From: Eledone cirrhosa
Taxonomy: Eukaryota
Reading direction: 5' to 3'
Length of the DNA stretch: 64,000 nucleotides
NCBI GenBank assembly: GCA_964016885.1
Contig: OZ024740.1
Span: 66,650,001-66,714,000, forward strand
This document shows, piece after piece, positions 1 to 64,000 of the stretch. A program made the translations under genes and the position numbers. The stretch's first letter is position 1. Each line of letters starts with the position of its first letter. Below the pieces are notes generated by a model. That model was not told the DNA's origin and did not search any database. It was given only the letters and a program-made list of their open reading frames with translations.

Positions 1-1205
1 ACGAATCGCCTATAGACATTTACGAGGCCCAGGAATTGACGCAATTGTCGCAGTGAACTTGGCGGAGGCAAATCCGATACTGCCTTAACCTTCTCAGGAA
101 GAGGTCGAATACCATCGGCGTCAATCAGAGGGCCTAAAAATGTTAGTGAAGTCGAGCCGAAAACACACTTGGAAGCATTAATACGAACATTATATCTCTG
201 TAAACGACGAAATACGTGATCCAGATGCTTTGGATGCTGCTGAGGGGAAGAACTAGCAATCAACACGTCATCGATATACGTGTACACAAAATCCAGGCCC
301 CGAGTAACATCATCCATAAATCGTTGGAAGGTACTTGCAGCATTTCTAAGGCCGAAAGGCATAGTGAGGAACTCGAATGATCCGAAAGGAGTGGCAATAG
401 CAGTCTTTGTGATATCCTCCTTGTTAACCGGAATCTGATTATAAGCACGGATCAAATCAAGCTTAGAAAAGATTCTGCAACCCTGCAATGACGATGCAAC
501 ATCCTGCCAATGCGGGATTGGATAACGGTCAGGCACAGTAATCGCGTTTAAGCGTCGGTAGTCACCCGTCGATCTCCAATCACCAGAAGATTTAAGTACC
601 ATATGTAGAGGCGATGCCCAAGGACTCGTGGAACGCCGAATTATTCCTAATTCCAGCATGTGGTCGAATTCGAGACGTGCAGCTTTCAACTTCTCTGTAG
701 ATAATCTTCGAGGACGTGAGAAAACAGGTGGACCTGTAGTGAATATGAAGTGTTCAATCGCATGATCCGGGCTAGTAATTCGTAACTTTCCCTGCGTCAA
801 CTGAGGGAATGAATGTAACAGGCTTTGATACTGGTTGCCCACTTCAGCCAAGAAAAAGGAAGGGCTGACAGTGGCGACGTCCGGCTCTGAACCCTCGAAA
901 GAAAGGCCTGTTTCAGCATAAAAAAGGCGTTGTCTGCGAATGTCCACCAACAAGGAAAAATGGTGGAGAAAATCCGCTCCCAAAATGGCGTATGGCAAGT
1001 CGGCGATAGTAAACTTCCACTTCAAATCACGACGCACATTTTTTAACCGAAGAGGAAGCGAAATTTGCCCGTACGTTCGAATGGCCGTGTGGTTGACTGC
1101 TCGTAGATTTATATTTGATTCAGCTGGGTTTTTTTTTAGATAACTGACTGGCCAAATACTCAGCAACGTGCCAGTATCGACAAGGAAAAATAAACTAGTT
1201 GCATT
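1..1205 (-). mobile_element. Ty3/Gypsy LTR retrotransposon pol fragment (aspartic protease + reverse transcriptase), running off the left edge
   Basis: Manual minus-strand translation gives FFLVDTG (protease), [56 protein letters not shown] and LRQFLGLVN. It is missing from the ORF track, probably because it has no stop inside the window. Confidence 0.92.
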
Positions 1206-1879
1206 TTAGATTTCTTATCCTTACATACATAGATACATAAATACATACATGCATACATACATAGATACATACATACATACATATAGATTTTTCATTTGCA
1301 TGAAGAAATTATTATTATTATTATTATTATTGCCTCAAATTTCATTAAACCATGCGATATTCGACAGGTTTATCATGATATGTCTTTTATGAAGCGTATA
1401 CAGATTTTCTAGACGTAAAAGCGAAGAAGCCAGGATATATACAAAGAAGAATATTTATTTAATCTTTTTTATATTGGTTGTGATTTTGATTTTTTTTTTC
1501 TGAAACGATCAATATTTGAAGTGTTGAGATATTTCATTAATTAACTGAGGATTGTGAAAAAGCAGATTCTTTTCTGAAATTTTCTATTTTGCTTTACACT
1601 TATACAAAGATTCAATGCAGCAGTGAATAGCAAAATTCAATATTGGTCCCTTGAGAAAACAATTACATATTTAAGCATAGTTTATCACTGTTTTGTTTTT
1701 TCATTGTATATTTATCCACAGGATTTCTCCAAACTTAGACATTTCAAAAATATATGGGCATACTATTATTAATTTTGTTAATTTTTAATTTTGCATTTTA
1801 TATTTAAAAGAAAACTAGTAATCAGCACCTGTCAAAAATTGCAAATATACTCATCGTTTACGTTTGTTATATATGATCG

Positions 1880-3895
1880 CTGCCCCCTTGTTGTCGGGTA
1901 TGGCCGTTGCACGAAACAAAGAAAAAAAAGAGCACACATTGCTAATAATTACTGGTGCTGCGATCGAATGTGGCTTTTTAGCCCAACCAATGATCTAAAA
2001 TGTCTTGGATAAACTTAAAAACCAAAACATTCACTGGCAATAGCTGTCTGTGATTGGACATCATGTACCTTTTCATGTAGTTTGAGCCCTCCTGCTGATC
2101 TATACTCTTTTCCACATGCTTGAAAGGTATGATGAGTAGCATCTCGGATAGCAGCCTGGTGGTCAACCACTTGTCTCACTTTATGATTGCGAAGATAACT
2201 TTCGAGTCCACCTTTGCTGAGGCGGAATCTTGCACAGACACTGCATATATGAGCCATAGGAGGACCTTTGCTGTCTAGAAATGTAACGGCAATGCCTTTC
2301 CTGACATCCCTTTTAACTTTCTCGGATGCGATTCGAGATGCTTCAAAAACAACTTTCCTCTCATGTACGATCAGCAGCTACGCTTTCCCATATATCAGCA
2401 GAGATGTTAGCGTCTGCAGAGGAGGCTTTCAACGAATCCATATACCTCTTTTTTGTTGGGGGGGGGGGGGGTATGTGGAGGTCGTTTCCTTTAAATAACT
2501 CTTCATAAAAGAGTTGTTTTGGTATTCTAGAATCCTTTATTCTGGCAAGGTTACCATTCTACTGGAGTCTCTGCTTAAGCACAAGATCTTCTGTACTTTC
2601 AAACGGAGAGCTTTCCAAAGTCTCTAGATCACTGATATGTGGTCCTGCCACAGTGAATGCCAGAGGCATAAAGAAGAGAAGAGAGCGCACATGCCTTGTA
2701 CACCTTTATCTTTGTCTTCTTGCATATGTCTCGCCGACCCCAGAGGCGCCTTTCTAGCTTTCCGAAATCATCACTTGCTTTCCTAATCCTGAGTGGAATT
2801 TCAAGATTGTTGTATCGATTGACAGTGCTTCCCAGGTAGACAAACTGGTCAACCACTCCCAGTCGTTTACCATACACATAAATATTTGCTTCACTGTACT
2901 GCTTACCAGGGGCAGGTTGCTACATTACAACGGTTTTCCTGAGACTGACAGTCAATCCTAGATCAGTACAAGCATCAGAAAATGCATTCAAAATGTGCTG
3001 CATATCAATTTGTGTCCGCTAAAAGATCGCAATCATCTGCATACAAGAGATCTCTTATGATAGGTAAATACCTTTGTTTTTTCAGCAAAGCGCATGGCGT
3101 TAAATATGCTGCCAGAGGTTCGATAGTAGATGGGAAAAGCATGCTTGCAATTCCTGAATGCAATATAGAAAACCATTGTAAAGTCTATTGCAAACAAGGT
3201 CGATGCTGGAATATCCCCCTGTTTCACACCATTTTTCAATGAGATAGGCTCCGACATATTACGTCTGACGTTAACACAAGTCTTCAAGGCATCATGGAAA
3301 GACGTAACCAAATGAAGTAAACTTATCAGGGCAACCAAGTTTCTGAAGTACCTTCTACAATGCATTTCTGTTAGCAGTATGGAAAGTTTTTGTTAGATCG
3401 TCAAAAACCTCATTCAGATCCAAACCCTTTTCCACGCACTTCTCCTAGAGCTGTCTAGCTGAGGAGATCAGATCAGTTGTGACGCGTCCAGCGCTTAAAG
3501 GAAGAATACAATCTGCAATGTGTGTCAGCTGAGGGTCCAGTATCACTCAACATAAAATGTCTCCTACTACAGAAATCAATGATATACACCTATAGTTTCC
3601 ACAATCATACATGTTGCCCTTTCCCTTGTACTTTCCCTTGTACTGCATCTCGCCAGGCCTCAGGTACGGATTCATAAGCTGATGTCGTGCCAAACAAAGA
3701 GTGAGGATATCGCAGAAGTCTCACACTACCATATTATAACAGCCCTACGTGTATGCGATCCCCACCTGGAGATCTTCCACTGTCAGCTTTACTAATTCAT
3801 TCTCACCATGTCTACAGAATATACAAGCACCTTTAATGCTGTTAAATGAAGTCAATAAATTAGATGAAATCGTAGATTCATTGTTGGTATCTGAA
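1880..3895 (-). mobile_element. Degenerate RTE-clade LINE (RT plus C-terminal C2H2-like fingers)
   Basis: Fragments GVKQGDIPASTLF, YADD, FVYLGSTV...RIRKAS..FGKL and KIKVYKACALSSLLYA, then CSVC..H and CGKEYRSAGGLKLHEKVH. Multiple frameshifts. Boundaries are approximate. Confidence 0.8.
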
Positions 3896-3907
3896 GACGA
3901 CCATGTT

Positions 3908-3962
<55 letters not shown>

Positions 3963-3963
<1 letters not shown>

Positions 3964-4163
3964 AAGAAGGAAGTGTGGTAAGGAACCAGGCGGACCATAA
4001 GGCACCATAGTACTCGATACTGTGGATAGTACAGTGGGTAATAGGAAAGGAGTCAAGACCCCGACGGCAAAGCTCAAGCCATTTCAACGGCTGTTTCTGG
4101 TTCAGTTCGGAAACATCTGTCGAATCGGTTTGAGCTCTGCCGTCGGGGCCTTGACTCTTTTCC

Positions 4164-4166
<3 letters not shown>
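3963..4166. repeat. Fold-back element family A, copy 1 (hairpin built from the 3' half of a hammerhead)
   Basis: Arms taggaaaggagtcaagaccccgacggcaaagctcaagcc... and ...ggtttgagctctgccgtcggggccttgactcttttccta, with an ~85-nt unpaired tail on the left and (TA)n on both sides. Confidence 0.8.
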
Positions 4167-4198
<32 letters not shown>

Positions 4199-4638
4199 GG
4201 AGAGAAAAAAGTGAGAAAAAAGTACTTAATACTGAAGTAAAATTTAAATAATCATTGGCTCAGTAATGTGCCTTAATACTTTTTAGAGTTTCAACTGTCA
4301 AATGATGATCCTGGGAGTGGGCATTTGAATCTCCACATTAACAAGGCACACTACTTAGCAATATTAATTGAATATATATATGAAGGGGGGTATGAGTTTG
4401 TATGTGTGTGTATGTGTTTGTGTGTGTGTGTGCGAGTGTCATATTGATCCTGAGTGCTACTAGTAACCTGTAACATGCATGGTCTATCTTCGGCGAATAA
4501 ACCAGCGACCCCACCAAGTCTGCTTGGTAAGGAAGGGGATTATTGACTTTGGGACGGAAAACAAAAACGATCAAAGTGTGGAGGAATTCATGTGTCGAAC
4601 GGTCATCCATTAGTATGTATATAGCAATATATTGTGTG

Positions 4639-4705
<67 letters not shown>

Positions 4706-5134
4706 GTAAATATTTTTATATTTTTATTTTTATCCTTTTAGCGTTTTATTTTACATAGTTATATTTTACATAGTTATATGTATAGAAATAAAACGGAATT
4801 TCCTCCCGCCTCTGATGTCCTAGCAACATCTGGTATTTGTTTCATCCATGCTATCATTTTGAAAAAGCAATTTGAAAAAGCAATTGCAGTTGTCCGTCCG
4901 AACGGCTGTAAATATGAAGAGGATATTAAGAAAACAACAAAAGCATCATGAAACTAATGGGAGTATTTCTACTTATAAACTGTGTGGCAAAACTATATAT
5001 TACATCTTAAAGCTTTTTAGCAATACAAATATTAAATGATTGAGATGGCAACTGCAGTAATGAGAAAATTCTTAAGCTATCTATATTTAGGTCGCTTGAC
5101 AAGAAGTTTACCCTGGAGTGAGACATTATAAGCT

Positions 5135-5421
5135 TTCATTATTTCATTTGCCTTTCATCCTTACGAGGTCGATAAAATAAAGTACCAGTAATGCACTGGG
5201 TATTTGCTGGCCTTGTGCCTAAAGTAGAAACAATTATTTCAGGCAGTATCGGTAGAGGGTTGGACGCCATGCTTTGACGCATAGAGTTACGGCCCTTGCC
5301 ATTCTGAGTTCAAATCCCGCCGAGGTTAACTTTGCCTTTCATCCTTACGGGGTCTATAAAATAAAGTACCAGTAATGTACTGGATAATTGCTGGCATTGT
5401 GCCAAAAGTAGAAACAATTAT
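5135..5421 (+). mobile_element. tRNA-derived SINE (near-full copy 5241-5421, preceded by a partial 3' copy)
   Basis: A-box-like GGCAGTATCGG, B-box GAGTTCAAATCC, and a conserved GCCTTTCATCCTTACGGGGTC.ATAAAATAAAGTACCAG core that resembles the MetaSINE central domain. Further copies at 26539, 34014 and 37291. Confidence 0.85.
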
Positions 5422-5487
5422 TTCAAAGAATTTACTGCTCTCTTCCCTTTGCTCAATTCTGAGTCTTATTTGAGATAGATCTATATG

Positions 5488-5538
<51 letters not shown>

Positions 5539-6129
5539 TTATCTATCGATATATCTGACGCGTGGAACATCGCCGATAAGCTTTTTTGTAAATTTCTATT
5601 AAAAAAAACTGAACAAATTGTTTCAAAAAACATATCATGTTGTAGATTAACCCCCAAGATGAATTGTCAGCTAGGAGGTAATCCCATTTTTCGCCCCTGT
5701 AGGGGCGAAAATTTTATTTAAAAATTGTTTTAAAAAATCAAATTTTGCCAATTATAAAACATGAATAGCTCGGAAAGAACGCTAAAGCACGTCGACAGAG
5801 AGAAGAGAGGTAGAGAGGCAGATATTTACGTTATATCTGCTTCTGCTACTATTGACGTCGCCATGGATACGACTGTCAACAAAGAGCAAAAAATAATATT
5901 GTCACTTGAAGATTTTAAAATTTCTTCCGTCGAAGCGGAGAAGCATAACACATAGGAAAACACAGCAATTAAACCTATTAATATATATACACATGAAAAA
6001 GACAACAACAACAACTCCATAGATATATCTACACATAAAGTTTCACCTCGTCAAGAAATTGCGATTTCCAACACCGAAGCTAACAACGATAACAACAACA
6101 ACAACAGCACCAACAACACAAAGTGTACA

Positions 6130-7848
6130 GCAACACCATTCTGTATGTATTGACTCTAGAGCCACTATTGTGGAAATTGGAGCTGTTGCAGGTTATCTCC
6201 CTAGAACCGGGAGTGCGCAAAGCGGCGTCGGCTTATGCCGACGACATGACGGTAATGGTGTCGTGCAACTCGGAAATCGGGGTGATCGGCAACTTACTGA
6301 AAGAATACGAAACGTTGACGGGAGCAAAACTAAACCCGGACAAGTCTGTCGGTTTGCAACTCGGTACATGGAGAGGCAAACCGATGACGTTCGACAGCGT
6401 CGTTGGACGCTGGATGGACGGACCGTTGAAATTGCTCGGGGTCTGGTTCCGTCCAGACCTCCAGGTTGAGAAAAACTTGACCGAGGTTACGGCCAAGGTG
6501 TTTGCGCTCACCCAGAAGTGGGCAGAGTGCAAACTGTCCTTGAAAGGTCGAGCGGAGGTGGCGAACACTTTCATAGCGTCCGTCGTCTACTACCGCTTGA
6601 CTGTCGTGCCTTGTCCCCGTGAACACCTCGCCAAGATGGAATGCATGCTCTTCCAGTTTCTGTGGAAGAAGCAGGCTCCGCTGGTGATGAGATCCGTCTG
6701 CTGTCAGCATCCTTCCAACGGAGGGCTAGGAATGCCGTGGCTGATGATGCGCAAACATGCGCTGAGGCTGCGGCATCTCCAGGTACCTCACCGACCCCCA
6801 ACCGGTGTGGGGACCGTTTGTGAGACAGACTTTCCCGCAGCTCGTCTCGCTGACGGAGCTGCAGGCCTTGGTCAAGAAAATACCGAAAACGATGGGCGCC
6901 TGGCACATTCAATGCGCTCAGGCACTCACAGTCCTCTGGCAAGCGGGCACAGCAATCAGTGGAGACTTCACTTCGACATTCTATAGAGGGATTGTACCTT
7001 ACAAAGGCGACGACGTGCTCGGAGAGACTCTGGTCGTCAAAGACGATGAGCTCACCAGTCTGTTTGGTAGAACTTTCCGCCCGGGACCTATGGACAACTT
7101 CCAGAGGTCCCTGGCCTGGCAGTACTAGCGAGGAGCTCTACCGATTCGTTACAAGATCTACAGGCACGGACGCCTCGGGAGGGATCCTTCCAAGAGGACG
7201 TGTCCAAGATGCGCGCAGGACATTGAAACCGTCCTGCACGCAATTGTACACTGCCTGGGCGTAACCGACCTGTGGAACTATGCAGAACAACTGCTGTCGC
7301 GTATGCAACAAATCCAGTTGACTGCCGAGTCCATAGTAAGTATCAAACCGCCAGCCTCTTTCAAAAACGAAAGAGAGGCGGTTTTCCTCTGTACGGTGGC
7401 TATGGTGAAAGAAGTTATATGGTGGACGAGATTGAGAGGACTGAGGACAGATGCCTTTCTCTAATGGACAACAATTGATTCCCTTCTTTAAGTATCACTT
7501 TAGAAGGAGAATCAGAGTGGAGAGAGAGGCACTGCACCCCATTAAATTTACTGAAAGGTGGGTGAATGTGACAAAAATGGCCCGAGTGATTTGGCCTTCT
7601 CTGTGTATAAGCCTGTAGGTTAAAGAAGAGAGAAAAAGGTAGAACGGAGCACTTGCACCACACGCTCCTGAAGTTGAGGGTTGTTCTATCGACGGGGTAT
7701 TAAACATCCCATTTGTGGCGCTTCCCCCTATTAGGGATTTCGTTTGTTATAATTGTTTTATATTTTTTAAACGACTGTATGTAAAATCCCCGGCATATCT
7801 TTGTATTGTCCCCTTTTCTTGTGCGCCCTTGTGGCAAATAAAGAAATA
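6130..7848 (+). mobile_element. 5'-truncated Tx1/L1-clade LINE (RT C-terminal half plus zinc-knuckle region)
   Basis: LYVLTLEPLL, AYADDMTV, TGAKLNPDKS, LKLLGVWF, LSLKGRAEVAN and GGLGMP, then CPRC...ETVLHAIVHC in a shifted frame. Ends near AATAAAG followed by a microsatellite. Confidence 0.88.
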
Positions 7849-8374
7849 TATCTATCTATCTCTCTCACTCTCTCTCTATATATATATATGTATATGTAAT
7901 CTGAGCTTTTCGAATGTTAATAATAATATTCGATTCGTTTGCAATTCACTGTATATTTTAGAAAATATAATATATTTTCACTCGCTCTGACAGTTGGCAG
8001 GTGAACAGTGAACTGCACTGATGAAGGGTAATCACCCATTTACGTTAGTCTCTTCATTCTAGTGTTATGGCTTAAAAAAGGGTGTTTGCATAATTGAAAA
8101 CGAATTGACTACTATTATTAATATTCAAAAAAACACAGGTTACATGTAGAGCCGCGCTAACTTTATATATAGAGACACACACACATATATATATGTATAT
8201 GGCTGGACTAAAAAGTCACACTGGTTCAGCGCATCGGTAAGGGTTTTCCTACATGGATATAAAGTAGTGGCCGTACTCGAAAACGAGTTGGCAGCCACCA
8301 TGTATGTATGTGTGTATATATATATATATATGTATATATATGTATCTATGTATGTATATATATATATATATATG

Positions 8375-8413
<39 letters not shown>

Positions 8414-8599
8414 GTATATGTATATATATGTATATGTATATATATATGTATATGTATGTATATATATATGTATATGTATATATATATGTATGTATATTTA
8501 TATATATATATGTATGTATATATATATGTATGTATGTATGTGTATGTGTGTGTGTGTATGTATATATGTATGTATGTATATATATATATATGTACATAT

Positions 8600-8636
<37 letters not shown>

Positions 8637-8651
8637 CATACATACATATAT

Positions 8652-9260
8652 GTCAGGTCACCAGTTGGTGCTACTGGTAACATGTATCCCAGTACCACCA
8701 GTCTCATCGTCGGGTCGTTGGCGACTAAACTGGCAACCCCACCAAGGTTTCTTGGTGAGGAGGGTGACTTTGGACATCCTGCAGGACTAAAAACAAAACC
8801 TGTCAAAGGGCAAGGGAGCTCTAAAGAGTCAATGGCCATTCAAAATCACCGGGAGAGATGACCCCTTAGCCTTTGTCATGGCAGAATTGTAGGAGAAGGA
8901 AAACTCTGATATAACACCTGCAACCCTGATGGTATCCAATGATGTTGACTTGTTCTTCTTTTTGGTAAATATCATCTTGGTTAAGAGAGTGGGACTGGCT
9001 TTGTGCAGTGCCTTTGCTCACTATAAAAGCTTCACGGCACAGGCATTGCTTTATATCTGGAGATCTCTCTGCACTTGTCGTCACATGGTACCATGAGCCC
9101 AGCACTATGTGTCAATAATTGTCACAAGTGTAGTGTATGTACCAGAGTTTTCAAGTCGCTGGCTGGACTAAAAAGTCACACTCATTCAGCGCACCGGTAG
9201 GGGCTCTCCTACATGGATATAAAGTAGTGGCCGTACTCGAATACGAGTTGGCAGCCACCA
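8652..9260 (+). repeat. Unclassified ~600-bp interspersed repeat (partial copy 8200-8300; inverted copy 51208-51802)
   Basis: Three clearly alignable copies ending in ...gtggccgtactcgaa(a/t)acgagttggcagccacca, each next to TA microsatellites. No recognisable protein motif. Confidence 0.8.
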
Positions 9261-9285
9261 TATATATGTATACACGCACACACAC

Positions 9286-9668
<383 letters not shown>

Positions 9669-9710
9669 TATACACACACACACACATATATATATACATT
9701 TATTATAATG

Positions 9711-10025
9711 CTCAGCCGTTAATATGCATAAGGAAAGTATATACTTTCAGACGTTCAATCATCTGGCAGGAAGGTTTACGATGCTGACGATAGCTAATAA
9801 GCTTGAAACTAGTACATCGTCCCTTTGTCAGTGTTGAACAAAAGGGCAACGATGGTTGCTAAACACTGTACGTCTTAATTCTGGCTGTTTGTTTACAAAC
9901 AAACCGAGCATTATAATAAATGTACGGTAAACCCATACGTACATGTATATATGTGTGGTTGTATATATACATACTACTCTACGTCTGTATACATATATGT
10001 ATGTACCTTTACATACTTATATTTA
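9711..10025 (+). mobile_element. Partial monomer of the hammerhead-containing retrozyme-like repeat (same family as 35183-36741)
   Basis: Aligns along its length with the unit at ~36366-36684. It ends about 90 bp upstream of the SLC6 splice acceptor. Confidence 0.85.
9778..9820 (+). ncRNA. Minimal type I hammerhead ribozyme (predicted)
   Basis: ACGAUG-CUGACGA-uAGCUaauaAGCUu-GAAA-CUAG-UA^-CAUCGU. It has a 6-bp stem I, the conserved core, a palindromic ACUAGU stem III and a GUA cleavage triplet. Confidence 0.85.
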
Positions 10026-10116
10026 TATATATATATATATATGTCCAAAAATATTTATATTTGATTATGTTATCACCATAAAAATAATAGTTCTGTTTCT
10101 TTCTATTTTCATACAG

Positions 10117-10291
10117 GCTGATATTGTTCGCAAAGATGAAGAACAGACGCCTCCAGCTGGGGAAGAGGAAGAAGAAAATAATCGAGTAACATGGAGTGGT
10201 AAAACGGAATTTTTTATGACATGTATTGGGTATGCGGTTGGACTTGCCAATGTCTGGCGATTCCCATATTTGTGCTACAAAAATGGTGGTG
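10117..10291 (+). CDS. Exon of an SLC6 / neurotransmitter:sodium symporter (TM1 region); glycine/proline transporter-like
   Basis: Acceptor ttttcatacag and donor G|gtgagt. Encodes [10 protein letters not shown]...[36 protein letters not shown], which contains the NSS signature [13 protein letters not shown]. 175 nt, ends in phase 1. Confidence 0.95.
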
Positions 10292-12323
10292 GTGAGTTTC
10301 CTTCTCATATTTCTGTTAGATATACAGATTATTTTGAATAATATTTTCAATAAGCTTTTGACGCACCAATTTGAAAGGTACATTTCTTTAGTAACTCTCA
10401 CGTTTAATTACAGAACACATATGAAATGAATATTCCCTCTAGAGAGGAATATGCGTCGCTATTTTGGTGTGGTCTAGAGCTTTTGCCCTATAAAGTGAAG
10501 TGTAATTGTGTTTCTATTCCCTGTCCAATTCTTTGATTTTGCTGAAGTGAGACACATGAATGAAAGCTATTTATATGCATCTGGGGTCTCTATAATGCGT
10601 TATAACTTCTTTGTCCTATAGAAATACTTCAAATCAATCCAAATAGATGTTTGAGGAAATGTTTTTGTTGAAAGCTCCTAGGCTAAACAATCAGTACTTT
10701 TCTGAAAAGCTTCTTTTGTTTGTAGCCCCTATGGGAGTTCGCTTTGTATTCAATTCTGCAATGCACACACCCAATAAATCACACGCAGATTCACGTTTTC
10801 TTCATTCCGATTTCTACACCGCTTACACATGCATATCAAAGGCCCAAACTACTCACTTCGTTCAAAGCAACAACTTGGAACTCCACCTAATCCTGCTTCT
10901 CTATCATACAGTCTACTCATTAACCCCGTATCTTATATTTCTTAAGCTATTGCTGATATCCACGCATCACTATTTTCGAACGTCAAACTGAAAGGCGTGC
11001 CTTTCCCCTTTACTCGCCCGTTTAACATTTAATATCAGGAAAATAACGTATTATTTGTTGAAAGCCTTCATTTTTCTTTTATAATTTATCTGCTGTTTCC
11101 GCTGTTGATGATCAATATTCAACACGTTGGCTTCCAAGCTATCTTTTGCGTTTTGTCGCAGGACCGAAATATGATTCCATAATGAATTGTCATATGAGTA
11201 CTATAATGTATATTGTAACCAAGGGAATACATAGAAAGTGTTCATCACGCACAACATACCATGTGCTATTAGTAGCTAGTATCACACGCGACCCACCTGT
11301 GCTCGTCCTTAAAATCTTAGAGATATAATGGGACGATTTACTGGATTGCCGCGTGGCTCCCACAAATATACACTTTCTGGGACTTGTGTGAGCTAGTGTG
11401 TTAGATAAATTGCACACAAATAGCTGTTTTGTTTTTGCTTCAATATTATAGGTTTAACATATTATTTCAGTTTAACAAGGCACCAATTAGAATGTTTCCC
11501 AAATATCAATAAACAATTATATACTCTAATTTCTTTATATTATGTGAGCTGCAATAGCTTTTAATTCTGGATTCTTGTATTTTTGTATATGTTGTTTAAC
11601 TCTGCATGTGTGCGTACGTCTGTAATGATGCTGCTGCTACACACAAACAAATATACTAAACAGTATCTAGAGAACGCTTACTCGATTGATTAGCCAACAT
11701 TTCCAGCATCTGGCTCAGAAATATTCTTCCTTCCCTCTACATTTTATAACTCTATTACGATGAACTTTTCTATTTTGAACATGGCTGGTACTCTGACGCT
11801 TTCCATGTGGAATTCTCATCTCTTTCGTTTTGGCTCTTTTGTTTTCATGTATGGTTTGACCAACATGTCTCCCAGACAATGCATGCTCTGAGAAATATGC
11901 CCACTGGTTCCTTCCGACAATGTTGATCGTCTGGAAATCCTTCGTATTCCTTGTTAGTCATGTTGCCATCGACTGCAACGATTTATGTGGAACATTAAAC
12001 TCACCCATTTTACAGATGCCGGAGATCTTGGCAATTTCTTGAATGCCGTCATTTAAGCTTGATCTAACTAATGACATTCATATGTGTTCAAAGTCTGAAA
12101 GAAGAATTATTGAAAATCATCACATTGTATTTTGTATCTCTTTATGCTTTTATGCGTGTGTCATGTTTTTTCCCCGAAAGATGAATTTTCTATTTCGTCT
12201 TCTCATCGAAATATATTTGCTTTCTATTTCCTGACATTTCTCTCCTCTAAAATTAACTTTATTATTCATTTCATCGATGCTATTTCAAGTGTATTGATTA
12301 ATCCCTATGTTTGTATTTACTAG

Positions 12324-12455
12324 GTTCATTTATAATACCTTATATAATAATGTTGGCCATTGTGGGATTACCTCTTTTCCATCTGGAGCTAGCCTTTGGC
12401 CAATTTGCTAGTCTGGGGCCAATTAGTATATGGCGGATTAACCCCCTTTTCAAAG
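12324..12455 (+). CDS. Next SLC6 exon (TM2 region)
   Basis: Acceptor tttactag and donor AAAG|gtaaga. Splices in frame to give [45 protein letters not shown]. 132 nt, phase 1-1. Not in the ORF track. Confidence 0.95.
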
Positions 12456-13504
12456 GTAAGAACACCTAATTCATTTTATTGAGTTACATATTTTTCTGCA
12501 GATTTGCACGCAACGACAGCCTACTAATGAGCAATATTTAATTGAAATTGGGTTTATATTGTTTGGGTACATTTGAATATCAAACTCTAGTTAGAGATAA
12601 TAAGCATTGTTGTAAATAATTGCAAATTATGAAAACCGGAAATTTCGAATATCATTAATCAAAAACGTTATTATTGCAAAAAGGGCGTAGCCTATTAGTT
12701 CAATTTGCAATGGAATTAATATTGAGATGCTCTTCCATGTAATTATAATATCTAAGACATATTGAATTGAATATACTCAATTTTCAAGTTGGATGAAATT
12801 TGGTTGCTATAGGAGATGCACAAACAAAATTTAAGCGTGGTCTGTTGAAAAGTATCCGAGTTGCATATTTTCTGGGTGACATAATAATGATAGGGAAAAC
12901 ATTTTGTCGGGTGGAAACGCATACATTATTGTGCTTGCGTGTTGTTCCTGAATAACTGGCGATGAGAAGTAGTAAAACCCGGAATTAAAATACAGTCATC
13001 ACTCGGGAAGAATCCAAAGTTACAAAAGTCCCTAAAACGAGATCAAATGTGGCGAAAAATAAAGGTGATCTACAATGATTTTTCTTTTTTTACATACAAT
13101 GCATTGTACGTAGATAATCACTCTTTCTTGGCATTTCACATTTTCGCCTTGGCTATTGTTCTCCCGCTTTAAAGTCAAGAGAAAAATATACAACCTGCAA
13201 AACTTGAGCTAAGAGTCGTTCTGATATAAACGTTCCAGGAGTGCTTTGAACTGTGGTTGGATAACATGTATTCATGGTGTGGATGCACAAATGAAATGTA
13301 ATCCGTAATTGATTACAACACTTTTAAATGGCATGTTATGGTATGGACCCCTGTGGGGATCATTGCGCATGTTGATATACAACGTTTCTAGGACTTTTTT
13401 TTTAATCCGGCGGAACCCATCTCCTCTCCAAGCCTGAATACAGTAGATTTCTTCCAGAGAAGGTTAGAGAGAAAGGAAGTAAGTAAACACTATATACAAA
13501 GAAC

Positions 13505-13660
13505 TGACCACAGTACTTGACTGGTACAATTTTATTCACAATTAATGGATGAAAGGCAAAGTTGTCCTCGGTGGGATATGTAATCAGAGAGCAGAGAGCC
13601 GAAATGAATAATGAAAAACATTCTACTCGATGGTCTAACGGCTCTTCTTATTCGCAGCCT
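13505..13660 (-). mobile_element. Old diverged copy of the tRNA-derived SINE
   Basis: ctggtacaattttatt...ggatgaaaggcaaagttgtcctcggtgggat is the reverse complement of the SINE core. Confidence 0.65.
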
Positions 13661-13768
13661 AAAATTTGTATATATACATGTGTATTGATTAAATGCATAT
13701 ATCTGTATTGATCCATCCCGACTCTGGAATCAAAACGTCGTCGGACTTATATCTATATCTATATATAC

Positions 13769-13832
<64 letters not shown>

Positions 13833-13875
13833 CACACACACACACACATACATACACACACACACACACACACAT

Positions 13876-13924
<49 letters not shown>

Positions 13925-15022
13925 CATATATGTGTGTGCGTGTGTGTGTGTGTGTGCGTGTATGTGTGTATGTATGTGTGTGTGTATGTATTATTAAACC
14001 GAAGAAGATTACCCGTGCTTCTCATGTTGCTTCCAAATGTGGAATACTGTAAGTCTCGTCGTCACATATCATTCTCTGGAAGACTAGCAGTTGCCTATTC
14101 CTGCACGTTCCTCATTCCATTACAGTGATGTTTGTCCATGGAAAATGTAACGATCGATATCATTTGTCATTAGTTTTGCGGTTTGCGAACCCCAAATGTA
14201 AAGAGCTGGACGATATATGAGAACAACTCATTTCTGCTTCCTGCGTCCTTGAATTTTTTAATCATCAATATGAGAATGGCTGATAAACGTAACCGTGAGG
14301 CCTTTGAACTCAATTTGTATACCTCATATATGAAGATAAACCTCATTCACAGTTCATTAGTAAAAGCCCTTACGATTCCATCGGCAGATCTATTTATGAA
14401 TTTGCCATAAAGATCTAAGAGTTGGCTAAAAGCAAATGATTTGGACACAACTGTGTCGTTTCCCAGTGGGAAACAATCCGTTACATGTATGCTTGTACGG
14501 GAAGAGAAGGCATAACAGCTATTTAACAGTCTTTTATTGATTGCATAGTAGTGAGAAGAAATATATTGCCCATAGTTGAGTGCAGGGTAACCAAGATATA
14601 AAACTTGGCAATAAAGAAGAATTGAATATGAGGTTTTATGTTTATAGACATATGAGACAATCTTACAGTATTGATATTTTATGAAACGACCAAAAGAATA
14701 GTAATACCATTATGTTATGGAGAATTTCTAATTATATTTGCGATTATGAATATCTTCATCTTTATTTGCTTCATATTTCCACACTTTATTAATAATTTCC
14801 ATTGTAGAATTGATTCTAAATATTTTATAGGTACGATTTAGCCGCAGAATATATCATTAGTGCAATGCAAGATTCTCTTTGAAATTATTTCATAATTATG
14901 AATAGATCGAAATATTTTCTATCAATATTTATCTCCCCTTCTCTCCGTATCACTCTCTCTCGCCTACTGTCTGCCTCTCTCCCCCTCTCTCTCTTTCTCC
15001 CTCTCTCTCCCCCTATCCCTCT

Positions 15023-15076
<54 letters not shown>

Positions 15077-15081
<5 letters not shown>

Positions 15082-15390
15082 ACGTAAAATAAGAACATTT
15101 TAAAAAAATTTTTAAAAATTAACTTACTTACTAAAATTTTCACTCCAAATAATTAGTTTCTGCAATTACGTAACTGTCTTTATCCCATTGCAGAAACTAA
15201 TTGGTTGGAGTGAAAATTTTAGTAAGTAAGTTAATTTTTTTTAATTTTTTTAAAATTTTCTTATTTTACGTCTTATATATTATTGTTCTGCATCCTCCTG
15301 CATTGAACCACCTAGGTACTATGACATAACCTGTGTATTTGCTGGCATTAGCGTACATCTGTACGCATATGTTAGTAGATATACTAAATT
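15077..15390. repeat. Fold-back element (arms ~15077-15166 and ~15187-15277, plus a right-hand tail)
   Basis: ataagacgtaaaataagaa...ttagtttctgcaat and attgcagaaactaa...ttcttattttacgtcttat form ~90-bp inverted arms with a 20-nt loop. The short arm abuts (TA)n. Confidence 0.8.
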
Positions 15391-15479
15391 CTCTCTCTCT
15401 CTCTATATATATATATAGAGAGAGAGAGAGAGCAGTGTAGAGAGAGGGAGTAAGAGCCCACGCATTCCTTTAAGGACAT

Positions 15480-16250
15480 GTGCATCAACTTTTTAAGCAC
15501 GTAGAAACAAGTTGGTATGAATAATCTTGAGATGCTTCTTCACCAATCTCTCCAATGAATCTGTTGTCAACATTAATGGCCGCTTCAATACGTGCTTTGA
15601 AACATTTATATGCCCGAATAAGTTGATCTTTATCTAATTTAAACATTGAGGTACCTATAGTGGACTATTTTATACCATTATGGAAGAGCAATTGACGTCC
15701 TCTCAACTACGCCTCATAAGCAATGGTCTAAAGGTTTCAGGTCTGTTGAGCAAGGATACCATACGCTTGAGCTGACTTAATTAGGTAAATTGTAGCTCAA
15801 ACAATTTGGGATCTATTTAGGGATATAAGAGCCTTGTGTGTAGAAGCACGATCTATTTTGTCCACGCTCCCCTTCATCGGACTTATAACCCTCTGTATCA
15901 GACCATTATAGTCAGTGGTACTGACCCATCAACCCCAAGGAAAGAAGTGTGATGGCACTACGTATCCCTCGTTGCTCTCAACTCTCTGAACCATCAGATG
16001 TGCTGGTAACCTTTTTTACATGACAGTTGGAATGACTTTAGTTTCCTCCAAAACCACCTGTCATTCCTTCAGATGATCTTTTATTCCCGATCTATTTTTT
16101 TTCCATCAGAGAGAAACCAAAGTATTCCAATCTCTCGGTGTTTCAGCCTGCTTAACATGATGGTTATCTCCACATCATTTATGACTTGTTTCGAACGTAC
16201 TCAAGCCTAATTCTGCTGATAGTGTGCCTTCAAAACTTAAGCTCATTAAT
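15480..16250 (-). mobile_element. Tc1/mariner-superfamily transposase relic
   Basis: Minus-strand WYPCSTDLKPLDHCL*GVVER matches the WPPxSPDLNPLDYxxWG motif. Heavily decayed, with approximate boundaries. Confidence 0.55.
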
Positions 16251-17587
16251 AATTTTCTCATTAGATTAATGTCTGCACCTTTGTTATAAATCTGGATGAT
16301 TTGATGTCATTAGAATTATTATAAGACATTGTACGTTTGACTACTACTGTAGAATCCTTATCAATGTCTTCCAGCTCTTTTTTAAGTTTTACAGCAAACG
16401 ATTGTGCAAATATCAGGAGACGTTCACTCTCAAAATAACTATGATCTGCTTTAAAGCAATGATTACAACGTGCTCAATATTTTTCTGAAGCTTAAATTAC
16501 ATAAATTATGTCGAAGTCAACATTATTTTCCAGAGTATAAATATTGTATGTATACAAACACAAATACATCTAACAAAAAATACCTTTGATTATATAGCGG
16601 ATTTATTTGCAATTACTCAATATTGCAAAGAAATCCAATTTTCACTTATCTTCAGTAATTATCAATGACTATTCTTTGTTTGTTTTTATTGCTTCATAGG
16701 TGTAAGTATAAGTGTCTGACATGTTATACCTGTTTAACTGTATACATACCTATTTTCTTTACGTATGTTATACATGTTCATGACACTTCATCTACAAATA
16801 TGCTTCGTAATCTTGGATTAAGTTGTGAATGAATATTCCCGTCATTGATACTACACTAAAACCTCGAATTCGTTGTATATTTCATGTTATTCAAAATCTC
16901 CTTGCTACAGCATAATTACTCCGGCACAAAATAAGAAGAATTAGAATAACGTGACATGTATTTCTCCACGTACGATGTTGCTTACTCTTAATAGAACGAG
17001 AATAACTAAATAAATAAGAGTAAATGTAATCATGTGTTTAATATAAGAAAGCCCTCAACCGTCCTTTTTTGACTGCATTTCCATCATTTAATTTCCTTGT
17101 TTTGCATCTGGAAAGGACATAGAGAGAAGAATTCAGTTATAGCGCGACAAATATTAATATAAAATCATGAGAGATTTGCTACAATTTACTTGTGACTGAT
17201 ATAGGAAAATATATATTTTCTACGGTGAATCTATAGAATCTTTACAACATAGAACAAAGCATGTTGTGATCGAATTTTATTATTTACGATTGCGATGTGA
17301 GAGTCTGAACCATTCATTCACTGGTGTATGACGAAATTCAGCTATGTTAATCGCTCTTTGCAGACTTTACTGAAATAGTTTTCTTATTGTTTTAAGATAT
17401 TGCAGTAATAACTTAAACTCATGTTGAACTTACCTTTAATGCACACACACATATACGCACACAGACACGTACACACCCACAAACACACATACCCACACCC
17501 ATACACACAGATACACATACACATACTCATACACATGAACACCCACCCACCCACACTTATGTATATATATATATATGAAAAAGTCGA

Positions 17588-17637
17588 GACCCTGACGACG
17601 GAGTAGTCGAAACGGCCGGAGCTCGACCGTCGGGGTC
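17588..17637 (+). ncRNA. Hammerhead ribozyme-like motif; unduplicated relative of fold-back family A
   Basis: gacc-CUGACGA-cggaguaguc-GAAA-CGGccggagcucgaCCG-UC^-gggguc. Downstream tattaccca...ccaagtat matches the family A tail. Stems I and II are imperfect. Confidence 0.65.
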
Positions 17638-17942
17638 CCGAATATTTCATATTACCCAATACACAATCCCAAGTATGTTGTACACAGGTGAATATAAATT
17701 TATATATATATATGTATATATATATATTTCGTTTCTGAATTTGTTTAGCAAGATTCTTTATCTGAAATCGTGTGTTGAAACCGATATTGTTATACTTTGG
17801 GAGGGTCATGTTGCCAATAAGAAACACACGCACCAGTTGCTTTCACTTCAATTTAATTTAATATATATTTATAAATTTACAAATTCATAAATTTCTGGTT
17901 GGTTGGTTGCTTCCACAACCAGATAGTTGTTTATATATATAT

Positions 17943-17987
17943 AGTCATAGTTCTTTCGTCACACACTCTGTGACCTCTTCAGTGACT
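17943..17987 (-). ncRNA. Minimal type I hammerhead in the PLE 3' UTR / pseudo-LTR
   Basis: AGUCA-CUGAAGA-gGUCACAgagugUGUGAC-GAAA-GaaC-UA^-UGACU. Minimal HHRs in PLE pseudo-LTRs are an established feature. Confidence 0.8.
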
Positions 17988-18284
17988 GGGGATTTCTTTC
18001 TTCGTTTCTGTGCCTTTCCTTTCTTCTATCCTATGCCATTTTGTTTGTGTGTGGGTTGCGTGCTCAGTTTGCGCATGCGCCACATCCGGGTGTCTGTGTG
18101 TGTTTGTGTTCATTTTTCTATTTTTCTATTTATATTTGTTTGTTTATTTATTTATTTATTGTTGGTTGGTTGTTTGTTCTATGTGTGTGTGTGTTTTCAT
18201 TTTGTCTTGTGTGTGTTTTCATTTTGTGTGTGTTTTCAATTGTAAGTTGTTTGTTCTATGTGTGTGTGTGTTTTCATTTTGTCC

Positions 18285-21200
18285 TTAATTGTAAGTTGTG
18301 ATGTTGCTGTTCCACTCATATTTTCTATTTAATTTTGGTTTTAATTCTTTTATGCTTACTGCCTCTGTAATTTGCCTAAACATTGCGTCTTTCTTGTGTG
18401 TGGATTCTATTTTTATTTCTATGCTCTCTAATTTACCCCTGTGTTCTATCTTAGCATGTTGGTAGAGCACAGATGATTCTTTACTATCTTGGAGGTCTCG
18501 CCAGTGTTCATTTATTCGTTCCCCTATACTACGAGCTGTCTCACCTATGTACACTATATTTTTGTTTCTACATTGTCCTTCAGTACATCTTATGCTATAT
18601 ACTACATTTCTAGTTTTACAGTTAATATGGGGGCTTATTTTACAGGTTATACATTTCTTATCTATACATGAGGGTCTTTGGAACGGGTATGTCTTGCTAA
18701 TAAGTGTTTTTACGGAGGTACCAGGTCTTTCTACTATCTTAATATTGAGATTATGTTTCTTTAGGGCCCTTCTAAATTTGTAGGCTAGTTCGCCTCTAGG
18801 GGTTGTATTGATGAACATTACACTCTGGTATTTATTGCTATCATACCATGAGTTTATTCTATTGGCCTTGTTCTTAGTTCTTTCTATTCTATTCCAAAAT
18901 TTGCTCCTATAGAAGGGGCAGGTCCCATTTATGTCATTATTTACCATTTTTTACCATTTGGTTCTGGCTCCTTTATACACTCTGATTCTATCTCTCTGAT
19001 TGTAGCCAGAGAACTGCATACGGTGGATGAAGTGTTGTATGTGTCTCTCTAGTTCTTCGGGGTTGCACATGCGGGACACATTTCTCATCACCCGTACCAA
19101 ATCCGCAATCAGTATGTTGATTTTGGTATGGTCCGAAATGGCCGAGTTTCGGTGGATCAGATGTTTGGAAGTCATGGGTTTGGCATAATGGGAATGGAGG
19201 ATTTGTTTTTGGTTGTTAATAGTATCTAACCAGAGCTCTGTGTCTAGTACAGGTAATCGATGGTTGGGGTGTCTACTTGGGTAGTCTATAGTAACTCTAA
19301 TGCTCTGGTGGATGGAGTTTGCTATTTGCTGGATGCTTTCCATTGTGTTTTTCTCTGGTTCCTGACTGTTCTTTAGTGGGGGTGTCTTAACTACGATGTT
19401 TATATCATCTACGTAGCGGGAGTACATTATCAGGGTTAAGCTGTCTTCTAATTGTTCATTAAGTTTTTGTTTAAGTCTACTGTCCCACCATACCATGAAC
19501 AAGTTAGCTATGTCGCCTGCAATGCTAACACCAATGGCTGCTCCTTCCTCTTGGGCATATGTTTTACCATTAAATTTGAACATATGTTCCTTAAGGGTTA
19601 ATTTTATGCTGGCCCCTACCGCATGTGCAATCATTTTCTTCAGTTCATCGTGGTTTTCGGGTGTCCGTATGGCTCTGGTCCACCCGTTCCATCTATCTGT
19701 GTGGGTTTTCTTGGCCATTGAGGTAATGGTAGGTGGTCTGCCTCTTGCTGGTCTTGTAGGGCACAGGTTGCTAAGGTCATAAGTGTCTAGGTAACTATTA
19801 CTATGGGTAAGCTTAAGTAGAAGTCCCAGCTCACTGGAATCAATCCCACGGAACTCAACCTTGCTCTCGCTGATCATTTCGACGCATTTCTCCACAGCAA
19901 AATCCACGTCAATAGATGGATACAGGGACACAACATCCATACTGCCTATTATGCAGTTTGTTAGGTCCCCAGATCGGTTACCCGCGCCGATTCTGCTGAG
20001 GAGGTCCTCCGTGCTGTCACACACATCTGGGGACATCTCAATGATGGGGCGTATGATCAGGGAGAGGAAGTAGGGCAGTCTGTAGTTACTAGCAATGTTA
20101 GCCCCACAGACTGGCCGTGTTGGTGGTCCCGCGACAGGATCCCAGCCCGTTTTATGGTCTTTTCGAAGCCCATACAACGCCGGCACGTCATTGTTCCAGG
20201 CTTGGAAGTTGTTGGCAGTCCTTTTGTTGGGCTGCATTATATTTGTCCACATCACCATATGGGCATTGAGGGTTTTTTCTCTATCCTCATGCTCCTGTGG
20301 TGTTACCTCTCTTGTGTTAGTGATGTGGGGTTGCATTGCCTGGATGTAGTTTGGCAGGCTGTCAACCGACATTCTGCCAGACTTGTCTGTTGGAAAGCAT
20401 GCTATCTCTCCATTACGTGAGCGCTGCATGAGCTTACGCAAGCCATTTGCAGATTCTTCTCCCAGTTGCTGGGCCTCTATTCTATTATGCTTCTTGCTAT
20501 ACTGTTCTATAATATTTCTAAGTTCGGATTTAGCTATACTAAATTGTGCTTCTGTTTGTTCATCGACCTGCGACGGCAACTGCGTGCGTTTGTTAAATGG
20601 CAAAGTCGTGGCGTGGACTCGTCGTAGGTCGAATGATTTATCGGAGGGGTTATAAAACGGAGAGTTCCAGGCTGCTGCTTTATGTGTACTAGTGCTATTG
20701 TTAGTTGTGTTGTTTCTATTTCCACCAACAGCAGCAGCCTCAGCTTCATGGTTGTTTCTATGTCTCTCATAATTACTCCTGTCTCTTTCCACTGGCTCAA
20801 TGTTGTTATCTACCCTATTTTGTGTGTCTGTGTGTTCGTCTTGGTTATTCTCTTTGTCCTTAGTCTCCCTTCTCCTTTTAATCCTATTACTTTCTCTTAT
20901 TTCTCTGATTTCTGTGCTACTGTCATTACTTGTTTTCTGTGTCTGTGTGTTTGTTAAGATTGTAGTGGTGGTGAGAGGCATTGAATGTGTGTGTGTTGTT
21001 GTTGTTGATGTGTGTTGTTGTTGATGTGTGTTGTTGTCTCCGTGTGTGTGTGTGTTATCGTTGTTGTGTGTGTTGTTATTGTTGTTTGTGTTTGCGTGTC
21101 TGTTGTTGTTGTATCTGGGTATGTTGCTGTTGTTGTTGTTGTTGATGTGTGTGTTGTTGTTATTGTTGTCTCCGTGTGTGTTGTTATTGTTGTTTGTGTC

Positions 21201-21548
21201 TGCGTGTCTGTTGTATCTGGGTATGTTGCTATTGTTGGTGTTGTATCTGGGTATGTTGCTATTGTTGTTGTTATTGTTGTTTGTGTCTGTGTGTCTGTTG
21301 TTGTTGGGATGTGTGTTGTATATGTGTGTGCGTATATTGTTGCGTTTGTTTTTGTTTTTGATGCTCCAGCGTAGTTTCGTAAATGATTTTTCTATTTCTG
21401 ACAGACAACTAATCATATTTACCTTCTTGAATGTCGCAAATTTGGGTGGCAGACGTAACACAGACATTTCATTATTATCTATTTCCGTGTTTCCATAAAT
21501 GTTGGTATTTTCATTGTTGAACTCTTCAGATAATGAGGTGTCGGCCAT
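18285..21548 (-). pseudogene. PLE RT + GIY-YIG ORF interrupted by one nonsense change
   Basis: The 865-aa and 220-aa ORFs are in the same frame. TGG TAA AAA (stop at 18951-18953) corresponds to TGG GAA AAA in the + copy. Confidence 0.93.
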
Positions 21549-22101
21549 GTTGATACCGTCAATTTTGTCGGGATATCTATTGGTATACTCTATAGTATCC
21601 CGATTTAGCTTTGCCTGTTTAAGCCACTTTAATTTTTTGTTAAAGTGCTTATTACATTCTTGAGTAATGTACTGTTCTTCGGGGCGTATAAGGCTTATAA
21701 ATGTTAGTTTTTCTGCTGGTGTGGTGATTTTAGATATTTCATCTATTAGGTTACGCTTTAGTTTTTCTTGATGACTTAATTCTCTATAGATCTTCTTTTT
21801 TTTTATGTTTAGAATTAAAGAACAATTCTAAACAATTCTAAACATAAAAAAAAAGAAGATCTATAGAGAATTAAGTCATCAAGAAAAACTAAAGCGTAAC
21901 CTAATAGATGAAATATCTAAAATCACCACACCAGCAGAAAAACTAACATTTATAAGCCTTATACGCCCCGAAGAACAGTACATTACTCAAGAATGTAATA
22001 AGCACTTTAACAGAAAATTAAAGTGGCTTAAACAGGCAAAGCTAAATCGGGATACTATAGAGTATACCAATAGATATCCCGACAAAATTGACGGTATCAA
22101 C

Positions 22102-25100
22102 ATGGCCGACACCTCATTATCTGAAGAGTTCAACAATGAAAATACCAACATTTATGGAAACACGGAAATAGATAATAATGAAATGTCTGTGTTACGTCTG
22201 CCACCCAAATTTGCGACATTCAAGAAGGTAAATATGATTAGTTGTCTGTCAGAAATAGAAAAATCATTTACGAAACTACGCTGGAGCATCAAAAACAAAA
22301 ACAAAAGCAACAATATACGCACACACATATACAACACACATCCCAACAACAACAGACACACAGACACAAACAACAATAACAACAACAATAGCAACATACC
22401 CAGATACAACACCAACAATAGCAACATACCCAGATACAACAGACACGCAGACACAAACAACAATAACAACACACACGGAGACAACAATAACAACAACACA
22501 CACATCAACAACAACAACAACAGCAACATACCCAGATACAACAACAACAGACACGCAAACACAAACAACAATAACAACACACACAACAACGATAACACAC
22601 ACACACACGGAGACAACAACACACATCAACAACAACACACATCAACAACAACAACACACACACATTCAATGCCTCTCACCACCACTACAATCTTAACAAA
22701 CACACAGACACAGAAAACAAGTAATGACAGTAGCACAGAAATCAGAGAAATAAGAGAAAGTAATAGGATTAAAAGGAGAAGGGAGACTAAGGACAAAGAG
22801 AATAACCAAGACGAACACACAGACACACAAAATAGGGTAGATAACAACATTGAGCCAGTGGAAAGAGACAGGAGTAATTATGAGAGACATAGAAACAACC
22901 ATGAAGCTGAGGCTGCTGCTGTTGGTGGAAATAGAAACAACACAACTAACAATAGCACTAGTACACATAAAGCAGCAGCCTGGAACTCTCCGTTTTATAA
23001 CCCCTCCGATAAATCATTCGACCTACGACGAGTCCACGCCACGACTTTGCCATTTAACAAACGCACGCAGTTGCCGTCGCAGGTCGATGAACAAACAGAA
23101 GCACAATTTAGTATAGCTAAATCCGAACTTAGAAATATTATAGAACAGTATAGCAAGAAGCATAATAGAATAGAGGCCCAGCAACTGGGAGAAGAATCTG
23201 CAAATGGCTTGCGTAAGCTCATGCAGCGCTCACGTAATGGAGAGATAGCATGCTTTCCAACAGACAAGTCTGGCAGAATGTCGGTTGACAGCCTGCCAAA
23301 CTACATCCAGGCAATGCAACCCCACATCACTAACACAAGAGAGGTAACACCACAGGAGCATGAGGATAGAGAAAAAACCCTCAATGCCCATATGGTGATG
23401 TGGACAAATATAATGCAGCCCAACAAAAGGACTGCCAACAACTTCCAAGCCTGGAACAATGACGTGCCGGCGTTGTATGGGCTTCGAAAAGACCATAAAA
23501 CGGGCTGGGATCCTGTCGCGGGACCACCAACACGGCCAGTCTGTGGGGCTAACATTGCTAGTAACTACAGACTGCCCTACTTCCTCTCCCTGATCATACG
23601 CCCCATCATTGAGATGTCCCCAGATGTGTGTGACAGCACGGAGGACCTCCTCAGCAGAATCGGCGCGGGTAACCGATCTGGGGACCTAACAAACTGCATA
23701 ATAGGCAGTATGGATGTTGTGTCCCTGTATCCATCTATTGACGTGGATTTTGCTGTGGAGAAATGCGTCGAAATGATCAGCGAGAGCAAGGTTGAGTTCC
23801 GTGGGATTGATTCCAGTGAGCTGGGACTTCTACTTAAGCTTACCCATAGTAATAGTTACCTAGACACTTATGACCTTAGCAACCTGTGCCCTACAAGACC
23901 AGCAAGAGGCAGACCACCTACCATTACCTCAATGGCCAAGAAAACCCACACAGATAGATGGAACGGGTGGACCAGAGCCATACGGACACCCGAAAACCAC
24001 GATGAACTGAAGAAAATGATTGCACATGCGGTAGGGGCCAGCATAAAATTAACCCTTAAGGAACATATGTTCAAATTTAATGGTAAAACATATGCCCAAG
24101 AGGAAGGAGCAGCCATTGGTGTTAGCATTGCAGGCGACATAGCTAACTTGTTCATGGTATGGTGGGACAGTAGACTTAAACAAAAACTTAATGAACAATT
24201 AGAAGACAGCTTAACCCTGATAATGTACTCCCGCTACGTAGATGATATAAACATCGTAGTTAAGACACCCCCACTAAAGAACAGTCAGGAACCAGAGAAA
24301 AACACAATGGAAAGCATCCAGCAAATAGCAAACTCCATCCACCAGAGCATTAGAGTTACTATAGACTACCCAAGTAGACACCCCAACCATCGATTACCTG
24401 TACTAGACACAGAGCTCTGGTTAGATACTATTAACAACCAAAAACAAATCCTCCATTCCCATTATGCCAAACCCATGACTTCCAAACATCTGATCCACCG
24501 AAACTCGGCCATTTCGGACCATACCAAAATCAACATACTGATTGCGGATTTGGTACGGGTGATGAGAAATGTGTCCCGCATGTGCAACCCCGAAGAACTA
24601 GAGAGACACATACAACACTTCATCCACCGTATGCAGTTCTCTGGCTACAATCAGAGAGATAGAATCAGAGTGTATAAAGGAGCCAGAACCAAATGGGAAA
24701 AAATGGTAAATAATGACATAAATGGGACCTGCCCCTTCTATAGGAGCAAATTTTGGAATAGAATAGAAAGAACTAAGAACAAGGCCAATAGAATAAACTC
24801 ATGGTATGATAGCAATAAATACCAGAGTGTAATGTTCATCAATACAACCCCTAGAGGCGAACTAGCCTACAAATTTAGAAGGGCCCTAAAGAAACATAAT
24901 CTCAATATTAAGATAGTAGAAAGACCTGGTACCTCCGTAAAAACACTTATTAGCAAGACATACCCGTTCCAAAGACCCTCATGTATAGATAAGAAATGTA
25001 TAACCTGTAAAATAAGCCCCCATATTAACTGTAAAACTAGAAATGTAGTATATAGCATAAGATGTACTGAAGGACAATGTAGAAACAAAAATATAGTGTA

Positions 25101-25365
25101 CATAGGTGAGACAGCTCGTAGTATAGGGGAACGAATAAATGAACACTGGCGAGACCTCCAAGATAGTAAAGAATCATCTGTGCTCTACCAACATGCTAAG
25201 ATAGAACACAGGGGTAAATTAGAGAGCATAGAAATAAAAATAGAATCCACACACAAGAAAGACGCAATGTTTAGGCAAATTACAGAGGCAGTAAGCATAA
25301 AAGAATTAAAACCAAAATTAAATAGAAAATATGAGTGGAACAGCAACATCACAACTTACAATTAA
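22102..25365 (+). CDS. Penelope-like reverse transcriptase / GIY-YIG endonuclease (1087 aa from the first ATG; frame open a further 89 codons upstream to the inversion junction)
   Basis: PTDKSG, LYGLRKDHK..PTRPV, SMDVVSLYPSI, QEEGAAIG, YSRYVDD, a CxxxxCxxC linker, VVYSIRC...YIGETARSIGERINEH and LNRKYEWN. Clade not resolved (Neptune/Nematis-like linker). Confidence 0.95.
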   Translation: MADTSLSEEFNNENTNIYGNTEIDNNEMSVLRLPPKFATFKKVNMISCLSEIEKSFTKLRWSIKNKNKSNNIRTHIYNTHPNNNRHTDTNNNNNNNSNIPRYNTNNSNIPRYNRHADTNNNNNTHGDNNNNNTHINNNNNSNIPRYNNNRHANTNNNNNTHNNDNTHTHGDNNTHQQQHTSTTTTHTHSMPLTTTTILTNTQTQKTSNDSSTEIREIRESNRIKRRRETKDKENNQDEHTDTQNRVDNNIEPVERDRSNYERHRNNHEAEAAAVGGNRNNTTNNSTSTHKAAAWNSPFYNPSDKSFDLRRVHATTLPFNKRTQLPSQVDEQTEAQFSIAKSELRNIIEQYSKKHNRIEAQQLGEESANGLRKLMQRSRNGEIACFPTDKSGRMSVDSLPNYIQAMQPHITNTREVTPQEHEDREKTLNAHMVMWTNIMQPNKRTANNFQAWNNDVPALYGLRKDHKTGWDPVAGPPTRPVCGANIASNYRLPYFLSLIIRPIIEMSPDVCDSTEDLLSRIGAGNRSGDLTNCIIGSMDVVSLYPSIDVDFAVEKCVEMISESKVEFRGIDSSELGLLLKLTHSNSYLDTYDLSNLCPTRPARGRPPTITSMAKKTHTDRWNGWTRAIRTPENHDELKKMIAHAVGASIKLTLKEHMFKFNGKTYAQEEGAAIGVSIAGDIANLFMVWWDSRLKQKLNEQLEDSLTLIMYSRYVDDINIVVKTPPLKNSQEPEKNTMESIQQIANSIHQSIRVTIDYPSRHPNHRLPVLDTELWLDTINNQKQILHSHYAKPMTSKHLIHRNSAISDHTKINILIADLVRVMRNVSRMCNPEELERHIQHFIHRMQFSGYNQRDRIRVYKGARTKWEKMVNNDINGTCPFYRSKFWNRIERTKNKANRINSWYDSNKYQSVMFINTTPRGELAYKFRRALKKHNLNIKIVERPGTSVKTLISKTYPFQRPSCIDKKCITCKISPHINCKTRNVVYSIRCTEGQCRNKNIVYIGETARSIGERINEHWRDLQDSKESSVLYQHAKIEHRGKLESIEIKIESTHKKDAMFRQITEAVSIKELKPKLNRKYEWNSNITTYN

Positions 25366-25663
25366 GGACAAAATGAAAACACACACACACATAGAACAAA
25401 CAACTTACAATTGAAAACACACACAAAATGAAAACACACACAAGACAAAATGAAAACACACACACACATAGAACAAACAACCAACCAACAATAAATAAAT
25501 AAATAAACAAACAAATACAAATAGAAAAATAGAAAAATGAACACAAACACACACAGACACCCGGATGTGGCGCATGCGCAAACTGAGCACGCAACCCACA
25601 CACAAACAAAATGGCATAGGATAGAAGAAAGGAAAGGCACAGAAACGAAGAAAGAAATCCCCC

Positions 25664-25708
25664 AGTCACTGAAGAGGTCACACAGTGTGTGACGAAAGAA
25701 ATATGACT
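25664..25708 (+). ncRNA. Hammerhead in the PLE 3' UTR (stem III variant)
   Basis: AGUCA-CUGAAGA-gGUCACAcagugUGUGAC-GAAA-GaaA-UA-UGACU. A C-to-A difference from the left arm removes the G-C pair of stem III. Confidence 0.7.
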
Positions 25709-25863
25709 ATATATATATAAACAACTATCTGGTTGTGGAACCAACCAACCAACCAGAAATTTATGAATTTGTAAATTTATAAATATATATTAAATTAAAT
25801 TGAAGTGAAAGCAACTGGTGCGTGTGTTTCTTATTGGCAACATGACCCTCCCAAAGTATAACA

Positions 25864-25964
<101 letters not shown>

Positions 25965-26538
25965 TATTATACATATGCTCGTCCATTGATTATGGATGAA
26001 AATAAAGACAATGATGAAAATGCTACATTTTAATGCTAGTGTCGATTACTTTATGTAACACATACCTGTTCCTTTGCTTCCATACAAATCGTACAGTACT
26101 GCAATTGTTTGAACGGTGATTTCGCACGCGAATTAATGTATTTAAGTTAAAAAGAACATCATCTAACAAAATACTTGATTCGATTAAATATTCTATAGTT
26201 GACAATTTCGATTCAACTTCATAGTTCTTCATTTATTTAATACCATTGTGCATTCAAAAGCAACAATTTTATTAAAATATAAAATCGTGCGGAAAAGCAT
26301 TCAATAGGCTTTTATATTTAGGGTATAATTTTTAAAGATATTTCATTCTATCATAAATGAAATAATAAATACAAAAACGCATATAGCTGAAACAAATGTG
26401 GAGCGATGCAATAAATTATATATTATACTTCTTTTGATATTTGATATCATACACTGATGCTTTTACCTCATGACACCAGAACGAAGGAACAATCAGGTAC
26501 ATTATATATATATATATATAATGTACCTGATTATTACA

Positions 26539-26725
26539 GGGCGGTGAATTGGCAGTATCGGTAGAGGTTTGGACGCCATGCTTTGATGCATAGAGTTACG
26601 GCCCTTACCATTCTGAGTTCAAATCCCGCCTAGGTTAACTTTACCTTTCATTCTTACGGGGTCGATAAAATAAAGTACCAGTAATGCACTGGGATATTTG
26701 CTGGCCTTGTGCCAAAAGTGGAAAC

Positions 26726-26729
<4 letters not shown>
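26539..26729 (+). mobile_element. tRNA-derived SINE, full length
   Basis: gggcggtgaaTTGGCAGTATCGG A-box, GAGTTCAAATCC B-box, conserved core, and a gaaacaatta end. Confidence 0.88.
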
Positions 26730-26772
<43 letters not shown>

Positions 26773-27124
26773 GAGAAGAATGAATACTGCGTGGTTGCAC
26801 AAGGGTTACATATGAGAAAAATAGTCTTTCATCACTGATTTTCCAACCTGGTATTTCATCGCTTTAAAAATCATATACCTCTAGTTGGTGCGAGCAATAG
26901 CTAAATAAAGCTATTGGGACAAGTAAACAAACATAGAAGGATAGCAACGCAAAGATAGGAAAAAAAACAAGCACATGGGAGTCCGATCAGCTTAAGCTGT
27001 GTGGATTTCATGAGCGAGAGACAACAGACCGTGCGACGCGAGTGAGGTGTGAGCAAGAATGGACTCCACTTCAGGCCAACTGGAGGAAGTGAGAAGGGGA
27101 GAAGCAGAGAGTGAGTGAATGGAA

Positions 27125-27160
<36 letters not shown>

Positions 27161-27163
<3 letters not shown>

Positions 27164-27337
27164 ACAAAGGAATTGTGGTAAGGAACCAGATGGACCATAA
27201 CGCACCAGAGTACTCAATAGGGTAGTAGAGTGGGAAATAGGAAAACGTATGACCCCGACGGCAGAGCTCAAGCCGTTTCGACGGCTAGAAATAGCCGTCG
27301 AAACGGCTTGAGCTCTGCCGTCGTGTTCATACTTTTT

Positions 27338-27341
<4 letters not shown>
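27161..27341. repeat. Fold-back element family A, copy 3
   Basis: ...cgacggcagagctcaagccgtttcgacggcta - GAAA - tagccgtcgaaacggcttgagctctgccgtcg... is a near-perfect hairpin with a 4-nt loop, flanked by (TA)n. Confidence 0.85.
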
Positions 27342-27378
<37 letters not shown>

Positions 27379-27976
27379 ATAAATTATGTCTACAGAATTA
27401 TTAGATAAACAAAATATATACTCCATTTCCTCTGCCAAACTACACAATCAACCATATAAAAAATCAACTATACTAAGCCATAAGGATAAAAGCTCCTATG
27501 AAGAAATCTCCGACAAATAAACGAGAGTGGCTTCTTCGCGGTATCCACAGCAGGTTATGTATCCAAAATTTCGACAGCATGCATAAATCGACCAAGTACA
27601 TAACTAACCAATCCAATTTTGGCGCGATCGGCTTGGAATACTAAGTGTCTATTTTTGAGTTTATCTCCTGCTGATTTCGAACTCAATGGATTTCCTATTA
27701 ATAGGATATCTAAAAATACGGATGAAACCATGGTAGGGATATAGTTACGGTATGTACACAGTTCTTCTATGTTTGATTTTACACCGAATTGCATATGGTT
27801 AGATATGTACTTGGTCGAGTGATAACACGATGCATATGGATAGATATCACTGCACGAGTGATAACATTTTTAATGTGTACATTTTATATGGAAAATAAAA
27901 TATAAGAGGTTTCAACTTTTCTTGTGATAGACATGTAAACAACAGACATGAACACTTCTTTATGTGTATCGTATAT

Positions 27977-28081
<105 letters not shown>

Positions 28082-30826
28082 TGTGTGTGTGTGTGTATGT
28101 GTGTGTACGTATGTGTGAGTGAATGGGTCTTGATGAGTCTGTGTCTATGTCTGTGTTTGTTTGTGTGTATGTTTGTGTTGATTTGTTTGTTTGTGTTTGT
28201 GTATGTATATACATTCAACCTCCACTCTGCAGTGACGTTTCGAGTATTTGTATTAATGCTTAGATAATGTTAAACGCAATTCCGTCTCAATAGCATGTTA
28301 GATAAAATAAATAATACACCATCCGCATCCTTAACAGTTTATACAAATTTAATTTCCTGTTTGGCTCAGATCTATTATCCAATGTCACTTCTCTTGATTT
28401 GATCCTTTCTAGGATGGAGAAAAGTAAAACATAAAAAAAAAAACACATTTAAAACGTTGTGCACTAGTATATTGCACATAACAAATATACTTCAGTCATT
28501 GATAAGTGATCAATCTACTTTACCGAAATGTTTTAGTGCTGACCGACAGGTTCACCTCAGTGGGAAACTTACATTTTTTCTCCGAATCAATTAATTATTC
28601 ATTATCTATCAGAGAAAAATTGAATGCTTTTTTTTTCACAATTTCTCATATGATTGTCAATCTAATGAAAGTTTCTCTATAACCATGTTTTTCTAGCAGT
28701 TGTTATTTTAGCACACAAAGACTGATGTGCATAAAATAACCTTGTGACAATGATTGATATATTTAAAATAATACGATTCGGATTTTAACATACGAAGGCA
28801 GGTACGCATTTTATAATCAATTATAATTTATGAAAGACTATATATCTTTGATGCGGTATTGAATAATAAAAATCATTTACATTTATGAATATCTATGCTA
28901 TTGACATAAAGAATGTTTCAAATATATAACCTATACGAGGTTGCTACACTGTTAATAAGAAATTCAATTAAACTGCCAATCTTATGTTCAGTCTATTATA
29001 CATGATGAAAGTAAAAACACACTTTTGAAGACAGATGTGTTAAGGCAGAATTTTGAAATCACAGATATAGCAATTACTTAACATTGTGGTATCCATAAAT
29101 AGATTGTCGGTGCATGTTCACTCTATTGATATGTGGGTATATTTGTAAGATGACTTGCAGGTTTTATTTGGCTGGGGTTTGAATTTAGCATATAACAAAA
29201 TACCTGAGATATTTTGTCCAAACTTTGGTTGGTTCTACAATCCAACAGGCCCCTCATGATCTTATATATATATATATGCCTGCTTTCATAATGTATTTAG
29301 GCACACATACACATAGCTTACGCACATACATTGCTTACCTTATATGCTCTGTCTCTCCGTGCTCTGATTTCAAATTTATAAGTATTTGTAGGGTTTGTAG
29401 ACATGCATTCAGAGGGATATCTTTGCAGGAGATAAAAATGCGGATAGTAGACGTTTGTGTGAGTGAATGCTAATCAGCTGTTTGACTGAATTGCTTTGCG
29501 AGCGTATATATGAATACATATGTATGTAAATACTTATGGATGTTTGCATAAACATGTATACGATTTCAATGATATATATAAAAACCTAGAGCTGTGGAAT
29601 AGTAACGAAGAAAATTTAGAGAAGCAATGGCTAATGGTGTCTGTATTTGAGTACATGTTTATACATATTTCGCAATTTAGTTCAACTATATCGATTATGA
29701 ATACATGAAATAAATTCTAGTTCAAGTCATCAGTATCATAGAAAGGATGGTGATAATATGGTTCGTTGGGTTATTGATTCGGAGATATTTCATCAAACAC
29801 GTAATAGACACCATCAACTAAATATAAACTAATAATGTCTAACAAGCATAAAAATCAAAGAAAGGAAATAATAAGCTGCCATAATTAATATACATACATA
29901 TAAATATACTCGCTTCAAATGGGCTATCCGAGTACTTTTTCAAAAAGTTGTTGTATTTGAACCATTTGACAGATTTTCTGAAGTATATGATTGTGCTTAT
30001 GCCCATGACTTTTATTTCACTCGTAGTTTTTGCAATGTTCAGAGCATCTAAAAGTTATTGTTTTCTTATAGAACTTTAATAGTCATTCAGGTGATTTTGC
30101 AGTAAAGAAAAATGCTTTTTATTCTGTTTAGTCTGGAGCCAAATGATTATCGAATTGTAGTAATTCCATTGTGATGATTAGGATATTACATTCTGTGTGG
30201 GTAAGATCCTGTCGATGATGTATTTTCGGAGTCTGTCATAAATCTCGTTTTGATGACTTCATCAATTATTCAACTTCTCTTTGTGGCTACTTAATTTGAA
30301 GTGAGGCTGTTTAGATTTTAGTCGTTCTGTTCAGTTATCTACATTGTTTATTTGTGGTTTTTGGTAACACTAGATTTAAAATTCCCAAAACAAAAACTAC
30401 TGCTTACAAATCCATTGTCCATATCTTAATACAACACAAAAGAAACAACTGTCCCATCCAATATCACAAATCGAAAACTATACAAGTATTATCTACCATC
30501 CTCCTTCGCAGATTACATTTTTCGAACATATCCAGTTTCCTACTGCCAGACGTCTAACCAATAAAGTATAGATATATTTTTGCTGGGCTGGAGGTTATAC
30601 CATCGACTATAGTCACCTTGAACATATCGCGGTATGAATATTTACTAAATGGCAATACGAACAGAGGTAGCAATTGTATATTGGATACTATTGAAATGCG
30701 CATAATAGCAATGATATAACTAATAACATGATATAAGATTCTAGAATACAGTTTTATTATTTATTCTTATATACATACGTATGTATATACATACACACAC
30801 ACATACATACACACACACACACACAT

Positions 30827-30943
<117 letters not shown>

Positions 30944-30977
30944 CTTATATATATAAATAAATTATATATATATATAC

Positions 30978-33900
30978 TTATATTATACAATTATCAAAGT
31001 TGTATCCAATCATTTAATAGCTGACAATCGTTTCTTCCAAACTCTCATTTGGAATCATCGGACCATTTTCAATGTTTGTACATGTAATTAAACTCCTATT
31101 CAACTGAACAATAATATAGTTTCGTAGTTACAGTATCGTATTTACAGTATCAGCCCTTTTATCAATAGAGTGGGATGGAGGACATTCAATTACGATAGAA
31201 ACCGTTCAGACAAAAACAGAGATACAAATAACTTCGTCAATTACGGCTTTAAAACATTTAAAACCCCTCCTCACAACACCTTATTAAACTCCTTTGAAAA
31301 TGATCTAATTAAACTAGTTAAAAACATAAAATACAAAAAATAAAACATCATAATAGAAACAAAACCTTCCTAAACTACCTTAACTCCACTAGTAAAGGAT
31401 TAATAAAAAAGAAATCCTAGTGCATGCATATAAAACTAATAATATATATCGCTTAGATTACGATACTTATAGAAAATTTATATATAAGGAACTGCATAGG
31501 ATCTACAAGAAAACTACTATTAAAAACCTAGAAGATATAAATATAGAAGGCCGTAGTATAGTGTGTAAATTAGGACTTCAGAGACATACACAGCCATACA
31601 CGTCTAATTCCCCCCAAGATTCTCCCTGAAGGACCATAAAGAATACTTCATTAGTAACCCTTCAAGATTAATTTGCCCTTCCAAATCTGACATTGGTATT
31701 ATCAGCAAGAAAATATTAGATAGAATCATCCAACAATTTAAGCACAAAATATACTTAACTAATGGGGAAATACGGGTGAAGTTATTGAATGGTTGAAGGG
31801 TATTAAAGAGGTAAACATAAAAAAATCTTACAATTTGATATCAATTCATACTACACCTCTATTTCCTCTATCCTATTAAATAAGGCTTTAATTATGGCCA
31901 TGAACAATAGTGACCTGACTAGATCCCAAATTGATTACATACTTGCGCCCCGAAAAACCATAATTACATTTGAAGAACAATTATCGCCACGCAAGGATAC
32001 GCATAACAAGACGCAGGTCACCGATTTGGTGGGTCTATACCTACTTAATGAAATTCATAAGAACCTAACCTACCTCAACTGTGGTTTATACCGAGATGAT
32101 GCGCTTCTCCTTATAGACTATAAAAAATTTAATATAGAAAAAAATAGGAAACTGTGACACAAAATTTTCAAAAACTTCAACTTAAGTATCACCTTAGATA
32201 AAAACACTAAACACGTCAACTGCCTTGATGCTACCCTTAGCCTAGACTCTAAAATATACACACCCTATCATAAACCTAACGAAAAAGTAATTTATGTGAA
32301 CACCAACTCTAACCACCCTAAATACACCTTAAACTCTATTACTAAAGGAATATCTAATAAAATCTCTAATCTATCATATAATGAAACCACATTTAACAAT
32401 AATTCACAATACTATAATGAGGCCTTAGCTAAATCAGGACATAAGAATGAGATTGACTTCCTACCTATAAAATCATATAGTTACATTATTTCTCATAATA
32501 TGGCCATGAGGAAAAATAGTAAAAACACTAGCCTCTATAACTCTAGGACAAAGGTTAATACCAAACTTAACTCGCACCAAAGTAAACACCACAATAAACA
32601 GGGATATAAATACATAAAAAAACAGTACTAAAAACAAAAATAGAAGAACTAATACATTCTTTAATCCCCCTTTCAATCTAAACGTCTCTACCAACTTGCC
32701 TAAGGCTTTCTTCTCAATCTTATAAGAACATTTCCCGAGCGGCCACAAGTACCTTAACCTTATCAATAAAAATACAATTAAAATATCGTACTCTAAAATG
32801 AAGATTAATAATGATTTCCAACTAATTAAAACACAACAGGAGGTACACTTAGTACCTGTAAACATTAGTAGTAATAATAGTAATAATGATAATAGCACTA
32901 ATGAAATCAATAACAATACGAATGAGAGACATCATTACCCTAGTGCAATCCCTAGCAACCAGAATGCTTCACAACATAGGAACCGGCAAGCTAACACCCA
33001 GAATAAATGTAACTGTAGAACTAATAGAACTTGCCCCTTAGGTAGTAATTGCTTAAACAAAGACATCATCTACTCATGCACTGTCAACGCAAATAACTCT
33101 TCTAAAACATATATCGTTTCTGCTTCGAACAGCTTCAAGACGAGATACAACTCGCACCTCCACTCTTTCAAGAAACACAATCTAGCCAACTCCACTTCCT
33201 AATCTAGCTACGTACACTCTCTGAAAACAAGGAATAGACCATTTACACTGCAATCAGAAGTAGTAGGTAGGGCTTCATCGTATAAACCACCGAATAAATT
33301 GTGTAATCTCTGTCTTCTAGTATCCATACTATAATCTTTTCAAAACCAGACCTCCTTAATAAAAAGTCGGAGACATTTTCCTCGTGCCAACACCGATACC
33401 GTCACTCTTTCCATAACATTAAACCTAGCTGTTAGTGTATATCAATGTCAGATTTGAATTAACCACCACATTTAACACTTCACATCTAGGATTTATAAGC
33501 CCCCACAACTACACACTCTTTGATCAGCTCTTCCCTCTACACAACACCTATGTACCGCTAACCTTATACTCTGCAATAACTGTTAGAATTAAACATAAAG
33601 TTACCACCTTTTGGTATAACTAGTATAGCTTAATTATATTATATAAAGTAATGGATATTTAATATATAGAGACATTTAATGTAATATGTAATAATAAACT
33701 ATATAGACATTTGTGTAATTAAATACTTAAATTAATAACATGTATATAAGGTAGTAATAATAAAGTATATATACATTTATATTTAAATATATAATGTAAT
33801 AGCATTATATGCATGGGATTAATTTTTAAACAATAATGTATATTGTTGCACAGGTGATATATCTAGTTAAACATATAAACAGCTACTTTCCACAACATAT

Positions 33901-35095
33901 ATCTTGTCCAGTAATGAATGGATAACAATATTAAGGGACCTTTAGTGTATTATAATAAAACACACTGTGTTTAAAATCAAGTATAAATGTATAGCGTTAT
34001 GTAATAGAGATTAGGGCGGTGAATTGGCAGTATCGGTACAGGGTTGGACGTCATGTTTTCTAGCATAGTTACGTCCATTTACAGTCTGAGTTCAAATCCC
34101 GCCGAGGTTAACTTTGCCTTTCATCCTTACGGGGTCGATAAAATGAAGTACCAGTAATGCACTGGGTAATTGCTGGCCTTGTGCCTAAAGTAGAAACAAT
34201 TATGTTATAGAGATTCTATTGTATTAGAGCAAATATTTTGAATAACTGAATTTAATTAGCTAGTTACCTCCCCTTATGCATTAGCTCCCCTTACTCACTT
34301 CCGGACATTTTAACCGTTAGAAAACCTACCTGTTGAGCTAATATAGTCCATGTATACGAATACAATAAGACTAATTTACAACCCATTGCTTTAACTAACT
34401 TAAACATTCAATATAATATAAATAATTTAACTAACTTAAACATTCAACATATGTAATGGAAGAGACTGCAATAACATCATTCTCCTCAGCACACACAAAT
34501 TCGGACACTATCAACAAACTACGTCCACCTTACAATTTAATACGCTACATTTTTGCCTAAATTACAGTATTTATTATCTATATATGCATAATAAATTTGC
34601 TTATTTCCTTCTCATATATATGTCGAACGCATGTGCACTTTCTACACACCTGCATATGTATTGCTAATGAATTATTTCTTTCTCAAAGCTTTTTTCACAA
34701 TGCCTCTTTAATTATTGGACTATTCTCTTGTATTATTTGTTGCATATATTCCACTATGTGCTTTTAATTTTGATTTGAATTTGAATTTTTGTACAATTAT
34801 CATAAAATATATGTCACATCCATTCCACCCTGTAAATACGAAACTGTTGCTCACAACATCAATATATATGTATCTATATTATTGTTCAGTTGAAGAGGAG
34901 GTTAATTACATGTGCAAACATTGAAAATGCTCCGATGACTCCATATAAGGGTTTTAAATGATTTGAACACAATTTTGATAATTGTATAATTTATTTATTT
35001 TCCTGCTCTGTAAAAAACTGATGCTCATACATTGAGCTATTTCTCTTACTGGTAATAAGGTAATACGAAATTACTGACCTTCCTGTTTATGGTTG
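30978..35095 (+). mobile_element. Decayed Naiad-like Penelope element with an inverted 5' pseudo-LTR
   Basis: Broken ORF at ~31150-33434 (YGFKT..PP..FENDL, LKDHK, KSDIGIISKKILD, GLYRDD, PYHKPN, CNC...CPL...CL, FKTRYNSH). The segment 30978-31125 is the reverse complement of ~34870-34990 and contains a degenerate HHR at 31016-31067 (-). Confidence 0.85.
34014..34202 (+). mobile_element. tRNA-derived SINE inserted in the PLE 3' UTR
   Basis: A and B boxes plus the conserved core. The flanks gttatgtaatagagatt and attatgttatagagatt resemble a target-site duplication. Confidence 0.85.
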
Positions 35096-35129
35096 GTTAT
35101 ACTATATACACAGCTATAAATAGTACTAT

Positions 35130-35186
<57 letters not shown>

Positions 35187-35228
35187 TATGTATATGTACA
35201 TGCACATATGTATACAGACGTTCAGTAG

Positions 35229-35260
<32 letters not shown>

Positions 35261-35401
35261 CATGCACACATATATATATATGTACGTATGGATTCACCAA
35301 ACATTTATTATAATGCTCGGTGTGTTTGTAAACAAACATCCCGTATTAAGCCGTAGTGTCAAGCAGCCACCGTTTCTCGTTTATTCAACACTGACAAAGG
35401 A

Positions 35402-35444
35402 ACGCTGTACTAGTTTCAAGCTTATTAGCTATCGTCAGCAACGT
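35402..35444 (-). ncRNA. Type I hammerhead, array copy 1
   Basis: ACGUUG-CUGACGA-uAGCUaauaAGCUu-GAAA-CUAG-UA^-CAGCGU. Confidence 0.85.
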
Positions 35445-35670
35445 ATACCTTCCTGCCAGATAGTTGAACGTCCGAAAGTATATACTTTCGTTATGCATAT
35501 TAACGGCTGAGTAGCTGAATTTGCATATCGAGTGCGTTAATCGGCCGGGTGCACCGAAAACGATAAACGGAAAAAATGAAACGAAATTTCATTTCCCACT
35601 CTTAGTAAGGCTGTTACTTAAATATAAGTATGTATACGTACATACATATATGTATACAGACGTACAGTAG

Positions 35671-35707
<37 letters not shown>

Positions 35708-35834
35708 GCACACATATATATATGTACGTATGGATTCACCAAACATTTCTTATAATGCTTGTAAACAAACATCCCGTATTAATCCGTAGTGCCTAGCAAC
35801 CACCGTTGCTCGTTTATTCAACACTGACAAAGGA

Positions 35835-35877
35835 ACGCTGTACTAGTTTCAAGCTTGTTAGCTATCGTCAGCAGCGT
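35835..35877 (-). ncRNA. Type I hammerhead, array copy 2
   Basis: ACGCUG-CUGACGA-uAGCUaacaAGCUu-GAAA-CUAG-UA^-CAGCGU, with a fully Watson-Crick stem I. Confidence 0.85.
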
Positions 35878-36004
35878 ATACCTTCCTGCCAGATAGTTGA
35901 ACGGCCGATTAACTCACTCGATATGCAAATTGGGCTACTCAGCCGTTAATATGTATAAGGAAAGTATACACTTTCGGACGTTCAACTATCTGGCAGGAAG
36001 GTAA

Positions 36005-36047
36005 ACGTTGCTGACGATAGCTAACAAGCTTGAAACTAGTACAGCGT
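36005..36047 (+). ncRNA. Type I hammerhead, array copy 3
   Basis: ACGUUG-CUGACGA-uAGCUaacaAGCUu-GAAA-CUAG-UA^-CAGCGU. Predicted cleavage after 36041. Confidence 0.85.
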
Positions 36048-36432
36048 TCCTTTGTCAGTGTTGAACAAACGAGCATCGGTGTTTGCTAGACACTACGGCT
36101 TAATACGGGATGATTGTTTACAAACACACCGAGCATTATAATAAACATTTGGTGAATCCATATGTACATATATATATGTGTGCATGTATGTATATAAATA
36201 TACATACTACTGTACGCCTGTATACATATATGTATGTACGTATACTTACTTATATTTAAGTAACAGCCGTACTAAGAGTGGGAAATGAAATTTCGTTTCA
36301 TTTTTTCCGTTTATCGTTTTCGGTGCACCCGGCCGATTAACCCACTCGATATGCAAATTGGGCTACTCAGCCGTTAATATGCATAAGGAAAGTATATACT
36401 TTCGGACGTTCAACTCTCTGGCAGAAAGGTAT

Positions 36433-36475
36433 ACGTTGCTGACGATAGCTAACAAGCTTGAAACTAGTACAGCGT
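36433..36475 (+). ncRNA. Type I hammerhead, array copy 4
   Basis: Same motif as copy 3. Predicted cleavage after 36469. Confidence 0.85.
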
Positions 36476-36777
36476 TCCTTTGTCAGTGTTCGACAAACGA
36501 GCAACGGTGGTTTCTAGACACTACGGCTTAATACGGGATGTTTGTTTACAAACACACCGAGCATTATAATAAATGTTTCGTGAATCCATACGTACATATA
36601 TATATGTGTGCATGAATGTATATATACATACATACTACTGTACGTCTGTAAACATATATGTATGTACGTATACATACTTATATTTAAGTAACATCCGTAC
36701 TAAGAGTGGAAAATGAAATTTCGTTTCATTTTTTCCGTTTATATATATATAATTATATATATATATATGTATGAATA

Positions 36778-36835
<58 letters not shown>

Positions 36836-36847
36836 TTTTTTTATTAA

Positions 36848-37680
36848 TATAACAGATTAAAGTTTAAGCAAAGAATCACTGCTTTCACCCGTAACGGGAT
36901 CTTCTGAAACTAACAAAGTCAATCTGTAAACTAACAAAGTCAAATCTGTAAATTAAATAAATACATACACGTATGCGTGTATGTATTTATTTAATTTCTA
37001 TTACCTCTGTTTTGTATTTTATTTACTGTATTCTTAACTCTGAAGCGGAAATTCTTTCGGTTTCCTAGTTAGAATTTTAGTCTACGACTTCTGCTCTTCC
37101 ATTTACGTGGATTTGTCTTTACGTGCAATTGTTCTCCTCGCTCCACATATGACGTATTATCTTCGTTTTTTTTTCGTTCATTGCCAGAGAACGTCTCTCT
37201 GAACCACCGAAGAGAACATTAGTCTACGACTATTTTTATACCATAAACGTGGTTATGTCTTTGCGCGTAATTGTTTTTCACCGCTCCTATTAATTGTTTC
37301 TACTTTAGGCACAAGGCCAGCAATTAACCAGTGCATTACTGGTACTTTATTTTATCGACCCTGTAAGGATGAAAGGCAAAGTTAACCTCGGCGGGATTTG
37401 AATTCAGAATGGAAAGGGCCGTAACTCTATGCTGCAAAGCATGGCGTCAGACCCTCTAACGATTCTACCAAGTCACCGCTCCTATTAATGACGTATGATA
37501 TTCGTTTATTTCCGTTCTTTGCCAGGGAACGTTTCCACGAACCAAAGCAGCGATTCTTTGCTTAAACTTTAATCTGTTATTTTAATAAATATTTGCTCTA
37601 CGGTTCTTATATATTTTATATATATTTATCCTCATCGAGCCCTCTTTGGATTTTAGTCTTCTAATTTATTATTATTACTA
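36848..37680. repeat. Fold-back element family B (also 40186-40485; fragments at 49320-49420 and 59390-59605)
   Basis: taacagattaaagtttaagcaaagaatc(a/g)ctgcttt is inverted against aaagcagcgattctttgcttaaactttaatctgtta. The long arm carries an extra ~95-nt tail (..atcgagccctctttggattttagtcttc). Confidence 0.8.
37291..37480 (-). mobile_element. tRNA-derived SINE with target-site duplication
   Basis: Reverse complement of the SINE consensus. The direct repeat tcaccgctcctattaat occurs at 37278-37294 and 37473-37489. Confidence 0.88.
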
Positions 37681-38639
37681 TATATATATATATATTTATA
37701 GTTATGTGTGTATGTGTATATGTATGTATGTTTGTGTATGGTGGCCGCAACTGGATTTCGATCAATGATATCGCTTGATATTCCTCTTAAGCATGGGCAG
37801 TACGGACATGGATATAAATCCCACCACAGCTCCATACACTTATGCAGAGACGCAGAAATATTGCGGAAATCACGCAGTAGGCGTTAGGGGACTGCATTCG
37901 TATACCTTCATTTGATGATTCAGTCCACTAACTTAGGTACATTCTTTCCCAGAGAGAAATGCCGTACAATGCATAGTTGGCATGGTTTTTGTGCATGTGG
38001 CTTATTTGTTGACTCTTAAGTCCTGTTTTACTTAAACATTACTGCCCACATTCCTTACATGTTAAATCGAACTGCATGCCAAGATACTCGGGAAAAACTG
38101 CCTTCAAGTCATTTACAAGTACACCGCTTGAGTACACCATGGTTTCTTTAGAATTCTCACCTACCATCGTGCACTGCCTTCCGTCAAGAAGTGTGATGTA
38201 CAGCAAGAGTCTCTCAGCCATTCTCCGATATTTTCACCTGCCAAAGTTTACTTTTAATGTAATTCGCGTAACTTAATGTCAGTTTTTGCAGTGGTCGTTT
38301 ACCTTCGACTAGCCCACTCTATGAACAGCATTGGGATGCGATCATCCATTCTCACCAGATGACCACTCCATCGAAATCAATGTTGAATAAGAGTAATTCT
38401 ATACTGACAGACTGACTGCATTCGAAGACTTCATTATCACTAACGTTTATTTTCCCGTGGATGCACTGTATCTGTCGATGACACTATTAAATGTCCTCCG
38501 GCCTTTTGAGATGCCTCCAGTAAGTGACCCACGTCTCAAAAGCATTTAGCAAAGTAAACAGAACACAGGTATTATACACTTTCAAATTTGTCCGGAAATG
38601 CCATGCTGAGACCAAAGTCGTCCATTCAGCTTTTTAAAC

Positions 38640-39862
38640 GCATCACTCGCCTTTTTGATTGTTATCATCCAGAATATTAGTCATATTTTCAGTACTGCCT
38701 CTATCACGTCAAATGTTATTTTAGATAGTTCAAAGAAGGGTCTAAAATTACTCCATAATGGAAACTTATTAGGTGCAATTCTTATTGGTTACTCTGTGCT
38801 CATGAAAGAGAAGCATGAAAATATAAAAGCTGTATTAGACTTACTGAAGTATTTTGACCTCAAATGGGATATATTTGTGAATCTGAAAATGATAAAATTT
38901 TACTTGGCCAACATCAAATGTATACAAAATACCCGTGTTCCCTTTGTTTATGGGATACCCAAGTGAAAGCCAAACATTGAGAATAGAGTCACTGGCCAGT
39001 TAAAATATGTTTGACTGTTGGGGTGAAGAATATCATTCAGCAACTACTTGTTGGGCGAGAGAAAATTATCTTCCCACCCCTTCATTTTTAACTACGACCA
39101 ATGAAGCAGTTTGTCAAAGCTCTTAATGAGGAACGTGACTGTTTCAAATTTATATGTAACATATTTCCTGGTCCAAGTTGTGATAAAATAAAGGCCGGTG
39201 TTTTTGACGGGACACAAATCAGAAAGTTAATGAAATGCCAAAACGTCTCGAGCTCGATGACTGGCGTAGGAAAATTATCACGGAGTTCATGTTGTGAAAG
39301 CAATTTGGGGAATCAAAAAGCTGCATATTGAAGAGCGATTTCGATGAATATACTGCTAATCTTGGAGACGTGAGCGATGAGCTTGGCGAACGCTTCCATC
39401 AATATATCAATGTTATATAGGAGAGATATTAACATATATGGAACTCATACATGATGGCAGACTACTGTTGACGTAGCTAAAGGAACTGTTCAGCCGTGAA
39501 AAACCCCCAGCCGTAAACGAAAGTTCGTTCCGTGATTATGTTGGTTGGTGTACGATTGTTTGTACTTTATTTATTTTATTTGAGAATTAACAAGATATAT
39601 TTAACAAAATGTGATGTTATCATATATTGCATCTATCATATCAGATTCTATTGACATTGTAACTTACGGTTTCAAGATATAAGACGTAGTAATCCATCCT
39701 AAGTAAATTATATTTATTCATACAGGGCATAATAAAAAATGATATGCTATAGAATGGTAACTTGATGTGTTATGGGGAAATGAAGGTCATATTTGAAATG
39801 AGCAACTCAAAATTAGCTAAGAGCAATGCAACCTAAATCAGCAAAAATGTGTGATACCAATG
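38640..39862 (+). mobile_element. DNA transposon relic, probably Chapaev3 (CMC superfamily)
   Basis: LDSSKKGLKLLHNGN..IGYSVLMKEKHENIK, PPLH..L..MKQFVKAL, KIKAGVFDGTQIRKL, NLGDVSDELGERFHQ and MMADYC. Several stops and frameshifts. The superfamily call is from remembered motifs. Confidence 0.7.
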
Positions 39863-40123
39863 TAATCATTCGCTATATGTAATGCTTGAGGTAATTAAGG
39901 ATGACTACAGATAAAATTACATTGTTTCTTGATTTCTCTTAAGTAAGTCGCTCGTTCACACCATTTGAGAGACGGCAATGATTGACCGACAACACTTGTA
40001 TATCCGTCTGCATATTTACTTTACCAGATTTTCAATTGTTTCCTTACTATTCTTATACATATTAAATTTGGGTGATTATATTTCACACACACACAGACAC
40101 GCACACACACACACACATATATG

Positions 40124-40184
<61 letters not shown>

Positions 40185-40185
40185 A

Positions 40186-40485
40186 AATAACAGATTAAAG
40201 TTTAAGCAAAGAATCGCTGCTTTCACCATTAACGGGATTTTCTGAATCTAAGGTATCGTCTTTCTGTTTTCCTTAGGTTGCAACATTTTTCGAAATATTT
40301 ACTTCTGCGTTCACATATTGATTTTTTTAATTTCAGAAGATACTGTTAAGTGTGAAAGCAGCTATTATTTGCTCAAACTTTAATCTGTTATTTTAATAAA
40401 TATTTGCTCCAGGGTTCTTATACATTTGATATAGATTTATCCTTATCGAACCCTCTTTTGTATTTTACTCTTCATATTTATTATT
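40186..40485. repeat. Fold-back element family B, copy 2
   Basis: Short arm ~40186-40250 is inverted against a long arm at ~40330-40485. Confidence 0.75.
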
Positions 40486-40922
40486 ATAACTATATATACA
40501 TATATACATACATTCATAAACCACATATATACGGTGTATATATAATACTTGTCGGAGAACAAGTGACATATTGGATGGAAAATTGAACACATACTTTGTA
40601 AAAAATTGATTCTCTTCCTGTCATCGATCCTTCAAGAAGAACAAATATAATTGGTGCGCCTTAATATTTGATTCATCGATCGTTCTTTAATACACAGCAA
40701 TAATGCTGTATATAGGCCAATACATAAGAAGGCGTATTCCATTATTTCAATATTCGATAGTTTAGATCAAATTTTAGGAAGCTTATTGCTCTTTATACAT
40801 CACATATGAATTTATAATTTTCCGTAAAGATTAAAAAGGCTTCACAAAATAAACTCCGCAAATTTAAACGATAATGGAAATATTCAAATGAACACATGTA
40901 CATATATATGTATATATATATG

Positions 40923-41025
<103 letters not shown>

Positions 41026-41071
41026 AACTAAAATAAATAGGTCAAATATTTAAAATTTGGCTTCGTTTATT

Positions 41072-41126
41072 ACTGCTATATATATTTCGGTGACAGCTAT
41101 CTTTGGCTGTGACCTCTTCAGGCAGT
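41072..41126 (-). ncRNA. Type I hammerhead in a short element between TA tracts (~41020-41237)
   Basis: ACUGC-CUGAAGA-GGUcACAGCcaaagauaGCUGUcACC-GAAA-UAUAUA-UA^-GCAGU, with all three stems present. Confidence 0.85.
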
Positions 41127-41233
41127 CCGAATTAGTGTGGTAGAGACGGGTACACATGTTGAGGTGTTAACTTTGTCAATATTCTGATATGCCCAGTTCC
41201 TGGTTGGGTTGTTGTTTCTATGAGGAACTTGAG

Positions 41234-41283
<50 letters not shown>

Positions 41284-41924
41284 ACATCAAAAGATGGTTA
41301 AAAATATATGAGTTTGGAAAAAAGGAAAGGAAGGGGGAAAGAAAAGGTAAGGAACAGGAAGAAAAAATTATATATAGAAGAAAAAAATATAATAATAAGG
41401 AAATGATGACGGAGGAGGAGTACGTGAAGGAAGGATGGCAGAGGAAGAGAAAATGAGTGAGAGAGAGAGATAACCTTTAATACTGAGTAACACTCTGTCA
41501 CAGAGAAATAAAAAAAAAACCGTTGTAAGATAATACATAATTGAGAAAATTATGAAATTAAAAGTTAATGAGGATTATGAATGGTGATGCTTATGATTAA
41601 AGAAAAAAGAATTGAGAATACTATTTATTTAATGTTTATATATTGAAGGGTTTAATAAAATGTATTATTAAAATAAATTATACTAAGAGAATAAGGTGAA
41701 TGAAGATAAGGTTAAATGAATTATGAACTTAGAGGAATTAATTAGGGTCCGATTTTGTTTCGATATATTGTAATAGGAAAAAGTAAATAATAGAGTTAAT
41801 ACGAGAATGGAAAAAGAGAAGAAAAAAATATTCAAGGAAATTCTATCTATAATTTTTTCTTCCTGATCCTTACCTTTTCTTTCCCCCTTCCTTTCCTTTT
41901 TTCAAATCTCATATATCCCTCTAA

Positions 41925-41991
41925 TTTTATCTGATGAGAACGCAAATATCATCCCATGATGATATCTGTTTTTGAAATGCGCATAATAAAA
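41925..41991 (+). ncRNA. Type I hammerhead (family C)
   Basis: UUUUAU-CUGAUGA-[long stem II with auaucauc/gaugauau]-GAAA-UGCGCA-UA^-AUAAAA, with palindromic stem III AUGCGCAU. Confidence 0.85.
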
Positions 41992-42114
41992 TACATAGAA
42001 CTCTTTTAACCATCTTTTGATTTAATATTATTTGTACTCCAGTCCTATAAACTTTTGAGTGCTACTTATACGATATTTGCATTGTTCTATTGTGCTACAA
42101 CAAAACTCACCCCT

Positions 42115-42183
<69 letters not shown>

Positions 42184-42367
42184 GGAGGTGAGTTTTATTG
42201 TAGTACAATAAAGCAATGCAGATATCGGATAAGAAGCACTCTACAGTTTGTAGGACTGGAGTATGCATAATATAAGATCAAAAGATGGATAGTGGATAGT
42301 GCAGTTATGTTGATTTAAAACTGCACTATCCACAAGTGTTTTTTAGCCTTCATATCATGTTCTCCTG

Positions 42368-42434
42368 TTTTATCTGATGAAAACACAAATATTAGTGCAT
42401 GATGATGTTTGTTTTTGAAATGCGCATAATAAAA
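42368..42434 (+). ncRNA. Type I hammerhead (family C, second copy)
   Basis: UUUUAU-CUGAUGA-aaacacaaauau...auguuuguuuuu-GAAA-UGCGCA-UA^-AUAAAA. Core, stem I and stem III are identical to the first copy while stem II has diverged. Confidence 0.82.
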
Positions 42435-42466
42435 TACGTGGAACTCCTTTAACCATCTTTTGATCT

Positions 42467-42586
<120 letters not shown>

Positions 42587-43287
42587 GTGTGTGTGTGTAT
42601 TATTATATGTATGTATGTATATACATATATATGTATATGTGTGTGTGTGTATGTGTGTGTGTGTTTACAGAGAGAAAGAGAGAGAGAAGGGGGAAGATCA
42701 CTACACCTACGCACATGCACAAAAGCACACGCACTAAAGGACAGTTCTTGATCATTTTGTTGGTTGTATAATCATTATTTTTATTTTTTGTTTTGATACA
42801 ACCCTTCAAATTCTGACATAACAGGAAACAAAGAAAAACATATGTCAACATATATAATCTTTCTATGCACTAACCATGACACTCCCAATTTTTGGCGCAG
42901 AATCTACAAAAAAATGTTCTATTGCTAATCACAGTGTCATCAATTGTTCACAGAAAAATCTACACATCTCAATATTTAATTACGGTATTTTTCACAACCT
43001 GTCCAATTGTCCTTTAAACAGATAGTATACTGCTCCTTTATTTTGCATATCCCTATCACACTTAACTTTTGAAAATCATGCAAACGTGCAACCGGTAAAG
43101 TTATTAGTAAATCTTCTATTGAAATTATTTTTTCATATATATATTCTATACATATATAAAGTTATATAATATTTAAGAAAAACATACGAATTTGTTGAGC
43201 TGCTTATAGTGTGACTAGTGCTTTGCACCTCTTTCTAGTGGATATGACGTCCATTACAGTTTATATCTGCTGCCACAGGTAAAACCT

Positions 43288-43560
43288 CGACTTCTTTGTG
43301 TGGGGCGCAGTTGAACGAGACACCAACAGATGTAGCTGCAATACGAAAGACGATCTGAAGGCCAGATCAGTGACGAAGGCCTGTAGCTGGTTCCGAGGCC
43401 GTCATCAAAGCCAATGGCGGGTTTATGGAGTGAGATCGAAAGAACAAGTCATGAAGACAAACTGACACAAGTTTGATAAATATATCTTAAAAAATAAAAC
43501 TACTGTCTCATCTTTTCCTAGACAGTAATCTTGCGAACAAATATCGTCCGCACTCTGTAT
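43288..43560 (+). mobile_element. 3' fragment of a Tc1/mariner-type transposon
   Basis: LDFFVWGAVERDTNR...KDDLKAR...EAVIKANGGFME*, ending in the TIR-like tccgcactctg-TA. Confidence 0.65.
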
Positions 43561-43696
43561 ATATGTGTGTGCCTGTGGCCTTAATACCCGTCACAGACAC
43601 ACTCATACACATGCATACACACACACACACAAGTAATAATTTCGTTCAACAACACCACCAGCTCTCATCCTCTCTCTCTCTCTATATATATATATA

Positions 43697-44358
43697 TCAT
43701 CATCATCATCATCACCGTTTTACGCCCCTTCTTCCATGCTAGCATGGGTCGGACAGGTTGTCCTGTTTTGGGCAGAGTCCGGTCAGCAGACCTTGTCTTG
43801 CTCATATGGGAACTGATTCTGGCTTGATTTCTATAGCTGGATGCCCTTCCTAACATCAACCTAATTTACAGTGAGTGCTGGGTGCTTTTTTTCCGTGGTG
43901 CCTACACGTCCACTTTACAGTGTGGGCTGGGTGCTTTTTTGCCGTGGCACCTCCACGAGGGCGTGGGGGCATATTGTCTATATGCTTCAGCTTCAGCTTG
44001 TACCCGTGGGGTGGTCGGGTCTTCTGTATTACTGCATGACGCCAGAGGTCACGGTCCTGTGTCATCGCCTTTGAGAGGTGTAATTGGGTAAGGTCGGCTT
44101 TTATCACCTCATCCCAGGTCTTCTTGGGTCTCCCCACTCCACGGTTTCCATCGACTTCTAGTGCTCTGCACCTTTTTATGCAGCTGTCATCCTTCATACG
44201 CATCACATGTCCATACCAACGCAACCGCCTCTCCTGCACACAGCATTTGATTCCTCTTATGCTCAGTCTCTCTCTCAATTCGTTTATGCTTTTCCGTTCA
44301 CGTATATTACTATTACACATCCAACAGAGCATGCAGGCTTCGTTTCTTTCTAATCTGC
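43697..44358 (-). mobile_element. 5'-truncated RTE LINE
   Basis: MLCWMC...RRLRWYGHVMRM...GRPKKTW...DRDLWR, with a (GAT)n 3' tail at ~43697-43713. Related to 45503-47900. Confidence 0.9.
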
Positions 44359-44767
44359 TGCCACAGGTAAAACCTTATTACACCACGCTGTCTATAGTGT
44401 TGGCCTAACTCTCGGATCCCGTCAGATATAAAAGTATTGAGAAATCTATACTCTATTGGGACATATTCAAAGACTACATTCGTCTAATGGTTGATTGATG
44501 TCTCATGTAGCTTTACCAAAATCGATAGTTCATAGTCCATAATCAATTGATTAGATCAAATTTGATGATGGTTTACGAATCATGAAATGGTACCAAAAGG
44601 AAAGAAGAGCATTTCCACCGCGAAGTACGTATTATTTCCTGAAAATTAAGTACTTTATATAAGTCAATATAAATTACTATGTGTTCCTCAAATGATATAT
44701 GGTTCTTTCTCTCCTTCTCTCTCCCTCTGTTTCTCCCTCTCTCTGTTTCTCTCACTGCTCTCTCTCC

Positions 44768-44904
<137 letters not shown>

Positions 44905-45296
44905 TATACAAGTCAATCCAAAAGTAAGGTCTCCTTCCGATATTCCAACTTTTCCGTTAAAATCCTGTGGATGGTGCTTCGGAAACCTCAGGAACCAAAA
45001 TCCAAAGAGCATCCAGAGTGATCCGCCGATATTTACGCATGTTTTCCTCGGAAGGAGAATCTTCAATCTATCTGTCACATTCTTTATTCTGATGAAGGAC
45101 TAGCGTCCGAGACGTTCAGTCCCTCTTCCTGCTATTTCAAGCGTTCACCTAATATATTCCTTTATATACTGCACCGATGGTGTTGCTATTTCCGTTTACC
45201 TTTTACAAGTATATACATATATATATATATATTTATGTGTATGTGTGTGGAGGTGGGGGGGGTTGATGGGGGTGTGTGCGTGTGTGTGTGTATGTT

Positions 45297-45475
45297 TATC
45301 CCGGGTTCAAACGGAGGTAAGTATGGTACTCAATACATAGCAGAGTATAAATATTTAATATTGAAATGGATTCTACAGAACTAGAACTGTTTCATTCGGA
45401 GTAAATTATCAGGAAAGCTTTCCTGATGATTTCCTCCGAGTGAAATAGTTCTAGTCCTTTAGATACCATTTCTAT
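45297..45475. repeat. Fold-back derived from a Naiad-like pseudo-LTR
   Basis: Palindrome centred on aagctt (45415-45420) with a CUGAUGA..GAAA core in the right arm. The left arm plus tail is the reverse complement of ~60232-60355. Confidence 0.8.
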
Positions 45476-45502
45476 ATATATATTATATATATATATATAT
45501 AT

Positions 45503-47900
45503 CATCATCATCATCATCATCATCAACGGTTAACGTCCGTGTTCCACGCTTGCATGGGTTTGGACAGGGGTAGTCCCACTTGAGGCAAGAGTGATTGTCT
45601 TGCTCGCATAGGACTGTCTGGCAGGTTTTCTACAGTTGGATGCCCTTCCTAACACCAACCACATTTACAGTGTGGGTCTGAGAGGTTTTTACCGTGTTGC
45701 CTACACGGCCACATTACAGCGTGGACTGTGTGTTTTTTTTGTCGTGACACCTACACGATCTCATTTGTTTCGGCCTGGATGGCGCGGCACCAACATAACT
45801 TTACATAGAACGGGGTGGTGTGGATGGGGTGGAGGCGGTGGTGGTGGGATGGGGTGTATTTTGTTAGAGATGCCTACTGGCTGGAGTAGGTTTTACTATA
45901 TATTTAGGTAAGGCGGGTCTTCTGTGTTACTGAGTACCGCCAAAGGTCTCGGTCCAGTGACATTGTCTTGGAGAAGTGTAAATGTGTGATGTCGGAGTTT
46001 ATCAGCTCGTCCCAGGTTTTTCTAGGTCTGCCTATTCCGTGACTACCGTCTATCTTTATTGCCCTGCACTTTGTTATACAGCTATCGACTTTCATGCGCA
46101 TCACGTGTCCATACCAACGTAGCCTTCTCTCGAGTAAACAACATCTGATCCCTCTTATCTCTAATTTTTTCCTTAGTTCGTTTATGCTTTGCCGTTCACG
46201 TATATTACTGTTACACATCCAGCGGAGCATGCAAGCTTCGTTCCTCTCTAGTCTGCGTATATCCTCTGCACACAATGCCCAGGTCTCACTGCCATGCAAC
46301 ATTGCTGTTCGTATGCAGGCATCGTACAACCTGCCTTTCATTTTTAGGGAGAACCCTTTAGCAGCTAATAGTGGTATAAGCTCTCTGAACTTTTTCCAAA
46401 CAGTTCTGACTCTAGCTACTGTACTTTCAGAGCACCCTCCCCCACTGCTGATTTTATCACCCAGGTAACGGAAACTGTCCACTATTTCTATAGAACCCTC
46501 TGCGCAATTGAAAGAGCTAGTATTTTTGTGTGCACTTGCTGCTACATATTGCACCAGAACACCGGCCACATGTAAAATCTATGTTCTTAGTTAGCTTACC
46601 TGTGATCCCACTACATATTTTATGCACCCATACTTTGCATTTAGGACATAAAATGGAGTTTCTACCTACGCCTTTCCTACACACCGAGCACGACCATTTC
46701 CCAGAAGGGACCACCGCCTTGTTTTCTTTCCTACAAACTAGAACTTTGAATTTTAAGTCCTTTTGACTCTAGGCCGTGCTTCCATGTTTGGAATTTCTTC
46801 TCTAGCTCGGCCATTGATTCCGCTATGAGTGTCAGGTCGTCTGCGTATAGGAGTTCCCATGGGCAGCCTGTCTTGAACTCCTCTGTTATAGCCTGAAGGG
46901 CAATAATAAATAGTAGGAGGCTGAGAACAGAGCCCTGATGGACGCCAACTTTTACGCTAAACTCTTCACTATATTCGTTGTTAATTCTAACCTTGCTGAC
47001 TGTTTCTTTATACATGGCTTGTATAGCCCTCACAAGCCATTCGTCAACGCCTAGTTTTCTAAGAGCCCACCAGATAATGGAGCGGGGGACTCTGTCGAAG
47101 GCTTTCTCCAAGTCGACAAAAGCTAAGTAGAGGGGTTTACCTTTAGCTAGGTACTTCTCCTGTAGTTGTCGTACTATGAAAAGAGCGTCTGTGGTACTTT
47201 TGCCTGACACAAACCCGAACTGCATTTCATCTAGGTCAATTCTCTCTCTGATTAGTTGCGCTATTACTTTTTCCGTGACCTTCATGACCTGGTCGATTAA
47301 TTTAATGCCTCTATAGTTACTCCTATCTAGGGCGTCTCCTTTACCCTTATAACAGTTAACGATGATGCTGCTATGCCAGTCCTTCGGAACAACCCCATTC
47401 TGTACGACTTGGTTAACTATGCGGGTGACCATGGTGTGTCCCACCGTGCCAGATGCCTTCAGCATCTCAGCAACTATTTCCGAAGGCCCAGCCGCCTTAC
47501 CCGTCTTCATATCCTTGATTGCCTTACTTATTATACTCCCCTCGACTAACACTGCTGGTCCCTCTATTGGGTCGATATGGGGGAGACTGTCTTTCTCCCA
47601 TTTATTCTCCTCATTTAGTAGCCTTTCATAGTGACACTTCCAAGCTACCTTCTTATCAGCGTCGGTGATGGCAAGTGTGCCATCGTCGTTTAGTACACAC
47701 TTCTCCCCGACAATATCACGGTTTTCCTTGACGCATTGCCTAGCAATCCTGAACACCTCACGTTTTTGGTCATCGCGTTGTAGAACATGCTTGAACTTTC
47801 TTTCCTCAGCTTCCCTTCTTGCTAAGTACACTTGTCTCCTAGCTTCCCTCCTGGCCACTTGATAGTCTTCTCTACTTCCCCCATCCCGCCATACTTTCCA
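45503..47900 (-). mobile_element. 5'-truncated RTE LINE (RT, Cys/His finger insert, C-terminus), frameshifted
   Basis: NYRGIKL, QFGF..GKSTTDA, FVDLEKAFDRVPR, GVHQGSVLS, LLYADDL, CSVC...CPKC..WVH..C, FRYLGD and RRLRWYGHV, with a (GAT)n tail. Confidence 0.93.
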
Positions 47901-47902
47901 AG

Positions 47903-47964
<62 letters not shown>

Positions 47965-48004
47965 TTCCAAATATTAACAAAATAGATATTCTTGTGATCA
48001 ATTA

Positions 48005-48071
48005 TATTTTATTATACAAATTTCAGAGGTACTGAATTAAGTTCAACAGTACGTCCTCATCAGATAAAATA
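48005..48071 (-). ncRNA. Type I hammerhead (family D)
   Basis: UAUUUUAU-CUGAUGA-ggacguacuguugaacuuaauucaguaccucu-GAAA-UUUGUA-UA^-AUAAAAUA, with an 8-bp stem I. Confidence 0.75.
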
Positions 48072-49168
48072 AAATGATACATGACATACCCTGACAATGT
48101 AGATGGTTAAGATTAATCAAGGTAGTGATTAACTTATGACAAAACTCAATAGGTATACCCTAATATTGAGAACATGAGAAAGCGTAATACATTCAATAGA
48201 GAGAGTGTGAGTAATATATTTTAAGAAATACATGGCATCAATATAACTGTTATAGAATGTTTTATATAAAAAAAAAAATACTAGAGAAATAGGGAGAGGA
48301 AAGCATAGAGTAAGAAGTAGCTGATGTTATAACTTATTTAGTATTTAACTTGAGAAGACAAATGAAAGATGATTAAAGCGTGAGAGAGAAAAAGGGGAGT
48401 AATTTATGCTCAAGTATCTACATACACATCTTCATATATAGCTGACGGTTAATTTTCAAACTATTTAATTTATGTTATTTGAGGGTAAAGAACAACATTT
48501 TAGGTTTTAAAAGTTAATGGGTATTTGTATTAATATTATAATATATAATTATGAAGACAAATTTAAAGGATTTATGAAACCCGCGAAAGAAAGAAAATAT
48601 ACATATAATGTGCGATATCCCCACGAAGGTAATTTTTACCAAAATTACTTATACTATCGACAACAGTTTCTATAATATAATTCATGAGATATTTATAGTT
48701 ATAACTATTAAAGAATTTATTGTTAAATATTTTGAGTGCCTAAAGAATCAACAGGTCTTATATTTGAACTTAATGAAGTCAGAATTTTCAGCTATATATA
48801 TGTCCAAGATTATAGATTATTATTTGTACATAAATTGTATTAAGTAAATGATTATATAAGTTTGACCTTCCAGGGAAAACCAAACACTTATAATAATGTC
48901 ATTTCAGTGTTTAAATTATTTATAAATGTAACTACGATTATGTCATTACACTATATAAAGATATGTGTACAAACTATATATAGATATAATAGGTATTAAT
49001 GAAACGATATACATTTAATAAAGAATAATAATTATAATCATTGTTAGTAGTTTTACCGCCAGTTCAGTGGGGAAATAGACCAATAGTTGACACCTATTAT
49101 GGTTTGTTAAATATACATAAAACAGCAAATCCAACTTTCTGAGTTCCCAAAAACCATCTCAAAATGAG

Positions 49169-49208
<40 letters not shown>

Positions 49209-49286
49209 GAAATTAAGATAAATCAAATGAATTTAATCTAAATCAAAATTATGGGTGTCATGCCATAAAGACATGCGCCATATCAC

Positions 49287-49326
<40 letters not shown>

Positions 49327-49684
49327 TAGTAAATTTGAAGACTAAAATCCAAAGAGGGCTCGATAAGGATAAATGTATATCAAATATATAAGAACCGTAG
49401 AGCAAATCTTTTATTTTAATATATATATATATATATTATATATATAATATGCAACCGCATGAATGATCAACAGTTAAAATTGTAATAAGTAAATTTAGAT
49501 AACTAAACTATATATTTAAAACAGAGACAGAAAAATAAAGATCTGAATCAAAGTTAAAAAATATCTATATCAAGTTCTCAATATTAGGGTATACATATTG
49601 AGTTTTGTCATGAGTTAATCACTACCTTGATTAATCTTAACCATCTACCATGTCAAGGTATTTCATGTATCATTTTATTTTATA

Positions 49685-50452
49685 CTAGCAGTAAAGCCCG
49701 GCGTTGCTCGGGGTCGCTCAGTAGCTGTGTTAAAGTTACAATGTTAAGTTTCTTTTTTGGCTTAAAAACTGTAATGTCTACTGTGCAGACTTGCATGTGG
49801 TGTTTTTGATTAATATTCCCTCAACCAACAATATGCCTTATGAAGTTAAGAAAACATAACGATAACCCGAATGTTATAACAAAAGAGGATGCTGGGGATA
49901 AAAACTGCACTGGTTATTTATTAACAAAGATCGAAAATGTAAACACTGCAACGCAGAGAAAAACATTAGCGTAACCAAATTATCAGTTATGTCTGTCTGC
50001 ACGCCGATATCACCTCTCTGCACGACTATCTGTCTGCACGCCTGAAATATTTGCTTGTTTTACGTAGTCTTTAAATAGACTTGTTTTCATGTAAAAATAT
50101 TGTTTTAAAATGCTTTTAAATGGAAATGAAGCAAAACGGAAGCTTAGTGTTCGAACGTATTGTGTTAATGTCATTTTAAACGCTGAGAAAGCCAGCGTAA
50201 TTTTTTACGTAAGACGCTCAATGTAAACAGAACAAAGGGAAATAACTGATCGCTTACGCTCAAAAATCGATACATTATATTCGATTTCGTCACATAGGGT
50301 GGGTCAATTTGAAATTTTTTTTTTCCGATGTCTTCGCTAGGGCTCAATGTACAAGTCTAGCAATTTCGGTGCAATTCCGTGAGAGATTCTAAGAGGAGAT
50401 GTGTGCCAAAAATCGATAGACAGACAGACAACCACAGTTTTATATATATAGA
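49685..50452 (-). mobile_element. Non-autonomous Helitron
   Basis: The minus strand begins TCTATATATATAAAA and ends with a GC-rich hairpin CCCGAGCAACGCCGGG followed by CTAG. Inserted between A and T with no TSD, and it interrupts otherwise colinear family D sequence. Confidence 0.85.
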
Positions 50453-50643
50453 TGATGAGGACGTACTGTTGAACTTGATTCATTACCTCTGAAATATGTA
50501 TAATAAAATATAATTGATCACAAGAATATCTATGTTGTTAATATTTGGAATTAATATTAATAATTCTGGAAAATATAACTGTAGAGTGCTTCCAATCTAT
50601 TGTAAAACTCATTCTTTGAGGTATCCATTGAATCTTGTTTACA

Positions 50644-50686
<43 letters not shown>

Positions 50687-50688
<2 letters not shown>

Positions 50689-51148
50689 GATAACAAAATA
50701 TCGTTATAGGTAATTCAGTTAGAGGTTGTGAATACATCTTATTATGGATAGTTTTAGCGTACAGAGTTGTTTGATTCAACAAGAGGTTTACGTAGATGAC
50801 AAGTTTATGATTTCACTTGTATTCCTATCTAAGTTTATCTTGGAGTAATAAAATTGAAAAAGTGAAGAATAACATGGTTAACAGTACAAAAATGGGGGAA
50901 TTATTTACAGTCTAACAATTGTTTTCTGATTAAGTTGTCTAAAAATTGCTGAACACTAGAACCAGTGCCACTCAATTTCAAATAAGATGCTAGCTCAATC
51001 AGATTGAGCTTACATCGTCTGTGAAATTGAGTGGCAATGCTCCTAGTGTTCAGTAAGTTTTACACAACTTAATCAGAGAAACAATTGTTAAACTGAAAAT
51101 AAATCGTCCTTTTTTTGTACTGTTTAACATGTTATTCTTCACTTTTTC

Positions 51149-51154
<6 letters not shown>
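50687..51154. repeat. Fold-back element family E (~150-bp arms centred at ~51001, tail to the left)
   Basis: aaaattgaaaaagtgaagaataacatg...agctcaatc-a-gattgagct...catgttattcttcactttttcaatttt, flanked by (TA)n. Confidence 0.82.
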
Positions 51155-51207
<53 letters not shown>

Positions 51208-51210
<3 letters not shown>

Positions 51211-51802
51211 TGGCTGCCAACTCGTTTTCGAGTACGGCCACTACTTTATATACATGTAGGAAAACCCCCTACCGAATCGCTGAACGAGTGTGACTTTTTA
51301 GTCCAGCTTGCGACTTGAAAACTCTGGTACAAACACTACACTTGTGACAATTATTGACACATAGTGCTGGGCCCATGGTACCGTGTGACGACAAGTGCAG
51401 ACAGATCTTCAGATATAAAGCAATGCCTGTGGCATGAAGCTTTTATAGTGAGCAAAGGCACTGCACAAAGCCAGTCCCACTCTCTTAAACAAGATGATAT
51501 TTACCAAAAAGAAGAACAAGTCAACATCATTGGATACTATCAGGGTTGCAGGTGTTATATCAGAGTTTTCCTTCTCCTAGAATTCTGCCTTGACAAAGGC
51601 TACAGGGTCATCTCTCCCGGTGATTTTGGATGGCAATTGACTCTTAAGAGCTCCTTTGCCTTTTGACAGGTTTTGTTTTTAGTCCTGCAGGATGTCCAAA
51701 GTCACCCTGCTCACCAAGAAACATTGGTGGGGTTCCAGATTAGTCGCCAACGACCCGACCATAAGACAGGTTGTACTGGAATACATGTTACCAGTAGCAC
51801 CA
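51208..51802 (-). repeat. Inverted copy of the 8652-9260 repeat
   Basis: Colinear reverse complement. The ORF track shows near-identical spurious peptides for both copies. Confidence 0.85.
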
Positions 51803-51831
51803 TGTATATGTATATATACATACACACACAC

Positions 51832-51862
<31 letters not shown>

Positions 51863-51913
51863 AATACATTATCGGAGAAAGCTTTTTAGCGATACTCCTA
51901 CCAATGTATAAAT

Positions 51914-51982
<69 letters not shown>

Positions 51983-52226
51983 CAAGCATATATATATTTG
52001 AGAAATACGTATATGTATGTGAATGTGCGTGTGTATTATAAGACGGCTCAAATGTAGGAAATTTCTTCATAACAAAGCTAAAGCGCATGCATATGATACT
52101 ACGATGCTTTCATATAATAATAGTTTTGAAATATATACTATTATTTTCCTTAATCCTGAAAATTCATTTCTTGAACTGATATGGTTTCTTGGAAGTACAC
52201 CAAACATGTTACTCCTCTTTCTTTAA

Positions 52227-52261
<35 letters not shown>

Positions 52262-52263
<2 letters not shown>

Positions 52264-52411
52264 GGAACCAGTAAGACCCCGACGGCTGAGCCCAAGCCGT
52301 TTCGAGCTCAGCCGTCGGGGTCTTACTGGTTCCTATTACCCACTCTACTATCCAAGTATTGAGTACTTTGGTGCGTTATGGTCCACCTGGTTCCTTACCA
52401 CATTTCCTTCG

Positions 52412-52414
<3 letters not shown>
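52262..52414. repeat. Fold-back element family A, copy 4 (opposite orientation)
   Basis: taggaaccagtaagaccccgacggctgagc and gctcagccgtcggggtcttactggttccta, followed by the tail ttacccac...ttccttaccacatttcc. Confidence 0.85.
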
Positions 52415-52491
<77 letters not shown>

Positions 52492-52771
52492 TAGAAAGTG
52501 AGGCTTTTTTACAAAATGAAAAATAATCGAGGTGTCCTACACGAGTGACAGTATAGAGAAAAAAAAGATCAAATCGAAAATGTTACTGGAGTCTTATTTA
52601 AAAATATATATATATATATTTATTTCGTTCTTTTACCGATTTCGCAGTTCTTCTGCTTTTCAAAAGTAGAGTTGTGATGGAGGGTCTGTGATTTTTCTCA
52701 GATCAGTTGCATTTTCGATTTCGTCTTTTTCTCTCACTCTCTCTCTCACTATATATATATATATATAAATA

Positions 52772-54727
<1,956 letters not shown>

Positions 54728-54738
54728 GCATATATAAT

Positions 54739-54821
<83 letters not shown>

Positions 54822-54825
<4 letters not shown>

Positions 54826-57109
54826 CCGCGCCCGTGCTGTCCCCCACTCCACCACCCTCACCCCACGCCACCGTACACCCACCCACCGCCTCCCCTTCCC
54901 AACCACCTACCATCCCTCCACCGCACCCCTCCACCGCACCATCCGCTGCCTCTTCCGCTGCCTCCAGTGCAACCCCTCCACCTCCCACATATTCACAACC
55001 CCACCACTCAGCTCCTTCAAACGCGCACACAATCTCCGCACCCTCCTCGTCCACAGCTCCCTACCCCCAACCCACGCTCTGTTTCCTCCCCCGCACCCGC
55101 TTCCTTTCCCTGTTCTAGGCCCCGCTCCAACACCTGTCCCCACATCACCAACACCACCACCTACCAGGGTCCCAAAGGCCACTCTCTCTCTGTCCGGCAT
55201 GCCTTCCGCTGCACCTCCTGCAACTTATGTCGGACAGACGGGACGTCGCCTGACGGACCGATTCACTGACCACCTCCGGGATATTCGTCTCGGTGGTAGT
55301 TCCCCCATCGCCTGCCACTTTGGTGGCCCTGGACATTCCGCACGCCATCTCACAGTCTGTGGCCTACTCCAATGCCACGGAACACCCGCCAATCGCCTTA
55401 GAGTCGAACAAAGAACTATCTTCATCTTACAGACTCACGCTCCCCCCGGCCTGAACTCCACACCCTTATTCCTTTAGCCTTCGACCCCCCCCCCCCCCCC
55501 CATCCTCCCCCACACTTATCCCCCACTAACACCACTAACACACCCCTCCTTTTCACCGCCCACCCCACAACTAACAATACTAACACCTCCACTCCACCCC
55601 ACATCCGACCACCCTTCCCCAACTAACATACTAACATCCCTCCTTCTTCTCCTCCTCCCCCCTCCTTATCACACGCACACACCCACCGGCACATCTATAC
55701 ACGCGCTCACACTAAACACACACCCTACTACCACCACTAACCCCCACTCCCACACCTCTCACACCCATACCTCCATCCCAGCACCCCGCAACTAACCTCA
55801 CTAACACCCCCTGAGCCCAAGCACACGAACACACGCACCCACTTACACCACCCACCCCACACGCAACTAACATCACTAACACCCCCCCAACCCCACGCAC
55901 ACGTACCCACACACCCTCGTACACCACCGACTCTACACACCCTACCACCACTAACCCCCACTCACACCTGCATTCAACCCTTCCCCACCTCCCGTATACT
56001 AACACCCACTAACACCCTTCATCAAACTACACACACACCAGTACACCACACTCCCTCCATAAAACTACACACACCCTTCTCTCCCCGCTCCACCCACACC
56101 CTCGCACCACACTCACTCATCCCACTAACACCTCTACTAATACACATACACACCCTCCTCACTCCAACTTACACACCTACCCATCCTCGCCCCTTTACCA
56201 TTCCACCGACTGCTGCTATGGCTTCTGACCACCTCCCAGCACAAACAGACACACAGCACTCCCACTGCTTGACCACTTCCTGTTGCGCGCGCACCCCATA
56301 TCTCTCCTCTTCCGACCATCTCTTCATGGAATACTCGTATGTGGAACTTGACCACCACAGAATCCACTAAACATCCTAGGATTTTACCAACTTTTCAACT
56401 ATCCTCTTACGGAATCACCCATATAACTCACCCACACACACACCCCAAAGAAATTATTTTTCTCCACACGCCACCTACACCCACAACACGCTTAAACCCC
56501 ACACACACGTGCTTTCCACCACATATTTACACCCTCAGCCTCCTGATTCCTCTCCCCCTACCCCTCTATCCACACACGCACAGACACTCCGACCTACAAC
56601 CCCCCCACACACACACCTCTTCCTGAACATGCAGCACGTTCTTCCCCCAACCCTTACTTTCACATACACACACACACACACACACACGTACACCTACACA
56701 CAGACACACCACCTTCAGCCCTCCCCGCTCGGACACCCCGTCTCCCTCTCCCACTCCACCCGCCACCACCCCTACACACCCCACACCCTTCCACCACCTG
56801 TTTTACCCCCCTTTTAATTTCAGTTTATTTTGATCATGCTTTTATATTTAATTTCATTTCATTCCTTGTATTTTGATCATGCTTTATTTTTATTTTTATT
56901 TTTAATTTCATTCGCACCGTTTCCTTTCGCTATATGTCTCTCCACCACTCCCCTACACACCCTTTGAACTCTGTTCCCACACACGTCTCACCTGAGGAAG
57001 GGCTTATGCCCGAAACGTCGTTCCCCACCACCACTCCAGTCTCCAGAGCGTGAAATTAATAAACATTCGTTGTACTGCCTCTCTGCTTTGTTCCTGTTCA
57101 AATTTGTCC

Positions 57110-57112
<3 letters not shown>
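54822..57112 (+). mobile_element. Second, longer copy of the Neptune-like PLE fragment (HHR-like core 56992-57019)
   Basis: [31 protein letters not shown] and [16 protein letters not shown]...LQTHAPPGLN. The 3' UTR is colinear with the previous copy, and (TA)n separates the two. Confidence 0.85.
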
Positions 57113-57161
<49 letters not shown>

Positions 57162-57193
57162 TATATATTTATATATATATATATATATAGAGA

Positions 57194-57303
<110 letters not shown>

Positions 57304-57812
57304 AGATTGAATTTATTTAATTTATCTTAATTTTGGATATAGATATATTAATAGGGCTCCTTGATTGTAGAGCTAACTCTGTTGAAGGCAATTGACTGCT
57401 ATTTCTAGTTGTCGAATACATATTCACGCCACTAAGACGAAGCCGCTGTGATGTGTAAAAACAACACGTGGTAGCGGCCAGTTAAAGATTTGACTCTCAG
57501 TGTAAACACGGATTGCTGTTTATTGTTCTTACTTGTTAATAATCCAATAATATCCACTTTCTGTGACTTACCATCTGATTAATTAGTGAAATATATTTCT
57601 TTAATGAAATATATTCAGGGAAGATTAATCATTAAAATGTATCTATTTTTGAAGTTCTAGTTAACTTTATTTATGTGTCACCTACTAGCCATGCGTGGTT
57701 ACACGCTTGTAAAAATTATCTCCTGTGATTATTCATGTTTATATTTATTTATATGTTGATCAATTTTTAGTTATTATATATATATATATATATAAATATG
57801 TAAATATATATG

Positions 57813-57867
<55 letters not shown>

Positions 57868-58084
57868 TTATATATGTATATATATATATATATTTATATA
57901 AATATATGTATACGCATACATTGTCCCCTATACCTCATTCCCACCCTACCCCCACCCCTCCTCAACCTGAAATACGGCCACTATGGTTATGTGAATACCT
58001 CTTACCTATCTGCATTTTCTGCCTGTAGAGCTGTTTTATGTGCCTGTGTATATGCGTATATTTATTGAGTACTTATTTAGTTGT

Positions 58085-59393
<1,309 letters not shown>

Positions 59394-59460
59394 ATAATAA
59401 TAAAATTGAAGACTAAAATCCGAAGAGGGCTCGATAAGGAAAATATATTTCAAATATAAA

Positions 59461-59497
<37 letters not shown>

Positions 59498-59653
59498 CAT
59501 ATATTCATATATATATATATATATATACAGGGTTAGTTTCAGAAGATCCCGTTAAGGGTGAAAGCAGCGATTCTTTGCTTAAACTTTAATCTGTTATTTT
59601 AATAAATATATATATATATATATATATACATATGTGTGTGTGTGTGTATATAT

Positions 59654-59715
<62 letters not shown>

Positions 59716-60408
59716 GTGTGTGTGTGTATATATGTGTATATGTGTATGTGTGTGTGTTTATGTGTGCGCGCGAGTGTGTGAGTGAGTGTGTTTTGTGAAT
59801 GTGTCTGTTGATTTTTGGCATATAGTTGAATAGTTTAAGAGAAATTTGAAGATAATTGTAAGATATGCACTCAATATTTTGAATTTGTCTACAGAATTCT
59901 CTAGACCTTTGTCACTTAAAGAATTTAGCTTTTAGAGAACCTCCCTTTCCTTTAAATCTATCTACCATGACTGATCCCCACTGATATTATAGACACCTGT
60001 TAGCTTAAGAGAAACTTACTAATAAGGAGTGGCATTCCATCCTGAAACTGTTTATAGAATTGTGTCTGCCTTTGTTACTCTAAAAATAAAAATAAACTAT
60101 AGCTTTGTAGAATTAGCTTTTAATGAATTCCTATTTCTATCAAACAATGACCTACACCCATCCCACTCCCCACCCTCTCCTACCACTTGTAGAGACCTAT
60201 AAATACCATACTTATGTTTTGATACCCAGATACCTGATGATTTCTAAAGAATGAAACAGTTCTAGTCCTGTAGAATCCCATCTATATTAAAACTGTTATA
60301 CTCTGCAATGTATTGAGTACCTTACTTACTGTGGTTACCTCCGATTCAACCCGGAATAATGTACACTTTAGCACTCTCTGTGCCCCTCATAACCATCATC
60401 AAGAAACC

Positions 60409-62552
60409 ATGCTGACCAAACTCGACCTTGATGTTTCCATGAAGAACATCCCTATCCCTCCAAGGAAACTATACCTAAAAACACTCATCAGACGTACCGA
60501 CGAGTTCATCATGCGAATTAGATGGAGGGCCTTCTACCTCGACAACCCTGATGTAGCATCTACCAATGATGAGAAGTTCGGCTTCAAAACTAATAAGACA
60601 CCACCCACCAACAGCCTACTCCAACCATTTGAAGAAGACCTCTTCAAGATGATCAAAGATATTAAGTTCCGTAGAGCCACCACACCATTCCAGTCCTACT
60701 TAAATGCCGAAATTCGGAATATAAAAAAATCCCCTAATCGTTATGTCTCCTCCGATAAAACCAAAAACATTTATGAGGTAAACCCACAGACCTACAATAA
60801 GCTGGCAAAAAATGCCATCACGACCACCTACAAAAAGGTAATAGAGATGGCACTGACTGAGACAAATGAGGCTGGAAAAGAAATCACCAAGTCCCTTAAA
60901 TTACACGACCGAACTGAACCTTTAAGGGTAAAGACCCGGCACTTTACACTGAAGGACCACAAGGGAAACTTCCTCAACAAACCATCAGTCAGACTTATCA
61001 ACCCCACTCGTTCTGACATCGGCTCTATCAGTAAGAAGATTCTGGATAGAGTTCTACCATCATTGCGGGCTGCCTCACCACTTCCACTCTGGAGCAGAAC
61101 ATCTGAGGCAATATCATGGTTCCAAGAATTACCCGACAAACACCACACTCGCTTCCTGCAACTCGACATAGAAAACTACTATGCCTCTACCTCGGAGCCC
61201 CTCCTGAAGGACGCAATTAACTTTGCCAGGAATTTTACCACCATTACCGATGCTGAGCAAGTTGTTATCCTCCACGCTCGTAAGACCTTTCTATACCACG
61301 ATGGATCTTACTGGATCAACAAGAAATCTCAGACCCCATTTGACGTTAGCATGGCAGCGAGTCACTCGGCTGAAATTAGCGACCTTGTGGGCTTGTACAT
61401 CCTACATCACATGAAGAACCTCTTTACCGGCCTAACCGGAGGTTTATACTGAGACGACGGCCTCTTCGCCCTGCATAAGGTTAACCCCAGAACTACCGAT
61501 GGGTTTCGGAAAAACTTCAGCTCATTCTTCTCTAATCTAGTATTTAGTATAACTATAGAATCTAATTTGACTAGAGCCAACTTCTTAGATGTCACTCTCG
61601 ACCTAGATACTTCTCTCTATTACCCGTACCACAAACCTAACGAGTCCCTTAGATATATCAATATAAATTCAAACCACCCCCAAAACATCACTGATAACCT
61701 AGTAAAAAGCGTCTCTATTAGAATATCTGGCCTCTCCGCCAACAAAGATATTTTTAACGCATCTGCCTCCTACTACAATGACGCCCTCGCCCGCAGCGGA
61801 TTTAAAGAAAAGATAACATACCTAGAAACCACCGCAAGTTGCAGAGGAGGAATAGACATAGGCAGATTAGCTGGTACAACTCTCCCTTCAATAGAGAGGT
61901 CTCTACACCGATAGCTAGGATTTTCTTAATTTTACTGAAATTACACTTCCCCATACAACATAGGTACCACACCATCTTTAATAAGAACACAATAAGACTT
62001 TGCTACTCCACTACACCTAACCTAGCTAGGAATATAGCCAACCACAATTCTAAAAAATTAAATAAGCCAACCACCTCCGAACCCGATCCCCGGACTGGGG
62101 CTCTGTGTAATTGCCTAAGTAAGGAAGCATGCCCACTTGAAAACAAATGCCTCACAAATGATATCGTATACAAATGCGATGTCATCTCAGGCACCGATGA
62201 TTGCAAAAAAATTTGCATCGGCATGACCTCCAACAACTTTAAGACCCGTTGGTATGCCCATACCCACTCCTTCAGTAGACCGGACAAATCAAACCAGACA
62301 ACACTCGCCTCCTATGTTTGGGACCTCACAAGGAACTCCACCCACTTCACGCTTAAATGGAAAATATTCCAGAAAGCGCGCTCTTACAACGGAGGACACA
62401 AGGGCTGCGACCTTTGTATCTCAGAGAGCTACGAAATTTTATTCGCCAAGGGCCCGCTCCTGAACAAACTCTCTGAACACTGGCCGAACTGTATGCACAA
62501 GAACTTTGCAACTTTCAAACACTTTAAGCCAGTGTTAAAGCCCGATGGCTAA
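60409..62552 (+). pseudogene. Naiad-like PLE RT + GIY-YIG ORF with one stop and one frameshift
   Basis: SMKNIPIP, RIRWRA, FGFKT..TPP, TLKDHK..F.NKP.VRLINP..SDIG.ISK.ILD, GGLY*DDGL (TGA at 61450-61452), PYHKPN, a frameshift near 61840, CNC...CPL...CL, IVYKC...IGMT..FKTRW..H and CDLC. Confidence 0.9.
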
Positions 62553-62877
62553 AAACGACCTCCTCCTATTGGCCCCTATACCTCCTTCCCACCCTACTCC
62601 CACCCCTCCTCAACCTGAAATACGGCCACTATGGTTATGAGAGTACCTCTTGCCTATCTGCATTTTCAGCCTGTAGAGCTGTTTTTATGTGCCTGTGTAT
62701 ATGCGTATATTTATTGAGTACTTATTTAATTGTATGTGTATATATTTGTGTGTATGTGTGAATATGTATGTATATGTATATGTATGTGTATGTATGTGTA
62801 TATGTGCACATGTATATGTGTATGTGTGTGTATATATATATATGTATATATATATGTATATATATATGTATATATAC

Positions 62878-62955
<78 letters not shown>

Positions 62956-62975
62956 ATATATATATATATATGTAT

Positions 62976-63225
62976 ACATCATCTGAGTGAGATTCTTGGT
63001 CAGTGTCCAAGTCTCATACCCATACAGCAGCACAGACTCCACTATAGCAATGAAGAGGCGGACACACTAGAAGGGGAAGACCAAGGTTAACGTATGTTGA
63101 TGCCCTAAGGACAGACACTGGTCGGTTGGAGACACAGGAGAGGGCAGCGATAATGAGGGACAGAGACCGCTGGAGAGAACTCGTCCATGGATCTCGGGAA
63201 TTTTACCCGCCTTAGATAGATAGAT
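62976..63225. mobile_element. Short RTE-like LINE fragment with 5' inversion
   Basis: The minus strand at 62976-63060 encodes [21 protein letters not shown]. The plus strand at 63060-63214 encodes RRGRPRLTYVDALRTDTG...MRDRDRWRELV, followed by a (TAGA)n tail. Confidence 0.7.
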
Positions 63226-63541
63226 ATGTATGCATGTGTATGTATGTATGTATATATATATATATGTGTGTATATATGTGTATATGTATATATATGTATA
63301 TATATGTGTGTATATATGTGTGTGTGTATGTGTGTGTGTATGCGTGTGTGTATATATATATATGTGTGTGTGTGTGCGTGTGTGGGTATTTGTGTGTATG
63401 TGTTTGTGTGGTTCTCTCTGTGTGTGTGTATTTATTTATTATGTATATATATGTGTGTGTGTATATATGTGTATATATGTGTGTGTGTGAGTGTATGTAT
63501 ATATATATATGTGTGTATGTATATATGTGTATATGTGTATA

Positions 63542-63575
<34 letters not shown>

Positions 63576-63611
63576 AGTATATGTGTGTATGTGTGTGTGT
63601 ATATGTGCATA

Positions 63612-63659
<48 letters not shown>

Positions 63660-63782
63660 TATATGTGTGTGTGTGTATATATATGTGTGTATATATGTGT
63701 ATATATATATATATGTATATGTGTGTGTATATATATATATATATATGTGTGTATATGTGTATATGTAGGTGTATGTATGTAC

Positions 63783-63873
<91 letters not shown>

Positions 63874-63919
63874 TGTGTGTGTATGTATATGTGTGTGTGT
63901 ATATATATATGTGTGTGTG

Positions 63920-63974
<55 letters not shown>

Positions 63975-64000
63975 GTATGTGTGTGTATATGTGTGTGTGT

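Follow-up and report, generated by a model that had tools for sequence, protein, structure and literature searches.

Likely two-ended, Penelope-like insertion of a non-coding hammerhead retrozyme family into (TA)n runs

A non-coding element of approximately 1.5 kb, located at positions 35183–36742 of the 64,000-nucleotide stretch of DNA analyzed here (the window), represents a new family of the metazoan non-LTR retrozyme kind, and is likely the product of a two-ended insertion into (TA)n of the type made by Penelope-like elements (PLEs). Copies of this family end at either of two fixed internal sites, here called S and T, and head-to-head copies combine one of each. PLE-type mobilization of the family is well supported, as a PLE family present in the same window obeys the same S+T rule with a 60-nt tail. 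The retrozyme class is already known, as are the tail and the inverted copy, and a dependence of retrozymes on PLEs has already been proposed (PMC7229834; bioRxiv 10.64898/2026.07.22.740005). The basis of that proposal was co-occurrence together with homology at the termini; the present analysis adds a counted match of the insertion footprint itself, namely two fixed starts, one per arm, at the same spacing in the retrozyme and the PLE of one genome.

The two arms of the element lie head to head between (TA)n runs at 35133–35182 and 36743–36831, within which no target-site duplication is readable. The left arm (35183–35908, minus strand, ~1.67 units) is tail-less and has its 3′ end at S (unit position ~214); the right arm (35902–36742, plus strand, ~1.96 units) has its 3′ end at T (unit position 273). 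They meet at a palindromic hexamer, CGGCCG (35902–35907), which matches the other arm's sequence at five of six positions (microhomology). Tandem Repeats Finder reports 35902–36742 as 2.0 copies of period 428 with 94% matches, and self-BLAST recovers the inverted repeat 35177–36686 at 87.5% identity; together with a hammerhead descriptor, these confirm the initial annotation of a tandem, non-coding 428-nt unit with one hammerhead per unit, on both strands around an inversion at 35902. The right arm had been noted to run ~60 nt further than the left, and the extension measures 59 nt (36684–36742), forming a tail between S and T with a predicted hairpin that ends at T. In unit bases the arms measure 713 (left) and 841 (right), with the left nested within the right.

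Each arm contains two hammerheads in a row, and the descriptor (type I: CUGACGA / helix II / GAAA-CUA-GUA^, with a helix I of 6–7 bp) identifies all four: 35402–35444 and 35835–35877 on the minus strand, with predicted cuts after 35408 and 35841, and 36004–36048 and 36433–36475 on the plus strand, with predicted cuts after 36041 and 36469. In every case a 4-bp helix II is closed by U.U, helix III is a palindromic ACUAGU with one pair, and the triplet is GUA. The predicted cut-to-cut length is 428 nt on the plus strand (36042–36469), as had been claimed, and 433 nt on the minus strand; the plus-strand monomer has 37.6% GC, a longest ORF of 49 aa, and a folding z-score of −6.0 relative to shuffles. 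Rfam gives no hammerhead family at the locus (all 61 rows of one scan and 150 of 207 rows of the other), and the basis for calling the ribozyme is therefore the descriptor together with covariation.

The third pair of helix I is kept paired in 165 of 171 pieces (U.G in 119, A-U in 26, G.U in 16, and C-G in 2). Four subfamilies can be distinguished, differing at 14–42 of 307 positions, and their only differences within the ribozyme are in loop II and at that helix I pair; none of 26 core positions varies between subfamilies, as compared with 43 of 262 other positions (p = 0.012), a comparison biased by the choice of most loci through an exact core. In public contigs, which were unselected for the core, the variants listed within 36433–36475 (40 of 44 rows) are confined to N7, loop II, and the helix I pair with its compensating changes. 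This confinement indicates that the ribozyme is under structural constraint and that its fold mattered during the spread of the family. Self-cleavage may be weak, because helix III consists of one pair only and the hammerhead core is mispaired in the fold predicted for the monomer; when two ribozymes were co-folded, the lowest-energy fold was not the active dimer. Minimal ribozymes built in this way have been described as depending on dimers, with weak activity in vitro (PMC4209133, PMC7229834), and only one of nine Xenopus retrozyme dimers cleaved in vitro (bioRxiv 10.64898/2026.07.22.740005).

A genomic copy survey reveals a large dispersed family, with 12,756 exact matches to a 31-nt ribozyme core in the 3.0-Gb genome and 17,487 to a 21-nt tail motif; the reversed control of each returned none. 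The identification of the unit as a dispersed hammerhead repeat of the animal retrozyme kind is thus borne out: tandem repetition within 150–450 bp, GC content below 50%, absence of coding capacity, at least two type I hammerheads in a row, and dispersed high copy number are all found. Metazoan non-LTR retrozymes likewise have a tandem, non-coding unit of a few hundred bases with low GC, one type I hammerhead per unit, and thousands of copies (PMC7229834; bioRxiv 10.64898/2026.07.22.740005). The U.U at the base of helix II recurs in the axolotl HHR_Amex2, and the strongly self-paired monomer is shared with retrozymes. At 428 nt the unit, known here from DNA alone, is slightly longer than the 170–400 nt of expressed retrozymes, though inside the 150–450 bp range. 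The dispersed partial copy previously noted at 9711 was also recovered (self-BLAST 9711–9937, 87% over 227 nt); it is an independent, 5′-truncated copy of a different subfamily (9711–10022, plus strand) that ends at S in a TA run and contains one descriptor-identified hammerhead (9778–9820). Single low-depth contigs from two other organisms also match the unit, ribozyme included, over the compared region 36260–36575; these are too few to call the family shared.

Insertion ends were surveyed on the window's own contig (0–30.6 Mb), at the loci that gave the first 100 listed matches to each pattern, taken by position. The core-selected part of this census comprised 67 loci, 80 insertions, and 121 mapped arms; the merged census comprised 89 intervals and 156 arms, or 152 after four local duplicates were dropped. 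The 80 core-selected insertions include 40 head-to-head inversions, 39 single arms, and one tail-to-tail arrangement that consists of two neighboring insertions. Among the 121 arms, 3′ ends fall at T in 52 (unit position ~273), at S in 51 (~214), and elsewhere in 18; none falls within 6 nt of the ribozyme cut, and only one 5′ end lies at the cut. S and T are fixed internal 3′ ends 59 nt apart; 5′ ends are variable, reflecting truncation. The same two ends recur at unrelated loci on many contigs, and (TA)n adjoins most of those inspected. One public run, which may be the source sample, contains 60 contigs that pass from the unit into (TA)n at 36314, which corresponds to T; the four public runs compared consist of contigs, from which the ends, strand, and level of RNA are not readable.

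All 35 classifiable inverted pairs in the merged census join one S arm to one T arm, with no S+S or T+T (16 of 51 pairs had one unclassifiable arm), an outcome with a probability of ~0.5^35 if ends were chosen independently. The tail is accordingly borne by exactly one arm in 35 of 35 pairs, on a side that varies. The palindrome had initially been attributed to a cDNA folded back by PLE machinery, and the locus itself offers some grounds for a single cDNA having folded back at CGGCCG and been copied: the left arm is nested within the right, the junction is a palindromic hexamer, and self-priming has been proposed for PLE head-to-head junctions (PMC3846280). However, arms are non-nested in 12 of 25 pairs of the merged census and 10 of 28 core-selected pairs, so that in these neither arm can copy the other, which contradicts fold-back as a general route. 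Fold-back also does not explain why copying should halt 59 nt early every time, and an untailed arm cannot yield a tailed one. Arm lengths correlate at most weakly across pairs (rho = 0.36, p = 0.08 in the merged census; rho = 0.06 in the core-selected part). At the locus, where nesting leaves fold-back possible on geometry alone, two separate primings fit better, because mirror units share no rare alleles across the arms (0 of 9, 14, 10, and 14 sites) while both left units share a 1% allele missing from the right arm, plus a longer TA run. Overall, we consider fold-back improbable.

A satellite grown and inverted by local DNA duplication was also considered as the origin of the locus. Local duplication does occur in the family: one array shows an ABAB dimer duplication (L072, 2337–4273) and another locus repeated blocks comprising whole inverted insertions (L076), patterns that represent later local amplification or assembly duplication. 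At the locus in the window, however, the four units differ mutually by ~5–6%, like units of different loci (5.0%), and the same two end points appear at unrelated loci on many contigs. Both observations contradict local duplication, which is left with very little probability. A separate rearrangement or flank transduction is seen at L069 (4800–7900), where units in inverted orientation, 98% alike, share ~600 nt of identical upstream flank.

The PLE in the window is itself a head-to-head insertion (17724–25868), with an ORF (21832–25365) encoding a reverse transcriptase plus, at the C terminus, a GIY-YIG endonuclease, and with hammerhead-like motifs of its own at 25663 and 17988. Its assignment rests on motifs and on the pLTR/tail layout: Pfam did not recognize the whole protein, yielding only a weak RVT_1 match on a part of it, and a PDB search gave only a weak match to an intron endonuclease (E = 0.16). 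The best named homolog of the protein is from Octopus vulgaris (69%), on which basis the host is probably an octopod. The ORF includes an Asn-rich insert resembling those described in rotifer PLEs (PMC3846280). The arms (17988–25662) are identical over 3,829 nt and separated by a 17-nt loop, with slight differences in the outer 200 nt; this configuration has been counted here in favor of fold-back, though fold-back, conversion, or polishing could each account for it.

This PLE family has two end sites for its copies, spaced 60 nt from each other and located in the first codons of the ORF; its inverted pairs, read by eye, are S+T in 11 of 11 classifiable cases, with one more unclassifiable. The likeness drawn initially between the longer right arm of the retrozyme and the PLE palindrome therefore holds for size (59-nt and 60-nt tails) and fails for side, since in the PLE the left arm ends at T and the right at S, a mirrored arrangement. 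Similarly, the shared geometry supports PLE involvement as a genome-wide S+T rule and not through co-location: both families are abundant, occupy the same (TA)n target, lack homology, and differ in age, so sharing a window provides no evidence. The PLE family is young: the best 61 of 48,759 candidates share 99% protein identity; the retrozyme locus is ~3% diverged from its subfamily while PLE copies are ~99% identical, indicating that the retrozyme locus is older than the PLE copy in the window.

The proposal that PLEs mobilize the unit is therefore upheld as regards the footprint (fixed ends, one-sided tail, inverted copies, and TA target), while a partner PLE sequence was not found. No PLE with the unit as terminal repeat was present among the best-scoring candidates at 60 protein-search loci (mostly of one family) and 30 GIY-YIG loci. 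Protein searches with the window PLE and with a 36%-identical homolog returned mostly the same young family; the GIY-YIG search returned several further PLE families, none ending in the unit. Local alignments of the unit with the termini of the window PLE and of an older PLE family were at chance level in shuffle tests (best p ~0.02 among 36 comparisons). In that older family (L219, L220, L222, and relatives), a ribozyme-like motif lies ~450–750 nt after the GIY-YIG match and has the same build as that of the unit (U.U closing, 6-nt loop, ACCGGU, and GUA), but with UUGAUAA in place of CUGANGA. The older family is a candidate relative; its sequence similarity to the unit is not significant.

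These data bear on whether the unit might instead be the terminal repeat (pLTR) of an autonomous PLE, the copies being its truncated ends. The ribozyme type and tail footprint are the same as those of PLE ends (PMC4209133, PMC8557442), the older family carries its motif of the same build, and homology between PLEs and a retrozyme has been reported in Xenopus (bioRxiv 10.64898/2026.07.22.740005). However, 62 of 121 arms exceed one unit and continue into another unit; 38 5′ flanks of non-inverted arms show scattered pairwise matches only, with no common upstream body or ORF; and the PLE ORFs inspected near units (at L012, L069, and L080) have ends of their own. The S–T region of the PLE is moreover the start of its ORF, whereas the longest ORF of the unit has 49 aa, and the unit encodes none of the RT and GIY-YIG ORF of an autonomous PLE. 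An identity with a pLTR thus appears unlikely, though ancient descent of the unit from one is possible.

The favored reading, two-ended PLE-type insertion, would proceed as follows. A Penelope-like RT-endonuclease acting in trans would write retrozyme RNA into a (TA)n run by two-ended target-primed reverse transcription, with each DNA end priming its own cDNA, one at S and the other at T; the two 5′-truncated copies would then be joined head to head by microhomology. A PLE protein has been reported to nick and extend both strands in vitro and to start internally at two sites bounding the tail, with the start site the same for top and bottom strands (PMC11167929); as the start sites showed no strand difference, that system does not by itself predict strict S+T pairing. 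More tentatively, the PLE enzyme could act as a dimer that binds a single small circular ribozyme RNA asymmetrically, with its subunits at S and at T, ~60 nt apart, and rolls cDNA onto each end of a double-strand cut; the element would then mimic the PLE start region in spacing and fold only, lacking sequence kinship to its driver. We regard this as a minority possibility. If true, strict S+T pairing would be the trace left in the genome by the PLE second-strand step. The rule predicts that in vitro an S start should occur on one strand and a T start on the other.

The RNA that serves as template would be longer than one unit and could be a 428-nt circle closed by ligation or a tandem transcript left uncleaved; both may be used. 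A doubly cleaved linear monomer is not the main template, because 42 of 48 arms that were chosen irrespective of the ribozyme and come within 20 nt of the cut extend at least 30 nt past it, and stops there show no significant excess (3.7 5′ ends expected in the 25-nt bin covering the cut and 7 observed, p = 0.08); an excess of 5′ ends at the cut is rejected on this count. For the predicted circle the chances fall slightly short of even, and they are no different for a linear template, transcribed from a genomic array as several units and left uncleaved, on which the same enzyme would carry out the same two-ended priming with no need of a circle. In one insertion (L003), the two arms have four rare alleles in common, in register, that its own terminal tail lacks, with a similar pattern in L092, as expected of a linear template, though gene conversion between arms could mimic this. 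Unprocessed RNA is also the main PLE substrate in vitro, where ribozyme mutants insert normally (PMC11167929), and the one-in-nine cleavage of Xenopus retrozyme dimers points the same way. Conversely, one rare allele is found in all 10 unit pieces of L108 (7.5 + 2.35 units), including the tail; in L016 and L019 the tail has an allele in common with the inner unit; both left units at the locus share the 1% allele absent from the right arm; and the ribozyme is under structural constraint. The units of L108 are near-identical, and two further alleles there are patchy. Junction reads or divergent RT-PCR cannot decide for a circle, since tandem genomic DNA holds the same junction; haplotypes can test circle vs. 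linear template.

Similarities to endonuclease-positive PLE insertions extend to 5′ truncation, partial tandems, and an inverted, 5′-truncated copy (PMC3846280, PMC8557442, PMC11167929), as well as a tail at one end, the (TA)n target, and two internal starts bounding the tail; known PLE marks include a one-ended tail of 30–40 bp, truncated copies in inverted orientation, and (TA)n targets (PMC3846280, PMC8557442). Unlike these insertions, the unit lacks an ORF, its tail is 59–60 nt as opposed to the reported 30–40 bp and sits on exactly one arm throughout, and it shares no sequence homology with any PLE family examined. Chlamys PLEs such as MRC1 (PMC8557442) are likewise non-autonomous, multicopy, and inserted head to tail by PLE machinery. 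However, the MRC1 type resembles its autonomous partner at the 3′ end and belongs to a clade described as lacking canonical hammerheads, whereas the unit has a hammerhead and no detectable 3′ similarity to a PLE.

The main texts of PMC7229834 and bioRxiv 10.64898/2026.07.22.740005 make no mention of head-to-head insertions or fixed internal ends; the word "inverted" does not occur in the former and occurs in the preprint only in a reference title. The preprint proposes local growth of arrays, whereas those described here look to have been laid down at insertion. A literature search for cephalopod or octopus retrozymes gave only PMC8557442 (the family tables of the preprint could hold similar elements), and a search for "non-autonomous Penelope" with "hammerhead" gave none.

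Profile searches place SNF-family exons on the plus strand at contig positions 66660183, 66862541, 66903342, and 66917247 (the window itself spans 66650001–66714000); as these are in profile order, the element is probably intronic in an SLC6 gene. A plus-strand read-through transcript would meet the antisense arm first, and in predicted read-through folds 42–43 of the 43 bases of each ribozyme pair with the other arm on either strand. The initial suggestion that transcription from either direction would release monomers is therefore not supported, as the ribozymes of a read-through transcript are predicted to lie buried in a long hairpin. Under this folding model, monomer release would need initiation near the junction, and the copy at this locus is more likely to form a long double-stranded pre-mRNA hairpin than to be a source of circles. 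The first SNF-matching exon of the SLC6 gene lies within the window (10183–10299, plus strand), with the next detected exon 200 kb away, and the retrozyme copy at 9711 is located ~100 nt upstream of it in sense orientation.

The window contains several further repeats. Another hammerhead family occupies 41900–42470, with motifs at 41924 and 42366 (442 apart) and an inverted segment (42007–42291) around a CA/TA run, and type I hammerhead motifs of further families occur on the minus strand at 41126–41072 and 48071–48005. An RVT_1 reverse transcriptase at 46734–47903 (minus strand, E = 1.6e-27), broken downstream, is read as LINE-like rather than as a PLE. Finally, a 469-nt inverted pair (8735–9203 and 51266–51734) is 94% complementary across a distance of 42 kb.
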